Positions 1 through 64,000 of a stretch of 64,000 bases of DNA are shown in pieces. The stretch is from an uncultured Chthonomonadaceae bacterium. Its GTDB lineage: Bacteria > Armatimonadota > Chthonomonadetes > Chthonomonadales > Chthonomonadaceae. The notes beneath the pieces were generated by a model that worked only from the letters and a program-made list of their open reading frames with translations, was not told the DNA's origin and ran no database searches. Made by a program: the position numbers and the translations under genes. Each line of letters starts with the position of its first letter. The first letter of the stretch is position 1. The stretch lies in assembly GCA_963835065.1 (NCBI GenBank), contig CAWIEK010000045.1, positions 1 through 64,000 of the forward strand. The letters run 5' to 3'.

Positions 1-237
1 TCCTTTGCCGAACCTGCTGCCGATAAACAGGATAGGGCCGCGTAAGTCCATTTCAAGCATCCGTTCAATGTCCAGCGCGACATACCCGTCGCCTCCCATA
101 TTGAGTTGCATGGCAATATCCTTTTCAATCGGCACATCATAGCGCATATTGATGTGGACATGGCCGCTACGATGCCCGTCAAAGGTAACTATGTCCAGTA
201 GTTTGACCTGTACCTTCGCGTTTTTGACGTCTTTGAA

Positions 238-780
238 TTAAGCAGAGCGCCTAATTTTTTGCGGATCAATTTCCCACTCATCCCCAACCGCAACCGCATG
301 GTCAGGCACGAAATTGAAGACCTCTTTCAGCGCTTCTTGAAGGGAACTGCGAACGTCCAAAGGCAATGTTCCGTCCGTGCCAGTAACGACAACCTCTTTT
401 CCCTTGCGCTGAATGAGAACCGTTTTGCCCAGCAACGGTGAGGTGCTTACCTTCTGCCCTTTATCATTCTTGTTGACGGAACGCATAGCCGTGTACGTTC
501 TGCTCAGGCTGTCGAATTCCCCATTCCCATTTTTCGACAAAACACTCTGCTGATATTTCTTGGTTTCCTGCATACCGGTATGCAAAGTAGGCACGGTCGT
601 AAGGCCAGCCGCAGGCTTCATGGTAACATCCATGCTTAACTCTTCTTCGACTTGCGCCACATCACCGACAGCAGATTTATCCGCCAGCCGGTACGTGTCC
701 TGCGCGTAAGCGGAAGAAACCAAACTCACGCAAAACACCAACCCAACCCAACCCCCCCGCAAAACATGATTTCGGCGCAT
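238..780 (-). CDS. Secreted hypothetical protein; the frame stays open past the TAA at 238-240 to the window edge (possibly interrupted gene)
   Basis: Signal-peptide-like N-terminus (VGLVFCVSLVSSAYAQ); in-frame continuation FKDVKNAKVQVKLLDIVTFDGH... from 237 to 1 has no stop. Confidence 0.6.
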   Translation of the reverse strand: MRRNHVLRGGWVGLVFCVSLVSSAYAQDTYRLADKSAVGDVAQVEEELSMDVTMKPAAGLTTVPTLHTGMQETKKYQQSVLSKNGNGEFDSLSRTYTAMRSVNKNDKGQKVSTSPLLGKTVLIQRKGKEVVVTGTDGTLPLDVRSSLQEALKEVFNFVPDHAVAVGDEWEIDPQKIRRSA

Positions 781-814
781 GGAGTTCTCTCCTTATCTTC
801 TTATCTTCTATCTT

Positions 815-1546
815 CTATCTTCTATCTAATGCCTGATGCCTAATGCCTACCCGCTCCTCCGTATGCCCGTCCGCGTAGCCAATGACGAGGCGCGAGGTCA
901 TGTGGATGAACAGGCCGACTTCCGCAACGCCGACAATGCCGCGCAACGCCGTTTCCAGCGCGGGAGGGTCGTCAATGTGTCCCATCTGCATGTCGTAAAT
1001 GTAAAGGTGATCGTCCGTGACGTAGGGTTGGGAGGGGTCGGTTTTGTCCATGCGCAACAGGACATTGGGAGTATGTTCCAGCAAGCGGTGGTGCGTGGCT
1101 TCGTGTCCGAACGGCACAACGGCAATCGGCAGGGGGAAAGAGCCGAGTTTGGGCTTCACCTTGCTGTCGTCCACAATGATAATCAGTTCGCGGCTGGCGC
1201 TGGCGACGATTTTTTCCCGCAGGAGGGCGCCGCCGCCGCCCTTAATCAGGTACAGGTCGGCATCCACTTCGTCCGCGCCATCGAACGTGAGATCGAGCGT
1301 ACCCACTTCCGATAGATCGGCCAGCGGAATATTCAACTGCGCGGCCAAAATCCCTGACTGCTCTGAGGTGGGAACGGCCACGATTTTCAGCCCCTCGCGC
1401 TGCACCCGCTCGCCAAGCGCCTGTATCGCGTAAGCCGACGTGGTTCCCGTTCCAATGCCGATAATGGTGTTCGGCTGCACATACTGTACGGCTCTGCGCG
1501 CCGCGGCGTCTTTTGGTTCCAAAGCGATACCCTCCCCTCGCGTCAC
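815..1546 (-). CDS. rpiA: Ribose-5-phosphate isomerase A
   Basis: GIGTGTT, DGADEVD and IKGGGGALLREKIVA motifs. Confidence 0.95.
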   Translation of the reverse strand: MTRGEGIALEPKDAAARRAVQYVQPNTIIGIGTGTTSAYAIQALGERVQREGLKIVAVPTSEQSGILAAQLNIPLADLSEVGTLDLTFDGADEVDADLYLIKGGGGALLREKIVASASRELIIIVDDSKVKPKLGSFPLPIAVVPFGHEATHHRLLEHTPNVLLRMDKTDPSQPYVTDDHLYIYDMQMGHIDDPPALETALRGIVGVAEVGLFIHMTSRLVIGYADGHTEERVGIRHQALDRR

Positions 1547-1681
1547 GATGGTCAGCGTTCGCTTAGTATACCTGAAAGGGATAAGGTGTAAGTAGTAAGG
1601 GATAAGATATTAGATATTAGATATTAGGCATTAGGCTCAAGCCCGCCCCTACTCCCTACTTCCTATTCCCTACTCCCTAAC

Positions 1682-2620
1682 TTACGCTTCCGGGTGGCGC
1701 AGTTGCCAGTCGGGCGGGAGTTGGCCGTTGTTGAGGGCGCGGGCTACGTCTTCGATGATCCAATCGGGCGTGGACGCGCCTGCTGTCAGGCCGATAACGT
1801 CTTTGCCTTCCAGCCACGCGGGATCAATCTCGTCGGGGGTTTCGATGTGGTAGGCGGGGATGCCCTGTTCCTCGCACAATTGGCGCAGGCGGCGCGTGTT
1901 GGCGCTTTTTTTGCCGCCGATGACCAGCGCCACATCTACCTGCCGGGCTAATCGAACCGCCGCATCCTGCAATTCGTCGGTTGCATAGCAGATGGTATTG
2001 ACGGCGCGTATGTCCGAAGCGGTTTTGGCGACTTCCCCGACAATCGCGCCGTAATCCGCGCTGCGCTGCGTGGTCTGGCTGACAATGCCGACCTTTTTGC
2101 TCAACCGGGCTTCCAGATACAGCGTCCGTATGTCCTCGACACTGGAAACAACCGTGACCGTGCCGCCCAATTCTTCCACCGCGCCCACAATGCCCTTTAC
2201 TTCGGTATGTCCCGGATCGCCCACCAGCAGCACTTGATAGCCCTGATCGTACAACTGCTTGGCCGTGCGGTGTACTTTGGTGACAAACGGACAGGTGACA
2301 TCCAGAATGGACAAGCCCTGCGCTTTGGCCTGCGCGACCACATCCGGGGCCACGCCATGCGCGGAAAGCACGACCGTCCCTTGCGGCATGGCTTCGAGCG
2401 TGGGCAGCGTGTCTATGCCCTGCGCTTTCAAACGGGCAATCACCTGCTCGTTATGCACGATGGGGCCGAGAACGGTCATGCTGCCGCTCTGCTCCTGCCG
2501 CGCCTGCGTCGCCATGTCCACCGCCCGCTTGACGCCAAAACAAAACCCGGCTACTTCGGCAACCACAATGCGGCGCGAACGCAGCAGGACGTCAGGAACA
2601 CAAAGGGTAGTCGCACTCAT
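1682..2620 (-). CDS. ispH: 4-hydroxy-3-methylbut-2-enyl diphosphate reductase
   Basis: GFCFGVKRA, IVHN, SAHG, DVTCPFV, SQTT, NTICYAT, SANT and TAGASTP motifs; start placed at the ATG at 2620. Confidence 0.95.
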   Translation of the reverse strand: MSATTLCVPDVLLRSRRIVVAEVAGFCFGVKRAVDMATQARQEQSGSMTVLGPIVHNEQVIARLKAQGIDTLPTLEAMPQGTVVLSAHGVAPDVVAQAKAQGLSILDVTCPFVTKVHRTAKQLYDQGYQVLLVGDPGHTEVKGIVGAVEELGGTVTVVSSVEDIRTLYLEARLSKKVGIVSQTTQRSADYGAIVGEVAKTASDIRAVNTICYATDELQDAAVRLARQVDVALVIGGKKSANTRRLRQLCEEQGIPAYHIETPDEIDPAWLEGKDVIGLTAGASTPDWIIEDVARALNNGQLPPDWQLRHPEA

Positions 2621-2786
2621 GAGAATATTCTCCAATCCATGACAGCCAGTAAAATTGCTTTGAAGTACTTTGCTCTGCAAAGTACTTGACACAGTATAAT
2701 CAAGGTTTTCGCTTTTGTCAAGCCTTATCTGAAAAATTGTTCCCTTCTCCCAAACTTGGGAGAAGGGTTGGGGATGAGGGCTATTC

Positions 2787-4505
2787 TTACGCAAGCAACA
2801 AACTCGCCAGTTTGCCGCCGTCTGCCGGTTCCAAATCTTCGGGCACTTTCTGGCCTGTCGTCAGGTAGGAAAGCGGGATGCCGGTGCGGTACGCGACGTT
2901 GAGCAGTGTGCCGAAACTGTCAGTTTCGTCCAGTTTGCTGAAAATCAGGCGATCCACGCGGGCGGCGGCAAACCGTTGAATGGATTCCAGCATGTCCTGC
3001 TCTTTGGTTTGAGCGGACAAAACAAGGTGCGTTTCACAGCCGACCGCTTCCAGCAGCGACTTCAATTCCCCGACCTGCATGATGTTTTTCTGGCTGCGCC
3101 CCGCCGTGTCAATCAGCAACAGGTCATAATCCGCGTATTGCGCGAGCACGGGCGCGACTTCCGCCTGACTGTACGCCACGCCGATGGGAATGTCTAAAAT
3201 CTGGCTGTAGATTTTCAACTGCTCCACAGCGGCGATGCGGTACGTGTCCATTGTCAGCAAGGCGACTTTCTTCTTTTCCACCAGGGCGAAATGCGCGGCG
3301 AGTTTGGCAATCGTCGTCGTTTTGCCCACGCCCGTCGGCCCGATCAGCGCAACCGCTTTCAGCTGCCCCGGCGTCAGGTCAATTGGTCCCGAACTGCACA
3401 CGCGGCGCGCAACCAGGTCGCGCAGGGCGGCGACGGCCAGCGGTTCCTGCGCTTCCTCGCTCCACGCGCTGAAGTCCGGCAGTTCGTCCAGCAGTTCGTG
3501 CGCCAGCGCGGGCGACACGCCCCCATCCACCAGCCGGGCATGAATCTCAGGAAAGCGCGGCATTTCCACATCGGCCAGCGACGTCAGTTGCGCGGCATGG
3601 GCGGCGGCAGTAATGGCGGGCGTGACCGCAGAAACAACGGCGGAAACCGCGCGGTCATGGCTCGTCTGCTGCGCGCGCTGCAAAGCCGACAGCCCCTCCC
3701 GAATCTCGCGCATCGCCTGTTCCAAAACACTAAACCGCGCATCCTCCACAGGTAATGATGAGTGATGAGTGATGAGTGATGAACGGCTGTTTTCTGTTCC
3801 CTGTTCCCTGTTCCCTGTTCCCTGCTCTTCCTCTGCTTCCTCCGCCTGATTGGATTGGAAAGCGTATGCAGGGCGGCGGGAGGGTTCCTGTGCAGGCTGT
3901 GGCGCGGAGCGGGGAGCGGGCGCGGGCGAAGCCGAAGAATTTTTTGCGGCAGACGTTCCGTTGGAGCGGGCGTAGGCATTTCGGGCGGCGGCAACAGCGG
4001 CGTTTTGTCCGGCAATCTGTCCTGCTTGTCCCGCTTTCGGCGCGGGTTTGGCGGATGCGGTGTGCCGCGGGTTGTGGGAAAGGTCTTGCGTGGAAGAATC
4101 GCTGCGGCGTGGCTCCGAATCGCGCTCGTTTCTCTCTATGCCATTGCGTTCGTTTCTTTCTACGCCATTGCGTTCGTTTCTCTCTGCGCCACCGCTCCTG
4201 TCGGCGGCAATCACGGACTTGGCGCGGGAAACAAGATCGTTTTCCGGTTTGGCGGCGCGGGGCGAAGCGGCAGGTTCGGAACGCGAGTGTGGCGCAGACG
4301 CCTGGGAGCGGCGGGGCGACATATCCTCTTTCACGCTGATGCCGATGGCGGCCACAATGCACACCGCTTCGCGCGCGCCCATGCCCAACACACCGCCCTT
4401 GCGGGTTTTCTTGGTTTCCAAAATCACCGCTTCGGGGCCGAGGTCATCGCGCACCTGCTGCAGGCACTCCTTCAGCGTATATGCCTCATATTCTTTGATC
4501 TGCAT
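2787..4505 (-). CDS. flhF: Flagellar biosynthesis SRP-type GTPase FlhF
   Basis: N-terminal MQIKEYEAYTLKECLQQVRDDLGPEAVIL; GPTGVGKTTTIAKLAA, DTYRIAAVEQL, DTAGRS, SKLDET and TGQKVPEDL motifs. Confidence 0.93.
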   Translation of the reverse strand: MQIKEYEAYTLKECLQQVRDDLGPEAVILETKKTRKGGVLGMGAREAVCIVAAIGISVKEDMSPRRSQASAPHSRSEPAASPRAAKPENDLVSRAKSVIAADRSGGAERNERNGVERNERNGIERNERDSEPRRSDSSTQDLSHNPRHTASAKPAPKAGQAGQIAGQNAAVAAARNAYARSNGTSAAKNSSASPAPAPRSAPQPAQEPSRRPAYAFQSNQAEEAEEEQGTGNREQGTENSRSSLITHHSSLPVEDARFSVLEQAMREIREGLSALQRAQQTSHDRAVSAVVSAVTPAITAAAHAAQLTSLADVEMPRFPEIHARLVDGGVSPALAHELLDELPDFSAWSEEAQEPLAVAALRDLVARRVCSSGPIDLTPGQLKAVALIGPTGVGKTTTIAKLAAHFALVEKKKVALLTMDTYRIAAVEQLKIYSQILDIPIGVAYSQAEVAPVLAQYADYDLLLIDTAGRSQKNIMQVGELKSLLEAVGCETHLVLSAQTKEQDMLESIQRFAAARVDRLIFSKLDETDSFGTLLNVAYRTGIPLSYLTTGQKVPEDLEPADGGKLASLLLA

Positions 4506-4683
4506 TGCAAACAGGCCTCCGCCAATTCAGGAAAACTGCGATGCGAGAGGATGGCTGGCTCACGCGCCATGCTGCGCTTGAGCCGGTAACAGCATCCTGC
4601 TTTATTATCGGCGAGAAGAACCGTACAATTCAGGGGGATTTCACACGGAGAGTTCATGGGCAGGTTGACTTGCTTTGTCTCTA

Positions 4684-5715
4684 TTAGAGGGCGCGTACAT
4701 CTACAATTTGCCCTGTATTCAGCGACTCAATGGCAGCCGCGATTACTTTTTGCGCGGCCAGGCCGTCCGCGCCCGATCCGTCAATAGCATCCGGCGGCGT
4801 TCCCTCACTCACCTGCTTCACAAAGCAGAGTATGCGTTCCCGGAACGTGTCATTAAAATCGCGATACCCGCCAAAAACCGGATTGGTATAAACGGACTTG
4901 GTCGAATCGCCTGCCGGGTACAGCGTCGCCTCGCGCCACATATCGTCTATCACGAACCGCCCCCCCACGCCCGCCACCTCGCAGCGCTCCATCGGATGCC
5001 CGCGCGCAATGTCGTAACTGCTCGTCAGATGCCCTACCATGCCGTTCGCCAGTTTGAAGTTGAAGGATGCGGTAGACCAGATATTACGCCCCGGCGCTTG
5101 CATGGCGAAACACTGCACCTGCGCAATGTCGCCGCAAAAATGCCGTATCAGGTCAATGGAATGGGGATTGAGGGCCTTCAAATGGTAATAAGGCAATTCA
5201 AACGGTTCGGGCCTGCCGATCCACAAGGCCACGTTGACGAAGAGAAGATCACCTAATTTGCCCGCATCCAGCCATTGTTTGGCAAGGCGGGCGGCGGGCG
5301 TGAAGCGATGGTTGAAGTCAATGCCGAAGCAGCGCCGCTCCTCCCGCGCCACCCGTACCATTTCCTCCGCTTTATCTATCTCGTTGCTGATGGGCTTTTC
5401 GCACAGCACATGGCAGCCCCCCCGCAGCGCCTGCACAGTCGGCGCGTAATGATCGCTGGAATACTCATATCCCCCGGTTGCCACGCTGCAAACGTCCGGC
5501 TTGCAGGCGTTCAGCATTGCGCTGACATCCACATACCAGGGAACACGCAGCCGCTCCCCGGCTTTTTGGGCGCGTTCCGCGTTGAGGTCGCACACGCCTG
5601 CAAGTTCCGCCAGCCCTTCCGAGCGGGAAATTGATTGATAGATGTCGGCGTGAAGATTGCCGATTGGCCCCAGGCCGATTACACACGCGCGCAGCATTGC
5701 GAGTTCGTTCTCCAT
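4684..5715 (-). CDS. Gfo/Idh/MocA family oxidoreductase
   Basis: VIGLGPIG Rossmann motif, HVLCEKP and FNHRF. Confidence 0.9.
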   Translation of the reverse strand: MENELAMLRACVIGLGPIGNLHADIYQSISRSEGLAELAGVCDLNAERAQKAGERLRVPWYVDVSAMLNACKPDVCSVATGGYEYSSDHYAPTVQALRGGCHVLCEKPISNEIDKAEEMVRVAREERRCFGIDFNHRFTPAARLAKQWLDAGKLGDLLFVNVALWIGRPEPFELPYYHLKALNPHSIDLIRHFCGDIAQVQCFAMQAPGRNIWSTASFNFKLANGMVGHLTSSYDIARGHPMERCEVAGVGGRFVIDDMWREATLYPAGDSTKSVYTNPVFGGYRDFNDTFRERILCFVKQVSEGTPPDAIDGSGADGLAAQKVIAAAIESLNTGQIVDVRAL

Positions 5716-6024
5716 TTCCCAGACTGGCGTCTTCGTTCATCCATTTCACGCATCACAGCCTATAATTGGGCGTATGTTCGGCCTGCCGGGTGTTTTTCCC
5801 TTCCCGTGCATAGACAGCCGGGAATTGAAAATCCCCGGAACGGTATTTTTCCTTACTGTCGTGACAGCAGCAAATGCGCTCCATCATTTTTTCCTGTTTT
5901 TCCTGATAAACTCCCCTGTCTGTAGTACGCTTTTAAAACCCGCGCGATACGGGCGCGAATTCTTTGCGTATTCAAAAGGACGTTCGCGTTAGCCAATGCC
6001 GGCATAACGATTGTTCCTCATAAT

Positions 6025-6882
6025 ATGGGAAAAGCAACAGCCATGAAACCCTACAAGACGATGCAAACGCAACGTATCTCAATGTCCGAAGAAGAATACC
6101 TGCGAATGCCACAAAAATTTGGATGGAAGTACGATTATTACGACGGCGAGACGCACATTCAGCCCCAGGAGTGGGCGGTTTTCGCGGCGGCTCCCGTACG
6201 GCTGCGCGAGGTTCAAAGCCGCCTTGCTCTGCGCCCCGCGCGGCTTGAAGATGAGCCGGAGTTAAAGACCGTCTTTCTGGAATGTTTTCACGACAGCGTG
6301 GAGTATTGCGATTGGTCGGAGGAAAAGTTTGCGGGTTCGGCGCAGCGGTGCGTAGGTGGCTGGTATACAGGAAGGCGCGGACAGCGTTTGGACGTATCCC
6401 GCGTCGCCGTTACCCCTGCGACGCCGCAGGAACCGGGGCGAATCGTCGGCGCGGCGCTTGTCGTCCGTGATGCCGTCGGCCCGTTTCTGGACCTGCTGTA
6501 TGTGCTTCCCGCCTGGCAGCGGCAGGGATTGGCAACCGCGCTTATGTCGGACGTGATGAACGCCCTGTACGCGCAGGGCGAGACGACTTTGTACAGCAGC
6601 TACCATCCGGCCAATGAAGCGAGCGTCACATGGCATACGCGCTTTGGTTTCGTGGAAGAACCCGATTTTATGCTGACGCAGTCCCATTTAGATCATGCCC
6701 GTTTCGCGCTGGAGCGGCGCGAAGAGTTGGGCGATTTGGAGCCGGAGGAGCGCGCCACATTGGAACGCGAATGTGAATTGTGGACAGCGCGCTGGGAGGA
6801 ACTGGCGGCGCGTATAGACGCCGAAGGAATGGGAGCGGTATCCCCCATTCTGCGCCACCACGCAGGTCGCAGCTACTACTAA
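6025..6882 (+). CDS. GNAT family N-acetyltransferase
   Basis: LYVLPAWQRQGLAT acetyl-CoA motif A; NEASVTWHTRFGF motif B. Confidence 0.85.
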   Translation: MGKATAMKPYKTMQTQRISMSEEEYLRMPQKFGWKYDYYDGETHIQPQEWAVFAAAPVRLREVQSRLALRPARLEDEPELKTVFLECFHDSVEYCDWSEEKFAGSAQRCVGGWYTGRRGQRLDVSRVAVTPATPQEPGRIVGAALVVRDAVGPFLDLLYVLPAWQRQGLATALMSDVMNALYAQGETTLYSSYHPANEASVTWHTRFGFVEEPDFMLTQSHLDHARFALERREELGDLEPEERATLERECELWTARWEELAARIDAEGMGAVSPILRHHAGRSYY

Positions 6883-6960
6883 GAACCTATCCCAATGGCC
6901 CTCAACCCCTAACCCCTTCTCCCAACTTTGGAAGAAGGGGAACCTATTGGGATAGGTTCT
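6882..6960. repeat. MITE/REP-like element: 15-bp terminal inverted repeats around a CCCCTTCTCCCA...GAAGGGG hairpin
   Basis: agaacctatcccaat (6882-6896) / attgggataggttct (6946-6960); related hairpins at about 2741-2780, 15652-15692 and 29554-29720. Confidence 0.6.
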
Positions 6961-6967
6961 AAGCAAC

Positions 6968-9313
6968 TTACGGCTTTGCGGCGGCGGCTTGCGCGCCTGC
7001 CGGCGTCTGGTTGGCGTCCTCCCCTTCTGTCTTCGCGCCTGTTGCGTCCGAGTCGTCAGCCTCTTTAGAAGCATCAGCCTCAGGGTCTGAGGCTTCTACA
7101 GGAGTCGTTCCCGTCGCCTTGTCTGTCTCTTCTGTATCGGACGAGCCGCCGCCGGGATCGCCTGGCGCCGCCGGAATCCTATCTTCAACATCCTGCGTCG
7201 TCTTCGCGACGTTCGGTGCCGTAACATTCGTCTGCGCTTCGTTCCCGGTCTGCGCGGCTCCGGGCTGTGCCTGCTGCCCCGTTGTGGAGTCGCCGGTTTG
7301 GCCGGTGGATTGCCCCGGTTGTTCTGACTGTGATGCGGCGCCAGGCGTTCCCGCGGCGGCATCGTCTTTCTTTACTGGCTGATCCGGCTTCGCCGGATCA
7401 TTTTCCGACTGTTTATCGTTCGATTGTTCACCGCCGCCAGAGGATTTTGACCCCGCCAACTTAAACTCTGCGCTTTGTCCATCCGCGTTGGTAAGGTGGA
7501 TAGTGTGATCCGTACTCAGCCATGTACCGGCATCTATTGCCGTCGAAGCCGGCAACTCCACTTGAAGCACTTTCGCGAACTCGTCCCGGCGATCTGGATC
7601 AACTTCCAGGGTCAGGATTTTTTCTATCGCCTGCGGGACATTGTCTACCAGAATACGCGCGCCGACATTCTGCGGCATGACGAATTCAGGGTCCTTATCC
7701 GTGCCCTTGTTAATGCGGCCCATGGACAGATGAATTCCATAGATTTTCAGCGTGACGCTGCCGTTTGCAGTTGTGGGCAGTACCTGTGAGATAATTGGCC
7801 CCGGGTTTCCAAAAGCCTTTCCCGCAATGTAGCCTGCGGAACTGACGCCCATCAACGCCAGCAGTTCGTTGGGGATTGTAGGCAGCGCTGTCGCTGTTTT
7901 GTAGGTCAGGATGATTGTGACGATAAAGATAATCCCTATCAAAACCGTCCAGAAGAGCTGCTGAACTTTTTCCAGCGCCACCGCGCCGCCATTCGTTATC
8001 AGATCGCTCCAGCCCGGTTCTGCCGGCCCGGCTCCTTTGGCTCCCAACTGCGCCGTCGTCACCTGGGAGGCAACCAGCGTCGCCAGGCTTATCAGAAAAG
8101 TATAAGCAAAGCTGCCCAAAGCCGGGATTTCCGACTTGTGGCGCACAATGAACTGCGCCACCCATAAAAAGCTGTAGCCGTATCCGATGAGGAACAGCCA
8201 CCATACCAGCTGCGCTTTGGAGAGACTGAGCGTGTTGTTTCCCTGCTCGTAGATAAGCGACGCGATAAATCCACGTGGCTGTTTCGGGTCGGAAACTTCC
8301 GCGCCGGCTTTTTTTGCCTGGGCATCTGCAATGTCTTTCGAGCGCTTATCCAGGTTTCGTTTAATCTGAAAGAGCAGGCGGATAAACAAAATGTCCACTG
8401 ACAAAACGGCCACAGCGATCAGAAAAATCTTGAGAATCTCGAATCGTGAGGAAGGAGCGTTCAGTGTTGGCGGGGGAGTTCCCTGTGGCGTTGCGACAAC
8501 ATCCCAGGCCGTTACCACCACATCTTTGTTTTGTTGATTGATGAGATTTTCGAAATCGTTGGCATTAAAGCGGGCGACGAACCAGTTGCCGTCGCGGTCT
8601 ACCTGTACCGTTTCGGCCTCAGTAGCTCCAATATGAAGTTTGATCTTATCGCTCGGCCCTGCCAGCCCGGTTCCCACCACCGTGATGAGGGCATCGGGTT
8701 TAACATCTTCAGGATAGATTTTGGTAAGGGTAGGCAGCGCAGTAGGGTACACGGTCAGCAGCGAGGCAGCCAATTCTTTTCCATCCAGAGTAACCTTCAC
8801 CGGATGATCGCCTTTCGTCAGGCTATCCGGCGTCTTGAAGGTGATCGAGGATAGATTCGTGGCTTTGTCTACGTCCACTTTTGTGACAAAGGCGGGTTTG
8901 TTGTCGTCAACAGTTACCTCCGGTTTTCCGGCGGCAAGTACGGGAGGGTTGAACGTCAGCGTGACCGTATCCCCGGCGCGTATGTCGCCGCCTGTTCCCT
9001 TGCCTGGTGACTTATTCATCAATGTAATCTGCGCCTGTATTTTCATTCCTGTGCAGGCGATGCCCATTCCAATGAAGAGGAAATGCAGGAGAATGGAAAG
9101 GCTTTTCAGCTTGCGCCACGGGTTAGCAGGCGGCGATGCAGCGCGACGCGCCAGGCATGAAGAGGCGTTCCCAAACGACATTGACAGGTCGGCGACGGCG
9201 TTGCGAAGGAGAATCGGTTGAAAACGAAGGTCTGCTGCGAACATGAAATACCTTTCTATCCTGGCTCTATCCATTAGAAAAGGGGCATTATCCAATGGCA
9301 AGCGCAAAGGCAT
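6968..9313 (-). CDS. Membrane protein with IPT/TIG-like domains, a multi-TM core and an acidic low-complexity tail (true start probably near 9050-9120)
   Basis: PTLTKIYPE...ITVVGTGL IPT-like segment; SLSKAQLVWW, LEKVQQLFWT and LPTIPNELLALMGVSSAGY TM segments. Confidence 0.65.
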   Translation of the reverse strand: MPLRLPLDNAPFLMDRARIERYFMFAADLRFQPILLRNAVADLSMSFGNASSCLARRAASPPANPWRKLKSLSILLHFLFIGMGIACTGMKIQAQITLMNKSPGKGTGGDIRAGDTVTLTFNPPVLAAGKPEVTVDDNKPAFVTKVDVDKATNLSSITFKTPDSLTKGDHPVKVTLDGKELAASLLTVYPTALPTLTKIYPEDVKPDALITVVGTGLAGPSDKIKLHIGATEAETVQVDRDGNWFVARFNANDFENLINQQNKDVVVTAWDVVATPQGTPPPTLNAPSSRFEILKIFLIAVAVLSVDILFIRLLFQIKRNLDKRSKDIADAQAKKAGAEVSDPKQPRGFIASLIYEQGNNTLSLSKAQLVWWLFLIGYGYSFLWVAQFIVRHKSEIPALGSFAYTFLISLATLVASQVTTAQLGAKGAGPAEPGWSDLITNGGAVALEKVQQLFWTVLIGIIFIVTIILTYKTATALPTIPNELLALMGVSSAGYIAGKAFGNPGPIISQVLPTTANGSVTLKIYGIHLSMGRINKGTDKDPEFVMPQNVGARILVDNVPQAIEKILTLEVDPDRRDEFAKVLQVELPASTAIDAGTWLSTDHTIHLTNADGQSAEFKLAGSKSSGGGEQSNDKQSENDPAKPDQPVKKDDAAAGTPGAASQSEQPGQSTGQTGDSTTGQQAQPGAAQTGNEAQTNVTAPNVAKTTQDVEDRIPAAPGDPGGGSSDTEETDKATGTTPVEASDPEADASKEADDSDATGAKTEGEDANQTPAGAQAAAAKP

Positions 9314-9386
9314 GTATCTTGAGAAAATTTAACGGAATTATAACCAAAATAATAGCGCGTGTCAATAGCGGGGCTGGCAATCGCAA

Positions 9387-9995
9387 TCAGCAGCTAAGGT
9401 TCCGATTTGCGCCAATACGCTGATTCAATTCTGTGGATAAGGCATATATGCGTTCGGAGGGGAGTAACGCCCGCGCCTGCGCTTCCTTGCCGGTTCGCAG
9501 CAGCGTCGCTATCTTCCTGACGCGCGGCGTGTAATCCTCAATGGCAACCGTCCATTCTTCCACATAGCGGCGAATGATGTGGCGGCTCAGACCAACTTGA
9601 ATGCTGCCGTAAGGCAGACTACCGCCGCGTAATGAACGCTCCGGGTCCCATTGAATATGCGCCTGCGCGTGGGCAAACTGCTCCTTCCAGAGCGCGTAGG
9701 TTGGATAAACGCGCGGTTCTGCGCTGGTCAGGACGCCAAGCGACAAGGCTTCTTCCCACCCGGCGCGCGTGATTCGCACCGCCAAAATCTGTTCCTGTCC
9801 CGGCTTTTGCGCCCAATGGCTGCGCTCCATCAGCCACAGGAAGGAAGGCTTGATCCACGTCATGCGCCCACAGGAGAACGGCGGCACGAACCTTTGCGCG
9901 GCGATGGCAGGCGCGGCCATCGCCGGCGAGTACGCCTGATAGACCACAATAGAAGTCGCATCATAATCGGCCCGTATTTCTCGCTCGGCAGGCAT
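9387..9995 (-). CDS. DUF4291 family protein
   Basis: IRADYDATSIVVYQAY, RMTWIKPSFLWLMERS, IQWDPER and SIQVGL motifs. Confidence 0.85.
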   Translation of the reverse strand: MPAEREIRADYDATSIVVYQAYSPAMAAPAIAAQRFVPPFSCGRMTWIKPSFLWLMERSHWAQKPGQEQILAVRITRAGWEEALSLGVLTSAEPRVYPTYALWKEQFAHAQAHIQWDPERSLRGGSLPYGSIQVGLSRHIIRRYVEEWTVAIEDYTPRVRKIATLLRTGKEAQARALLPSERIYALSTELNQRIGANRNLSC

Positions 9996-10157
9996 GTTAA
10001 GTCCACCCTCCAACCCTATCGCCACTGACGTGATTTCTTCATGCAAAAACTTTCCAGTTTAAATATCTCAGTGCAATACCGTAGAAGCCCCGGCGTTTAC
10101 GCCTGGGGAATTGTCACAACGCCTCTGGTACGGTTGACGGCCTGCGATGCTTGTATT

Positions 10158-11618
10158 TCAAGGGTGAGTTTCAGATTGCGGCGGCAGGGGGCAGGCGATG
10201 ATGAAGGCGGTGCAATGGTTGTCGTGGAGCAGGGAGGGATAGGCTTGCTGCGCGGTGGCAAACGTTGTTGAGTCCCGCGTTCCGTCCGCTCGGCCTTCGA
10301 TAAACACTTCGCCGCCATGCGCTTCCACGATTCTGCGCGCGGAAAGCAGGCCCAATCCTGTTCCTTCCACCTGGGCATGTGTATCCAAACGGCCAAAAGC
10401 GACAAAAAGCTGGTCGGCCTGCGCTTTAGAGATACCCTTGCCCGTCATGCCCTCATCCGCAATCGCAATCAGCAGGTAAGGTTCCGCTTTGCGCCACAGG
10501 ATATGCACTTCGCCGTCGCTGTATTTCAGGGCGTTGCCGATCAGGTTCATAAAAACGGTTGTGAGTTTCATCGCGTCGGCATGGATTTCCACATCGTCGC
10601 CGTCCTGAACGATTTTCCTGCCGTCCGCAAAGCGGGGCTTCTGATAGTGAATCCCCGCTTCCACCAACTGCCGAACCGAAACCGGCTTGAGTTCAACGGG
10701 GATCGGCTTGCCTTCGAGTACCCGCGTTTGCTCCATCAGCGACAGGCGCAGGTGGTTGAGCATTTCGGCTCCCGCCGTGATAATGCCGGTAAATTCTTTG
10801 AGCGTTTCCTTGTCCGTATCTCCGGTTTCCAGAAACATTTCCAGGGTTTGCGCGCCCATCTGCATCGAAGCGAGGGGATTTCCCAAATCGTGAACCACGC
10901 CGCCGATAGCCTGGCTGAGAATTTGCAGCATGGCTTCCGTCCGCTCGCGCTTGCGCTGTTCGCCCGCGCGCTCCAGATCAAGCAGGTAATTGGCGACGAA
11001 TGCGCGCCGCGCATAAAGTTCCAGCGAGTAACAGGTGGCTAACCCAATGACGTTGGCGGCCAGAATAAAGTAAACGTTGTTCAGGAAAATGAAGCGACCA
11101 TGCGGAACGGCAAAGATGCGCTGGCTAAAAATCGCGGCGATAAGATATGCGGCTACAAGAGTTAAGTTGGTAACTGTGGCGTACCAGAATCGCAGCCGGA
11201 GAAAGCAGTAGCCCACCATGCAGATCAACAGCAGGCCCAACGGATAGAACAAGTAGCCCAATTCATCGGGCTGCGCCAATGCCGCCATCGCAATCACGCC
11301 AATTCCGGCAGGAGGCAACTGCATGGTCGCAATCGGCTGCATCCAGCGGCGAAAAACAGGCAGGAAACTGACAAACAGAATACATAGGAGGAGAGGAGCG
11401 ACCAACCCGTAGCGGATAAACCAGACGGCATGCATCGCGGACGGCACGGCGTAGGGGTCGAGAACGCCAAACAGCATCCAGATCACGGCGGACGCGGTCA
11501 GCGCAACCCGGCACAGCGCCAGGGAATTGTCGGCATACTCCTTGAGAAAAAGCGTTTCGAGCGCGTCGGGGAAGCGCAGCCGTTTCGCGCAGGCCATCAA
11601 CTCGGCAAAATCGTCCAC
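10158..11618 (-). CDS. Membrane sensor histidine kinase
   Basis: About 6 TM helices; HDLGNPL H-box, NLIGNALKYS N-box, DEG, and GTGLGL G2-box. Confidence 0.9.
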   Translation of the reverse strand: MDDFAELMACAKRLRFPDALETLFLKEYADNSLALCRVALTASAVIWMLFGVLDPYAVPSAMHAVWFIRYGLVAPLLLCILFVSFLPVFRRWMQPIATMQLPPAGIGVIAMAALAQPDELGYLFYPLGLLLICMVGYCFLRLRFWYATVTNLTLVAAYLIAAIFSQRIFAVPHGRFIFLNNVYFILAANVIGLATCYSLELYARRAFVANYLLDLERAGEQRKRERTEAMLQILSQAIGGVVHDLGNPLASMQMGAQTLEMFLETGDTDKETLKEFTGIITAGAEMLNHLRLSLMEQTRVLEGKPIPVELKPVSVRQLVEAGIHYQKPRFADGRKIVQDGDDVEIHADAMKLTTVFMNLIGNALKYSDGEVHILWRKAEPYLLIAIADEGMTGKGISKAQADQLFVAFGRLDTHAQVEGTGLGLLSARRIVEAHGGEVFIEGRADGTRDSTTFATAQQAYPSLLHDNHCTAFIIACPLPPQSETHP

Positions 11619-11891
11619 GACACCTCCGCTAAAATCAGGCTCGCCCTAACAGCAGTTGATAGTTGATAGTTCGTAGTTGATAGAAACTCAGGAACTACGA
11701 ACTTTCAGCGCATTGCCGCTTCGTGGAAAAGCCCGCCACTGGTAGAATCACGTAACTGGTAGTCTTCGCTATAGTATACCCAACCTCTCAAGTTTACGTG
11801 GCTTGCCCGCTACAAGCCGCGCAGTTTGTTGCCTACAAAATCGTTTCCCTTGATGCCTGAATTGCTGTCGAGCGCAAATGTTCGGACTTTC

Positions 11892-12704
11892 CTATCCTTT
11901 GTTTTTCGGCGTCATAAACGCCCATTGCTGCGGGCCGTTCCGAAACTCCGAAACCGCGATATGCTGTTGTTCTGTCGGCAGGAAATCTATCGGTGGGTAA
12001 TCTGCGGGATTTCTTTTCAACGTGTCAATGAGGACGATGTTGTGGGAAAGGCGGAAGCGATTTGTTATTTCCTGCGTGGCTCCGGGATTCAAGTGGTCGT
12101 GAAGTTCTACCAAAATATCCGCTTTCGTCAATGCGGGCGCGATGGACGGCTGAAGCAATTCGGTTTCGTAACCTTCGCAATCACAGATGACAAGCGCGCG
12201 GCCTTGCAGCGTTTGCTGTAGCACTTGCGCATCACAGAAACCTGAAATAATCACCTTCTGCTCTACATGGTTCTTTTTGGCGAGGGAACGGCATAGCTCC
12301 TGCGCATGGGGATTGATATCAAAGGCGACTATCTTCGGCGTCGGCTGCATCCGCAGAGCCAGCCCGACCACGTAAAAACCTTCGGCGCTCCCGACATCAA
12401 CCACTGTGTCATAACGCGACGTGAGGATTTGCTCGAAAACGTCATGCAGTTCACACTCATAACTCCCGATGAGCTTTGGCAGGAAGGAAGAACCCGCCAA
12501 CTCGGTGATATACTCCATTCCGGCGAACGGGCCGCTCAACACTCGCGAACCATACCGCTCGACAAGCGCCGCAGCAATCTTCGGAACCCCCTGCTGCGCC
12601 ATAACCTTCTGCCCGTGCCGGTTGATCCGCGCGGCCATAATCGCATCGTATTGTTTTGGCGCTATCGCATGAAGCACAGCCTTAATCTGCCTCTTCACCA
12701 ACAC
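11892..12704 (-). CDS. Class I SAM-dependent methyltransferase-like protein (start uncertain)
   Basis: VVDVGSAEGFY SAM-binding motif, VAFDIN and ICDCEGYE. Confidence 0.75.
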   Translation of the reverse strand: MLVKRQIKAVLHAIAPKQYDAIMAARINRHGQKVMAQQGVPKIAAALVERYGSRVLSGPFAGMEYITELAGSSFLPKLIGSYECELHDVFEQILTSRYDTVVDVGSAEGFYVVGLALRMQPTPKIVAFDINPHAQELCRSLAKKNHVEQKVIISGFCDAQVLQQTLQGRALVICDCEGYETELLQPSIAPALTKADILVELHDHLNPGATQEITNRFRLSHNIVLIDTLKRNPADYPPIDFLPTEQQHIAVSEFRNGPQQWAFMTPKNKG

Positions 12705-12863
12705 ATTTCCTTTCCCACCGCGTATCCGCTTCCAATACCCGATAGCCTGCCGCGTCCGAGTATCCAACCGCGCTTCCAGCAACGCAATCCGCGCGTCCTG
12801 TTTGACGACTTCCTGCTGCAGAGGTATAATGAAGAACATCTTAATGGCATAGGAGACAACACA

Positions 12864-13139
12864 ATGCCTCATACGCGATTGCGCAGCGAAGATATTGACC
12901 GGCGCGGACGCGAATTGTACGAGCAGACGTTGCGCCCGCTTGTGGAAACGTCGGAAAACATCGGCAAAATCATCTCTATTGATGTCGAAACCGGGGATTA
13001 CGCCATTGCCGACGACCTGATTTCCGCCGGAGACGCAGTGCTTGCCCGCCATCCCGACGCGGCTATGTACGGCGCAAGGATTGGCTACAATGCCGTATAC
13101 GCTTTGGGCGGAACCTTGACGCGGACGGTCACGCCATGA
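12864..13139 (+). CDS. Small protein of the type encoded upstream of clan AA proteases (DUF5678-like)
   Basis: RRGRELYEQTLRP...GKIISIDVETGDY...ARIG; AGGAG RBS; ATGA overlap with the protease gene. Confidence 0.75.
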   Translation: MPHTRLRSEDIDRRGRELYEQTLRPLVETSENIGKIISIDVETGDYAIADDLISAGDAVLARHPDAAMYGARIGYNAVYALGGTLTRTVTP

Positions 13140-13504
13140 ACGGCTACGTTTCCGGGCAACAGCCCTGCCTCGACGTTGTTCTGTTATTACAAGGACGGCA
13201 AATCAAAATTCAGTTTGTCGTAGATACCGGGTTTGATGGTGCGCTGACATTGCCTGCTCAAGCCATCGCAGCCTTGAACCTGTCGTTCTATCAACGCATC
13301 AGCGCTAATCTTGCCGATGATAGCAACTTCATGGTAGACGTATACCGGGCAACCATTCTCTGGCATGGACAAACACTGGACGTGGCCGTACTTGCAATGG
13401 GCCAACGCCCTCTGCTTGGCACATCCCTGCTAAATGGGAGTGATCTCCACATCCACTTTGAAGATGGAGGCCCGCTTACTCTCAATCTATTCGGCAACGG
13501 CTGA
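13136..13504 (+). CDS. Clan AA aspartic protease (AF_0612-like)
   Basis: VVDTGFDGALTLP catalytic motif and PLLGTSLL. Confidence 0.85.
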   Translation: MNGYVSGQQPCLDVVLLLQGRQIKIQFVVDTGFDGALTLPAQAIAALNLSFYQRISANLADDSNFMVDVYRATILWHGQTLDVAVLAMGQRPLLGTSLLNGSDLHIHFEDGGPLTLNLFGNG

Positions 13505-13652
13505 CACGCTTGCACGTTTCCGGCGGCAGTGTGAGCCAACCTGTAAAACCGGTATCCACGACAGCAGGACGTTTATGCTCCTGCCCATTCACGTCATGCA
13601 AGATTATCTCGATGATCGGTTCACGGTCAGAATTGACGTTTCCAGTAATCAT
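13482..13652 (-). pseudogene. Truncated clan AA aspartic protease (56 aa)
   Basis: Manual translation MITGNVNSDREPIIEIILHDVNGQEHKRPAVVDTGFTGWLTLPPE...; lacks the C-terminal half; ATGA-coupled to 13649-13924. Confidence 0.75.
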
Positions 13653-13924
13653 GCGGTTCCTCGCACACGCCCCGCGCCGAAGCGACGAATATAGTCATAG
13701 CCAATGCGCAGCATCCACGTTTGCGCATCGGGAACTCGCTGGCGCAAGCGGTCACTTGCCATCATTTCGCTGGCGTCCATCTCCCATAATCCCGTTTCGA
13801 TGGCAATGGCAACATACTTGCCTTTATTGTCCGCTTCCACGTGGGAACGTATATCGCGTTCGTAGATTTCGTTGCCGCGTCGGGCAAACTCCTCTTTCGG
13901 GTAACGGCGCGTGTTCACGAGCAT
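13649..13924 (-). CDS. Small protein paralogous to 12864-13139
   Basis: FARRGNEIYERDIR...GKYVAIAIETG...LRIG; GGAG RBS. Confidence 0.75.
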   Translation of the reverse strand: MLVNTRRYPKEEFARRGNEIYERDIRSHVEADNKGKYVAIAIETGLWEMDASEMMASDRLRQRVPDAQTWMLRIGYDYIRRFGAGRVRGTA

Positions 13925-14033
13925 CCCGTCTCCTCCATGCAAAAGTGGAGTGCAATGAACTGCACTCCGCTTCAGTATACACCAGAAATTGCCAACACAA
14001 ATGAACAGCAATCGGCACAGGCATCTTCATTAT

Positions 14034-15443
14034 TTAGCGGCCCAAGCCGAGCGATGCGGCGATAAACAGTACTATTCCGCCTGCGATGAGAGGAAGCAGG
14101 ACACGCTTTGTCAGGGATAGCGTCATGGTTCCGATTTCCCTGTCCGTCGCGCCCTTTGCGCTGACGAGCGTGGCGCATAAAATAGCGACGGCGGCGGCGG
14201 GACTCATGGTGCGCCCGAAGTGCGACCCCATTGCCGACAGGATGCCCATTTGCGCGGCATTGAGGCGCATGGCGGCGGCGGCGGGAACAAGGGCGCGCAT
14301 CATGGAACTCGCCGCGCCCGCTCCTGAACCCGATAACGCCGCCAATCCCCAGGGCAGAACCAGGCTCGCCAGCAATGCCGGTCCCGGACGCCCCGAAAGT
14401 TTACCTACCATGCTCTGAATCAAGCCATTCGCTTTGATGCCCTCCGCAAACAGCGTGGCGCAAACCGTAATTGAGATGACGTGCGAGTACGCAAATCCCA
14501 TGCCCTCAAAGAACGCGCTTGCCAGCTTGCCGGTTTGTCGCGGCGACGATAGGGCTGCCGCAACGCATCCAATCAGCATCGCGGCCAGTACGGCAACGTG
14601 GTCATGAAACGGTTTGAGCAGCGCCAGATGCGAAGCCCCGAACAGCAGCGCGAGAGGAATAAACGGCACGGCGGCTTTCATCGGGCTGATGACGAACGGA
14701 GGATGTTGGGTGTTCAGGTATTCAGGTGTTGGGTGTTGGGTGTTGGGTGTTGGGGGGTGAAGCGCGTCTTCGGCGCTGTCGAGCGTGGAGGATGCGCGGT
14801 GTTTGCGCTCTTCGGTTGTGGCAAGCCTCCAGTAGACCAGCAGGGCTGTTGCGCAGGCAAGCGCGTTCAGCAGCATGGAACGCTGCGCAAGCGCAACCGC
14901 GGGAATCTTGGTCAGATCGGACAGCGTAACGGTTTCTACAGCAGCAGGATTGAACAATTCGCCGCCCATAGACGTTCCCAACAGCAGCAGCGATCCCACT
15001 GTTACCGGTGAAATGCCTTTTTGCAGCAGCAGGGGCACGGCAATGGAACCGACAACGGCTACCGCGCCGGACTGACTGACAATCGCCATATTCACGACAT
15101 ACCCGGCCACAATACAGCCGGGAATCAGCAGAGCGCGGGCAATGGGATGCTCCAGCGGGCGCAGCAGCAATTGCACCAAATGCCTGTCACACTCCGTAGC
15201 CCGCAGCACATACGCAAATCCCATCGAAGCGCAGATCGGAATCACGGTTCTTGGGTTGGTCAGCTCGGCAGCCATCTTTTCTATCATTTCCGGCAGCCGA
15301 TTTGCAAGCGCAAACAAAGCCACAGAAGCCACGAGCAGCACCAGCCGCACTTCCACGCGCCGCAGCAACATGACGACTACAATGATAATAATAGCGAGGC
15401 AGCCCAACGTGTGCAACATTCTTCGCTCCTTTTGCGCTGACAT
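14034..15443 (-). CDS. DcuC-like C4-dicarboxylate transporter
   Basis: Multi-TM; PICASMGFAYV, GGELFNP, LSGSG and FGRTMSP motifs. Confidence 0.8.
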   Translation of the reverse strand: MSAQKERRMLHTLGCLAIIIIVVVMLLRRVEVRLVLLVASVALFALANRLPEMIEKMAAELTNPRTVIPICASMGFAYVLRATECDRHLVQLLLRPLEHPIARALLIPGCIVAGYVVNMAIVSQSGAVAVVGSIAVPLLLQKGISPVTVGSLLLLGTSMGGELFNPAAVETVTLSDLTKIPAVALAQRSMLLNALACATALLVYWRLATTEERKHRASSTLDSAEDALHPPTPNTQHPTPEYLNTQHPPFVISPMKAAVPFIPLALLFGASHLALLKPFHDHVAVLAAMLIGCVAAALSSPRQTGKLASAFFEGMGFAYSHVISITVCATLFAEGIKANGLIQSMVGKLSGRPGPALLASLVLPWGLAALSGSGAGAASSMMRALVPAAAAMRLNAAQMGILSAMGSHFGRTMSPAAAVAILCATLVSAKGATDREIGTMTLSLTKRVLLPLIAGGIVLFIAASLGLGR

Positions 15444-15549
15444 CCCTCAATCACACTTCTGCGTACCGCCTTACAGCAAGCAGCAGCTATTCAGAACGCG
15501 CAATTCGACACTCGGCTACCATTTTCCTCAACATCCTGCAGAAAAAGCA

Positions 15550-15587
15550 AAAGCGCCGCTTTGTTCACATGAACAAAGCGGCGCTTT
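15550..15587. terminator. Hairpin terminator downstream of ftsH
   Basis: aaagcgccgctttgttca / tgaacaaagcggcgcttt perfect inverted repeat. Confidence 0.7.
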
Positions 15588-15697
15588 GCAGCATACCTGA
15601 ATACGAAGTTGCCTGATAACTGTTAAACCCCTGCTCTAAAGTATGAGATAGCCCTTCTCCCAGGCTTTTTGGGAGAAGGGTTGGGGTGAGGGCCGCT

Positions 15698-17689
15698 TTA
15701 CGCCGGTTCGGGGCGCAGTCCCTGCGTTTGGATGCGCGGACGCTCCGGTTCCGGGGTGACAACCGTTGTGCCGGTTGTGGGCGGAACGGTGGGCGGCGTC
15801 AGGGCGTTGCGGCGAATATCGTCCGCATTGGCCGTGCCGTCCAGAAGCGCAATGAACTCATCGCGGCTCAGAGATTCGCGCTCCAGCAGCACATCGGCGA
15901 TCTCGTCCATCTTGGCGCGGTTCTCGGTCAGGATTTCGCGCGCCCGCTGATAGCCCTGATCAATAAACATGCGGACTTCTTCGTCAATGGCTTTGGCGAT
16001 TTCCTCGCTGTAGTCGCGGTCTTCCATCAGGTCGCGGCCCAGGAACGGGTTGCCGTGCCGCCGGCCCAGGCGAACCATGCCCAACCGCTCGGACATGCCG
16101 TACTCGCACACCATCGCCCGCGCCACATCCGTCACCTGATTCAAGTCCTGCACCGCGCCCGTCGTCACATCCTGAAACACGAGTTCTTCCGCCACGCGCC
16201 CGCCCAGGCTGGCCGCAATGTCGTCCATCATGTCCTGCTTGGTGCGCAGGGATTCCTCTTTGGGCAGGAACCACGTCGCGCCGCCGCTCATGCCGCGCGG
16301 AATCACCGTGATCTTGTACACCGGGTCGGCGTTGGGGAGTTTCGCGGCAACAATCGCGTGTCCCAGTTCGTGATAGGCCACGACGCGCAGTTTGCGCTCC
16401 GAATTCATGCGCGTTTTGCGCTCCGGCCCCATCAACACGCGGTCGCGCGCTTCGTCGAACTCGGCCATTGCGATCTTGCTTTTGTCGCGCCGGGCGGCCA
16501 GAATAGCCGCTTCGTTCACGACGTTCATAATGTCCGCGCCCGTGAAGCCGGGAGTCAGGCGGGCCAGCGTTTCCACGTTGATGTCGTCTTCCACGGGCTT
16601 GCCGCGCAGGTGGACATTGAAGATAGCCTTGCGTCCCACCACATCGGGAGCATCCACAACCACGCGCCTGTCGAAGCGACCGGGGCGCAGGAGCGCGGGA
16701 TCCAGAACGTCGGGGCGGTTGGTTGCCGCGATCATAATCACGCCCGCGTTTGGATCGAAGCCGTCCATTTCCACGAGCAGTTGGTTCAGGGTCTGTTCGC
16801 GCTCATCGTGTCCCCCGCCCAAACCCGCGCCGCGCTGCCGTCCAACCGCGTCAATTTCGTCAATAAAGATCAGTGACGGGCGGTTGCTTTTGGCGGTGTC
16901 AAACAGGTCGCGGACGCGGCTTGCGCCCACGCCGACAAACATCTCGACAAAATCGGAACCGGAAATATGGAAGAACGGTACGCCCGCTTCCCCCGCCACA
17001 GCCCGCGCCAGCATGGTTTTGCCGCAGCCGGGAGGTCCGAGCAGCAAAACGCCTTTGGGAATTTTCGCGCCAAGCGCTTGAAACTTTTTGGCATTTTTCA
17101 GGAACTCTACGATTTCCGCCAGTTCCTGCTTGGCTTCTTCCACGCCCGCCACTTCATCAAACGTCACTTTCGGCACATTTTCCGTCAGCCGCTTGGCTTT
17201 GCTGCGCCCGAAGTTCAACGCCTGATTGCCGCCTGATTGCGCCTGCCGCATGAAAAACAGATAAAACAGCGCGATCAGCACGACGGGGAAAAGCGCCATT
17301 GTGAGCAGCGTTTGAATAAACTCGCTCATAATGGGCGGCTTGAAAGTATGCGCGATGTTGTTCTTTTCCAGTTTGGTGTACAATGCCGCGCGGGATTCGG
17401 GCGCGTCGGGCAGTTTGGTCGCCACCACTTTATCATTACTGCCGGCGGGAGTCTGTCGAAAGGTCAGAACCACATCGTCCTTCTGGATAGCAATATCTTC
17501 GATCTGCGCAGCATTATGCTCGACGTAGCCGAGGAAGGCGCTGTAAGAAACGGTTTTGGGCGCTCCCATACCTGGCAGCCCCGGCGCTTTCACGACCACA
17601 ACAATCGCCATCACCACCAGAATAATGATAATGATGCGCGTTCCATTCATGCCTGTCTTCAAATCAACCTCCTCCGGCGTCGCCTGCAC
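15698..17689 (-). CDS. ftsH: ATP-dependent zinc metalloprotease FtsH (start may be the ATG at 17650)
   Basis: Two TM helices; [24 protein letters not shown] and HELGH motifs. Confidence 0.97.
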
Positions 17690-17819
17690 AAAGGATCAGG
17701 CCAACGCAGGCTGTTACGGCAAATCCCTGCTATTATAGCACACAATTGCATACATGGCCTTGTTTCCCGCACATTCCGTTCTGCGCAAAGCGGGTTAAAT
17801 CTCACGGGCTATGTCCTAC

Positions 17820-19418
17820 TCATTGGTACAGAAACAATACCGCCAACAGTTCCCGCGCTTCTGCATCCGCGCCGACTTTTCCCTGCGCGTTTGCAAATGC
17901 CTGCAAAAATGCGGCATCAAGCGCAGCATCCTCGCAGGACAAGCGACACGCAAGCAGAGCCGTTTCCTCCGCCCGCCATTCCCCCACCGCCAATATACGC
18001 CCTTTATTTTCTTCAGTGAGCAGGGGAATGTGAGAGCGTTCAGATGCGGGAATTTTCAAGTCCGTAAACAAATCCTGAATTTTCTTCGTGCCGTTCAGTC
18101 CGCGCGGGCGTATCCGGTCGCCGGGCTGCCATGAGCGGACAGTCAACGCCAATTGTACCCGCGTTCGCTGCCAAAGAACTATCTGGCCGCGCCAATTATT
18201 TCCTATATCCGATGCTGCCCCTGCTTGCGTTTCGCGCTGCCATGCGTGGCGTAAATCTTCCAGCGCGTCCGGCAGTTCATCAGGCAAGCACGTTCGCGTG
18301 ATAACAACAACGCTGCGCCCCGGCACAACGGTACGTCCCGGAACCAATACGGAACGTTCCCACGGAACGGCTTGCGCGGGGGGAGGTACGCGCATGAAAT
18401 CAATGTTCGTTTCATCGCAATGAACGCGCAGAGTTCCGCCACTACCAACCGGCAATTCTCGCGTTCCTTCACGCCCGCTTGCCGCCAGTTCCAAGATTGC
18501 TTCAACCGCTTCAAAGGTAACGTTTTGTAAATCGCCGCGCATCTGCATAATCGCCTGCCGCAACGCGCGACGCTGCAAGGCTTTGGGCAGCAGCCGGAGT
18601 TTTTCACCCGATAAGCGCAGCGTGTTGGAAGCATTGGAAGACGCGGGAAGGCAGAGGTCATTGCAGGTAACATCGGCAAGCGCTTGGGCGGCAAGGGCGT
18701 CGAGCAGCGCGTTGTCTTCAAACGCGAGGTCCGCCAGCCGCAGCAGCGCCTCGTCCGCTTTTAGGTTGTAGTACGTCCGCAGTTGGGGCAGCAGTTCCGC
18801 GCGAACCCGGTTACGCCGGTAGGTCAGTTTTGCGTTGGAACTGTCGTGGCGCGGCTCCAAGTTAAAGTGGCGGCAATACTGCTCCACTTGCAGGCGCGTA
18901 ACGTCATAAAGGGGGCGAATCAGGGGAAGCGCGACGGGCGGAAAACCTGCCAATCCTTCCAGTCCACTGCCGCGCACAATGTTGAGGAGAACCGTTTCAG
19001 TTCGATCATCGCGGGTATGCGCAAGGGCAATACGTTCCGCGCCTGCTTCGGCTGCGACCCGCCGTAAACACGCATGACGTACCTCTCGTGCCGCCTGCTG
19101 CGCGGAAAGATGACGGCGTTTTTGCAGCGCAGGCACATCTACACTTTCAGTACGGCAAGGCACGTTCAAGCCGCCGCAAAGCGCCCGAACGTACTCTGCG
19201 TCTTCATCCGCCTCTGCGCCCCGAAAACCATGATTGACATGACACGCGACAAGGGACAATCGCCACTCGTCGCGCAAATGTGCCAGCACGTGAAGCAGCG
19301 CTACACTGTCCGGCCCGCCCGACACGCCAACCACAACCGTTTGCCCCGGCGCCAGCATGTTGTCACGCTGCACAGTGGCAAGCAAAATTGCAGGCAGGAC
19401 AGGCTCCGGTTCGGACAT
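17820..19418 (-). CDS. tilS: tRNA(Ile)-lysidine synthase
   Basis: GVSGGPDSVAL, HVNHG, AHTRDD and RNRVR; C-terminal GDRI...TKKIQDLF; upstream of ftsH. Confidence 0.93.
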   Translation of the reverse strand: MSEPEPVLPAILLATVQRDNMLAPGQTVVVGVSGGPDSVALLHVLAHLRDEWRLSLVACHVNHGFRGAEADEDAEYVRALCGGLNVPCRTESVDVPALQKRRHLSAQQAAREVRHACLRRVAAEAGAERIALAHTRDDRTETVLLNIVRGSGLEGLAGFPPVALPLIRPLYDVTRLQVEQYCRHFNLEPRHDSSNAKLTYRRNRVRAELLPQLRTYYNLKADEALLRLADLAFEDNALLDALAAQALADVTCNDLCLPASSNASNTLRLSGEKLRLLPKALQRRALRQAIMQMRGDLQNVTFEAVEAILELAASGREGTRELPVGSGGTLRVHCDETNIDFMRVPPPAQAVPWERSVLVPGRTVVPGRSVVVITRTCLPDELPDALEDLRHAWQRETQAGAASDIGNNWRGQIVLWQRTRVQLALTVRSWQPGDRIRPRGLNGTKKIQDLFTDLKIPASERSHIPLLTEENKGRILAVGEWRAEETALLACRLSCEDAALDAAFLQAFANAQGKVGADAEARELLAVLFLYQ

Positions 19419-19444
19419 ATCGGAATTCGCTTTCAACCGACCAT

Positions 19445-20809
19445 CTATTCTTCCATGTCGCTGTGCGCCCCGGAGTTTGCGCTTAATGGCTGTCGGCTTT
19501 TGGCCCACGCAGGCAGGAAGGGAATAAATATGCCCCCGGCGACGGTAAACACAAAACCTACCCACACAGCAGACTGCCAGCCGTATGTAATCGTATGCCC
19601 ATGCTCCGGGCCAAAAAAGTCGTACAGCCAGCCGCCGAATTTATCGGCCCACGCTGCCGCAAACGCAATCGCCGCCATAATCAGGCCGTACACCATGCCC
19701 TCGATACCGGGCGGGCAGGCGCGCGCCGCAAGGGTAAACAGGCATAGATTGTACAGCGTGCCGATTAACGCCAACGCGAACGCCACGAATTTAGCGCTTG
19801 GAGCGTCGTGCAGAAGCATTAGAACCGGGTAACTGATGCAGTCCATCAGCCACGCGGCGATAACGAGGGAGATAACGGGCAGCCTGCGCGAACCGACCAT
19901 AAACAACAGCAGGGCAAGCGCAATACCCGCCGAGCCATACGCCTGCAAGTCCCCGATGAACTGCTTGGACAGGCGCAGCACGTCGGTTTCATAGTAGATT
20001 TGCGCCGTATTCACGCCGGGCGTCAAAATCAGGTAGAACACAAATCCGGTAATCGCCCACAATCCGGGGGATTTTACCGCATTGCGCAGCGCGGCCTTAC
20101 GCGCCAATCGCGTTTCCTGCTCCGATTGCGCATTTTCACGGGCAATTGGCAGCGTCTCGTCCGCATCCGTCTGCCGGGTATATTCAACGCGATTGTCAAT
20201 CAGCAACAGCGCAAGCGGAACAAACAGGAAGGACAGGAGGGCGGCGGTTCCAAAGGCGCGGGAATACGACCAGTCTTGCGTGACGTGTCCCGCCAGTTTT
20301 GCCGTATACGCGATGCTCAAAACCATCGGCACGAACTGCTGCAAGGACTTGAAGCGTCCGAACATCCCGGTGTCGTTCCCAACCGCAACAAGCACGGCAT
20401 TGACGGCGACGCCGGCAAAAATGCCGAACATGCCCGACACCAACAGGAGCAAAACCACTGCCGCATACGTGTACTGATGCAGTATTGCCAGCCCCGCCAA
20501 GCCCAATGTACCGGCCAGATGGCCCACAACGTAATAGGAGCGTCGGCGATAGCCGAACAAAGGAAACGTATCCGACCAGGCTCCCATGAACGGCTGCACA
20601 TACAGAGGCAAACCCAGTATCAGTCCCAGCGTTCCCACCGCGTTCGCATCCAGGCGCAGTTGCTCTTTATAAAGGAACGTCGTTTTCTCAACCGTCATTG
20701 CGCCCATAAGCGCGGCAAGAATCGAGCCGAGAACCACAAATAGCGTCGTACGCGCTGCCGGGTTCAGCCCTGTCGTCAGGGAAGAGGAAGACAGAGGCGC
20801 AGTAAACAT
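19445..20809 (-). CDS. MFS transporter (BT1/folate-biopterin-like)
   Basis: About 12 TM; SDTFPLFGYRRRSY and LAARACPPGIEG. Confidence 0.8.
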   Translation of the reverse strand: MFTAPLSSSSLTTGLNPAARTTLFVVLGSILAALMGAMTVEKTTFLYKEQLRLDANAVGTLGLILGLPLYVQPFMGAWSDTFPLFGYRRRSYYVVGHLAGTLGLAGLAILHQYTYAAVVLLLLVSGMFGIFAGVAVNAVLVAVGNDTGMFGRFKSLQQFVPMVLSIAYTAKLAGHVTQDWSYSRAFGTAALLSFLFVPLALLLIDNRVEYTRQTDADETLPIARENAQSEQETRLARKAALRNAVKSPGLWAITGFVFYLILTPGVNTAQIYYETDVLRLSKQFIGDLQAYGSAGIALALLLFMVGSRRLPVISLVIAAWLMDCISYPVLMLLHDAPSAKFVAFALALIGTLYNLCLFTLAARACPPGIEGMVYGLIMAAIAFAAAWADKFGGWLYDFFGPEHGHTITYGWQSAVWVGFVFTVAGGIFIPFLPAWAKSRQPLSANSGAHSDMEE

Positions 20810-20859
20810 CGCTTTTTGTCTCCTACCCTTCAAGGCTGAGAAGTCCGGCGCGTTATCTA

Positions 20860-20976
20860 CCGGGGATTTTTAATCCCCGGCAACACAAAACAAGTGTCCT
20901 GCGGACGCGATTCTATAGTTAATAGCGCGTCTGAAAGACGCTTGCACTTTCCTGCCGGGGATTTTCAATCCTCGGC
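20860..20976. repeat. REP-like palindrome pair (CCGGGGATTTTyAATCCyCGG)
   Basis: Copies at about 20860-20880 and 20955-20975; related inverted copy at about 5818-5838. Confidence 0.55.
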
Positions 20977-20979
20977 GCG

Positions 20980-21816
20980 TTATTTGCCGCCATGCGAGAT
21001 TTTGCTGTAATCGGGGTCGAGGGACGGGCTGGCGTCGAGAAGACGCTTTGTGTATTCCTGCTGCGGATTGTCGAAAATTTGATCTACCGTACCCCGCTCC
21101 ACAATCTGCCCGTGTTCCATCACGCACACTTCATCGGCCAGATAGCCGACCACATCCAGGTTGTGCGTAACGAACAGATACGTCAGGCCGCGTTCGCGCT
21201 GCAAGCGCCGCAACAGATTCAGCACCTGCGATTGGACGGACACGTCCAGCGCGCTTGTCGGCTCGTCCAGCACAATGAAGTTCGGGTCAACCGAAAGGGC
21301 GCGGGCAATAGCGATGCGCTGCCGTTGCCCACCCGAAAACTCGTGCGGATAACGGTCCAGCGATTCGGGCGGCATACTGACCTGCTTGAGCAGTTCCTTG
21401 CAGCGTTCCTCGCGCTCCGTCGCGTTTGCGCCGATGCGATGCACGATCATGCCTTCCTGCAAGGTTTCGCGCACGTTCATACGCGCGTTCAGGCTGGCAT
21501 ACGGGTCTTGAAACACGACCTGCATCTGTCGGCGCAGTTCCTGCCGCACTCGCCCCCGCCGCGCGGAAAACGGCTGGCCTTCATACACAATATCGCCGCC
21601 TGTCGGCTCCAGCAAATCCAGCAGCATCAATGCGACGGTTGTTTTGCCCGACCCGGATTCGCCCACTAAGGCCAATGTCTTGCCTTTGGGTATCTCAAAA
21701 CTTACATCTTCGACGGCTTTTTTCCACTTTTTCGGCTGAAACAATCCCGTGCGCTGTGGAAAATGCTTTTGCAGGTTCCTAACGGCAATCAGAGGCGTAC
21801 TGTCTTGTATACTCAT
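20980..21816 (-). CDS. Oligopeptide/dipeptide ABC transporter ATP-binding protein (OppF/DppF-like)
   Basis: GESGSGKT, VFQDP, FSGGQRQR and LDEPTSALD. Confidence 0.9.
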   Translation of the reverse strand: MSIQDSTPLIAVRNLQKHFPQRTGLFQPKKWKKAVEDVSFEIPKGKTLALVGESGSGKTTVALMLLDLLEPTGGDIVYEGQPFSARRGRVRQELRRQMQVVFQDPYASLNARMNVRETLQEGMIVHRIGANATEREERCKELLKQVSMPPESLDRYPHEFSGGQRQRIAIARALSVDPNFIVLDEPTSALDVSVQSQVLNLLRRLQRERGLTYLFVTHNLDVVGYLADEVCVMEHGQIVERGTVDQIFDNPQQEYTKRLLDASPSLDPDYSKISHGGK

Positions 21817-21839
21817 CCTTCATCCTTCATCCTTCATCC

Positions 21840-22883
21840 TTAAACGTTCACTTCCTGCCGCAAGACAATCGGAACCATTCTTTCGGCGCGGTCAGCGGGA
21901 CGGTCGGGAATATCGGGGTCGTACAGGTGGCAGCGGCAGGGACGATCCGCGCCCGCCGGACGCTCTTTGGGCGGTATGACCGGGCAGGAGCCGAAGCGGT
22001 AGCGGCAGCGCGGCTCGAAGCGGCAGGCAGTCGGCCATTTTGTCGGCTGCGGCACAATGCCTTCCAGAGTGGTCAAATCCTGTCCGCGCCGGGCGCGCGT
22101 CGGCAGGCTGGCAAACAAGCCCTGCGTATACGGATGCTGCGGATCGGCGAATAGATCGCGCGCAGACGCGCTTTCCACGACCTGCCCCGCATACATCACC
22201 GTCACGTCATGGGCAACCCGAGCCACTACGCCCAGATCATGCGTAATCAGCACCATCGCCATGCCAAGCCGCTTCTGCAAATCGCGCATCAAGTCCAAAA
22301 TCTGCGCCTGAATCGTTACATCCAGTGCCGTTGTCGGCTCATCGGCAATCAGCAGTTTGGGATCGTTGGCAAGGGCGAGGGCGATCATCACGCGCTGCCG
22401 CATCCCGCCCGACAGTTCGTGCGGATACTGCCGCATGTGCTGGGCGGGGTCGGGCATCCCCACCAGTTTGAGCAGATCAACGCCCCGGTTCCACGCGGCT
22501 TTGCCGTTGGCCGTGCCGTGAATGTCCATCGACTCCGTTAATTGCCAGCCGACGGTATACACCGCGTTCAAACTGGTCATGGGTTCCTGAAAGATCATGG
22601 CGATGTCTTTGCCGCGCACACTCCGCATCTGGTCCCAGGTCAGGTCCAGCAGGTCGCGCCCCTCAAAGACAATGCGCCCTTCGTCAATGTACCCGGCAGG
22701 CTCCGGCACCAGCTGCATGATGGACAGCGCGGTAATGGACTTGCCACACCCCGACTCGCCCACAATCGCCAGCGTTTCGCCCTTGTTGACCGTAAACGAT
22801 ACGCCATCTACGGCCTTCGCCAACCCCGACGGCGTGTTGAAAAACGTATGCAGGTTTTCGACTTGTAAGATAGGTTCGGGCAC
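21840..22883 (-). CDS. Oligopeptide/dipeptide ABC transporter ATP-binding protein (OppD/DppD-like)
   Basis: GESGCGKS, LSGGMRQR, and HPYT...CRFEPRC C-terminal domain. Confidence 0.9.
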   Translation of the reverse strand: MPEPILQVENLHTFFNTPSGLAKAVDGVSFTVNKGETLAIVGESGCGKSITALSIMQLVPEPAGYIDEGRIVFEGRDLLDLTWDQMRSVRGKDIAMIFQEPMTSLNAVYTVGWQLTESMDIHGTANGKAAWNRGVDLLKLVGMPDPAQHMRQYPHELSGGMRQRVMIALALANDPKLLIADEPTTALDVTIQAQILDLMRDLQKRLGMAMVLITHDLGVVARVAHDVTVMYAGQVVESASARDLFADPQHPYTQGLFASLPTRARRGQDLTTLEGIVPQPTKWPTACRFEPRCRYRFGSCPVIPPKERPAGADRPCRCHLYDPDIPDRPADRAERMVPIVLRQEVNV

Positions 22884-23010
22884 GGTAAACTCCAGGTTTC
22901 AGGTTTCAGGTTTCAGGTGTCAGGCAGAACTCGTTCCTGATACCTATTCCTTTTCGGAAGAAGGTAGGCAGCTAGATATTCCCTGAAACCTGAAACCTGA
23001 AACCTGAAAC

Positions 23011-24018
23011 CTAACTGGTTCTCAATCGCGGATCAATCGCGTCGCGCAGGGCGTCGCCGAAAATGTTGAAGGACAGTACCAGCAGGAACAGCGCGCCGGA
23101 GGCGGAGGCGAGATGCCAGCCGATAACCGGTTCGCGGGCAAGTTCCGTGCGCGCGCTGTCAATCATGTTGCCCCAACTGCCGAATTCGGGGGGAACGCCG
23201 ACGCCGACAAATGTAAGGATGCTTTCCGCCATGACATACCCGCTGAAACCCAGCACCAGCGAAATAATCACGATGGGCAGCAGGTTGGGCAAAATATGGC
23301 GCAGCATGATGCGCAGGTTGCTCACGCCAAGCGAGCGGGCGGCGCGGACGTACTCGCGGTCACGGTGCTTGAGCGTTTCGCCCCGAATAAGACGGCATAA
23401 GCCAATCCAACTGGTGAAGCCCAGGGCAAAGCAAATTTGATTCAGACCCCTGCCGAGAACCAGAACCAGGGTAATCAGCAGCAGAATGTCGGGTATGGAG
23501 CCGACAACTGTATACGTATACTGAATCACATCATCTACGCGCTTGCCGTAATATCCCGCCAGCAATCCAAAAATCAGGCCGATGGGCAGCACGATGATAC
23601 TGGTCAGACCGCCGATAATCATGGCCGTGCGGCAGCCTTTAAGGGTGCGAAACAGCACGTCGCGCCCGTTGCCGTCCGTGCCAAGAATATGCCTGCCTGT
23701 CAGGGGATGTATTTTGGCTTCACCGGTTGTCATGGTCGCAAACGGGCTGGAGTACGTGCGTTCGACGGATACGCGGGCGAACATGCGATCCAGAATGGTC
23801 TTCGGTTCCGCCGCTTTGTTGTCCTGCCAGGCGATGCTGTCCAGCACGGCCACGCCCGCGTACAGGCAAATCACGGTCAGCGCGGCCAGCGCCACTTTGT
23901 TGCGTCCGATGCGGCGGTAGGCTTCCGCCCAAAGCGGCGTTCGCCGCGCCCGCGCGATCAGCGTAACCAGTACGACGACAACGACAACAGGTATCAGATT
24001 GCTTATCCAGGTGTTCAT
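23011..24018 (-). CDS. Peptide ABC transporter permease (OppC/DppC-like)
   Basis: HILGTDGNGRD, EYVRAARSLG and FGDALRDAIDPR. Confidence 0.9.
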   Translation of the reverse strand: MNTWISNLIPVVVVVVLVTLIARARRTPLWAEAYRRIGRNKVALAALTVICLYAGVAVLDSIAWQDNKAAEPKTILDRMFARVSVERTYSSPFATMTTGEAKIHPLTGRHILGTDGNGRDVLFRTLKGCRTAMIIGGLTSIIVLPIGLIFGLLAGYYGKRVDDVIQYTYTVVGSIPDILLLITLVLVLGRGLNQICFALGFTSWIGLCRLIRGETLKHRDREYVRAARSLGVSNLRIMLRHILPNLLPIVIISLVLGFSGYVMAESILTFVGVGVPPEFGSWGNMIDSARTELAREPVIGWHLASASGALFLLVLSFNIFGDALRDAIDPRLRTS

Positions 24019-24029
24019 GTCTGTCCCTA

Positions 24030-24971
24030 TTACTCCAATCGAACGCGCGGGTCCACCAGAGCGTAGCCAATGTCGGTCAAAATATAGCCGATGATGGTCA
24101 TCAGCGTTCCCAAAAACACCATCGCGCGCACAACGGCGAAGTCCGCGCTGTTGATTGCGTCCAGCAGGTAGTTGCCAAGTCCGGGAATGTTGAAAAACGC
24201 TTCCAGTAACAGACTGCCCAAAAACAGGCCGGGGAGCGCCGCGACTGATGAAGTGACAATCGGCACAGCCGCGTTTTTCAGCACATGCTTGAATAACACG
24301 GCCTGTTCGGAAACGCCTTTGGCCCGCGCCGTCCTGACGTAATCTTGATTCATCTCTTCCAGCATAAAGGTGCGGTACAAGCGCGTCACGCCACCGAAAC
24401 TGTACAAGATACCGACAAAGGTAGGCATTAAAAAGAATTTAATACCGGCCAATCCGCCGTGATACCCGGCAATGGGAAATATCTTCAGGACTTTCCCCAG
24501 CATGAACTGCCCCGTGATGATGTACACCATAGACACGATGCTCATCAGCAGTACGCATAAGAACGTGCCCCAATAGTCCACATACGTGCTGCGAAAGTAC
24601 GCCAGAAACAGCGCGGCGGCAATCGTCGTAAGCTGCAAGCCTATGAAGACGGGCAGGGCAATGGCAAAGGAGGGACCCGCGCTTTTGATAATGCGCTCGC
24701 GGATGTCTTCTTGATTAGCATCGGACTTGCCGAACTGAAACGTCAACAAGTTCCAGGTTTGCGAGGCGATCTGCTGGCCGCGCGGCTTGTCATAGCCGTG
24801 CTGAACCAGCCATTCGTTCAGTTGTTTTTGCGTCGGGTTTTTGGCCGACAGGTTGTTACGCGCAATGCGCTCCGGGGGAAAGACCCCGTAGAACAGCAGG
24901 ATTGTCAGAAAGGATACCGTTGCGAGAATGGGAATCGCGTACAGCACACGTCGCAGCACGTAGCGCAGCAT
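24030..24971 (-). CDS. Peptide ABC transporter permease (OppB/DppB-like)
   Basis: MLRYVLRR, QDYVRTARAKG and YALVDPRVR. Confidence 0.9.
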   Translation of the reverse strand: MLRYVLRRVLYAIPILATVSFLTILLFYGVFPPERIARNNLSAKNPTQKQLNEWLVQHGYDKPRGQQIASQTWNLLTFQFGKSDANQEDIRERIIKSAGPSFAIALPVFIGLQLTTIAAALFLAYFRSTYVDYWGTFLCVLLMSIVSMVYIITGQFMLGKVLKIFPIAGYHGGLAGIKFFLMPTFVGILYSFGGVTRLYRTFMLEEMNQDYVRTARAKGVSEQAVLFKHVLKNAAVPIVTSSVAALPGLFLGSLLLEAFFNIPGLGNYLLDAINSADFAVVRAMVFLGTLMTIIGYILTDIGYALVDPRVRLE

Positions 24972-24973
24972 GG

Positions 24974-27070
24974 TTAGTGTCCTCCTGTATTTTGGCGCAC
25001 ATGCCGATTGGTACGCTGTCGAACCACCTGCGCGGCGGGAATGCTGCCGACGAAAATCAGCGCGGCAACCGCCAGCAGAGGCAAATAATTGGGGATATTC
25101 CATTCGGCCTGCAGGCGGGCGCGGACATTGCCGTCTACGCGCCAGTATTTCACCATATCCTGCGCCACCGGATGCGGCTTATAGTTGGACAGCCAGGGCT
25201 GCGTCAGAGCGAACGTTTCATTGTGCGTGAGATAAATCCAGGGACAATCTTCCGCCGCAATGTCGCGCATTTTGTTGATGATGGCCGCGCGTTCCGGCGT
25301 GTCTTCCATAGCCCGCATTTGCTCGAACAGCTTGTCGTATTCCGGGTTCAGGTAGTTGCAGGCGTTGGGACCGGGGCGTTTGTTGGGACCATACAGCAGG
25401 AACACGAAGTTTTCCGGGTCGGGATAATCGGCCACCCAGCCATAGTTCATGAACTGATAGTCTCCCTTGTCAATTTTGGCCTGAAACACCGGCCCACGCC
25501 AGGCGCGCGACTCGACATGGATGCCGATCTTCTCGATCATTTCCGTGAACAGCCCAATAACCTGCCGTCCCGCCGCCGTGATAAGCAGGTTTTCCCAGTA
25601 GATGGTCAGCCGTTCGCCGGTTTTGGGGTCAATGCCGTTGGGGTAGCCCGCTTCCGCCAGCAGTTTCTTCGCTTTTTCCAGATCAGGAGTGCGGTATGGG
25701 TTCTTGTAGTTGGGATCGTAGCCGAACAATCCGGGCGCGATGATGGACTGCGCAGGCTTGCCCAATCCCAGGTAGATAATATCTATGTACTTTTGCGCGT
25801 CAATGGAGCAGGAAATCGCCTGCCGCAGCTTGCGGTGCTTTTCCGCCTCCTCGCCGGTCAGGGGCTTGCCGCCGGCGTCCACGCCACCCACAACCGGGTC
25901 ATTCATGTTGAACGAAAAGTAGCTGACATCTACCGCCACTTCGCGGTGCAGGCCGATGCCGCGCTTTGTCATTTCCGGCGTCAGCGCGTTGCCATTGCCC
26001 ATAACCTGCTGAAAGTTGGTTTGTCCCACGCCCGCAAAATCCAGATAGCCTTGCAGGAACAGATTCCATGAGGTTGTTCCCTCGCGGACAACGACATAGC
26101 GGAGTTCCTTGATGAACGGCAACTGCTGTCCCGCATCCTTGAGCAGCCCGGCTTCCGCATCCCCCGGCGCTCCCTCGGAAGGATAAAAATCGTCCTTGCG
26201 ATAGTTGGGATTGGCTTTCAGCGTGATGCCGCCCTTGGGCTTGTACTCCGTCAACATATACGGGCCGCAGCCGACGGGATGGCGGGCCAAATCCTTGCCA
26301 TACGTATCCGCCGCCTCATGCGCAAGGGGACTGGTAAAGTGCATCGCCATCAGATACTTCAGTTGCGGGTAGGGCTGATTGAGTTTGATCCGAAACGTGT
26401 ACGGGTCGCGGGGGTCGAGTTCCAACCCCTCCATCGGATAGCTGTAATCCGGCTTTTGCTTGGCCTTTTCCTGCGCGGCGATATGATCCTCGTAGTCTTT
26501 CATGCCCAAAATCTTGTCGTCAAAGAAGCTAAGAATGGGACACGTTACGTCGGGATCGGCCATGCGCCGGAAGCAATACAGGAAATCGGCTGCCGTGATT
26601 TCGCGCCCTTTGCCATCCGCAAAGCAAGGGTCGTCCTGAAAGCGCAGGCCCTTGCGGATATGGAACGTCCACAACTGCCCTGTTTTGGTGACTTGCGCTT
26701 CCTTGCCGTCTTTGCCTTTCTCCGTTGCCGTGTAGGTGTAGGGTGTGGCTTCCGGCATGGTCGTGCCCAACCCCAATTCCAGCACGAACGGATTGCGCTT
26801 GAGATAGTTGTATTGCAGGTAGGACGCATAAATGGGATCAATCACTTCCGCCGCCGCCACGTCATACGCAACAGAAGGGTCGAACGTTTTGGGATCGTCC
26901 GTAATGTTGCGGTACAGAATAGGTTCTGCCGTTTCCCCGGTGGGATAGGGATTGTTGCTGCATCCCGTCAGCAGCGATACCGCTATAGCGCCGAACAGTA
27001 TGGGCAAAATCCGCGAACAAAGCCACTGGCGTTTGGCAAAAGTTTTCAATTGTAATGAAAATACCGACAT
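24974..27070 (-). CDS. Peptide ABC transporter substrate-binding lipoprotein (family 5) with a C-terminal TM anchor
   Basis: LLTGC lipobox; DDPKTFDPS, HPVGCGPY and GWVADYPDPENF. Confidence 0.88.
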   Translation of the reverse strand: MSVFSLQLKTFAKRQWLCSRILPILFGAIAVSLLTGCSNNPYPTGETAEPILYRNITDDPKTFDPSVAYDVAAAEVIDPIYASYLQYNYLKRNPFVLELGLGTTMPEATPYTYTATEKGKDGKEAQVTKTGQLWTFHIRKGLRFQDDPCFADGKGREITAADFLYCFRRMADPDVTCPILSFFDDKILGMKDYEDHIAAQEKAKQKPDYSYPMEGLELDPRDPYTFRIKLNQPYPQLKYLMAMHFTSPLAHEAADTYGKDLARHPVGCGPYMLTEYKPKGGITLKANPNYRKDDFYPSEGAPGDAEAGLLKDAGQQLPFIKELRYVVVREGTTSWNLFLQGYLDFAGVGQTNFQQVMGNGNALTPEMTKRGIGLHREVAVDVSYFSFNMNDPVVGGVDAGGKPLTGEEAEKHRKLRQAISCSIDAQKYIDIIYLGLGKPAQSIIAPGLFGYDPNYKNPYRTPDLEKAKKLLAEAGYPNGIDPKTGERLTIYWENLLITAAGRQVIGLFTEMIEKIGIHVESRAWRGPVFQAKIDKGDYQFMNYGWVADYPDPENFVFLLYGPNKRPGPNACNYLNPEYDKLFEQMRAMEDTPERAAIINKMRDIAAEDCPWIYLTHNETFALTQPWLSNYKPHPVAQDMVKYWRVDGNVRARLQAEWNIPNYLPLLAVAALIFVGSIPAAQVVRQRTNRHVRQNTGGH

Positions 27071-27201
27071 AATTTTTATCCTGAAGGGAATAAATCTGAG
27101 CAAAGTCAGGAATGGGTTCATGTTGAGCAAACGGGAGAGTTGAGATACGACATTATACCCACATTCCTGATAAGATTGTACTTGCGCAGCCAATCAGCCG
27201 T

Positions 27202-28782
27202 TCAGCGTCCGAAGACGGGAACCCCTGCGCCTACTGACGTTTCCCCTACTCCTTCCGTGACGATTTTGCCTTCCCGCCGATCCAGCAGGGATGCGGGCAG
27301 ATAGGCGACGACGGCTAAGGCAGGCAGGCTCATTAAGGCGCTTAGTCCGACCACCTGCCCAAAATTCCAGTGCGCGTTGATATTGAGCCACGAGCCGAAC
27401 ACGTTGGACAAGCGACTTGCGAATGTGAACACGCTTGTCAGCAGGGCATAACCGAGCATTGCCTGCCCGCGCGGTATCGCCCGGATAGCAAGATCGAACA
27501 GCATGGCAAATACCAATGCCGACAGAACGCCGTTCGCGCCCTCGATGCAGACTGCCGCGACAGGCGTTCGATACCCAAGATACAGCAGCGTTCCCAGGGC
27601 ATTGCAGCCGATACCCGCTATCAGCAGGGTTTGCAGCGCAACGCGCCGACACAGATACAGATAGCCGCCCACGCCCGCCAGCCCACACGCGCCCCCCACA
27701 AACGCCAGTCCGTACTTCACGCCTTCCCCAAAGTGCAGCCGTACATTTTCCTGATCCTGCAAAGCCGTAAAATTCGGAGCCATGTAGACAAGACAGGCAA
27801 TGGCGACTACACCCCAGACGTTTCTATTGCCGATTGTGGATTGCCGATTGTGGATTGTCGATTGAGTTTCTCCTGTTCCCTGTTCCCTGTTCCCTGTTCC
27901 CTGTTTCTCCTTTTCTTCTCTTCTGTCTTCCCTCAGCAACGTCCAGCAAAGTAGGGCGAAGCCGGTCAGTACGAGGGCGCAGAAGGGAGCGGTAAAATGC
28001 AGGGTTTTCAAGCCTAAGAGACTGGCCGCGCCTGCGCCGGTCAGACGCGCCAGGAATACGCCGCCCGCGTGGAGCGCGCCCAATCTGCCGGTTGCGCCCA
28101 TGCGCTGGCCCTGTTCCACCAGTATGCCACCCATGACCGTACTGGCAAGCGCGAGCATGGCTCCAATGGCGACTAAGAGACAGACAAGCAGCATGGCGGA
28201 ATGGGTGACACTTGCCGCAAGCCACAAACCGGCGGCACACAACGCGCTGCCTGCCAGCCATTGTCGGCGCGTAGGCGCAGAAGGCGATTTTGATTGCAGG
28301 CAAAGGGCGAAAATCGGCTTTGCGTACCAGAACGCGCCGAGCAGCAGCCACAACAGCGCGGTTTGCAGGGCGTTGGCGGTTTGATTGCCAAACCAGAAAC
28401 GCTCTACGGCAAGCGGCGCGATCACATCCGGCTGCGCGAGGGTGGTGACGAACACGATCAGACCGATCAGCAGCAGCAGGCCGCGCAATTCCGCTTTCAT
28501 CCGGGCGCGTTCCTGCGGCGTCAGCGTGGGCAGGTCGGGCAGTCCGAGCGCGGCTAACATGCGGTTCAAACCGGATGCGGTCAGGGTTTCTGTTTGCATT
28601 TGCGCCAGGCCGTTCTGGGCGCGAAGTTCCGCGCTGTGCGCCTGTCGGCAGTCTGCGCACCCCCGCCGATGCCACCAATCGGCAAGCGTCGTGGAAGCCA
28701 GGGGAACGTCCCTATGGGCGCGATCAACGGCGGTGTTGTCGCGTTCCGTTTGGGGCGTGTTCGGTTGACGTGAGCAATTCAT
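27202..28782 (-). CDS. Fusion of an anti-sigma zinc-finger-like domain and an MFS transporter
   Basis: N-terminal HRRGCADC (HxxxCxxC), then about 12 TM resembling the 19445 and 52982 MFS (LAIRAIPRG); ATGA overlap with the ECF sigma stop. Confidence 0.65.
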   Translation of the reverse strand: MNCSRQPNTPQTERDNTAVDRAHRDVPLASTTLADWWHRRGCADCRQAHSAELRAQNGLAQMQTETLTASGLNRMLAALGLPDLPTLTPQERARMKAELRGLLLLIGLIVFVTTLAQPDVIAPLAVERFWFGNQTANALQTALLWLLLGAFWYAKPIFALCLQSKSPSAPTRRQWLAGSALCAAGLWLAASVTHSAMLLVCLLVAIGAMLALASTVMGGILVEQGQRMGATGRLGALHAGGVFLARLTGAGAASLLGLKTLHFTAPFCALVLTGFALLCWTLLREDRREEKEKQGTGNREQGTGETQSTIHNRQSTIGNRNVWGVVAIACLVYMAPNFTALQDQENVRLHFGEGVKYGLAFVGGACGLAGVGGYLYLCRRVALQTLLIAGIGCNALGTLLYLGYRTPVAAVCIEGANGVLSALVFAMLFDLAIRAIPRGQAMLGYALLTSVFTFASRLSNVFGSWLNINAHWNFGQVVGLSALMSLPALAVVAYLPASLLDRREGKIVTEGVGETSVGAGVPVFGR

Positions 28783-29525
28783 CTCCAATGTCCTTTGAAC
28801 CAGGGTTTTCTGGCAGGCGAAGAAGCCGCAGCCGCCGCATTGCCGATGCCGGCTTCTCCTGATACAACCGCGTGAACCTTGCTTTGCGGCAGTCCGGGGT
28901 TCTCGCTTGCTTTGAGCCATTGGCGCAGGCGTTCGCGGGCAAAATAGCAACGCGATTCCACCGTGCCAACCGGAATATCTAAAATCAGCGCTACTTCCGC
29001 CTCGCTGAACTGCGACAGGTAGCGCAGCATGAAGGTGTCGCGGTGTTCTTCGGAAAGTTGGGCAAGGGCGGCTTCCAGCGCCAGTCGGTCTTCCACAGCG
29101 TTCAGCGCATTGCAAACGGGGTTCGATGCAAGCGCGTCCAGCGTCTCGCCCAGGCTTTCCACGCTGACTTCCACCCGATGGTCGCGCAGCCAATGTGCAA
29201 ACTCGCGCCGCATGATCACAAACAGCCAGGCGCGGAGGGCGGATTTGTCCTGCAAGCCATCCAGGGACGCAAACGCCCGACACCACACCCATTGGGTCAA
29301 ATCTTCCGCGTCCTCGCGCCTGCCGGTCTTCCAGCGCAGCCAGCAAAACAGGGTGTTGCTGTGCCGCGCCACCAGCCGTGACCCCGCGCCTTTGTCCCCG
29401 CCGAGATAGCGTTCGATTAGTTCGGCATCGTTCTCCACCAACCAACTCCGGTTCCGCCCTGCCGCACAATTACGTTCGTAAGTTCTTCTATACGTATAGA
29501 GCGCGTTCGGCGTGATTTCCTTCAT
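28779..29525 (-). CDS. ECF RNA polymerase sigma-70 factor
   Basis: DAEDLTQ and AWLFVI region 2; EVALILDIPVGTVESR region 4. Confidence 0.9.
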   Translation of the reverse strand: MKEITPNALYTYRRTYERNCAAGRNRSWLVENDAELIERYLGGDKGAGSRLVARHSNTLFCWLRWKTGRREDAEDLTQWVWCRAFASLDGLQDKSALRAWLFVIMRREFAHWLRDHRVEVSVESLGETLDALASNPVCNALNAVEDRLALEAALAQLSEEHRDTFMLRYLSQFSEAEVALILDIPVGTVESRCYFARERLRQWLKASENPGLPQSKVHAVVSGEAGIGNAAAAASSPARKPWFKGHWR

Positions 29526-29553
29526 GCGGAAAATATAAATTTTTTATGGAGGG

Positions 29554-29720
29554 TTCTACCCTCATCCGGCCTTCGGTTGAGATAAGGGAGTGGCAGACGA
29601 ACGAACATTCTATGCAGTCTGTTGCTGTCACTCTTATCTCATCGTCGGCCCTTCATTGAAAACTGTCGTGCAATAAGCCCTGAAAGGGAGAAGGTGGACG
29701 GAGGCCGGATGAGGGTAGAA
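29554..29720. repeat. Inverted-repeat (REP/MITE-like) element
   Basis: ttctaccctcatccggccttcg (29554-29575) versus cggaggccggatgagggtagaa (29699-29720), 21 of 22 positions complementary. Confidence 0.6.
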
Positions 29721-29808
29721 GCCATTATTGCAGGAGAATTGCATGGCGGTGACGAATGTTTCTGTATACTCACTGGCGTTAGCGGAAGATAAGGAGCGGC
29801 AGGTTCCC

Positions 29809-29990
29809 ATGAACAAAGGCGGCGGCAGACCAAGCGAAGAACTCCGGCATTTTACGAACCGCGAGGACGAGAAGAAGGTGTTCACGGCGTTTGTGAACGG
29901 CAGGGACGGCGATAATTTGCCCCTCCTGATGTTTTATGGCGTGGGCGGCATCGGCAAAACGTAGATGACCAAGAAGCTGCGGCAGTTAAG
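29809..29990 (+). pseudogene. Remnant of a STAND/AAA-type P-loop ATPase
   Basis: FTNREDE...LLMFYGVGGIGKT followed immediately by TAG (29962-29964); AAGGAG RBS upstream. Confidence 0.7.
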
Positions 29991-30007
29991 GCACATTTCT
30001 GTGTACT

Positions 30008-30739
30008 TTATGAAGATTGATTGGCGCCTGCTGTTACCTCGTGCATTATTTTCACTACTGCCTGAGCCATTTTCAACGCAAGGAGCGCATCGCCTTCATC
30101 GGCTGTCCCGCCACGATGGATGATGCTGTTCCGCTTGTCGTAGCTGGCGGCTAAATCGCGCCATAAATTATCCGGTTCGCGGAACAGGGAACGTCCGGCA
30201 ACAAAGTACATGCCAACGCTCATGCGATGTTTCAGGCTGTATTCATGCGTACTGAAAAACTCGCGCGCTTCCGCCCACTCTCCCGTTAGCGATTGCTTCG
30301 CCATCTTCTCAAATTCCGTCGTGAACGTCGCATCAATCACGCTCCAACAGTTGAGAACGGTTTCCCGAAAACGCTCTTCCCGATACGCCAGTTCAGCGTC
30401 CAGCAAATAAACATCGGAAATTGAAGGATCGGAACCGTCCACAAGCGCCGCCCGAATCTTTGCCTCCATACGCGCTATATCCACAGAATGGTCGCTGCGC
30501 ACAGGCGGCAAAGGAGGCGTGTAAATCAATTCCTCAGCCCAGATTGTCCCATCCTGTAGATTAGTGAACTGAAAAGGACTTGCCTGCGCGTTCGTCAACT
30601 CTGTTACTTGCGGCAGTCTTAATTCCACGCGATACCAGCGCAGCAAACGGTTTACATGATGTAACAATCTGGCCGCGTAACGTCTACGCAAACTTGAGAT
30701 AGTATCTGCGTCTGCTGCATCCGGCGCATCAACAATCAA
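30008..30739 (-). CDS. Hypothetical protein with a C-terminal HEPN-like Rx4H motif (probably 5'-truncated)
   Basis: Helical C-terminus containing YDKRNSIIHRG; no clear start or RBS. Confidence 0.5.
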   Translation of the reverse strand: MIVDAPDAADADTISSLRRRYAARLLHHVNRLLRWYRVELRLPQVTELTNAQASPFQFTNLQDGTIWAEELIYTPPLPPVRSDHSVDIARMEAKIRAALVDGSDPSISDVYLLDAELAYREERFRETVLNCWSVIDATFTTEFEKMAKQSLTGEWAEAREFFSTHEYSLKHRMSVGMYFVAGRSLFREPDNLWRDLAASYDKRNSIIHRGGTADEGDALLALKMAQAVVKIMHEVTAGANQSS

Positions 30740-30904
30740 CAGGAAGATTTTATACGGCTCGGCGTCCCCATCTAGCTTTTAAGCTTCAACTGAACTGAGG
30801 CGCAGTAACTCTCTCCTGTCACCTATCGGATAATCGCCTACGGGCAGTAATAAACTATAAGGAGAGATAAACCATACCTGAATTTGTGGCATAGTACGCC
30901 TCTC

Positions 30905-31156
30905 CTATGTGTAAAGAATCCGCAGTTTCCCCTCAGCGTTATGTTGCCGGGCAAAGTCCTGCAACTCGCCATGAAAGCGATCCGTGATGTCGTCCTCTTT
31001 CAAATATTTGGCGAAGCGTACATACGCAACCAGCATCTCACCCCGACGAAACAGGTCCGCGAACACCTGTTTGTGTTCGCTTTCAAATGAACCCAAATAT
31101 TCTCCGTAGCTGTTTTTTATAGCCGCCGCAAACACTTCATCCTTGGCAATTGACAT
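30905..31156 (-). CDS. Hypothetical protein (83 aa)
   Basis: AGGAGG RBS upstream of the ATG; natural-looking composition. Confidence 0.55.
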   Translation of the reverse strand: MSIAKDEVFAAAIKNSYGEYLGSFESEHKQVFADLFRRGEMLVAYVRFAKYLKEDDITDRFHGELQDFARQHNAEGKLRILYT

Positions 31157-31256
31157 GGCAGCCTCCTGTCAGAAACATAAGTGAACTCGTAAATCCCTAC
31201 GCTTTAGTATACACCACCCTCAACAACGAATGGGAAAGAACTTCGTCCTACAGTAA

Positions 31257-31294
31257 AGCAAGAGGCCGTCGCGCGGATACGACGGCCTCTTGCT
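31257..31294. terminator. Hairpin terminator downstream of ruvB
   Basis: agcaagaggccgtcg / cgacggcctcttgct. Confidence 0.65.
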
Positions 31295-31333
31295 GATACG
31301 CAGACAGGATGAATTTAGCGGATTGGCGATGCG

Positions 31334-32416
31334 CTACAGCAAACTTTGCTGTCCACTGCCGCCGTTGCCGTTGCCCCAATCGTCGTTTTTGTTTTGTTTC
31401 ACGAGGTAGGGCAGGCACAGGTGGTCGCAGGCGGCGCGCGTGATTAAACGGCCCCGGTTGGTGCGGTTCAGGAAGCCTAACTGCATCAGGTACGGCTCTA
31501 CCATGTCTTCCAGCGTGTCTTTTTCCTCGCCTAGCAGCGCGCCAAGCGTGTCCAGGCCAACCGGCCCACCCTCGAACTTTTCGATGATGGCGCGCAGGAA
31601 GCGGCGATCCAGATTGTCCAGTCCCAATTCGTCCACTTCCAGATTGCGCAACTGCGCGTCGGCGGCTTCCTTGGTAATGATGTTGTCGGTAAACAACTGC
31701 GCGTAATCGCGGACGCGCTTGAGCATCCGGTTGGCGATACGGGGCGTACCGCGCGAACGGAGGGCGATTTCCCACGCGCCTTCCGGCTCGATCTTCACGT
31801 TCAAAATCACCGCGCTGCGCTTGACAATCGTATCCAGTTCCTCTGTGCTGTACAACTCGAACTGGTGATGGATGCCGAAGCGGTCGCGCATGGGCGATGA
31901 GATCATGCCCGCCCGCGTGGTCGCGCCGACAAGCGTAAAGTGCGGCAGCGTCAGGGGCAGGGTGCGGGCAGCAGGACCTTTGCCGATGATAATATCCAGC
32001 CGGAAGTCTTCCATCGCTGAATACAGCACTTCCTCAACGGAGCGGTTCAGGCGGTGGATTTCGTCAATGAAAAACACGCTGTCTTTTTCCAGACTGGTCA
32101 GAATGGCGGCCAGATCACCGGGTTTTTCCAGCGCGGGGCCGGACGTAATGCGTATCGGCACTTCCATTTCATTGGCGACGATGTTGCTCAAGGTGGTTTT
32201 GCCCAATCCGGGCGGGCCGTACAGCAGGACGTGGTCCAGGGCTTCGCCGCGCGATTTCGCCGCTTCAATGGCAATGCCTAAATTCTGCTTGGCTTTGGGC
32301 TGCCCGATCATCTCGCGCAGGCGCTTTGGCCGCAGCGACAACTCGCCCGAATCGTCGGGCTGTTCGCTCGGCGACATAAACCGCCCCTCCTCGTCCTCTC
32401 CTCCACGTCGTGACAT
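31334..32416 (-). CDS. ruvB: Holliday junction branch migration helicase RuvB
   Basis: [38 protein letters not shown] and GGPVGL. Confidence 0.97.
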
Positions 32417-32552
32417 AGCGATTCCTTTCCGCGTCAGCAGCAAATACAAAATAGTTCTGATAGATTATTGTAACACGAAAGTGTCTTTTTGTCTACTATA
32501 CGGCTGGCGTTCAAGGAGGAAATGTGAGACAGGATGGTATAGGAGGCGAAGG

Positions 32553-32849
32553 TTACGTCCGATTGGTAGGCCATATCTCGACGGAAACGTAGTCATAGCG
32601 CGTTTCATGCGAACCCTCTTTGACAGCCTCCTTGTCCGCTTCCCTGCCTGCCGGGGTTGCCGTTGACGCATTGTTCGGCGGATTGGCAGGCGCGGGCGCG
32701 CGGACGACGCGCACCCATCCACTCGCGGGAGCCACGACGACCCCATTGGCTTCCGTATTCAAGCCTAAGATCGCGCCGCGCTGCACAAACTCGCCATCGC
32801 GGTAAATGGCTCCATAAATCGGGTGAACGGATAAGCGCCAGGGTTCCAT
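32553..32849 (-). CDS. Hypothetical protein
   Basis: ORF only; GEFVQRGAILG...VVAPASGWV loosely resembles a beta-sandwich hybrid motif. Confidence 0.35.
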   Translation of the reverse strand: MEPWRLSVHPIYGAIYRDGEFVQRGAILGLNTEANGVVVAPASGWVRVVRAPAPANPPNNASTATPAGREADKEAVKEGSHETRYDYVSVEIWPTNRT

Positions 32850-33174
32850 GAATAACTTCTCCCATGCAATCTGCGCCAGAAATAAGGCTGTAATTAAGGA
32901 AGGGCCGACAGAAAAGGGGCACGAATAGAGTGCTGCCGTGTATTATGGCAGTTGGCGCAAGGGAATACAACGGGAGTGTGTCACGCGCCGATTGTAAAAC
33001 CGGTAACACGGCGGGGTATTACCTGAAGCGAGCGAAAAGAAGGACAACAGATGCTTTTTCGCGCCTATTCTGCTTTGACCGATTCAAGGCGAAATTGTTC
33101 CGTTCTCCTGCCGGTATTTTCGCGCGTTCTTCCCGCCTTGACAGCATTTGCTGTGTGCTTCATAATGCGGGCTA

Positions 33175-35672
33175 ATGGCTTCACTCTTTCCTTACAATTA
33201 TTTGCCCTTTCCGCGTCGGGACGTCCGGCGTATTCGGGTTTGCTCCTGCGTTGCGTGGATACTGTTGTGGCTGTGCGGCATGGGAAGCGCAAAAGCGCAA
33301 ACGCCACCAGTCCCCGCGCACCGCGTTATTGTTCTGCTGGTTCCCGGCCTTCGCGCCGAGGACCTGACGCGAGTGGATTTGCCGGGACTGGCTGCCCTGC
33401 GCACGGAAGGCGCGGCAGGCTGGATGATTTGCCGCGCCGCCCGCTCCGCTGACCGCAATCTGCTGCTCCCGGATGGCCGCGACACCCCGGCTTCGCTCAC
33501 TCTTACGCTTAGCAGCGGCGGGCGCGTTCTGGCAGGGCGTCCGGCAGAAGAGAAGAAAAGAAGAAAAGAAGAAGAGAAGACAGAACAACAGGGAACAGGG
33601 AACAGGGAACAGGGAACAGAAGAAACGCAGTCGGCAATCGGCAATCCACAATCGAAAATCGAAAATCGAAAATCGAAAATCGCTGGGTTGGGCGATTTGA
33701 TACATGCAAAAGGCTGGCACACGGTTGTTTACGGCAATTCAGATACGGATGTTGTTGATGATGAGGGAACGCTGCTGGCGGCGGATAGCGCGGGAAAAGT
33801 TGACTTTCTCCATACGGAAGCCTTGACGGATGCGCAAGCCCTGTACGCGCCCTACGGCAAGCGCGACAATATCCCTGCCCTACTGCTCGCGCTTTCCACA
33901 GCCTCAGAGCGGTATGCGCTGGTGACACTGGTGTTTGGCGATCTGGCGCGGGCGGACGCTTACGGCGCGTTGTGCCTGCCCGCGCAGCGCGACCTTCACC
34001 GCCTAACGGCTTTGCGCTCTCTTGATGGACTGCTGACAACACTCCATTCCCAAATGCAGGCCGCGCCCGGTCCGCCGATCCGCTTTTTCCTGCTATCCCC
34101 TGCTCCGGCAACATCAGCCGACTTGCATGACCGGCTTACGCCCATTCTGATGTGGGGGCACGATGTACGCGCCGGGATTCTGGCATCCCCTTCCACGCGC
34201 CTGCCCGGTATCGTCGTCAACACGGATTTTCTGCCGTCTCTCGCCGAAGCGTTCGGCGTCGCGCCACCTGCGGGAGCGATTGGGCGGGCTTTTCAAGCGC
34301 AGCCCACGCGCAATGCCAACTCGCTTACCGACTGGCAAGCGGCTCACAATCAAATTTTACAATCGGAGCGCTTGAAAGACGTTTACGGCGGATTGCCCAC
34401 CCTGCAAATGCTGCTAGTAATTGCGGCGTTAGGATGCTTCCACTTCCGTCGCTATCGCTTCGCCGGTTCCTTTATCACCGCGATTGTCGCCCTGCCGCTT
34501 GCCCTTTTGCTGCTGCCGTACCTGTCCTTTGCTGCGGCCTCGGTAACTGGCGCGGGCATCGCAATCACAATTTTCCTTCTAGCCTTCGCCACAGTAGCAT
34601 GGTGTTTGTACCCGTCCCGGCGTGGGGTTCCGTTCCTCCTGACAATGCTGTTTACAGTTCTGCTCAGCGTCCTTGCCCTTGATCTGCTTACCGGCTCCCA
34701 TCTCTTGCGTCAGGCATGGATGAGTTACTCCGTCATGGAAGCGGCCCGCTTCTACGGCATTGGCAACGAGTACATGGGCGTTATGATCGGGGCGGCATGT
34801 ATTGTGATAGGGAAAAGGGATAAGGGAAAAGGGAAAGGGATAAGGAAGAGGGGGAGAAGAGGAGAGAGGGAGAAGAGAAGACAGAAGCAAGCGAACCGCC
34901 GCCTATCAACTATCAACTATCAACTAAAAACTCCTTATCCCTTATCCCTTACACCTTATCCCTTTTCTTCCTCCTCTTCCTCCTCGGCTACAACCGTTTC
35001 GGGGCGAAGGTCGGCGCAATTCCTTCAGCGGGCATGGCGCTGGGCGTGGAAGGGTTGATGCTGTGGCGGGGCAGGCTTCGCGCCCGTGACCTGCTCCTGA
35101 TTGGCGGGGCGGCGGTGTTGGTTTTGGCCGGGTTGCTGCTGCTGGATATGCGGCACGGAATGGGTGAGCAATCCCATTTCGCCCGCGCGTTTGCCGGTTC
35201 GGGCGGCAGCCTGCCCGAAATAGCCCTGCGCAAACTCCGTCTGGAAGGCTATCTGCTCCTGCACAGTCCGTGGAGCGCGGCCCTGCTTGCGGCCTCACTT
35301 GGTTTCTTTGCTGTGGTGACAGGCAGGGGAAAAGAAGAGAAGACAGGGAACAGGGAACAGGGAACAGAAGGGGAGATACAAGATACAAGATATAAGATAC
35401 AAGCAGGAGGTGAGGCTTCATCACTCATCACTCATCACTCATCATTTCCTGCCCTATCAACTATCAACTATCAACTATCAACTACTTACGGTCTTATAAC
35501 CGGCGCAATGGCGTCGCTGCTTTGCAATGATTCGGGAGTAACGGCAGCCGCTATGATTATGCTGTTCGGGTTTGCGTGGGTATTGGCGCAGGAGGCAGAG
35601 GACAAGCGTTTGGGCGTTTTCCCTGTTTCCTCTTCTGATGCTGCGAGTGGCGTTTCGGAACCCATTGATTGA
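33175..35672 (+). pseudogene. Membrane protein (phosphatase-like N-terminus plus multi-TM domain) split by a frameshift inside a tandem-repeat tract
   Basis: ARFYGIGNEYMG in ORF 33175-35058; GAKVG...NDSG in the frame of ORF 35034-35672; frame changes within 34810-34960. Confidence 0.7.
34810..35484. repeat. Clusters of heptamer short tandem repeats (STRR-like), representative of many in the window
   Basis: (gggaaca)n, (atcaact)n, (tcatcac)n, (aagatac)n and (ccttatc)n; other clusters at about 790, 1580, 3755, 11650, 14700, 21815, 22895, 22983, 27826, 33585, 38815, 41280, 49230 and 52000. Confidence 0.85.
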
Positions 35673-35736
35673 AACCTGCCTTTTTGACGCCTGTCTTTCA
35701 CTTGGTCTTATCACCCGCTTACAGTCGCGTACGCAA

Positions 35737-38598
35737 ATGACCCAACACTCAACACCCGATACCCAACACCCGATACCTCCTCCTACAAAGAGGAGGTTGC
35801 GCCACGTCTTGCGGGAGCGTTGGCAGGCATGGAGGCCGCGCTTGCTGTTTGTGGAACGCGCGGTTTTTGTTGTGTCGGTAATCGGGGCGCTGTTGTTTCC
35901 CGGCTGGCGCGAAAACCTTGCCGGCCTGTGGATGAGTCTGAACGGCGTTTACGCCTTGATTGCCTGCGCGTGGGTGACGCTGCATGGCCGTGCGCTATGG
36001 CACGTTCGGGACAGCATCTTGCGTTGGGCCATTTGTTTGTCTGTGCTGTGCGGGCTGATGATTTATACCACGCAATTTGACGCGGCGGTTTCTATCGGCA
36101 ATCCCGCCGGAATCCCTTCCCCCATCGAAGCCATTGGGCCGACCCTGCTCCTGCCTATCTGGTTCCTATTATTCTGCGGGCTGATGGTGGTTGGACTGAT
36201 CGGGGGAAGCGTCGGCTCGTTTGTGGGGCGACGGAGCGGAGACAATGAGCGCTCCGCCCGCGTCGGCGTTACAATGAGTATGGTATCTACGATTGCGCTG
36301 GCGGTTGCCGTCGCGTTCCTGCCGAAAAATGTCGGCGCGGATGGTTTGGGAATGGGCTTACTGTTTTGCAGTTTTCCCCTGCTGACGCGCCTGTATACGC
36401 AGACACAGCCCAATTTTTCAGGTCCCGTAAAGCATTGGATGCAGCCTGCAAAGCGCCTGCTTACCACCTGCCTGATATGGCGCTGGCATACGCCCGCGCT
36501 TCCCTTCGCCAAAGCGATTCCATCCGCCAATCGGATTCCGGCCCGCAAGTCAATGGTCACGCTGGACATGCGGGGCGCGATACTGGGATTTGTGGTTGCC
36601 GCGCTGCTGCTGCGGATTCCGGCGCGGTTTGTCGGCCCGCTGCAAAGCCAGGCGCTGACCGGGCTGACGCATTTGCGCGCAAGCGTAACGGCAGCCACGT
36701 CGCCGTTCCCGTCGGAAATGTTTCCAGCCGAACAGCGGCGCAAAGCGGCGAAGGCGCGCGAGGGGTTTGTAATTCTGCGCATGGACTTGCAAACGCGCTA
36801 CGATGCCGCGCGCGGCTCCGAAGCGGAAGTTCAGGCAGACATGATCGCGCGGCTTGAAAAATGGGGCGTAAAGCGCGTCGTTTTGCCCCTGCCTGTCCTG
36901 AAAGGCAAAATGATTTCCGGCCAAACGTCGCAAAATGACGGCCCGGCTCCCGATGACGACGATGTAAAGCATAATCGCGCTTATGCGCCCCTGCTGGCAC
37001 GGCTGCTCCATGCAACGCCGAACGTTGCGCTGGCCGTGCCTTCCAATGTTGATTTCGAGGACGCCCGCGTGAAACTGCTTGTCGGCGCGGCTTCCTCGGC
37101 AGGAACCGCCGAGGTTTCGCGTTCCCCGGCCACGTATCTGCCCATCGTGCCCGAAGCATGGCGTGACCGCCCGCCCCTGCCCGCCCTGCTGTGCGCGCAA
37201 ATCCTAACGTCTTCAGCGCCGCCTGCTCCGGCATTGCCGCCCATCAGACGGCAGGGCGCTATGCCGCCACAGTCTGAAAAGGCTCCGCTAAAGTCTCAAA
37301 AGGCTCCGCAGAACAGCGCCTTGCCGCATACGTTACGGGAGATACCCGGCTGCGCGCGGCCCGGCGTTTATGACGACAGCGTACTGGTTGATTTCGTCGG
37401 GCAGGGGCCGCGCGAGGATTTTCTGCATGCCACCTACAGTGAAATCCGCGCCAACGCGCCCCTGCTGTCTCTTAAAGCAGGAGACGCGCCGCCGCAAAAA
37501 GCTTCCCCGGATACTCCCAGAGTCCGGGGCGAATGGAAGCCGGCTTCCGAACTGCTGCGGGGGCGGGTGGTCTTTCTGGATGCCCTGCCCCATACGGCTG
37601 TACTCACGCCTGCCGGTTCCATGACGCAATCGGAAGCGCAGGCGTATGCCGCGTCCACGCTGCTGTCGCAGGAAGCCTTTACGCGGACTGCGCCGCTCAC
37701 ATTCGCCATTTTGACGCTGCTGCTCGGCGCGTTCGTCGGCCATACCTGCGCGCGGCAGGAGCCGCTGGATGCCATTATCCGCCTGCTTATTCCCCTCTTT
37801 CTCGTGGTCGCCGGAAGCATTGAATTGTTTCTGTTTCAGTCTGCGTGGTTCGATCCCGTCTTGCCCCTGCTGACGATGGCCGCGACGGGTATGCTTGCCA
37901 CGCAGTTCCGCTTTGCCCGCGAACGCGCCGAAAAACACCGCGCGTCGGCGCTGTTCGGGCGGTTTGTGGCCCCGCACATGGTGCAGAGGTGGCTGGCGCA
38001 GCGCGAGGAAGAGTTGGGGATGGGCGGAACCCGCGAGAAAATCTGCGTCCTGTTCGCCGACGCGCGCCAATTCACCGCGTTTGCCGAACAAAACGACGCC
38101 ACCATTGTCCTCGATGTCATCAACGCCTACATGACCGCGCTGACGGATGCCCTTCACGCGCATGGCGGCATTTTGGACAAGTACACGGGCGACGGCCTGA
38201 TGGCGTTTTTCCAGATCACCCACTCGCCTTCCGAAGACATTGGCCGCGCCGTACACGCCGCGCTTGCCATGCGCGACGCCGCGCTGCAATTGTCCGCGCA
38301 GCAGGAACGCGACGGCAAGCCGATGCTGTCATTGGGAATTTCGCTGCATTACGGCGAAGCGATTGTGGGCTTGGTGGGCAACCCGAAGCTGCAGATCAAT
38401 TATACGGCGATGGGGTTGGCGGTTGTAGTCGCCGCCCGCCTGCAAACCATAGCGGGCGGGGGCGATGTAGTGGTCAGCGAAGAAGTCTACCGCGAAACGC
38501 AGGAAGCGTTTGCGTTTGTCGTGGGCGAACCGGTACAGGTCAAGGGCTTAACGCAGCCCGTGCGCCCCTACCGCGTCCTTGCCGCCCAATCGGAATAG
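35737..38598 (+). CDS. Membrane CHASE2-like adenylate/guanylate cyclase
   Basis: VLFADARQFT, DKYTGDGLMAFF, GISLHYGEAIVG and AARLQ; TM segments plus an extracytoplasmic domain. Confidence 0.85.
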   Translation: MTQHSTPDTQHPIPPPTKRRLRHVLRERWQAWRPRLLFVERAVFVVSVIGALLFPGWRENLAGLWMSLNGVYALIACAWVTLHGRALWHVRDSILRWAICLSVLCGLMIYTTQFDAAVSIGNPAGIPSPIEAIGPTLLLPIWFLLFCGLMVVGLIGGSVGSFVGRRSGDNERSARVGVTMSMVSTIALAVAVAFLPKNVGADGLGMGLLFCSFPLLTRLYTQTQPNFSGPVKHWMQPAKRLLTTCLIWRWHTPALPFAKAIPSANRIPARKSMVTLDMRGAILGFVVAALLLRIPARFVGPLQSQALTGLTHLRASVTAATSPFPSEMFPAEQRRKAAKAREGFVILRMDLQTRYDAARGSEAEVQADMIARLEKWGVKRVVLPLPVLKGKMISGQTSQNDGPAPDDDDVKHNRAYAPLLARLLHATPNVALAVPSNVDFEDARVKLLVGAASSAGTAEVSRSPATYLPIVPEAWRDRPPLPALLCAQILTSSAPPAPALPPIRRQGAMPPQSEKAPLKSQKAPQNSALPHTLREIPGCARPGVYDDSVLVDFVGQGPREDFLHATYSEIRANAPLLSLKAGDAPPQKASPDTPRVRGEWKPASELLRGRVVFLDALPHTAVLTPAGSMTQSEAQAYAASTLLSQEAFTRTAPLTFAILTLLLGAFVGHTCARQEPLDAIIRLLIPLFLVVAGSIELFLFQSAWFDPVLPLLTMAATGMLATQFRFARERAEKHRASALFGRFVAPHMVQRWLAQREEELGMGGTREKICVLFADARQFTAFAEQNDATIVLDVINAYMTALTDALHAHGGILDKYTGDGLMAFFQITHSPSEDIGRAVHAALAMRDAALQLSAQQERDGKPMLSLGISLHYGEAIVGLVGNPKLQINYTAMGLAVVVAARLQTIAGGGDVVVSEEVYRETQEAFAFVVGEPVQVKGLTQPVRPYRVLAAQSE

Positions 38599-39003
38599 GA
38601 AGTTCTTTCAACCCCCAACATCAGCCAAAGCTTTGCTAAAACGGGAAAAGCGGTCTGTACAAAAAAGGTATGTAGAGTCATCGTCGAAATCTTGGCAATG
38701 CAGCGCTTCCAGCCCGATGTCTCGTTGTGTCAAATTGTAGGAGAGAGGCATCGTGACCTCGTAAGCATCAGGGCGAACGGGAGGGGTGAAACATAGGACT
38801 GGCACCTCCCTTCTCAGTTGATAGTTGATAGTTGATAGTTGATAGGAACTAGCAACGTTCAGCCTTCTTGTTTGTATAGCAGACGTTGTTCTACTGTTTA
38901 GACGACTGTGTGGGGCAAAGGTTTCGTTCTTTTTGCGTTGTTTGGCTTTTTTCTGTCTTTTTGGAATTATTTTTGCAGAATGGTTTTGGCGAGAGGGTTG
39001 CTG

Positions 39004-39591
39004 TTAGCGTGGTATGGGAATGGGGAATGTGCTTCCGCGTGGAGCAAGGGGAAAGGGCGCTTGCTTCAGGTTCGTACATCCAGCATTTGCCAGGGACGCC
39101 GGGACATGGCTGCTGAGGACGTTGCCGCTCGTGTCCAGCCGAACCGCAACACTGCCTTGCACATCAAAGGCATAGAACACGCTGCCGCCGCCTACCCCGT
39201 TCACATGCCGAGCAACCAAGCCGTTCGCGCCAACGGTGTTGACGGCTGTGACGTTGCCGCTTGCGTCGAGTTCACAGACGGGAACAAGCCCATCGTAGAG
39301 GAAGTACGTTCTGCCAGCCGAAGATTGCTTCCAAGCCCGCAAGCCGTCGCTGCCATACCCTGCCGTGAGCGCCGTGCCAATGCTCGTCAGCTTGTTGTTG
39401 GCGTCGTAGGCGAGCGCACTCCCGTTCCAACTTTGCGGGTTGCCGTTGGCATCGAAGGTGACAGTTCCGCCCTGCGTGTTCTGGTTGACGCTGTTGAAGG
39501 TCTGCGTTACGCCCTTGAACGTGGTCGGATTGCCCACAAGGTAATACCCATAGCCGTTGCTGTACCCACCTGTGCCCTTCCATGTAGTCAC
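39004..39591 (-). pseudogene. RHS-repeat core fragment
   Basis: FDANGNP, YDANNKLT, YGSDGLRAWK, YFLYDG and FYAFDVQG repeats; no N-terminus and no toxin tip. Confidence 0.75.
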
Positions 39592-39637
39592 TAACCTCTG
39601 ATAGCAGAAGGTTAGTCAGAATCTGAGTCAGGCGTAG

Positions 39638-40168
39638 TCACCTAGTTTCTTTATGCGCTTCATCATCCAACCACTGTAGGTTCTCGGCTCCCGCTTCCTT
39701 CACTCCCATGTTTGTACTCTGGTACGCACGAGTGGCAAACTTGCGTGTGAGATCATCGCTGACTTTTCGACATAGTATCAACATCTCCACAACTTCTTGT
39801 TCGTCCATGTTCTGAAAGTAAGGTTCTAAAGCCTCTTCAAGCGGCTGAATAAGTTCATCGTATGGCACAGAAACTATCACCTCTTGAATAATATCTGTTT
39901 GCCCGCTCCAATAACTAAGACGCTTCAGCAATTCAGGCAGTAACTTCACTTTGTCATCGTTGCTTAATTCTTTCACAATGAACGGAGTACACAGATATGC
40001 CCTCCGCTCATTGTAATCGGTCAGCCCGTTACGAAGATACTGCTGATAGTTGGGACCGGTCACAAACGTTTCCAACAATTCTTTATACAGCAGAGGATTC
40101 CTGGCATGTTGAGAAACGGCATAGACGAGCTTTTGCCAAAGCAAGCCAGCCTCATCCTGAGATAACAT
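39638..40168 (-). CDS. Hypothetical helical protein, possible orphan RHS immunity protein
   Basis: Lower GC than its neighbours, acidic and helical, immediately upstream of the RHS fragment. Confidence 0.5.
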   Translation of the reverse strand: MLSQDEAGLLWQKLVYAVSQHARNPLLYKELLETFVTGPNYQQYLRNGLTDYNERRAYLCTPFIVKELSNDDKVKLLPELLKRLSYWSGQTDIIQEVIVSVPYDELIQPLEEALEPYFQNMDEQEVVEMLILCRKVSDDLTRKFATRAYQSTNMGVKEAGAENLQWLDDEAHKETR

Positions 40169-40171
40169 TCC

Positions 40172-41152
40172 TTAATCCGCCACTTTGAGGACGACTTTGC
40201 CGTTGATGTGGCCTTCCTGCTGGATTTGCTGCGCTTCGGCGGCGTGTTCTAAGGGCAGGATGCGGGCGACAAACGTGCGCAGTTCGCCCGTGTTCAGTTG
40301 TTTGGCGATGTCGGACAGCAGCATCCCGCTCGGCTGCATTTGAAACATTTGGGCGCGGACGTTGTACTCCTTCGCGGTATCCTGTGAAGGCGGGTCCGTT
40401 GTCGTGACCAGAATTCCGCCCGCGTTGAGCGTCCGCCATGTCCGTTCGCGTATGTCGCCGCCAATCGTGTCCAGAGCCACATCCACGCCGCTGACGTGCT
40501 GTTCAAATTGGATGCTGTTGTAATCCAGTACGGTATCCGCGCCTAACTCGCGCAGCAGAGACGTGTGTTCGTGGGTACTCAGCGCGACGATATGACAGCC
40601 GACCTGCCGCGCGAACTGAATGGCGTACATGCCGACGCCGCCCGCTGCACCGTGTATCAGCACCTTGTCGCCCCTGCCGATACGCGCCGCCTGATGCAAT
40701 GCCTGCCATGCCGTCATCGCTACAACCGGAACGCTGGCCGCTTCCACAGCCGTCAGCGCCCCTGGCTTGTGCGCCACTTCGCCCGCGCGGGCAATCGCGT
40801 ACTGCGCATACGCCCCGCCTCTTTCGCTCGCCGCCACGCCGTACACATGTTCGCCAACCGCAATGTGCTTGACGCCCTCCCCGACTTCCACGACCACGCC
40901 CGCAAAGTCAGAGCCGAGGATTGCCGGAAAAGTCAGCGGAAATACCGCCTGCACCGCGCCACTGCGCATTTTATAATCAATCGGATTCACACCCGCCGCC
41001 TGTACGCGGACCAAAACTTCGCCTTCTCCCGGCTGTGGAATGGGCGCGTCCTCATATTGCAGCGCTTCCGGCCCGCCATAACCGTGTATCCGCACCGCCT
41101 TCATCGTCGCCGGTCTTGCCGACGCCACGCTTCCCGCCTCATAAATCGTCAT
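40172..41152 (-). CDS. NADP-dependent (quinone) oxidoreductase, MDR family
   Basis: MKAVRIHGYGGPE, AAGVNPID, GAAGGVG and GKVVL. Confidence 0.9.
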   Translation of the reverse strand: MTIYEAGSVASARPATMKAVRIHGYGGPEALQYEDAPIPQPGEGEVLVRVQAAGVNPIDYKMRSGAVQAVFPLTFPAILGSDFAGVVVEVGEGVKHIAVGEHVYGVAASERGGAYAQYAIARAGEVAHKPGALTAVEAASVPVVAMTAWQALHQAARIGRGDKVLIHGAAGGVGMYAIQFARQVGCHIVALSTHEHTSLLRELGADTVLDYNSIQFEQHVSGVDVALDTIGGDIRERTWRTLNAGGILVTTTDPPSQDTAKEYNVRAQMFQMQPSGMLLSDIAKQLNTGELRTFVARILPLEHAAEAQQIQQEGHINGKVVLKVAD

Positions 41153-41490
41153 TGCCGTCCCTCCTCCACGCGCCCAAATTCATATTGCTTCCTACTTTGC
41201 TATACGCGCCAACTTCCCGCCCGTTCCGCTTGCAAAAGAAGAAAAGGAGAAGAGGAGAAGAGGAGAGGGAGAGAAGACGGAATATAGGAATATGGAATAT
41301 AGGAAGCCTGAACACCGAATACCGAATACCGAACACCTAAATACCCTAGAACCCTAAAACCATAAAAACCTAAAACCTTAACCCTCCTACAAAGGAATCT
41401 GCCCGTGCAATGCGGAATATACCGGTAATCTGATTACCTGCCGGGCGGCAATCCTTACAATGCCCGGCATACTCCGAGGAGCCAACGCCG

Positions 41491-42852
41491 GTGACTGCAA
41501 CAGATTTCAGTTCGATACCATCCGAGGAAACGGAACTTGCTCCGTTTGAACGCGAGGCGCTTGTCCGCCGCGTGACCATGCGCCTGATCCCCTTTTTGTT
41601 TTTTCTTTATGTGATCGCCTACCTTGACCGCGTGAACGTGTCCATTGCCAAACTGCAAATGCAGCCGGCCTTGCACTTCAGTGACGCGGTTTATGGGTTG
41701 GGAACGGGTATCTTTTTCATCGGCTACTTCTTTTTCGAGGTGCCGAGCAATCTGATGCTGGCGCGGTTTGGGGCCAGGCGCTGGATTGCGCGCATTATGT
41801 TTACGTGGGGATTGCTGGCGATGGCAATGGCGCTGACGCGGAGCGCGCCTACCTTCTACGGCCTGCGCTTCCTGCTTGGCCTGGGCGAAGCCGGCTTTTT
41901 CCCCGGCGTGATTTTGTACCTGACGTGCTGGTTTACGCGGGCGGAACGGGCGCGCATCGTGGCCCTGTTTATGACCGGAAACATGGTCGCGCTCATCCTG
42001 GGCAATCCGATTTCCGGCGCGCTGCTGAAAGTGCAGGGGCATGGATTGGCGGGCTGGCAATGGCTGTTTGTGCTGGAAGGCTTGCCCGCCGTCGTGGTCG
42101 CGTTCGTGGTTCTCTGGTATCTGCCGAATGGCCCCGAAGACGCGCGCTGGCTGACTTCAAAGGAACGGAACTGGCTTATCGGACGATTGCAGCAGGAGGA
42201 CCGCGCCTGTACGGGGCATGGCCTCTCGCTGTTCCAATCCATCACCCAGCCCCGCGTCGCCCTGATGAGCCTGCTGTACTTTACGCTCGTCCTCAGCATG
42301 TACGGGTATGGGTTCTGGCTGCCTTCCATCATCAAGAGTTTCGGCAAACTGTCGGATTTGTACGTCAGTTTCCTGACCGACATTCCTTATATCGCTACCG
42401 CTATCGGCATGGTGATGATTGGAATTCATTCGGATCGGAAGAAGGAGCGACGGCTGCATGTCACCGCGTCCGCTTTGATGGGATGCCTGGGGCTGACGGT
42501 TGCGGCGTTCACGATTCATTGGCCTGCCATTTGCCTGGCCGCGCTTGCGGTTGCCGCCATCGGCATGTGGGGCACACTGGGACCATTCTGGAGCCTGGCA
42601 ACGGAGTTTCTGGCGGGCGCGGCGGCGGCGGGCGCGATTGCGCTGACCAACAGCATTGGCAATTTAGGGGGGTTTGTCGGCCCCTACACCATCGGCAAAC
42701 TCGACCCTTCCAAGTTCGGTTTCACTATTCCCCTGCTGGTACTGGCGACATCCGCGCTGATTGCCAGTGTGATCGCATTCTGCTCCGGCAGCAGTCCCGG
42801 CTCCCCTGCCAAAGAAGTTCAAAGCTATCAAGTTCAAGAACAACCAACTTAA
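41491..42852 (+). CDS. MFS transporter, ACS/TtuB-like
   Basis: AYLDRVN, FEVPSN, GARRWIARI and EAGFFPG. Confidence 0.9.
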   Translation: MTATDFSSIPSEETELAPFEREALVRRVTMRLIPFLFFLYVIAYLDRVNVSIAKLQMQPALHFSDAVYGLGTGIFFIGYFFFEVPSNLMLARFGARRWIARIMFTWGLLAMAMALTRSAPTFYGLRFLLGLGEAGFFPGVILYLTCWFTRAERARIVALFMTGNMVALILGNPISGALLKVQGHGLAGWQWLFVLEGLPAVVVAFVVLWYLPNGPEDARWLTSKERNWLIGRLQQEDRACTGHGLSLFQSITQPRVALMSLLYFTLVLSMYGYGFWLPSIIKSFGKLSDLYVSFLTDIPYIATAIGMVMIGIHSDRKKERRLHVTASALMGCLGLTVAAFTIHWPAICLAALAVAAIGMWGTLGPFWSLATEFLAGAAAAGAIALTNSIGNLGGFVGPYTIGKLDPSKFGFTIPLLVLATSALIASVIAFCSGSSPGSPAKEVQSYQVQEQPT

Positions 42853-42885
42853 ATCCAATACTATTCGCTTGTGGGAGGTTTACAC

Positions 42886-43770
42886 ATGTTCGTTCGCAAT
42901 TCACTGGCCGCTTTACTGGCGGCGGGACTGTTCCTGACGACAATGACAACAATTCGCGCCGAAACCAAGATACCGGAAGAGTGCGCGTCCGGCGGCTGGT
43001 TCATCGGCTGCCAGGCGTGGACGTGGAACCACTTTACCGTGTTTGAGGCCATCGAGAAAACCGCGCAGGCGGGCGGCAAAATCATCGAGTTTTACCCCGG
43101 CCAGAAACTCAGCGCGGAAGAGCCGAACGTCTCGTGGGATCAGAACGCCAGCACGGAAACCATTCAAAAGGTGAAGGACAAACTGGCGCAGTTTCATATC
43201 ACAGCCGTCAACTACGGCGTTGTCGGCATTCCCAAAGACCCCGCCGGGGCGCGTAAACTGTTCGAGTTCGCCAAAGCGCTCGGCCTGCGCGCGATTACGA
43301 CGGAGTCCGTAGACGCCATTGACACGTTCGAGCCGTTGGTCAAGGAATTCGACATCATGGTTGCGTTCCACGATCATCCCAAACGCGCCAATGATCCGAA
43401 CTACAAGATGTGGGATCCGAATTACATTCTGTCCGTCGTGCATAATCGTGACAAGCGGATTGGAGCCTGCGCGGATACGGGGCATTGGGTGCGTTCGGGC
43501 GTGAAGCCCGTCGAGGCCCTGCGCATCCTCAAAGGCCACATCATCAGCAGCCATCTGAAAGACCTGAACGAAAACAGCCCCGGCGCGCACGACGTTCCTT
43601 ACGGCGAAGGCGTCAGCGACGTGCCGGCCATTCTGGACGAACTGAAGAAGCAGGGATTTGAGGGCAATATCTCCGTCGAGTACGAGTACCAGATGGATCG
43701 CTCCATGCCGATGGTCGCGCAGTGTATCGGGTTTGTGCGCGGCTATGGCAGCGCGAAGAACAAAAAGTAG
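42886..43770 (+). CDS. Secreted sugar phosphate isomerase/epimerase (AP endonuclease 2 TIM barrel)
   Basis: CADTGHW, HLKD and SVEYE motifs; signal peptide. Confidence 0.85.
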   Translation: MFVRNSLAALLAAGLFLTTMTTIRAETKIPEECASGGWFIGCQAWTWNHFTVFEAIEKTAQAGGKIIEFYPGQKLSAEEPNVSWDQNASTETIQKVKDKLAQFHITAVNYGVVGIPKDPAGARKLFEFAKALGLRAITTESVDAIDTFEPLVKEFDIMVAFHDHPKRANDPNYKMWDPNYILSVVHNRDKRIGACADTGHWVRSGVKPVEALRILKGHIISSHLKDLNENSPGAHDVPYGEGVSDVPAILDELKKQGFEGNISVEYEYQMDRSMPMVAQCIGFVRGYGSAKNKK

Positions 43771-43953
43771 GGCAAAGGATATGTAACATTCAGCATAAGA
43801 GGTTTTATCTCCTTAGATATAGGTAAATTTTATGCGCAAGAGGCAAATTTCGTGCAACATTGCCGTTTTCCGGTAGATTTTGCGGGATTTATGCACTATA
43901 ATGAACACGAAATTACCACTTTGAAGAGCTATACCGTCGAAGGCTGAAGTTCC

Positions 43954-44496
43954 ATGCTTGACAAAAACCCCTTTGTGATACGGACGCTTGCCCGCCCGGC
44001 TGCGTCCGTATCCCCTTCCCTACTCATTTCCAACCTCAACCGCTCCAGCGACACCGCGCTGACAGTGGTTGGCTCCTCCTACCTGGTGGCGCAATGCTTT
44101 CGCGCGGATGAGAATGGCGGCGAATTACAAAGCGTTGTGATTACGCTCGCTTCCAATCGCGGCAGCGCGTGTCTTGACCTGTATTCCAACTCTTTGGGCA
44201 AACCGGGAAAACAACTGGCGCGGCTGGGTCATTCCGGGCGATTAACGACCAGTCCTGCCAACATCGCGTTTGTGCCGGATACGAGCGTAACGCTGGAACC
44301 GGACACCGCCTACTGGCTTGTGCTGCGCTCCCTGGATGAAAGCGTCAGTTGGTGGAAGACGTTCGCCACCAAAACCATCGGTTCCGGCTGCATCCCCGCG
44401 CCCGCTTCCGGGGCATGCAGCTTTAACGCCGGCGTCACCTGGAACACGCATCCCCTGTCCAGCGGCCCGCAACGCTTTGAAGTTCATCTGCGCTGA
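43954..44496 (+). CDS. Choice-of-anchor R-like beta-sandwich domain protein
   Basis: AQCF, LYSNSLGKPG and LEPDTAYWLVL. Confidence 0.6.
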   Translation: MLDKNPFVIRTLARPAASVSPSLLISNLNRSSDTALTVVGSSYLVAQCFRADENGGELQSVVITLASNRGSACLDLYSNSLGKPGKQLARLGHSGRLTTSPANIAFVPDTSVTLEPDTAYWLVLRSLDESVSWWKTFATKTIGSGCIPAPASGACSFNAGVTWNTHPLSSGPQRFEVHLR

Positions 44497-44513
44497 CAGA
44501 AAAAATATAACGG

Positions 44514-44543
44514 CAGCCTCCTTCCCAAGTTGGAAGGAGGCTG
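44514..44543. terminator. Bidirectional hairpin terminator
   Basis: cagcctccttcc / ggaaggaggctg between convergent genes. Confidence 0.65.
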
Positions 44544-44638
44544 GCTTTGTCTTGAACCATGAGGGATACCTCTCCTCAATCATAATAATCCTAAAATCCT
44601 GAAAATCATGGTTCAAGACAAGAATTTCATTATTCCGG

Positions 44639-46172
44639 CTAGTTCCCCGCTCCACCTGACGGCGGACGCGCCCCGCCGCCTGTTGTCACCGTAACCGGGC
44701 CGAACTTTTTCAAGCCTTCCTCGATCTGCGCCCGCTCACCGACGGCTACCAGTTGGATTTTGTTGTCACCGAGATACTTTTTCGCCACGCGCTGCACATC
44801 AGCAGGCGTGACAGCCGCAATCAGAGCCGGATAGTTGTCCCAATAGTCGCGGGGCAGGCCGTACTGCACCAGTTCCAGCGTCCGACCCAACACTCCCTCC
44901 GGGCTTTCCAGCGTGCGGGCGAAGCTGCCGATCAGGGCGCGTTTGGCGCGGGCGAGTTCGTCACTCGTCACGGGCTTGTCCTGTATGCGCTTGAACTCGT
45001 GGAAGAACTCTTTGACCGCGCCTTCCGTAACGGGAGTGCGGACGCTTGCGGTTGCCTGCCACAGCCCTGTCCAGCGCGGAGCCGTCAGACTGGAGTACGC
45101 GCCATACGTATAGCCCTTGTCTTCGCGCAGGTTCTGGAACAAGCGGGCGGATGCGCCGCCGCCCTAAAATGTGATTGGCGACGACGAGCGGAATGTAATC
45201 CGGGTCGGTGCGGCTGACGCCCGCGTTGGCAAACAGCAAATACGTTTGCGTGGACGCAGGACGGTCAATCAGATAGATGTGCGTTGTGTCTTTTGCCTTC
45301 ACATCCCCCGTCGGCAGGGTCGGCTCCTGCGCTCCCGGCTTCCAATCGGCTAAGGCGCGGGTAAAGTACGCGATCACGTCCTTTGCCTTGACATCTCCCG
45401 TCACGCCCAAGACCGCGCCGTTGGGATGGTAAAAGCCGTCGTAAAAAGCGCGTAAGTCTTCCGTTTTCAGGGCGCGGCGCTGCGTTGTCGTGGCAGGCTG
45501 ACGCGCAAACGGCGTACCCGCATAAAACAGGCGCTCCACCTGCCGCGCCGCCAGCGCGTTTGGACCGCCACCTCCACCGGGACCACCGGGACCACCGCCC
45601 CCACGCCTGCCGCCACCTCCACCGCCAAAGCCACCGCCGCCGCGCCCGTTCAAAGCGTTGTCCAGCCGATCCGAAGGGAACGTTGGATGCAGCAGTACGT
45701 CGGCTAGCAATTCTTGAAAAGCGTCCGCGTGGTCACTGGTTCCTCCAACCGTCAGGGTTGTGGTTTCCAAATTGGCGTTTGCCGACAAATTCGCGCCCCA
45801 ATCTTCCAGTGGCTGCGTAATGTCGGCAAACGAGCGCGACGTGGTTCCTTCCGTCAGCAGGGAAGCGGTCAGCTGCGCCAATCCGGGCTTGGGTTCCAGC
45901 AGGGTTCCGGCTTTCAGGGTCAGCGCCATACGGACGGTCGGCAGGTGATGGTTTTCCAGCACAAAAATGCGCAGGCCGTTGGGCAGCGTGGCTTCTACGG
46001 GGCGCGGCAGTTTCAATTGCAGCAGTTCGGAAGCGACGGGCGCTTTATTTTTCAAAATCGCGCGGCGTCCCGTATCGCCGCTCAGGTCTTCGCCCTCCTG
46101 CGCCCGCGCCACAAGCGACAGGCACAGCAAACCGGCGCACAATACTGGTATTTTCAAGAACGATTGGTTCAT
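44639..46172 (-). pseudogene. M16 peptidase, non-catalytic subunit, with a +1 frameshift near 45163
   Basis: LPNGLRIFV; removing one G at 45162-45164 restores ILGGGASARLFQNLREDKGYTYG. Confidence 0.8.
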
Positions 46173-46293
46173 GGCTTCACCACCTCCAGCCTAACAAGTT
46201 AATTTTCCATGCGCAGGTACGCCCTATCGTATGAAAGCTACCGCTCCATTCGCGTTCATTCGCGGCTGCTTCATACTTGACAGGAAAACTGAT

Positions 46294-47703
46294 TCAGGGA
46301 GCGCCTGCGGAACCGTCGCCGTCATCCGCAGGGGTTGTGGCGCGGCGGGCAGGCTTGCCAAGCACGATCAGCCGATGCTTTTCCACCAGATATTTTTGCG
46401 CCACGCGCTTTACATCCTCGGCGGTCACGGCTTCCAGATGCGGCAGCAGCGAATTGATGCGGCCCGGATCGTTATAAAACACGGTATCCTCGGCCAGCGT
46501 GTTGGCGCGGTTCAGGGACGTTTGCAGGCCGGACAGGGTTTGGGTCAGGGCGGACGCTTTGGCGCGGCGCAGTTCTTCGGCAGTGGGGCCGTCCGTCTGC
46601 ACCTTGCGGATCACGTCGGAGACCGCCGCTTCCACTTTTGACGGGTCGCCGTTTACGCCCATATTGAGGGCAAACGTGAACAGCGAGATGCCCCGCGACT
46701 CGCTGATGCGGGCGCTGGCGCTTTGCGCCAGATTGGTCGTGACAAGGGCTTCACGCAATCGGGACTGCCGCCCCTGATTAAGAACGCTGCTCAAAATGCG
46801 CAGGGCGTAATAATCGGGATGGTTGCCGGGCACGGTGGGAAACGCGATAGACAGGCGCGGCGTTCGCGCCAGTTTATCTTCCACCGTCTGCCGCTTTTCC
46901 GCCTGCAATTCCGGTTCGGAAACATCCAGCGCGGGCGGGTCAGGATGCTTTTCCAGTTTGCCGAAATACTGCTCTATTTTCGTTTTTGCCAGTCGCGGGT
47001 CGAAATCCCCGGCAACGGCAAGCACGGCATTGTTGGGCGCATAGTACGTCTTGTAAAACGCCTTGACATCCTCCAGCGTGGCCGCGTTCAGGTCGTCCAT
47101 GCTGCCGATGGTCGTATGCTTGTACGCGAAATTGGTATACGCCAGATCGAGCAGCGCGTCCTGAAATCCGCTGTACGGTTGATTGTCATACCGCTGACGG
47201 CGCTCTTCCTGCACCACAAGGCGCTGGTTATCCAGATTGTCCTTGTTGATGTCCAGCGCGCGCATCCGGTCGGCTTCCAGATACAGGGCAAGGTCGAGTT
47301 GGTTGGCGGGCAGAGTTTCAAAGAAGTTGGTGCGGTCAGCGTTCGTGGTTCCATTAAATGAGCCGCCGTTGTCATTGACAAGCACGAAATGCTCGCCCCT
47401 GCCGATGTTTTCGGAGCCTTGAAACATCAGATGCTCGAACAGGTGGGCAAAACCCGTCCGTCCGGGCCGTTCATTGCGCGAACCGACATCGTAGGTGACG
47501 CTGACGGCCACAACCGGCGCGCTTTTGTCGGGAGCGAGGACGACGCGCAGGCCGTTTTTCAGCTTGAACTGCGAAAACTTCACCTGCGGAATTTTGAGAT
47601 GGCGGGCATTGTCCGCGCTGTCCTGCGCCGCGCACATCACAGATGAAAACGCGCAGGAGCCAAACAACGCCGGGAGCAGCAGCAAACGGGATGATAGGCG
47701 CAT
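46294..47703 (-). CDS. M16 (pitrilysin) family zinc peptidase, catalytic subunit
   Basis: GFAHLFEHLMF (HxxEH), NGTT and VVQEERR. Confidence 0.92.
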   Translation of the reverse strand: MRLSSRLLLLPALFGSCAFSSVMCAAQDSADNARHLKIPQVKFSQFKLKNGLRVVLAPDKSAPVVAVSVTYDVGSRNERPGRTGFAHLFEHLMFQGSENIGRGEHFVLVNDNGGSFNGTTNADRTNFFETLPANQLDLALYLEADRMRALDINKDNLDNQRLVVQEERRQRYDNQPYSGFQDALLDLAYTNFAYKHTTIGSMDDLNAATLEDVKAFYKTYYAPNNAVLAVAGDFDPRLAKTKIEQYFGKLEKHPDPPALDVSEPELQAEKRQTVEDKLARTPRLSIAFPTVPGNHPDYYALRILSSVLNQGRQSRLREALVTTNLAQSASARISESRGISLFTFALNMGVNGDPSKVEAAVSDVIRKVQTDGPTAEELRRAKASALTQTLSGLQTSLNRANTLAEDTVFYNDPGRINSLLPHLEAVTAEDVKRVAQKYLVEKHRLIVLGKPARRATTPADDGDGSAGAP

Positions 47704-48034
47704 AGTTTCACTTCCGGTTAGATCAGGGTAAATGAGGATGGCAATGAGGCAACAACGATGTTCCAAAATGACAGACGACAGCCCATATATAAGGTTAGCA
47801 CAAAGACGCCGGATTTCAAACGGAAGAAAGTAGTAAAACGCAGGAAGGAAGAAACAGCAAGCAGTCCAAAGAGGAAAAAGAAAAACTGTCCGTAGAAGTT
47901 TGCAGAGCGTGGTCACGATAAACCCATGAAATTAATCACGGAGTTGCATTAGGTGTGTAAGCTCCAACGGTCAGGCTGCGGACAGTTATGAGAAATAGTA
48001 TGCGGCATCAACACCAGTTTGTCAAGCACGAACA

Positions 48035-48586
48035 TTATAACACACAAGGGCCTTCAATCAATGGCAGCAGATGCGCGGCTATTTTGGCGATGTTGCGGGC
48101 ATCATCTATGCCACGATGGTGGGTTCCCGATAGCGGGATGTTCAGCATTGCCAACGCGCCTCTCATGCCTGTCGGCTTGACGCTCTTCTGCCGCGAGAAC
48201 TCTTTCTTCAGGTTGATGTGGTTCTCGAACGAAGGCGGCAGTTCCATTTTGTGCCGTTCGCAATCCGTTCGGAACTGGTTCAGATCGTAAGCGCCCCACG
48301 AACACAGCCGAAACGGTTCTTCGCCAATCCAGTTGACGAACTGCGGAAACACGGCCCAGAAATAACCCGCCGCGTCTATATCTTCCTGCCGAATGGAAGT
48401 CAGCCGCGTACAAAACTCGCTCAACTGCGGCGAAGCAACCGGCTTGACAAACGCCGCAAACTCACGGCTGACTGTCCCCTCGCTCAACTCCAGCATCACC
48501 GCGCCGATTTCAATGATCTCCATTCGGCTCGGAGTTTGCCCCGTTTCCCAACAGGTTGCTTCCAAATCTACAATCACGTATCGCAT
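48035..48586 (-). CDS. DEDDh 3'-5' exonuclease (ERI-1/KapD-like)
   Basis: VIVDLEATC, EIIEIGAV, SWGAYD and HHRGIDDA. Confidence 0.92.
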   Translation of the reverse strand: MRYVIVDLEATCWETGQTPSRMEIIEIGAVMLELSEGTVSREFAAFVKPVASPQLSEFCTRLTSIRQEDIDAAGYFWAVFPQFVNWIGEEPFRLCSWGAYDLNQFRTDCERHKMELPPSFENHINLKKEFSRQKSVKPTGMRGALAMLNIPLSGTHHRGIDDARNIAKIAAHLLPLIEGPCVL

Positions 48587-48598
48587 GACATATCCTTG

Positions 48599-49234
48599 CT
48601 AAAACGGACGAACGGCAAAGTCGCCAAGCGTGACGGTGTAACTGTTCTGCTCGTTTCGCGCCACGTAGCTGACGATGGTTTCTCCGGCTATGGCGACGGC
48701 AAGCCCGACGAGATTGCGGGCAAGCGGGTAATCGCAAACATCATCGTTGACATCGGAGGGAACGCGGTACGCGCTGTTCCAGATGATTTCGGCGTAATCG
48801 CCCGCAAGCCCGACGTGCAGGCACGGCAGATTGGCTTTTTCGCAGGCGTCTTTAACCGCCTGCCGAGAACCGCTGTTGTCGAACGTGTCTACCACCAGAC
48901 CGCTTCCCGCCAGCAGTTTGCCCGCATTGGCCGGCGTCAGTTCTTCGGCATAAGGCTCCACTTTCACGGCAAGGGCGCGGTACAGCGTATTCGCCAGAAT
49001 TTTCGCTTTGTGCGCGCCAATGTCCGAACGGTAAAACGGCTGCGTGGATAGGTTGCGCTCCTCCACTCGATCCCGGTCAATCACGCGCAAGCGCCCAAAC
49101 CCCTGCCGCGCCAAACTCTCCACAAGATTCGCCCCCAACGCCCCACCCCCGCAAACCGTAACAGGCAGATCCTTCATCCGCCGCATCACCTCTCCGCTGC
49201 GGTAAAGTTGTTCATGATAAAGCGCGTCATTCAT
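48599..49234 (-). CDS. ThiF/E1-like adenylyltransferase
   Basis: CGGGALG, IDRDRVEERNLSTQ and VVDTFDN; C-terminal Cys in DDVCDY. Confidence 0.9.
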   Translation of the reverse strand: MNDALYHEQLYRSGEVMRRMKDLPVTVCGGGALGANLVESLARQGFGRLRVIDRDRVEERNLSTQPFYRSDIGAHKAKILANTLYRALAVKVEPYAEELTPANAGKLLAGSGLVVDTFDNSGSRQAVKDACEKANLPCLHVGLAGDYAEIIWNSAYRVPSDVNDDVCDYPLARNLVGLAVAIAGETIVSYVARNEQNSYTVTLGDFAVRPF

Positions 49235-49281
49235 CCTTCATCCTTGTCTTTCATCACTCATCACTTATCACTCATCATTCA

Positions 49282-50208
49282 TCAATACTCTTCGTCGTCC
49301 CAATAGCCGGGTTCGCGCTTTTCAATCACGCCTACGAGCGATTGCAGGTCGAACTTTTGGTCTTCCCCGCTCAGGCAGATGCCGGAACTGATGACCGTCA
49401 AATCTTGTTTGCTGATGGCGGAATGGTGGGCTTTGCCGTCACCCGTTGTCCATGCCACCTGCCAGAACTCGCCCTTGTCCTCATAACTGCGCAGGTTGCC
49501 GCCCGCGCCCTGCAACGCGCCGCGCAAGCGTTCCTCATCCCGCCGCACACTCAGGCGGTCGTAAAGTTCCTTAACTTGGGGCGCGTTCGGGTTGTAACGT
49601 TCGCCCACCAGCGCGTTGAAGGCCGTATCACTTTGCAGCGACAGTTCATAGGTGGCGCGCATCTCCGGCGTCAGTCCCGCAAAGCGCAGCGTTTCTGATG
49701 CCTCAACGCGCATTAGCGATTCCTGCAAGGCTTCGGCAGGCGCGGGGTCAGCGCGGCGATCCAGTGTTTCAAACCACCACGTTCGCCCATCCCCGCGAAC
49801 AATCACCTGCTCGAAACTGCGCGCGGCCTCCACCAGATGTACCAGCAAAGGACGCGCGCTGCCTACCTTTTGCTTGGCATCCGACTCGTTGACGGGGTAC
49901 GCCAGCCAGCTTCGATGCTGCAGCCGATGCACCAGCCGAACGCGCAGGGGCAGCAGTTTCCTCAGATACTCCTCAATCAGCATCAAGTCTGCCGTTTCCG
50001 CCACATCCGCGTTGCGCTCATCGCGGGGGCGAAACAACCCCCATCCTTCAAAGTCGCGCGGGCGCGGCGTAAACGTCTGCACGAGTCCGGCAATGCGCGT
50101 CCGCGCGGTTCCCCCACGGACGCAAGGCGCAAGAAACGTGGTTTCTCGCGCCTTTGCTTCTTCGGAAGCCATTTGTTTTAATAGATTCTGAATGTTGAAA
50201 CGGCTCAT
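49282..50208 (-). CDS. Hypothetical protein with a C-terminal SGICLSG motif (possible E2-like component)
   Basis: Long ORF inside the operon; ATG at 50208; function is inference only. Confidence 0.75.
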   Translation of the reverse strand: MSRFNIQNLLKQMASEEAKARETTFLAPCVRGGTARTRIAGLVQTFTPRPRDFEGWGLFRPRDERNADVAETADLMLIEEYLRKLLPLRVRLVHRLQHRSWLAYPVNESDAKQKVGSARPLLVHLVEAARSFEQVIVRGDGRTWWFETLDRRADPAPAEALQESLMRVEASETLRFAGLTPEMRATYELSLQSDTAFNALVGERYNPNAPQVKELYDRLSVRRDEERLRGALQGAGGNLRSYEDKGEFWQVAWTTGDGKAHHSAISKQDLTVISSGICLSGEDQKFDLQSLVGVIEKREPGYWDDEEY

Positions 50209-50454
50209 AATCGTCTGTTCGCGCGCAAGTTTGAAAAGCAAAGCGCTGTCATGTCAGTTGGCTCCGCCGGGCTGCTGTTACGCGCTCATTAAAGGGTGGC
50301 TGCTTCTAAGCCTACCTGCCGGGTTCATCGCGTCCCTGCCACTTCGCGCCCGTCCACAAACCGACTGTCGCCACAGCCTATATGTGAACGGTACTGTTCC
50401 TCTCGTACTTGTGTATGTAGGCTTCTGCGGTTGGGGCGCGCGAACTGACGATTA
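50208..50454 (-). ncRNA. Y-RNA-like ncRNA 3 carrying 23S rRNA mimics (sarcin-ricin loop and L11-binding GTPase centre)
   Basis: 18-bp closing stem with one mismatch; shared scaffold; AGUACGAGAGGA at 50409-50398; GGCUUAGAAGCAGCCACCCUUUAAUGAGCGCGUAACAGC within 50322-50267. Confidence 0.8.
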
Positions 50455-50524
50455 CGAGTTCCGTTACATCCTCTATCGCGCGCCTACCCCGTTTGCTAAA
50501 CGCATTGCTTCCAAAGCTCAATAC

Positions 50525-52012
<1,488 letters not shown>

Positions 52013-52107
52013 TCAGGTTTCAGGGATCAGGGCAATGCCGCTGCTTGGAAGATAGCACAAAGCAGTACGCATGTCCTGACCCCTGACCCCTGAAACCTGA
52101 CAAAGTC

Positions 52108-52234
52108 CTGCCTCGCATAAGTTCGGAAAGCTGTGGGTATACATAGGATTTGAACCTATAACAGTCTGGGTATCAACCAGATTGTCCTACCAATGGACAT
52201 GTATGTAAGCTTCCACAGTCAGGATGCGAGGCAG
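52108..52234 (-). ncRNA. Y-RNA-like ncRNA 2 with a tRNA-Ile(GAU)-like domain
   Basis: 11-bp closing stem; D arm GUCC-AUUGGUA-GGAC; anticodon arm UCUGG-UUGAUAC-CCAGA; T arm AUAGG-UUCAAAU-CCUAU. Confidence 0.8.
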
Positions 52235-52261
52235 AAGTGTCGTATGTGATTATAAAAGGGT

Positions 52262-52415
52262 TTTGTTCCGCGCAAGTTCCAAAAGCGGGTTTTCACTGGC
52301 GCTCTGCCACTGAGCTACAGCCGCCCAATGTATGCGGCTGACAGGATTCGAACCTGTGACTTCCCCATTAAGAGTGGAATGTGTGTACGCTTCTCGCGTC
52401 AGGGCGCGGAACAAA
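52262..52415 (-). ncRNA. YrlA-like ncRNA 1 with a circularly permuted tRNA-Lys(CUU)-like domain
   Basis: 12-bp closing stem; order is anticodon arm (CUCUUAA loop), T arm ACAGG-UUCGAAU-CCUGU, CAGCCGC, 9-nt loop, GCGGCUG, UA, D arm GCUC-AGUGGCA-GAGC. Confidence 0.85.
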
Positions 52416-52449
52416 CTGTCAAATTTGAACTATTCTCAACCCTCAACTC

Positions 52450-52871
<422 letters not shown>

Positions 52872-52981
52872 AGAAACACTGTGGAATGTGCTATATGTTT
52901 GTAGAAAGTTATTGTCCCTTTGCCACAAAAAATCTTCAACGGTTTATCACAAAGTAACGACTTAGGTTAGCACTTAAATTC

Positions 52982-54256
52982 ATGGCAATTAAATTCGTAG
53001 CACCCTCTAATGCAGACGCCGTGAGCGATCCTAAAACGATCCGGCACTATTTCATGCTCGTTTTCACAGGCTATTTAGGGTTAATCCTGATTAGCCCAAA
53101 AAGCGGGTTGGGATTACTGCCTCTCCGTTTTCTTCTGAAAAACCAACTGCATGTTACTGCAAAGGACATGGCGTTATTCCTCGCGGTAGGCACGTTTGCG
53201 CTTTACCTCAAGCCCTTAGCCGGAATTTTCACAGACAGCATTTTGCTGTTTGGAACCAGACATCGGCATTACTTTCTTTTTAGCGCCGCAGGCATTGCCA
53301 TCTTGTGGCTTGTTTTAGGTCTGGTTCCCAAAACCTATCCTGCTCTGCTTTGCGCCACAATCGCTTTGACCCTCTGCTGGACGGTGGCACAGACGACACT
53401 TGGCGGACTGGCTGTTGAAATCGGGAAAGAGCATGGCATACCGGGAAGGTTGGCCTCATTGCGGGAAGGTGCGGCAGCACTTACCATTTTGGTACGAGGG
53501 CCTGTTGGAGGCTTTCTCGCAACGCAAGCCTTTATTCTTTGCGCGTTTGTAAACGGCGCTCTCACTGCTTTACTGGCTCTGCTCTTCTTTTTCTGGTTAC
53601 AGGAAGCGCCCGGTGACCAAAATTATGAAGGAGCCTGGAACAGTGTGCGCGAACAATTCGGGCTTCTGTTTCAATCCCGCACCATGTGGGTTGCGACAGG
53701 CTTATATTGCTTGGTGTGTTTCAATCCGGCCTCGCATACCCCTTTGTTTTATTATCAATCAGAGAAACTTAAGTTCACGCCTGAGTTTATCGGCAAGCTT
53801 GGAGTTATCAATGGCGCTTTAGATTTAACCGGCGCGATCCTTTATGCGTTTGCCTGTAAACGTCTGCGCCTCCAAACATTATTAACCATAGGTATCTGTA
53901 TCAACACGCTCTCAGCCCTGCTGTACCTCGCTTATCGCTCTCATAATTCGGCGATGGTTCTCGAAGGAGCCGAGGGACTGGGATTTGGTTTGGCAACACT
54001 CCCACTCCTCGATTTACTGGCCCGCGCAACGCCGAAATATTGTGAGGCATTCGGCTATGCTCTGATGTTCAGTTTGGGATATGCGTCTGTTGCGCTCTCC
54101 GACGTGGTTGGCTCATGGGTGTTCGACCACTATCATCATAATTTCTCGCTGTTAATCTGGCTGAACGCCGGAACGACCGCTTTAGTCTTCCTGGCAGTTC
54201 CCTTCCTGCCGCGCGCCGTGATCAGGTGGCGGGATGGCGAAAGTATGCCTGACTGA
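52982..54256 (+). CDS. MFS transporter (BT1-like)
   Basis: About 12 TM; TDSILLFGTRHRHY and LLARATPKYCEA; paralog of 19445-20809. Confidence 0.8.
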   Translation: MAIKFVAPSNADAVSDPKTIRHYFMLVFTGYLGLILISPKSGLGLLPLRFLLKNQLHVTAKDMALFLAVGTFALYLKPLAGIFTDSILLFGTRHRHYFLFSAAGIAILWLVLGLVPKTYPALLCATIALTLCWTVAQTTLGGLAVEIGKEHGIPGRLASLREGAAALTILVRGPVGGFLATQAFILCAFVNGALTALLALLFFFWLQEAPGDQNYEGAWNSVREQFGLLFQSRTMWVATGLYCLVCFNPASHTPLFYYQSEKLKFTPEFIGKLGVINGALDLTGAILYAFACKRLRLQTLLTIGICINTLSALLYLAYRSHNSAMVLEGAEGLGFGLATLPLLDLLARATPKYCEAFGYALMFSLGYASVALSDVVGSWVFDHYHHNFSLLIWLNAGTTALVFLAVPFLPRAVIRWRDGESMPD

Positions 54257-54357
54257 AAGGCATAAGCATCAACATAGAACCACCCATATTGTAGGATGCG
54301 GACGGCAGTTCATGCCGCTCATTTGTACCTGTTGGTCATTTTATCGGAGGAACACGG

Positions 54358-55161
54358 ATGTATCGAACCACGCAACGAGGGTTTACGCTGATTGAACTGC
54401 TCGTCGTTATCGCCATTATCGCCATTCTGGCTGCGATTCTCTTTCCCGTCTTTGCGCAGGCCCGCGAGTCGGCGCGTGTGACAAGTTGCCTGTCCAATAC
54501 CAAGCAACTCGCTATAGGACAACTGATGTACGCTCAGGACTATGATGAAATTATCATGGCGAGTGTGATCGTTGACCGCAACGCGGTTCCCGTTGATGCC
54601 CAGATCGAGGGTCTCTGGACAACAACCATTCAACCCTATATCAAAAGCACTCAGGTTCTGTTTTGTCCTTCCTATAATGCTTCCAACACCGCGCGATCTC
54701 TGGATGCGGCGGATTGTCAGGGGAATGGTACGCCGGGCAGCTATAGTGCAAGCCGGATTCCACCGCTGACGACTTACGGCCCGAAACATGACGGTTTTCT
54801 GGCGAATTACGGTGTAGCCTTACGCTTTGTGGGGGGAAACTGCACCCAAAACAGTCCCCATGCCTATTATCCTGGTTCGAGTTTCAATTATCAGGAGTCG
54901 CTTGCCGCAGTTGTGTCGCCGGCTCGCACCGCCATCATTGGCGATGCGTACACTCTGATTTTCCATTCGAGCGCAAGTCCGGGTGGGTTGCGCGAATCCG
55001 CTGGTTTCGGCTGTGACGGGCAGTTCAGTCACAGGGACGGCGGTGGGAACTATAGCTTCCTGGACGGGCACTCCAAGTTTATTTCGAAGAATGCCGAGCG
55101 TCATATTCTACAGGACAGTCAGGGATGCTGGTTCGAGGAGTACTTCTCAGCAGATGAGTAG
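54358..55161 (+). CDS. Prepilin-type N-terminal cleavage/methylation protein with an H-X9-DG domain (DUF1559-like)
   Basis: [36 protein letters not shown] and [16 protein letters not shown]. Confidence 0.9.
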
Positions 55162-55188
55162 GAAAAGCGAGAGGGAAGGAAAACCATC

Positions 55189-55368
55189 ATGCAAAAACAA
55201 GGACGCATTGTTACTCAAGCGCTTGCCATTCTGTTCGTCGGCATGATTGCCGTCACGACGGCAGGCTGTAGCCACAAGGAAGAAAAAACCGAAGCGGACT
55301 ACTACTCCGGCAAGGATTTTCAGCGCCCCAATACTGCCGCAAAAGAAGGAAAAAAGGAAGAACGATAA
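55189..55368 (+). CDS. Small lipoprotein (59 aa; absent from the ORF track)
   Basis: MQKQGRIVTQALAILFVGMIAVTTAGC lipobox; GAAGGA RBS; follows the prepilin gene. Confidence 0.7.
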   Translation: MQKQGRIVTQALAILFVGMIAVTTAGCSHKEEKTEADYYSGKDFQRPNTAAKEGKKEER

Positions 55369-55499
55369 ACATTATCTATCACCCAGGATGCTGTCTTACG
55401 CCGCCTTTGAGATCAGGTTGCCAATCAGAAAACCCTCTCAGCGATTATTGAGAAATCTTCTCACATTTTCATCCAAAATTAAGCAAAGGAAGGCGCGCA

Positions 55500-56783
55500 T
55501 TAGAGTTGACGCGCCAATTGATCCAGCTTTTTCTGTCGCGCAGGGAGGGGAGCCAGCATCAGCAGCGCCTGTGTTTCGTCGAGGTAACGCGCGGCGGCAC
55601 TCGTGTCTCCTGCCGCCAGGTACACCTCCGCCCATATCATCAGTTCATGGATGTGCCTGTCGCCCAAGGAAAAGGGAGGAAGCCACGCCAGCGCGTCGCC
55701 AGGCTTGCCGCTGCTCAAGAGGACGCGCGCTTTTGCAAGGCGAAAATGCCTGGCTTCTTTTTCATCTCTGTTACAACTGTCCGGCAAGCATTGCTCCGCC
55801 TGCCGGATGAAAGACGCCGCCTCGTCATGGCGATGGGCCTTGCCGGCGTACACGGCCATATCGCTCAAAAGGGAGGAGTGCAGCGCGGGAGGCAGCAGGC
55901 GCAGCCAGGGATACAGCAGTTTGACGCCATTCTCCGGGCCGCTTGCCCCGTTCGCGGCGTGTGAGGAGAGAATATTGAGCGCGGTTGAGCAGAATTGCGC
56001 CGGCGCAATTCCGCCCCGCGCCAGTTTCAGTACGCGCCAGCTTACCGCGCAGGCGTCGGCTGTGCGCCCATGCATACTCAGCCACCAGCCATGCTGTGAT
56101 TCCAACTCCGCCAGGAGCGGCAATGCCTCCTCCGATCCCTCCAACAGCAGTCGCAGTTGGCGTTTCAGCGCCAGGAAGTACAAATCCGCCAGGGGTAGGA
56201 GCGTGAAATTACCTTCATGAATCTGCATCAGGGTTTCATATTGCTGCCAACACTCTTCCAGCGTCAGGTGAGGCGGCCATTGCGGGAGAGATAGACGCCC
56301 GGATTGTAAAATAGCCTGTTCCTGCGGCGAAGCGCGAAGGGCGCAGCACAAACGCGCCATATCCTCGTGGGAAGGGAGCGTTCTCGTGGCCTCCCAACGG
56401 ATAATTGTCGCTCGATTAACTCCCATTTCAACGGCAAGCTGCTCCTGCGTCGAGCCGTGCCGCGTTCGCATGGCGCGAAGCAAGTCGCCGATACCTGGCA
56501 TCGGCCCCAGCAGGGGTGTTGCATTGTTGCCCGTTCCCCCGCTGCCGAAAGTCGCGTGGAGACTGCGCCGGCCAGGCAGCAGCACATAAATTTGCGCTCG
56601 CTCCTTTGGCGTCGCTTCCAGCGCGGCCAGGACGTTTTCCAGTTCTATCGCGCGGGGCTGCTGCTGATCGGCCTCCCAGTAGCGCAGCGTCCGCGCGGTT
56701 ATTTGCGCGGACGCCGCCAGCCGTTCCTGCGATAACCCCCGTTTCCGGCGCAACTCGCGCAGGGCTTCCCCCAAACGATACAT
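55500..56783 (-). CDS. Tandem XRE HTH regulator with a helical TPR-like C-terminus
   Basis: LRELRRKRGLSQERLA...YWE and MRTRHGSTQEQLA...RWE. Confidence 0.85.
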   Translation of the reverse strand: MYRLGEALRELRRKRGLSQERLAASAQITARTLRYWEADQQQPRAIELENVLAALEATPKERAQIYVLLPGRRSLHATFGSGGTGNNATPLLGPMPGIGDLLRAMRTRHGSTQEQLAVEMGVNRATIIRWEATRTLPSHEDMARLCCALRASPQEQAILQSGRLSLPQWPPHLTLEECWQQYETLMQIHEGNFTLLPLADLYFLALKRQLRLLLEGSEEALPLLAELESQHGWWLSMHGRTADACAVSWRVLKLARGGIAPAQFCSTALNILSSHAANGASGPENGVKLLYPWLRLLPPALHSSLLSDMAVYAGKAHRHDEAASFIRQAEQCLPDSCNRDEKEARHFRLAKARVLLSSGKPGDALAWLPPFSLGDRHIHELMIWAEVYLAAGDTSAAARYLDETQALLMLAPLPARQKKLDQLARQL

Positions 56784-57079
56784 TTCACAACCCCTCCCCA
56801 AAGTTATATTGAATCATTATTCTCCTGCCCGCTTTATTCCTGCTCAACGCCGTCGCCCTGCACCGGAATAAAACCTGTAACATCGGAATATCACCTGTAA
56901 CATTTGCGGGTTTGGCACGAAAGTTGCAGGGATATAGATGAGGACGCCTATTTCATCCAAAAAGGTGGTTTAGGCTGAAATTCACCCTTGTTTTCGGGCA
57001 TCCGATTCCCGCGCAAGCGCTGCAACCGGCGTGTGCTTCTGCCTGAAACTTCTCACCACGACACGAAAGGAACACGCGC

Positions 57080-58147
57080 TTGAAACCCAATATCTTCACT
57101 CGCGCGCTGGGAGTGGCCGCCATGACTGCCGGGGTATTTACCCCGACTGCCAACGCCAACGCGCAGTATGCCTACGTGGCCGACTACAATGGCGGCCAGA
57201 TACTTCGGTATGACGCCACAACCGGCGCTCCGGTCAGCCCCAATCCCTACATCCCCGGTATCGGCGGCGTCGAAGGCATGGGAGGTCGCGATAACATCCT
57301 CGCCGCCGCCACGCTCGGAGGCCCTATCCACTTCATTGATGTCAGCGCCCCCACTCCCACGCTGATCCATACCCTCTTTACGCCGATCAACCCGCTGCGA
57401 ATAAACTTCTCCCTCGATGGAAGCAAATTCTACGTCGCGGGCAACAACGAGGTACTGGTCTACGACTATAAGGCGGTCATCAACTCGCCCACGAACACAG
57501 CCATAGCGCCGCTCAATTCCATTATTGACGTAGGCCATAGCGACTGGGGCGTTGCTGTCAACCCGCTCACCAATGAGGTCTACCATACCACCGGATGGTT
57601 CGGCGGCCCTGCCGGCGTCATCAAGACCGATCCGTTGCTCAACTCTCCCGTCACAGTCGTCGCAGCAGGCGCGAATGGCATCACCGGGCTGGCGGGCATT
57701 ACCTTTGCCAAAAATGGGCAGTCCTTTTACGTCGTCAACGGCGGGCTGACCAATCAAACTTCCAACGATTTTATCCAGCACTACAAGTCCGACGGGACTT
57801 TCATAGACACCCTGGATTTGACGGGACTGCCCGCCCACGCCCTCGATCTCGCGCTTGACGCCGAAATCGGACCCGATGGCAATCTGTATGTTACCTCCTT
57901 TACCAGCGGCACAAATCCCGCCAGTGGTTCCGTGCTGGAATTCAATACCACCACGGACAGTTACATGGGCTATTTCGTCGCGCCCGGTTCCGGCGGGTTG
58001 CTGTCGGCGAAGACGATTCACTTCACTTCCAATAACATCAACACCGCCGTCCCCGAACCCGGCAGCCTGGCATTGTTCCTCGGCATGGGCGTGACGGGAT
58101 GCTGTTTCTTGGCCCGCCGCAAAGTTCGCGCCCGTCAGGCCATCTGA
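57080..58147 (+). CDS. PEP-CTERM surface protein (beta-propeller-like)
   Basis: Signal peptide; IGPDGNLYV; VPEPGSLAL...RRK sorting signal. Confidence 0.85.
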   Translation: MKPNIFTRALGVAAMTAGVFTPTANANAQYAYVADYNGGQILRYDATTGAPVSPNPYIPGIGGVEGMGGRDNILAAATLGGPIHFIDVSAPTPTLIHTLFTPINPLRINFSLDGSKFYVAGNNEVLVYDYKAVINSPTNTAIAPLNSIIDVGHSDWGVAVNPLTNEVYHTTGWFGGPAGVIKTDPLLNSPVTVVAAGANGITGLAGITFAKNGQSFYVVNGGLTNQTSNDFIQHYKSDGTFIDTLDLTGLPAHALDLALDAEIGPDGNLYVTSFTSGTNPASGSVLEFNTTTDSYMGYFVAPGSGGLLSAKTIHFTSNNINTAVPEPGSLALFLGMGVTGCCFLARRKVRARQAI

Positions 58148-58309
58148 AAACTCTTGTATTCTCCGGCATTTTCACCGGAATAATATCAGTCACATTGCCC
58201 GAATAGCATGAATTATGCAACAATCGTTTACGACCACGCAGTTCATCCGTAAGCAGGAATGATTTTCTGAGCTCATACCCGCCTGCGATGGCATAACCCC
58301 TGGCTGAAT

Positions 58310-59020
58310 ATGACAAAGGAGCAAATGATCTTGAAAACGGGAATTTTATCCATGCTGATGCTAAGCGCGCTTATGGGCGCGTGTACTGTTGCCGCGCATG
58401 CCCAATCGGTTGACACGGTTGATTGGGCAACAGATGTTACCCCGGATGGCACGGGAACAGGAACCCTCGCCGGGGGCGCAATCACCGTCACCTATTCCAC
58501 GATTCCGGCGGCGGGCAATGCCGGAATTACCATCGCGGATAACTGGAACGTTTCCCTGGCTACGAATGGCGCAGTCGGAACCGGCGTCACGCACCAGAGC
58601 GGTGGTGTCTTCGGGACGCTCACGGGCAGCTTTGTCCAGGCGGTTCAGTTCAGCGCCAGCGTCATGAACCCGATTCTGTACGTCAACTTCTCAGACGCGA
58701 CCACGACGATGGATTTCGGCGCGCAAACGCTGACATTCCTCGACAGCAACAACGCGCAGTTGGCAGGCAACATCGTTTCGTTTGTCGGTTCGAGCAACGG
58801 CTTCAATGACGGCTTCGCCGCGCAGATCAACGGCACGTTCGGGCCGGGGGTCCCGATCCAGTTTACGTACTTCAGCAATGGTTCCGTATCGGGCTTCGAC
58901 TCTGTCGGCTTCACGGTAGGCGTTGCCCCGGCGGCCGTTCCCGAACCCGGCAGCATCGCCTTATTCGCCGGTCTTCTCACGGTTGGCGGAATGTTCGCGC
59001 GCCGCCGCGCCCGCAAGTAA
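58310..59020 (+). CDS. PEP-CTERM surface protein
   Basis: Signal peptide; VPEPGSIALFAGLLTVGGMFARRRARK. Confidence 0.88.
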   Translation: MTKEQMILKTGILSMLMLSALMGACTVAAHAQSVDTVDWATDVTPDGTGTGTLAGGAITVTYSTIPAAGNAGITIADNWNVSLATNGAVGTGVTHQSGGVFGTLTGSFVQAVQFSASVMNPILYVNFSDATTTMDFGAQTLTFLDSNNAQLAGNIVSFVGSSNGFNDGFAAQINGTFGPGVPIQFTYFSNGSVSGFDSVGFTVGVAPAAVPEPGSIALFAGLLTVGGMFARRRARK

Positions 59021-59119
59021 TCTCCATTTGCCGGAGATAGTTCCGTTCTTGCTCACGGCGCGGCGGCAGACTCTTGCCTTACCAACGCCCTTGCGATTGC
59101 GGCGCTGTCCTAACCTCAC

Positions 59120-59151
59120 AAAGCCCTCTCCACGATGCTGGAGAGGGCTTT
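59120..59151. terminator. Hairpin terminator
   Basis: aaagccctctcca / tggagagggcttt; duplicated at 61510-61545. Confidence 0.7.
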
Positions 59152-59177
59152 CATGCGCTGCCTTAAAATCAAGGGGA

Positions 59178-60470
59178 TTAGAGTTGCCGCGCCAATTGAT
59201 CCAGCGTTTTCTGGCGGGCAGGCAAGGGAGCCAGAGTCAGCAGCGCCTGTGATTCGTTCAGACAGCGCGCGGCGGCGTCCTTCTCCCCAGCGGCCAGATA
59301 CATCTCCGCCCATATCATCAGTTCATGGATATGTCCGTCGCCGGCGGCAACGGGCGGAAGCCAGTCTAATGCCTCAAGCGCCTTGCCGTGGAGCAAAAGA
59401 ACGCGCGCTTTCGTCATGTGAAAATAGTCTCTGTTTATTTTACTTTCCTGGCCCCGGCTATGCAAAGACCGCTCCGCCTGCTGAAGAAACGAGGCGGCTT
59501 CCTCCTGGCGGCGTGCCATGCCCGCATACAGGGCCATATCGCATAGAAGGCAGATGTGCAGCGCAGGAGAAAGCAGGCGCAGCCAGGGATACAGCAGCTT
59601 GACGCCATTTTCCGGCCCGCCGGCGCCACTCATGGCATGGGCGGAAAGGATGTTGAGAGCGTCCACAAAAAAATAATCCGGGGCTGTCGCGCCCCGCGTC
59701 AGGTTCAGCGCGCGCCAGTTCCCCGCGCAGGCCTCGGCTTTGCGCCCTTGCATAAACAGCCACCAGCCATGCAGCGCCTCCACTTTCGCTAACAACGACA
59801 AAGCCTCGGAAGACTGGCTTAACAGCGGACGCAACTGAAGCTTCAAGGCCAGCGCGTACAAATCCATCAGGGGAAGAAGCGCGAAGTCACCCTTGCGTAT
59901 CTGCATCAGGGTTTCATACTGTTGGCGACACTCCTCCAGCGTCAATTGCGGCGGCCAATGTGAAGGAGAGAGACGCCCCGACTGCAAGGCCGCCAGCTCA
60001 TGCGGCAAAGCGCCAAGCACACCGCACAAACGCGCGCTATCGTCTTCGGAAGGAACCGTCCGCGTGGATTCCCATCGAAATATGGTTGACCGGTTGATAC
60101 GCATCTCATCAGCAAATTGCTCCTGTGTCCAGCCGCGCCGCATACGCATAGTCCGTATCATATCCCCTGAGCCGGGGAGTGGGCCGAGCAAACTTGCCGG
60201 AATATTCCGTGTTCCCTCGCCTTGCTGCACGAGAGGATTTCGACGACGATCCGGCAATAGCGCGTAGATTTCCACCCGCTCTGACGGGGTCGCTTCCAGC
60301 GCTTTTAGTACATTTTCCAACTCCACGAGGCGTGGCATCTGATAGTTATCAGACTCCCAGTAACGCAGCGTCCGGGGCGTAATCCGCGCCTGTATCGCCA
60401 CTTGTTCCTGCGACATACCCCGCTTCAGGCGCAAAGCGCGTAAACTATGTCCCAAACGATACACCGCCAC
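59178..60470 (-). CDS. Tandem XRE HTH regulator with a TPR-like C-terminus (paralog of 55500-56783)
   Basis: Shares GPENGVKLLYPWLRLL, HIHELMIWAE and LDQLARQL with the paralog. Confidence 0.85.
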   Translation of the reverse strand: MAVYRLGHSLRALRLKRGMSQEQVAIQARITPRTLRYWESDNYQMPRLVELENVLKALEATPSERVEIYALLPDRRRNPLVQQGEGTRNIPASLLGPLPGSGDMIRTMRMRRGWTQEQFADEMRINRSTIFRWESTRTVPSEDDSARLCGVLGALPHELAALQSGRLSPSHWPPQLTLEECRQQYETLMQIRKGDFALLPLMDLYALALKLQLRPLLSQSSEALSLLAKVEALHGWWLFMQGRKAEACAGNWRALNLTRGATAPDYFFVDALNILSAHAMSGAGGPENGVKLLYPWLRLLSPALHICLLCDMALYAGMARRQEEAASFLQQAERSLHSRGQESKINRDYFHMTKARVLLLHGKALEALDWLPPVAAGDGHIHELMIWAEMYLAAGEKDAAARCLNESQALLTLAPLPARQKTLDQLARQL

Positions 60471-60726
60471 ATACCTCCTTTGGTTTAGTTATATACCGTT
60501 CATTCTGCATGTATACGCCTGACTCCTGCTTGGTCCATTTCTTGTGTTTACCGGAAATATACCTGCAACATCGCTTTAATGGGCATGGAATATGCAATAC
60601 CTTATTCTTGAGGCCCTCGCGCTTGTACCGGGAACGCGCCTTGTATCCGGCATAGTATATTCAACGCGCCCGCTCTTACAACAGCGCGCCTTTCGCTCCT
60701 GCCGTTCTTGAAAGGAACACGCATTT

Positions 60727-61413
60727 ATGTACCTCCGACATGCTCTTCGCAGCGCTATTGCCATTGCTGCTTTCACCGCTCTCGCCATTGCCCAACCCGC
60801 TCATGCACAGCAGATTGACACTATAGATTTCACACCTGATAGTGTGGCTGATGGAACGGGAACCGGTACGCTTGCCAATGGCACAATTGCCGTCACCTAC
60901 ACAACACAATCCAACGCCGGGTTTACTCTCGGCATCAACTGGAACGCTTCGCTTGCTACCAATGATGCGGTCGGAACGGGTGCCACCCACCTCATCGCAG
61001 GCGCCTTCGCCGCCGATAATCTCACGGCGGCGACACAAACCGTCACGTTCGATTCTGCCGTGACCAATCCGATTGTGTATGTGGTCTTCGCGGATCCCAG
61101 TACCAGCCTAACTTTCGCTTCCCCCCTGACGCTGCTGGACAGCAACAACGCGCAACTGTCAGGCGGCAGCCTCGTCAGTTTCGTCGGCGCAACAAACACG
61201 CCTGATGATGGGTTCGCGGCGCAAGTCAATGGAACGTTCGGCCCCGGCAATCCACTGACATTCCTTTACAGCAATCAATCCGGGGGCACACAGTCTTTCT
61301 CCCTGACTGTCGGCCTCAATCCCGCCGCCGTTCCCGAACCCGGCAGCATCGCCTTATTCGCCGGTCTTCTCACGGTTGGCGGAATGTTCGCGCGTCGCCG
61401 CGCCCGCAAGTAA
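60727..61413 (+). CDS. PEP-CTERM surface protein (paralog of 58310-59020)
   Basis: DGTGTGTLA, LDSNNAQL, DGFAAQ and an identical VPEP tail. Confidence 0.88.
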   Translation: MYLRHALRSAIAIAAFTALAIAQPAHAQQIDTIDFTPDSVADGTGTGTLANGTIAVTYTTQSNAGFTLGINWNASLATNDAVGTGATHLIAGAFAADNLTAATQTVTFDSAVTNPIVYVVFADPSTSLTFASPLTLLDSNNAQLSGGSLVSFVGATNTPDDGFAAQVNGTFGPGNPLTFLYSNQSGGTQSFSLTVGLNPAAVPEPGSIALFAGLLTVGGMFARRRARK

Positions 61414-61509
61414 TCTCCACTTGCGGGAGAGGGTTCCGTTCTCGCTTGCGGCGTTGCGGCAGCCTCTTGCCCTACTAACGCCTTACGATTGCGGCACTGT
61501 CCTAACCTC

Positions 61510-61545
61510 AGAAAGCCCTCTCCACCATAGTGGAGAGGGCTTTCT
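61510..61545. terminator. Hairpin terminator
   Basis: agaaagccctctccac / gtggagagggctttct. Confidence 0.7.
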
Positions 61546-61752
61546 GAGTTTCCATGAAAATTAAGAGTATTAGAGCGGTCGCGTTCGTTGTTCCTGATGT
61601 TGTGGCGGGGAACAGCGCGTCGTATACTGCCCTTCGACGCCGGGTATACGAACCTTTACCATTTTCCTTTTCCCCTTGCAGCGCGGGCAAACTGCCCGTC
61701 GGCGCGTGAGGTATACTGTATTACCCCCAGTTTTCACGGAGGAACCCGTCTC

Positions 61753-62349
61753 GTGGCCTACAACAAGTTTACAATGGCGCAGTTGCGAAAAGAGTATCAG
61801 TTGGAAGATACGGCGCAGGCCGCGCTTTTTGCCGCCGCGCCGCCTGCGGTCATTTCCGATTGGCTGCGCGAAACGCTGGCGAAACAAACCGAAACCGCTC
61901 TGCGCAGCGGTTCGGAGAAAGCCCGCGCCGAGTACATCATTGCGCCCATTTTACAGGAGATTTATGATCAATCCTGTGATCGCGCCAATCTGTTCTCCGG
62001 TATCGAATTCAATGTAGACAAGAAGCGTGGGCTTGCTGGTTTCTGCGATTTCCTGTTTACCCTCGCACCGCGCAAGATAACGATACAGGCTCCTATCATC
62101 TCCGTTGTGGAAGCAAAAAAGGAGGACATACCTTCAGGGATACCGCAATGTTTTGCAGAACTTATCGCCGCGCAGATATTTAATGCGGCGGAGGAACACA
62201 GCATAGACACGCTTTACGGCATTATCACAACCGGCGAAATCTGGAAATTCTTGCGTCTTCGGGGAACGGAGGCTACCATAGACACCGACGACTACTTCCT
62301 CAACCAACCGGAAAAGATTGTCGGCATCGTCCTTGCCATGCTGCGCTGA
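61753..62349 (+). CDS. Hypothetical protein with a PD-(D/E)xK restriction-endonuclease-like fold
   Basis: SEKARAE, GFCDF, VVEAKK, QCFAEL and YGIITTGEIWKF; GGAGG RBS before the GTG. Confidence 0.75.
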   Translation: MAYNKFTMAQLRKEYQLEDTAQAALFAAAPPAVISDWLRETLAKQTETALRSGSEKARAEYIIAPILQEIYDQSCDRANLFSGIEFNVDKKRGLAGFCDFLFTLAPRKITIQAPIISVVEAKKEDIPSGIPQCFAELIAAQIFNAAEEHSIDTLYGIITTGEIWKFLRLRGTEATIDTDDYFLNQPEKIVGIVLAMLR

Positions 62350-62398
62350 AAGCGCTCTGACATCCTAATCGCGCTTTCAAGCGAATAGTCAATCCTAC

Positions 62399-62432
62399 AG
62401 TCCGCCCGATTATGTTGGGGCGGACTTTTTTG
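62399..62432 (+). terminator. Rho-independent terminator
   Basis: agtccgccc / gggcggact hairpin followed by a T tract. Confidence 0.65.
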
Positions 62433-62541
62433 TTTTGGCAGAAATCAGCGGTCACACAGGCAGGAGACGCGGCCATGCAGCGCGAACAAGCGTGTATCAC
62501 AATTTCGCGTATCACAATTTCTGACAGGGGAGGAAACACGC

Positions 62542-63336
62542 TTGGAAGCTGAAACACTGAAAGAGCAATTGGAACAGTTTCACCGGGAGGGCTTTCTGGT
62601 ACTGCCCGGCTTGCTGCCCAAAGAAGACGTCGCCGAATTGCGTATGGGCGTGGAAGCCGCGTTTGCCAAACCCAGCCCCGTTGCCGACGTATACGGCCCC
62701 TATCTGGCAAAGATTTGGCGTCCGCTGATGTTTGAACACGGCCCGGCCTTTGAACAACTGGTAGACCATCCCGCCATCATTGATCTTATCGAAGCGATTT
62801 TAGGCAAGGACTGCCATCTCATCGCCAACAGCGCCTTACGCACGGGCGCGGACGAAACCATTTCCGCATGGCACGTAGACGAGTGCGTCCGCTTTCCCCG
62901 CCCGGACGATGTGCCGCTCGACCCGCGCATCCCCATGCCCTGCTTCGTTATCAACCTCAACTACTACCTGTGCGACGTGGACGACGATCTCGGCCCCACC
63001 GAATTCATTCCCGGCAGCCACCGCGCCGGACGCTCGCCCCTGCCTTCCGACAAAGACGCCAATGGCAACCCGACGTATGAAGGCCGAACTGCCGTCAGTA
63101 CGCCCGGACCTGCCGGAACCGCCGTGCTGTGGAACGACCAGGCATGGCATCGGGGTGGCCTGAATAAGACGCCCGACCGCATCCGGTGGGTACAGCAAGC
63201 CCCTTACGCCAAACGCTTCATCGCGCAGCGCTTCTACCCGTTCCTCAACTACCAAATGCCTCCCGCCATTCTGGAACGCGCCAATCCCCGCCGCAAGCGC
63301 CTGCTCGGTCTTCACGCGCCGGGAGCGTTCGGATAA
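62542..63336 (+). CDS. Phytanoyl-CoA dioxygenase family protein
   Basis: FHREGFLV, WHVD, GPTEFIPGSH and WHRG. Confidence 0.9.
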   Translation: MEAETLKEQLEQFHREGFLVLPGLLPKEDVAELRMGVEAAFAKPSPVADVYGPYLAKIWRPLMFEHGPAFEQLVDHPAIIDLIEAILGKDCHLIANSALRTGADETISAWHVDECVRFPRPDDVPLDPRIPMPCFVINLNYYLCDVDDDLGPTEFIPGSHRAGRSPLPSDKDANGNPTYEGRTAVSTPGPAGTAVLWNDQAWHRGGLNKTPDRIRWVQQAPYAKRFIAQRFYPFLNYQMPPAILERANPRRKRLLGLHAPGAFG

Positions 63337-63386
63337 GGATCAAGGATGAATAAACATGGCAACTCTACCTTTCGTCTATCGGTTGC

Positions 63387-64000
63387 CTAATTCCTACTCT
63401 CCAGCCATTGGCTGATTGCAGCGCGGGCGCGGTCGGGGGCTTCGAGGTGGGAAGCGTCTATCACGGCAACCTGCGCGGACGGACCGGCAAGCTGCGCCAA
63501 GCCTTCCACGCGGGCAACGGGTATAAGAACGTCCTGACGGGCGGCAATGAACAGAGCGGGCAGGCTGCCGAGATGCTGCGCGGACGGGACGAGGCTTTCG
63601 ATTTCGGTTAGAAGCTGCACGGCGGGAGCGCCGGCAACGTAATCGCTGCGCTGCGTCAGCATGGCGCGGCCAATGGCTTCCATAAAACCGCGCGACGGCT
63701 CCAATCCCATGCAGATGCTCACTATCCCCGCCAAATGCGGCAAATTCGCGTTTGGCGGGTTTTGTTGTTCCTGCGCGGCTACCGCAAGCGAAGCCGCCGC
63801 GCCCATCGAATGGCCGACAAGCGCAATCTGTTCCGCCCGCGTATTCTGCCGCAGCCAATCCAGCGCGGCTTGCAGATTTTCCACAGCCTGACGCGCATGG
63901 CGCATTTCCCCGCCCGTCGCGCCCAACTTATGCCCCACAAAGTCAAACGTCAGCCCTTCGTACCCTTTTCCCGCCAGATAACTCGCCAGCAGGTCAAGGC
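63387..64000 (-). CDS. Alpha/beta hydrolase (5' end outside the window)
   Basis: FDFVGH...LVGHSMGA nucleophile elbow. Confidence 0.8.
   Translation of the reverse strand, partial: LDLLASYLAGKGYEGLTFDFVGHKLGATGGEMRHARQAVENLQAALDWLRQNTRAEQIALVGHSMGAAASLAVAAQEQQNPPNANLPHLAGIVSICMGLEPSRGFMEAIGRAMLTQRSDYVAGAPAVQLLTEIESLVPSAQHLGSLPALFIAARQDVLIPVARVEGLAQLAGPSAQVAVIDASHLEAPDRARAAISQWLESRN

Follow-up and report, generated by a model that had tools for sequence, protein, structure and literature searches.

A predicted Y-RNA-like small RNA that joins copies of the sarcin-ricin loop and the GTPase-associated center

Introduction

The sarcin-ricin loop (SRL) and GTPase-associated center (GAC) found in 23S rRNA together form the elongation-factor binding site of the ribosome. 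Why should copies of both stand side by side, with no other rRNA around them, in the genome of an uncultured Chthonomonadaceae bacterium? The question is raised by a 64,000-nucleotide stretch of contig CAWIEK010000045.1 (GCA_963835065.1; the window), for which an initial annotation made from the sequence alone had proposed a noncoding RNA stitching the two elements together. We observe an anatomy with covarying stems and a covarying base triple, a carrier stem shared with other RNAs, co-occurrence with a gene of Ro60 fold, and neighboring genes for repair enzymes. We predict that the element is a Y-RNA-like small RNA held by a neighboring Ro60-like ring.

The element and its parts

The SRL 12-mer that had been noted on the minus strand at 50409-50398 is present; the 8.0-Mb genome contains it three times, once in each of the two complete 23S genes and once in the element. 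The ungapped GTPase-center copy reported at 50322-50267 is likewise real: a single-family Rfam search with the bacterial LSU model matches it at model positions 1093-1148 (38.5 bits, E 1.2e-9, under the 50-bit cut-off), and it is identical to the genome's own 23S at 45 of 56 positions without gaps, every other place in the rest of the genome scoring fewer than 34 of 56. In the genome's own 23S the GTPase center comes first, from position 1236, and the SRL begins at 2976; this separation of about 1,740 nt and the opposite order agree with the earlier remark on their distance and reversal. The homology of the element to 23S extends over helix 42 and its kink-turn, and in one family member the LSU match covers model 1076-1161, that is helices 42-44; colinear 23S homology is absent past the matched segments, only model 1076-1161 and the SRL being present, in reversed order.

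rRNA positions are given hereafter in E. coli 23S numbering, assigned by ungapped counting. The equivalents of A1067 and A1095 are both present in the window copy, as annotated. So are both G-C pairs that had been read as compensatory, at 1054/1105 and 1058/1080, but only G1054-C1105 is diagnostic, because G-C at 1058/1080 is also found in 5 of 13 rRNAs. Two regions had been suspected of degeneracy. The window copy does have a G/G mismatch at 1087/1102, and also U1082/U1086, but the family keeps G-C at 1087/1102 in 44 of 49 copies. For the SRL closing stem degeneracy is too simple a description: it is a different 3-bp helix, and its 3′ side keeps its pairing in 49, 48 and 46 of the 49 copies.

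Searched against Rfam at gathering level, the whole window gives a tRNA-like sister RNA, described below, as sole match, and a search of 49900-53000 at E up to 10 gives zero matches on the element. Its parts are as follows.

50218-50446, minus strand: predicted RNA core (carrier stem, SRL, variable hairpin, helices 42-44), matched by model R1
50413-50446, minus strand: carrier stem 5′ arm, with a conserved motif at 50425-50413
50398-50409, minus strand: SRL 12-mer, closed by 50415-50413 paired with 50394-50392
50350-50391, minus strand: variable hairpin from SRL to helix 42, longer in the window copy
50323-50349, minus strand: junction helix of 3 bp (50349-50347 paired to 50245-50243), then the helix-42 copy's 5′ strand, with kink-turn
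50267-50322, minus strand: GTPase-associated center copy (helices 43-44, L11-binding domain), with triple 1072/1092/1099 as C-C-G
50243-50266, minus strand: 3′ strands of both the helix-42 copy and the junction helix
50218-50240, minus strand: carrier stem 3′ arm
50196-50468, minus strand: extended closing helix of the window copy, 50468-50436 with 50226-50196

From 5′ to 3′, the carrier stem with its internal loop leads into the conserved motif, whose last three bases (50415-50413) double as the 5′ strand of the helix that closes the SRL. The SRL itself comes next, followed by the variable hairpin, the junction helix, helix 42 including the kink-turn, helices 43-44 and finally the 3′ strands. 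Promoter and terminator scans gave results at chance level.

A family of full-length copies

A chimeric assembly, which had been raised as a way for the annotation to fail, was not borne out: an independent contig from a different run aligns to 50084-51174, at the cost of 5 gaps and 68 mismatched letters, and so runs through the element and the genes upstream and downstream of it. In a further run, possibly the window's source, a 167-base record is an exact match to 50333-50499. The motifs also recur at homologous loci. The element stands free in 49 distinct full-length copies, so that the annotation was right to see SRL and GTPase center joined in something other than a simple rRNA fragment.

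Copies were found by several routes. Among 10 loci taken by the upstream protein, 3 have the element and the genome of a fourth has it on another contig. A metagenome pattern consisting of the SRL and seven upstream bases, with the GTPase-center copy excluded, gave 40 loci, of which 35 are full-length, including 4 duplicates; contig ends truncate 3, and 2 are broken (L038 and L053). The GTPase-center copy follows the SRL pattern in 37 of these 40. Among cultured cyanobacteria the RNA is carried by plasmids of Dolichospermum flos-aquae CCAP 1403/13F and Kovacikia minuta CCNUW1. In 61 relatives of the window's genome, with 39 candidates scored per genome, the only full-length match is in G000, the remaining matches covering model 87-181 only and being taken as rRNA; viral contigs gave zero matches to three patterns. 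A covariance model built from 33 copies without the window sequence (R1) matches 50218-50446 over its full length (model 1-210, 141.3 bits, E 6e-47).

The final alignment has 50 rows, 49 of them distinct and some of them close relatives. Over the 49, 92.7% of cells are paired and two-sided changes occur at 34 of 51 pairs, against 31-51% pairing in slid-partner controls; these counts lean upward because the structure was hand-drawn from the same sequences and the alignment fitted to it. An unfitted MAFFT alignment of 33 copies gave 93.0% paired, with two-sided changes at 29 of 51 pairs. The carrier covaries like the rest: helix 1 has two-sided changes at 8 of 9 pairs (92.7% paired), helix 3 is 96.3% paired, and in the variable hairpin all 6 modelled pairs show two-sided changes across the family.

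In 47 of the 49 cases a copy's closest sequence is a further member of the family and not rRNA (the window copy is among two ties), which argues that the RNA forms an old and separate lineage; judged by sequence, this separate lineage appears to have retained the L10/L11-binding architecture together with the SRL. The best LSU model is bacterial for 4 of 6 copies scored, an archaeal origin having been considered. Some copies exceed the Rfam LSU rRNA cut-off and may be mis-annotated as rRNA fragments.

Conservation of the rRNA-like modules

The SRL 12-mer is exact in 17 of the 18 distinct copies found without the SRL pattern, most of which came from a covariance model that itself includes the SRL. 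The held-out copy found last (L124) also has the exact 12-mer, with C-C-G as its triple. Positions 1072, 1092 and 1099 make a base triple in the ribosome (PMC2952862). All 13 of the distinct rRNA segments compared, 12 of which belong to the window's order and one of which is cyanobacterial, have this triple as C-C-G; in the RNA family it is U-U-A in 43 copies, C-C-G in five (window included) and mixed C-U-A in one. That the triple switches as a unit argues for selection on the fold, and the switch may stem from few independent events.

The rest of the L10/L11-binding tertiary core is kept at the level of sequence along with the triple, which is concordant in 48 of 49: G1071-G1091-C1100 is invariant (49/49), U1060-A1088 is kept in 48/49 and the kink-turn pattern in 46/49. 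G1054-C1105 replaces the A-U of rRNA in 45/49. The loop tips drift, A1067 being retained in 38/49 copies, G1068 in 25/49, A1095 in 40/49, A1096 in 37/49, G1056 in 28/49 and U1061 in 16/49, with 1097 variable; the 13 rRNAs are nearly fixed at A1067, G1068, A1095, G1056 and U1061, which we take to be factor-contacting positions. The pattern indicates that the tertiary fold of helices 42-44 is selected and the loop tips are not, and the drift at A1067 and A1095 weighs somewhat against faithful factor contact.

The carrier stem and its sister RNAs

The family model also matches shorter elements with the same ends. A scan for the motif plus duplex found 121 distinct carrier elements: 45 have tRNA-like payloads, 44 SRL and GAC, 13 are short, 11 belong to a class X, 7 are other, and one carries another 23S segment. 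This last payload matches a different segment of the genome's own 23S, presumably helix 69/71, at 22 of 23 bases and beats 100 of 100 shuffles. Class X payloads have zero Rfam matches and no significant match to the genome's own rRNA operon, at least 2 of 100 shuffles being as good in the four copies that were shuffle-tested. Two sisters lie in the window.

52112-52232, minus strand: sister RNA, same carrier, tRNA-like payload (Rfam tRNA at 52138-52204, 37.3 bits)
52266-52412, minus strand: sister RNA, same carrier, circularly permuted tRNA-like payload (Rfam YrlA at 52298-52364)

ARAGORN calls no tRNA at 52112-52232, and the YrlA match of the second sister (32.3 bits) is under the cut-off of 69. 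A YUAY-like motif tops the carrier stem in 40 of 49 copies. The GNCGAA motif is given as a feature of bacterial Y RNA (PMC4201824); in the form GNCGAA(N0-1)G of YrlA it is found in none of the 49 copies within the first 30 nt.

The Ro60-like protein and other neighbors

Five genes near the RNA lie on the same strand.

52450-52650, minus strand: 66-aa conserved protein ending in glycine
50525-51979, minus strand: 484-aa helical-repeat and vWA protein of predicted Ro60/Rsr-like fold (AlphaFold, Foldseek)
49282-50211, minus strand: 309-aa conserved protein, N-terminal part predicted to be OB-fold-like (weak, Z about 7)
48599-49234, minus strand: ThiF/E1-family enzyme (Pfam PF00899, E 8e-27)
48035-48586, minus strand: DEDDh 3′-5′ exonuclease (Pfam PF00929, E 5e-20)

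The AlphaFold model of the 484-aa protein (pLDDT 79) aligns with Ro60 by Foldseek over the whole length at about 15% identity (TMq 0.69, E 1.8e-12), and the top ranks are 11 Ro60 chains, again over the whole length, with TMq 0.59-0.69. The model predicts a helical-repeat ring closed by a vWA domain, as in Ro60/Rsr. Pfam gives no TROVE match at E 0.1 and VWA_2 (E 0.0085) as sole match. The protein has at least 2,782 relatives; among 63 of these, vWA_Ro60 is matched weakly in 3 and TROVE is absent among the best 25 of 33 Pfam families.

Occurrence of the RNA follows that of this protein. Among 151 cyanobacterial genomes (one of them the chosen center of the set) the protein is in 15 and the RNA in 10, and with 15 candidates scored per genome all 10 are among the 15, the count being 0 of 136 without the protein. 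In 151 genomes of the window's phylum the RNA is in 2 of 8 with the protein and 0 of 143 without, and among 72,556 plasmids the two occur in the same two records; the genomes are related, so these counts are not independent. The RNA is missing from 5 of the 15 cyanobacterial and 6 of the 8 phylum genomes that have the protein, and is not always within 4 kb of its gene: in several genomes it lies on a different contig or at a distance, often amid tRNA genes, and a tRNA gene is within 400 nt of 12 of 47 copies. A 595-kb phage has the Ro60-like protein and carrier elements, with no SRL and GAC copy within 10 kb. As the carrier has the GNCGAA motif in none of the copies, it is the co-occurrence only that argues for binding by the Ro60-like protein. 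The noncoding RNA of the initial annotation is thus supported as a conserved element and was incomplete, helix 42, the shared carrier stem and the Ro60-like gene having been missed.

The 66-aa protein is putatively ubiquitin-like, from its glycine end and the ThiF gene, with zero Pfam matches. The 309-aa protein has no Pfam, NCBIfam, PADLOC or Atlas match and no match under E 0.4 to PDB sequences. An E2-like reading of its C-terminal cysteine motif was dropped, as no support was found. The window's operon thus encodes the 66-aa protein, ThiF, the 309-aa protein and the exonuclease, and is without an L7/L12 or EF-Tu paralogue. Within 3 kb of 48 RNA loci we counted NADAR at 14, KptA/Tpt1 at 12, an AAA ATPase at 11, an unknown 290-aa protein and the 309-aa protein at 8 each, ThiF at 7, the Ro60-like gene at 6, a PARG-type macro domain and DUF4291 at 4 each, and NUDIX at 3, scanning one representative per cluster at loci many of which are short. 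At many loci NADAR or KptA genes closely follow the RNA. At 28 Ro60-like loci, ThiF is found in 10 and the 309-aa gene in 13, with Ubl-like matches widespread; an L7/L12 paralogue is found in 4, an intact EF-Tu paralogue (P-loop and catalytic His), between the Ubl-like and Ro60-like genes, in 2, and an L10 paralogue in none of the loci searched. Of the 15 cyanobacterial genomes that carry the Ro60-like gene, 9 have at least two L12 genes, compared with 15 of the 136 that lack it, and in 2 only of those 9 was the second copy placed in the operon; the window's genome has a single L12 gene.

Proposed function

Both rRNA sites in the RNA are toxin targets: Tre23 ADP-ribosylates helix 44 near 1095-1098 (PMC8661411), and SRL cleavage by VapC20 is named in the reference list of that paper. 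For this reason, and because the payloads together present an array of distinct translation substrates and the neighbors strip ADP-ribose or heal RNA ends and include spare parts, we tentatively favor the reading of the RNA as a Y-RNA-like decoy or sentinel, a bait for toxins that cut or modify the factor-binding center of the ribosome, and judge it quite possible if somewhat short of probable. A panel of different copies suits a bait better than it suits one machine. The operon would be transcribed under translation stress and the RNAs released from its transcript. The Ro60-like protein would bind the carrier stem, helices 42-44 would fold as in the ribosome and take up host L11 and L10-L7/L12, and the loaded particle would resemble the stalk base with the SRL alongside. 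SRL nucleases, glycosidases and ADP-ribosyltransferases might then attack the cheap copy, sparing 50S subunits, while NADAR, PARG, KptA and nearby ligases would reverse or clear the damage, and spare tRNAs, EF-Tu and L7/L12 would stand in for damaged parts.

Several observations run against a bait. The helix-44 loop modified by Tre23 is unfixed at A1095 and A1096, and a perfect bait might keep it; genomes with the Ro60-like protein and no RNA exist, and the RNA is sometimes far from the gene; and PADLOC has no defense model matching either the Ro60-like or the 309-aa protein.

GTPase activation would account equally for the invariant SRL, and a factor-recruiting machine suits the EF-Tu and L7/L12 paralogues no less than a bait does. 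The RNA with L11 and L10-L7/L12 might thus be a surrogate factor-binding center that tethers EF-Tu or EF-G to the Ro60-like ring, triggering or sequestering the GTPase off ribosomes, whether to unload damaged tRNA for trimming and repair or to throttle elongation. The retained L10- and L11-binding features, the intact paralogues and the higher frequency of second L12 genes beside a Ro60-like gene favor this, as does the role shown for a Y RNA in D. radiodurans, where Yrn1 tethers Rsr to PNPase (PMC4201824). The drift of the loop tips where rRNAs are nearly fixed, the single L12 gene of the window's genome and the lack of L10 paralogues in the loci searched speak against it, and spare EF-Tu and L12 also fit a spare-parts reading; we consider this main rival to the bait somewhat unlikely. 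Unlikely too is a ribosome-free GTPase-activating center in which the Ro60-held RNA, L11, L10-L7/L12, the SRL, a dedicated EF-Tu and the tRNA-shaped sisters would engage GTPases. The closeness of NADAR or KptA genes behind the RNA might instead mark a repair guide or standing substrate, docking rRNA-healing enzymes (NADAR, PARG, KptA, ligase) on the ring, or, given the frequency of ThiF, the 309-aa gene and Ubl-like matches at Ro60-like loci, a damaged RNA that turns on a ThiF/Ubl-like module as an alarm. Yet no enzyme accompanies the RNA everywhere (14 of 48 loci at most) and the window's own operon has none of the four, so that this is improbable; it overlaps the sentinel form of the bait reading.

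A same-strand ORF of at least 100 codons begins within 200 nt downstream of 35 of 47 copies, by a mechanical count in which some ORFs may be spurious, and the extended closing helix in the window overlaps the start codon of the next gene, as might be expected of a cis-acting leader that senses free L10/L11 or a factor and controls the gene behind. However, the downstream gene varies by locus and, in the clusters examined, never encodes a ribosomal protein, pairing of the 5′ and 3′ ends yields a carrier also used by stand-alone tRNA-like elements, the flanks pair past the model in only 10 of 48 copies, and no Rfam leader family matches, which leaves a leader decidedly improbable. The conserved L11-binding fold would also serve a sponge for thiopeptide antibiotics, which bind the cleft between L11 and helices 43/44. 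A1067 and A1095 are needed for thiopeptide action, and of the 49 copies 11 have A1067 substituted or absent and 9 have A1095 substituted. The helix 43/44 region is indeed known as the thiostrepton loop (PMC8661411), but a sponge leaves the invariant SRL and the sister RNAs unexplained and is very improbable. A functionless decayed rRNA fragment or an assembly chimera would account for the identity to the genome's own 23S, the mismatches at 1082/1086 and 1087/1102 in the window copy and the two broken metagenome matches. We hardly credit it: order and spacing are fixed in all distinct copies, the non-rRNA stems covary, the family has its own substitutions not seen in rRNA, and 47 of the 49 copies are nearest to another copy. 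The family fold, these substitutions and the independent contig largely refute this reading, and the full-length copies, the two named plasmids and that contig led us to reject it.

Under the bait reading, the RNA would be a defense made of RNA against toxins that target the ribosome, and would offer a clue to what bacterial Ro60-Y RNA particles are for, a matter not yet settled. If instead EF-Tu or EF-G is engaged, it would be a natural minimal GTPase-activating center, in which the sufficiency of SRL and stalk base for activating translational GTPases becomes directly testable; such a ribosome-free center would be one of a modular set of RNAs that show different translation sites on a common handle.

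Comparison with known systems

Some ribosomal-protein leaders mimic rRNA, the L10 leader being one; these are cis-acting, precede ribosomal-protein operons and copy a small motif only. Like the L10 leader, the element is a non-ribosomal RNA that copies the stalk-base binding site; unlike it, the element has an SRL and a closed carrier stem. The cyanobacterial trn operon, which is induced by translational stress (PMC10272220), resembles the present loci in that spare-tRNA arrays with an HNH gene contain or adjoin RNA copies and Ro60-like genes; the consulted part of the trn operon paper has no mention of TROVE, Ro60, Y RNA or vWA.

Burroughs and Aravind reportedly described ROT/TROVE RNA-repair platforms in 2016. 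The present loci share with such platforms a Ro-like ring, structured RNA partners and genes for RNA end-healing and ADP-ribose processing; the platforms as described in the consulted part of PMC7824862, which presents ROT/TROVE proteins as RNA-repair platforms with a tRNA-like partner, have tRNA-like partners only. Among titles and the beginnings of abstracts we found no Y RNA or other ncRNA that mimics rRNA or the SRL (Burroughs and Aravind 2016 and supplements may differ), and we could not find an rRNA payload described for an RNA of the Ro60-Y RNA kind.

Measured against 23S helix 95 (the SRL) and helices 42-44 (RF02541), the element has the exact SRL 12-mer, the helix 43/44 pairs, the triples and the kink-turn. 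It differs from 23S in its reversed order, in modules about 75-90 nt apart instead of about 1,740, in having no other rRNA around, in the U-U-A triple and G1054-C1105 of most copies, and in the drift of its loop tips. Two distant 23S elements are thus joined in about 210 nt, apparently under selection for tertiary fold.

The closest likeness is to bacterial Y RNAs, which have a domain resembling tRNA and act as tethers between Rsr and PNPase (PMC4201824, PMC12135203). YrlA (RF02553) gives no match over 50218-50446 at E up to 10, and YrlA's T and D stem-loops are absent, the payload matching LSU rRNA and not tRNA; failing in score, tRNA domain and GNCGAA motif, the RNA is, by its sequence features, not placed in YrlA. 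The broader Y-RNA traits are present, namely 5′ and 3′ ends that pair into a long stem bearing an internal loop, and encoding with a Ro60-fold protein (every RNA-bearing genome or plasmid record of the three sets, 10/10, 2/2 and 2/2). The RNA further resembles YrlA, YrlB and Yrn1 with Rsr in its mimic module, in lying on the same strand near a Ro60-fold gene, in the several RNAs per locus and in the YUAY-like motif on the stem. It is longer (about 210-230 nt against 80-130), without the GNCGAA motif, and its predicted binding partner, about 15% identical to Rsr/Ro60, is without a Pfam TROVE match. The payload differs as well, being rRNA (SRL and helices 42-44) in place of their tRNA: where the known bacterial Y RNAs mimic tRNA, this family would extend the same modular design to the ribosome itself.

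Payloads other than the sarcin-ricin loop and GTPase centre

The carrier element at locus L048:824-1009 (plus strand) encloses a payload in which 22 of 23 bases match another segment of the genome's own 23S rRNA, presumably helix 69/71; several hairpins come after the matching segment. On this sequence match it would be a second kind of rRNA mimic, with a single occurrence. The class X payload sits on the carrier that the main element also uses and is made up of two conserved hairpins; its 11 copies lie mostly directly upstream of the Ro60-like gene, and it has no Rfam match and no significant rRNA match.

Class X payloads (plus nine further loci)
L107:10220-10288, minus strand, class X payload
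L009:1049-1123, plus strand, class X payload

The loops of the window's two tRNA-like sister elements are of Ile(GAU) and Lys(CUU) type; from locus to locus, loops in elements of this kind differ widely.

tRNA-like sister elements in the window
52112-52232, minus strand, tRNA-like sister element
52266-52412, minus strand, tRNA-like sister element

The T-loop of some tRNA-like payloads is broken by insertion of a short palindromic repeat (L008:3543-3936, L108:5749, L113:10764 and L114:7839). Between a tRNA-like sister and the Ro60-like start is a short tandem-repeat hairpin (window 51998-52112), and related sequence recurs in other contigs.

Broken copies and probable rRNA fragments

Two loci, L053:1941-2065 and L038:833-973, are broken copies of the SRL and GTPase-centre element, one lacking all that lies between the SRL and the 3′ arm and the other the part after the SRL. 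The 12 GTPase-centre matches in genome G027, spread over many small contigs and differing in sequence, are probably mixed rRNA fragments in the assembly.

Neighboring genes

The window's second M16 peptidase subunit (44639-46172, minus strand) apparently lies in two overlapping frames (44961-46172 and 44639-45142), possibly a frameshift. Two related, outward-facing regulators (55500-56801, minus strand; 59178-60470, plus strand) flank other genes, and were labeled double-HTH, and the flanked genes PEP-CTERM-like, from sequence reading alone.

The 595-kb phage LR756511.1 (L080:6086-9238) carries Ro60-like, Ubl-like, 309-aa and ThiF genes, together with about eight carrier-like elements having a motif variant. 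Some cyanobacterial Ro60-like operons contain extra L7/L12 and intact EF-Tu genes.

Extra L7/L12 or EF-Tu gene regions inside cyanobacterial Ro60-like operons
L111:6212-7865, plus strand
L114:6326-7555, minus strand
L008:3918-4376
L009:3937-4320
L010:3741-4130
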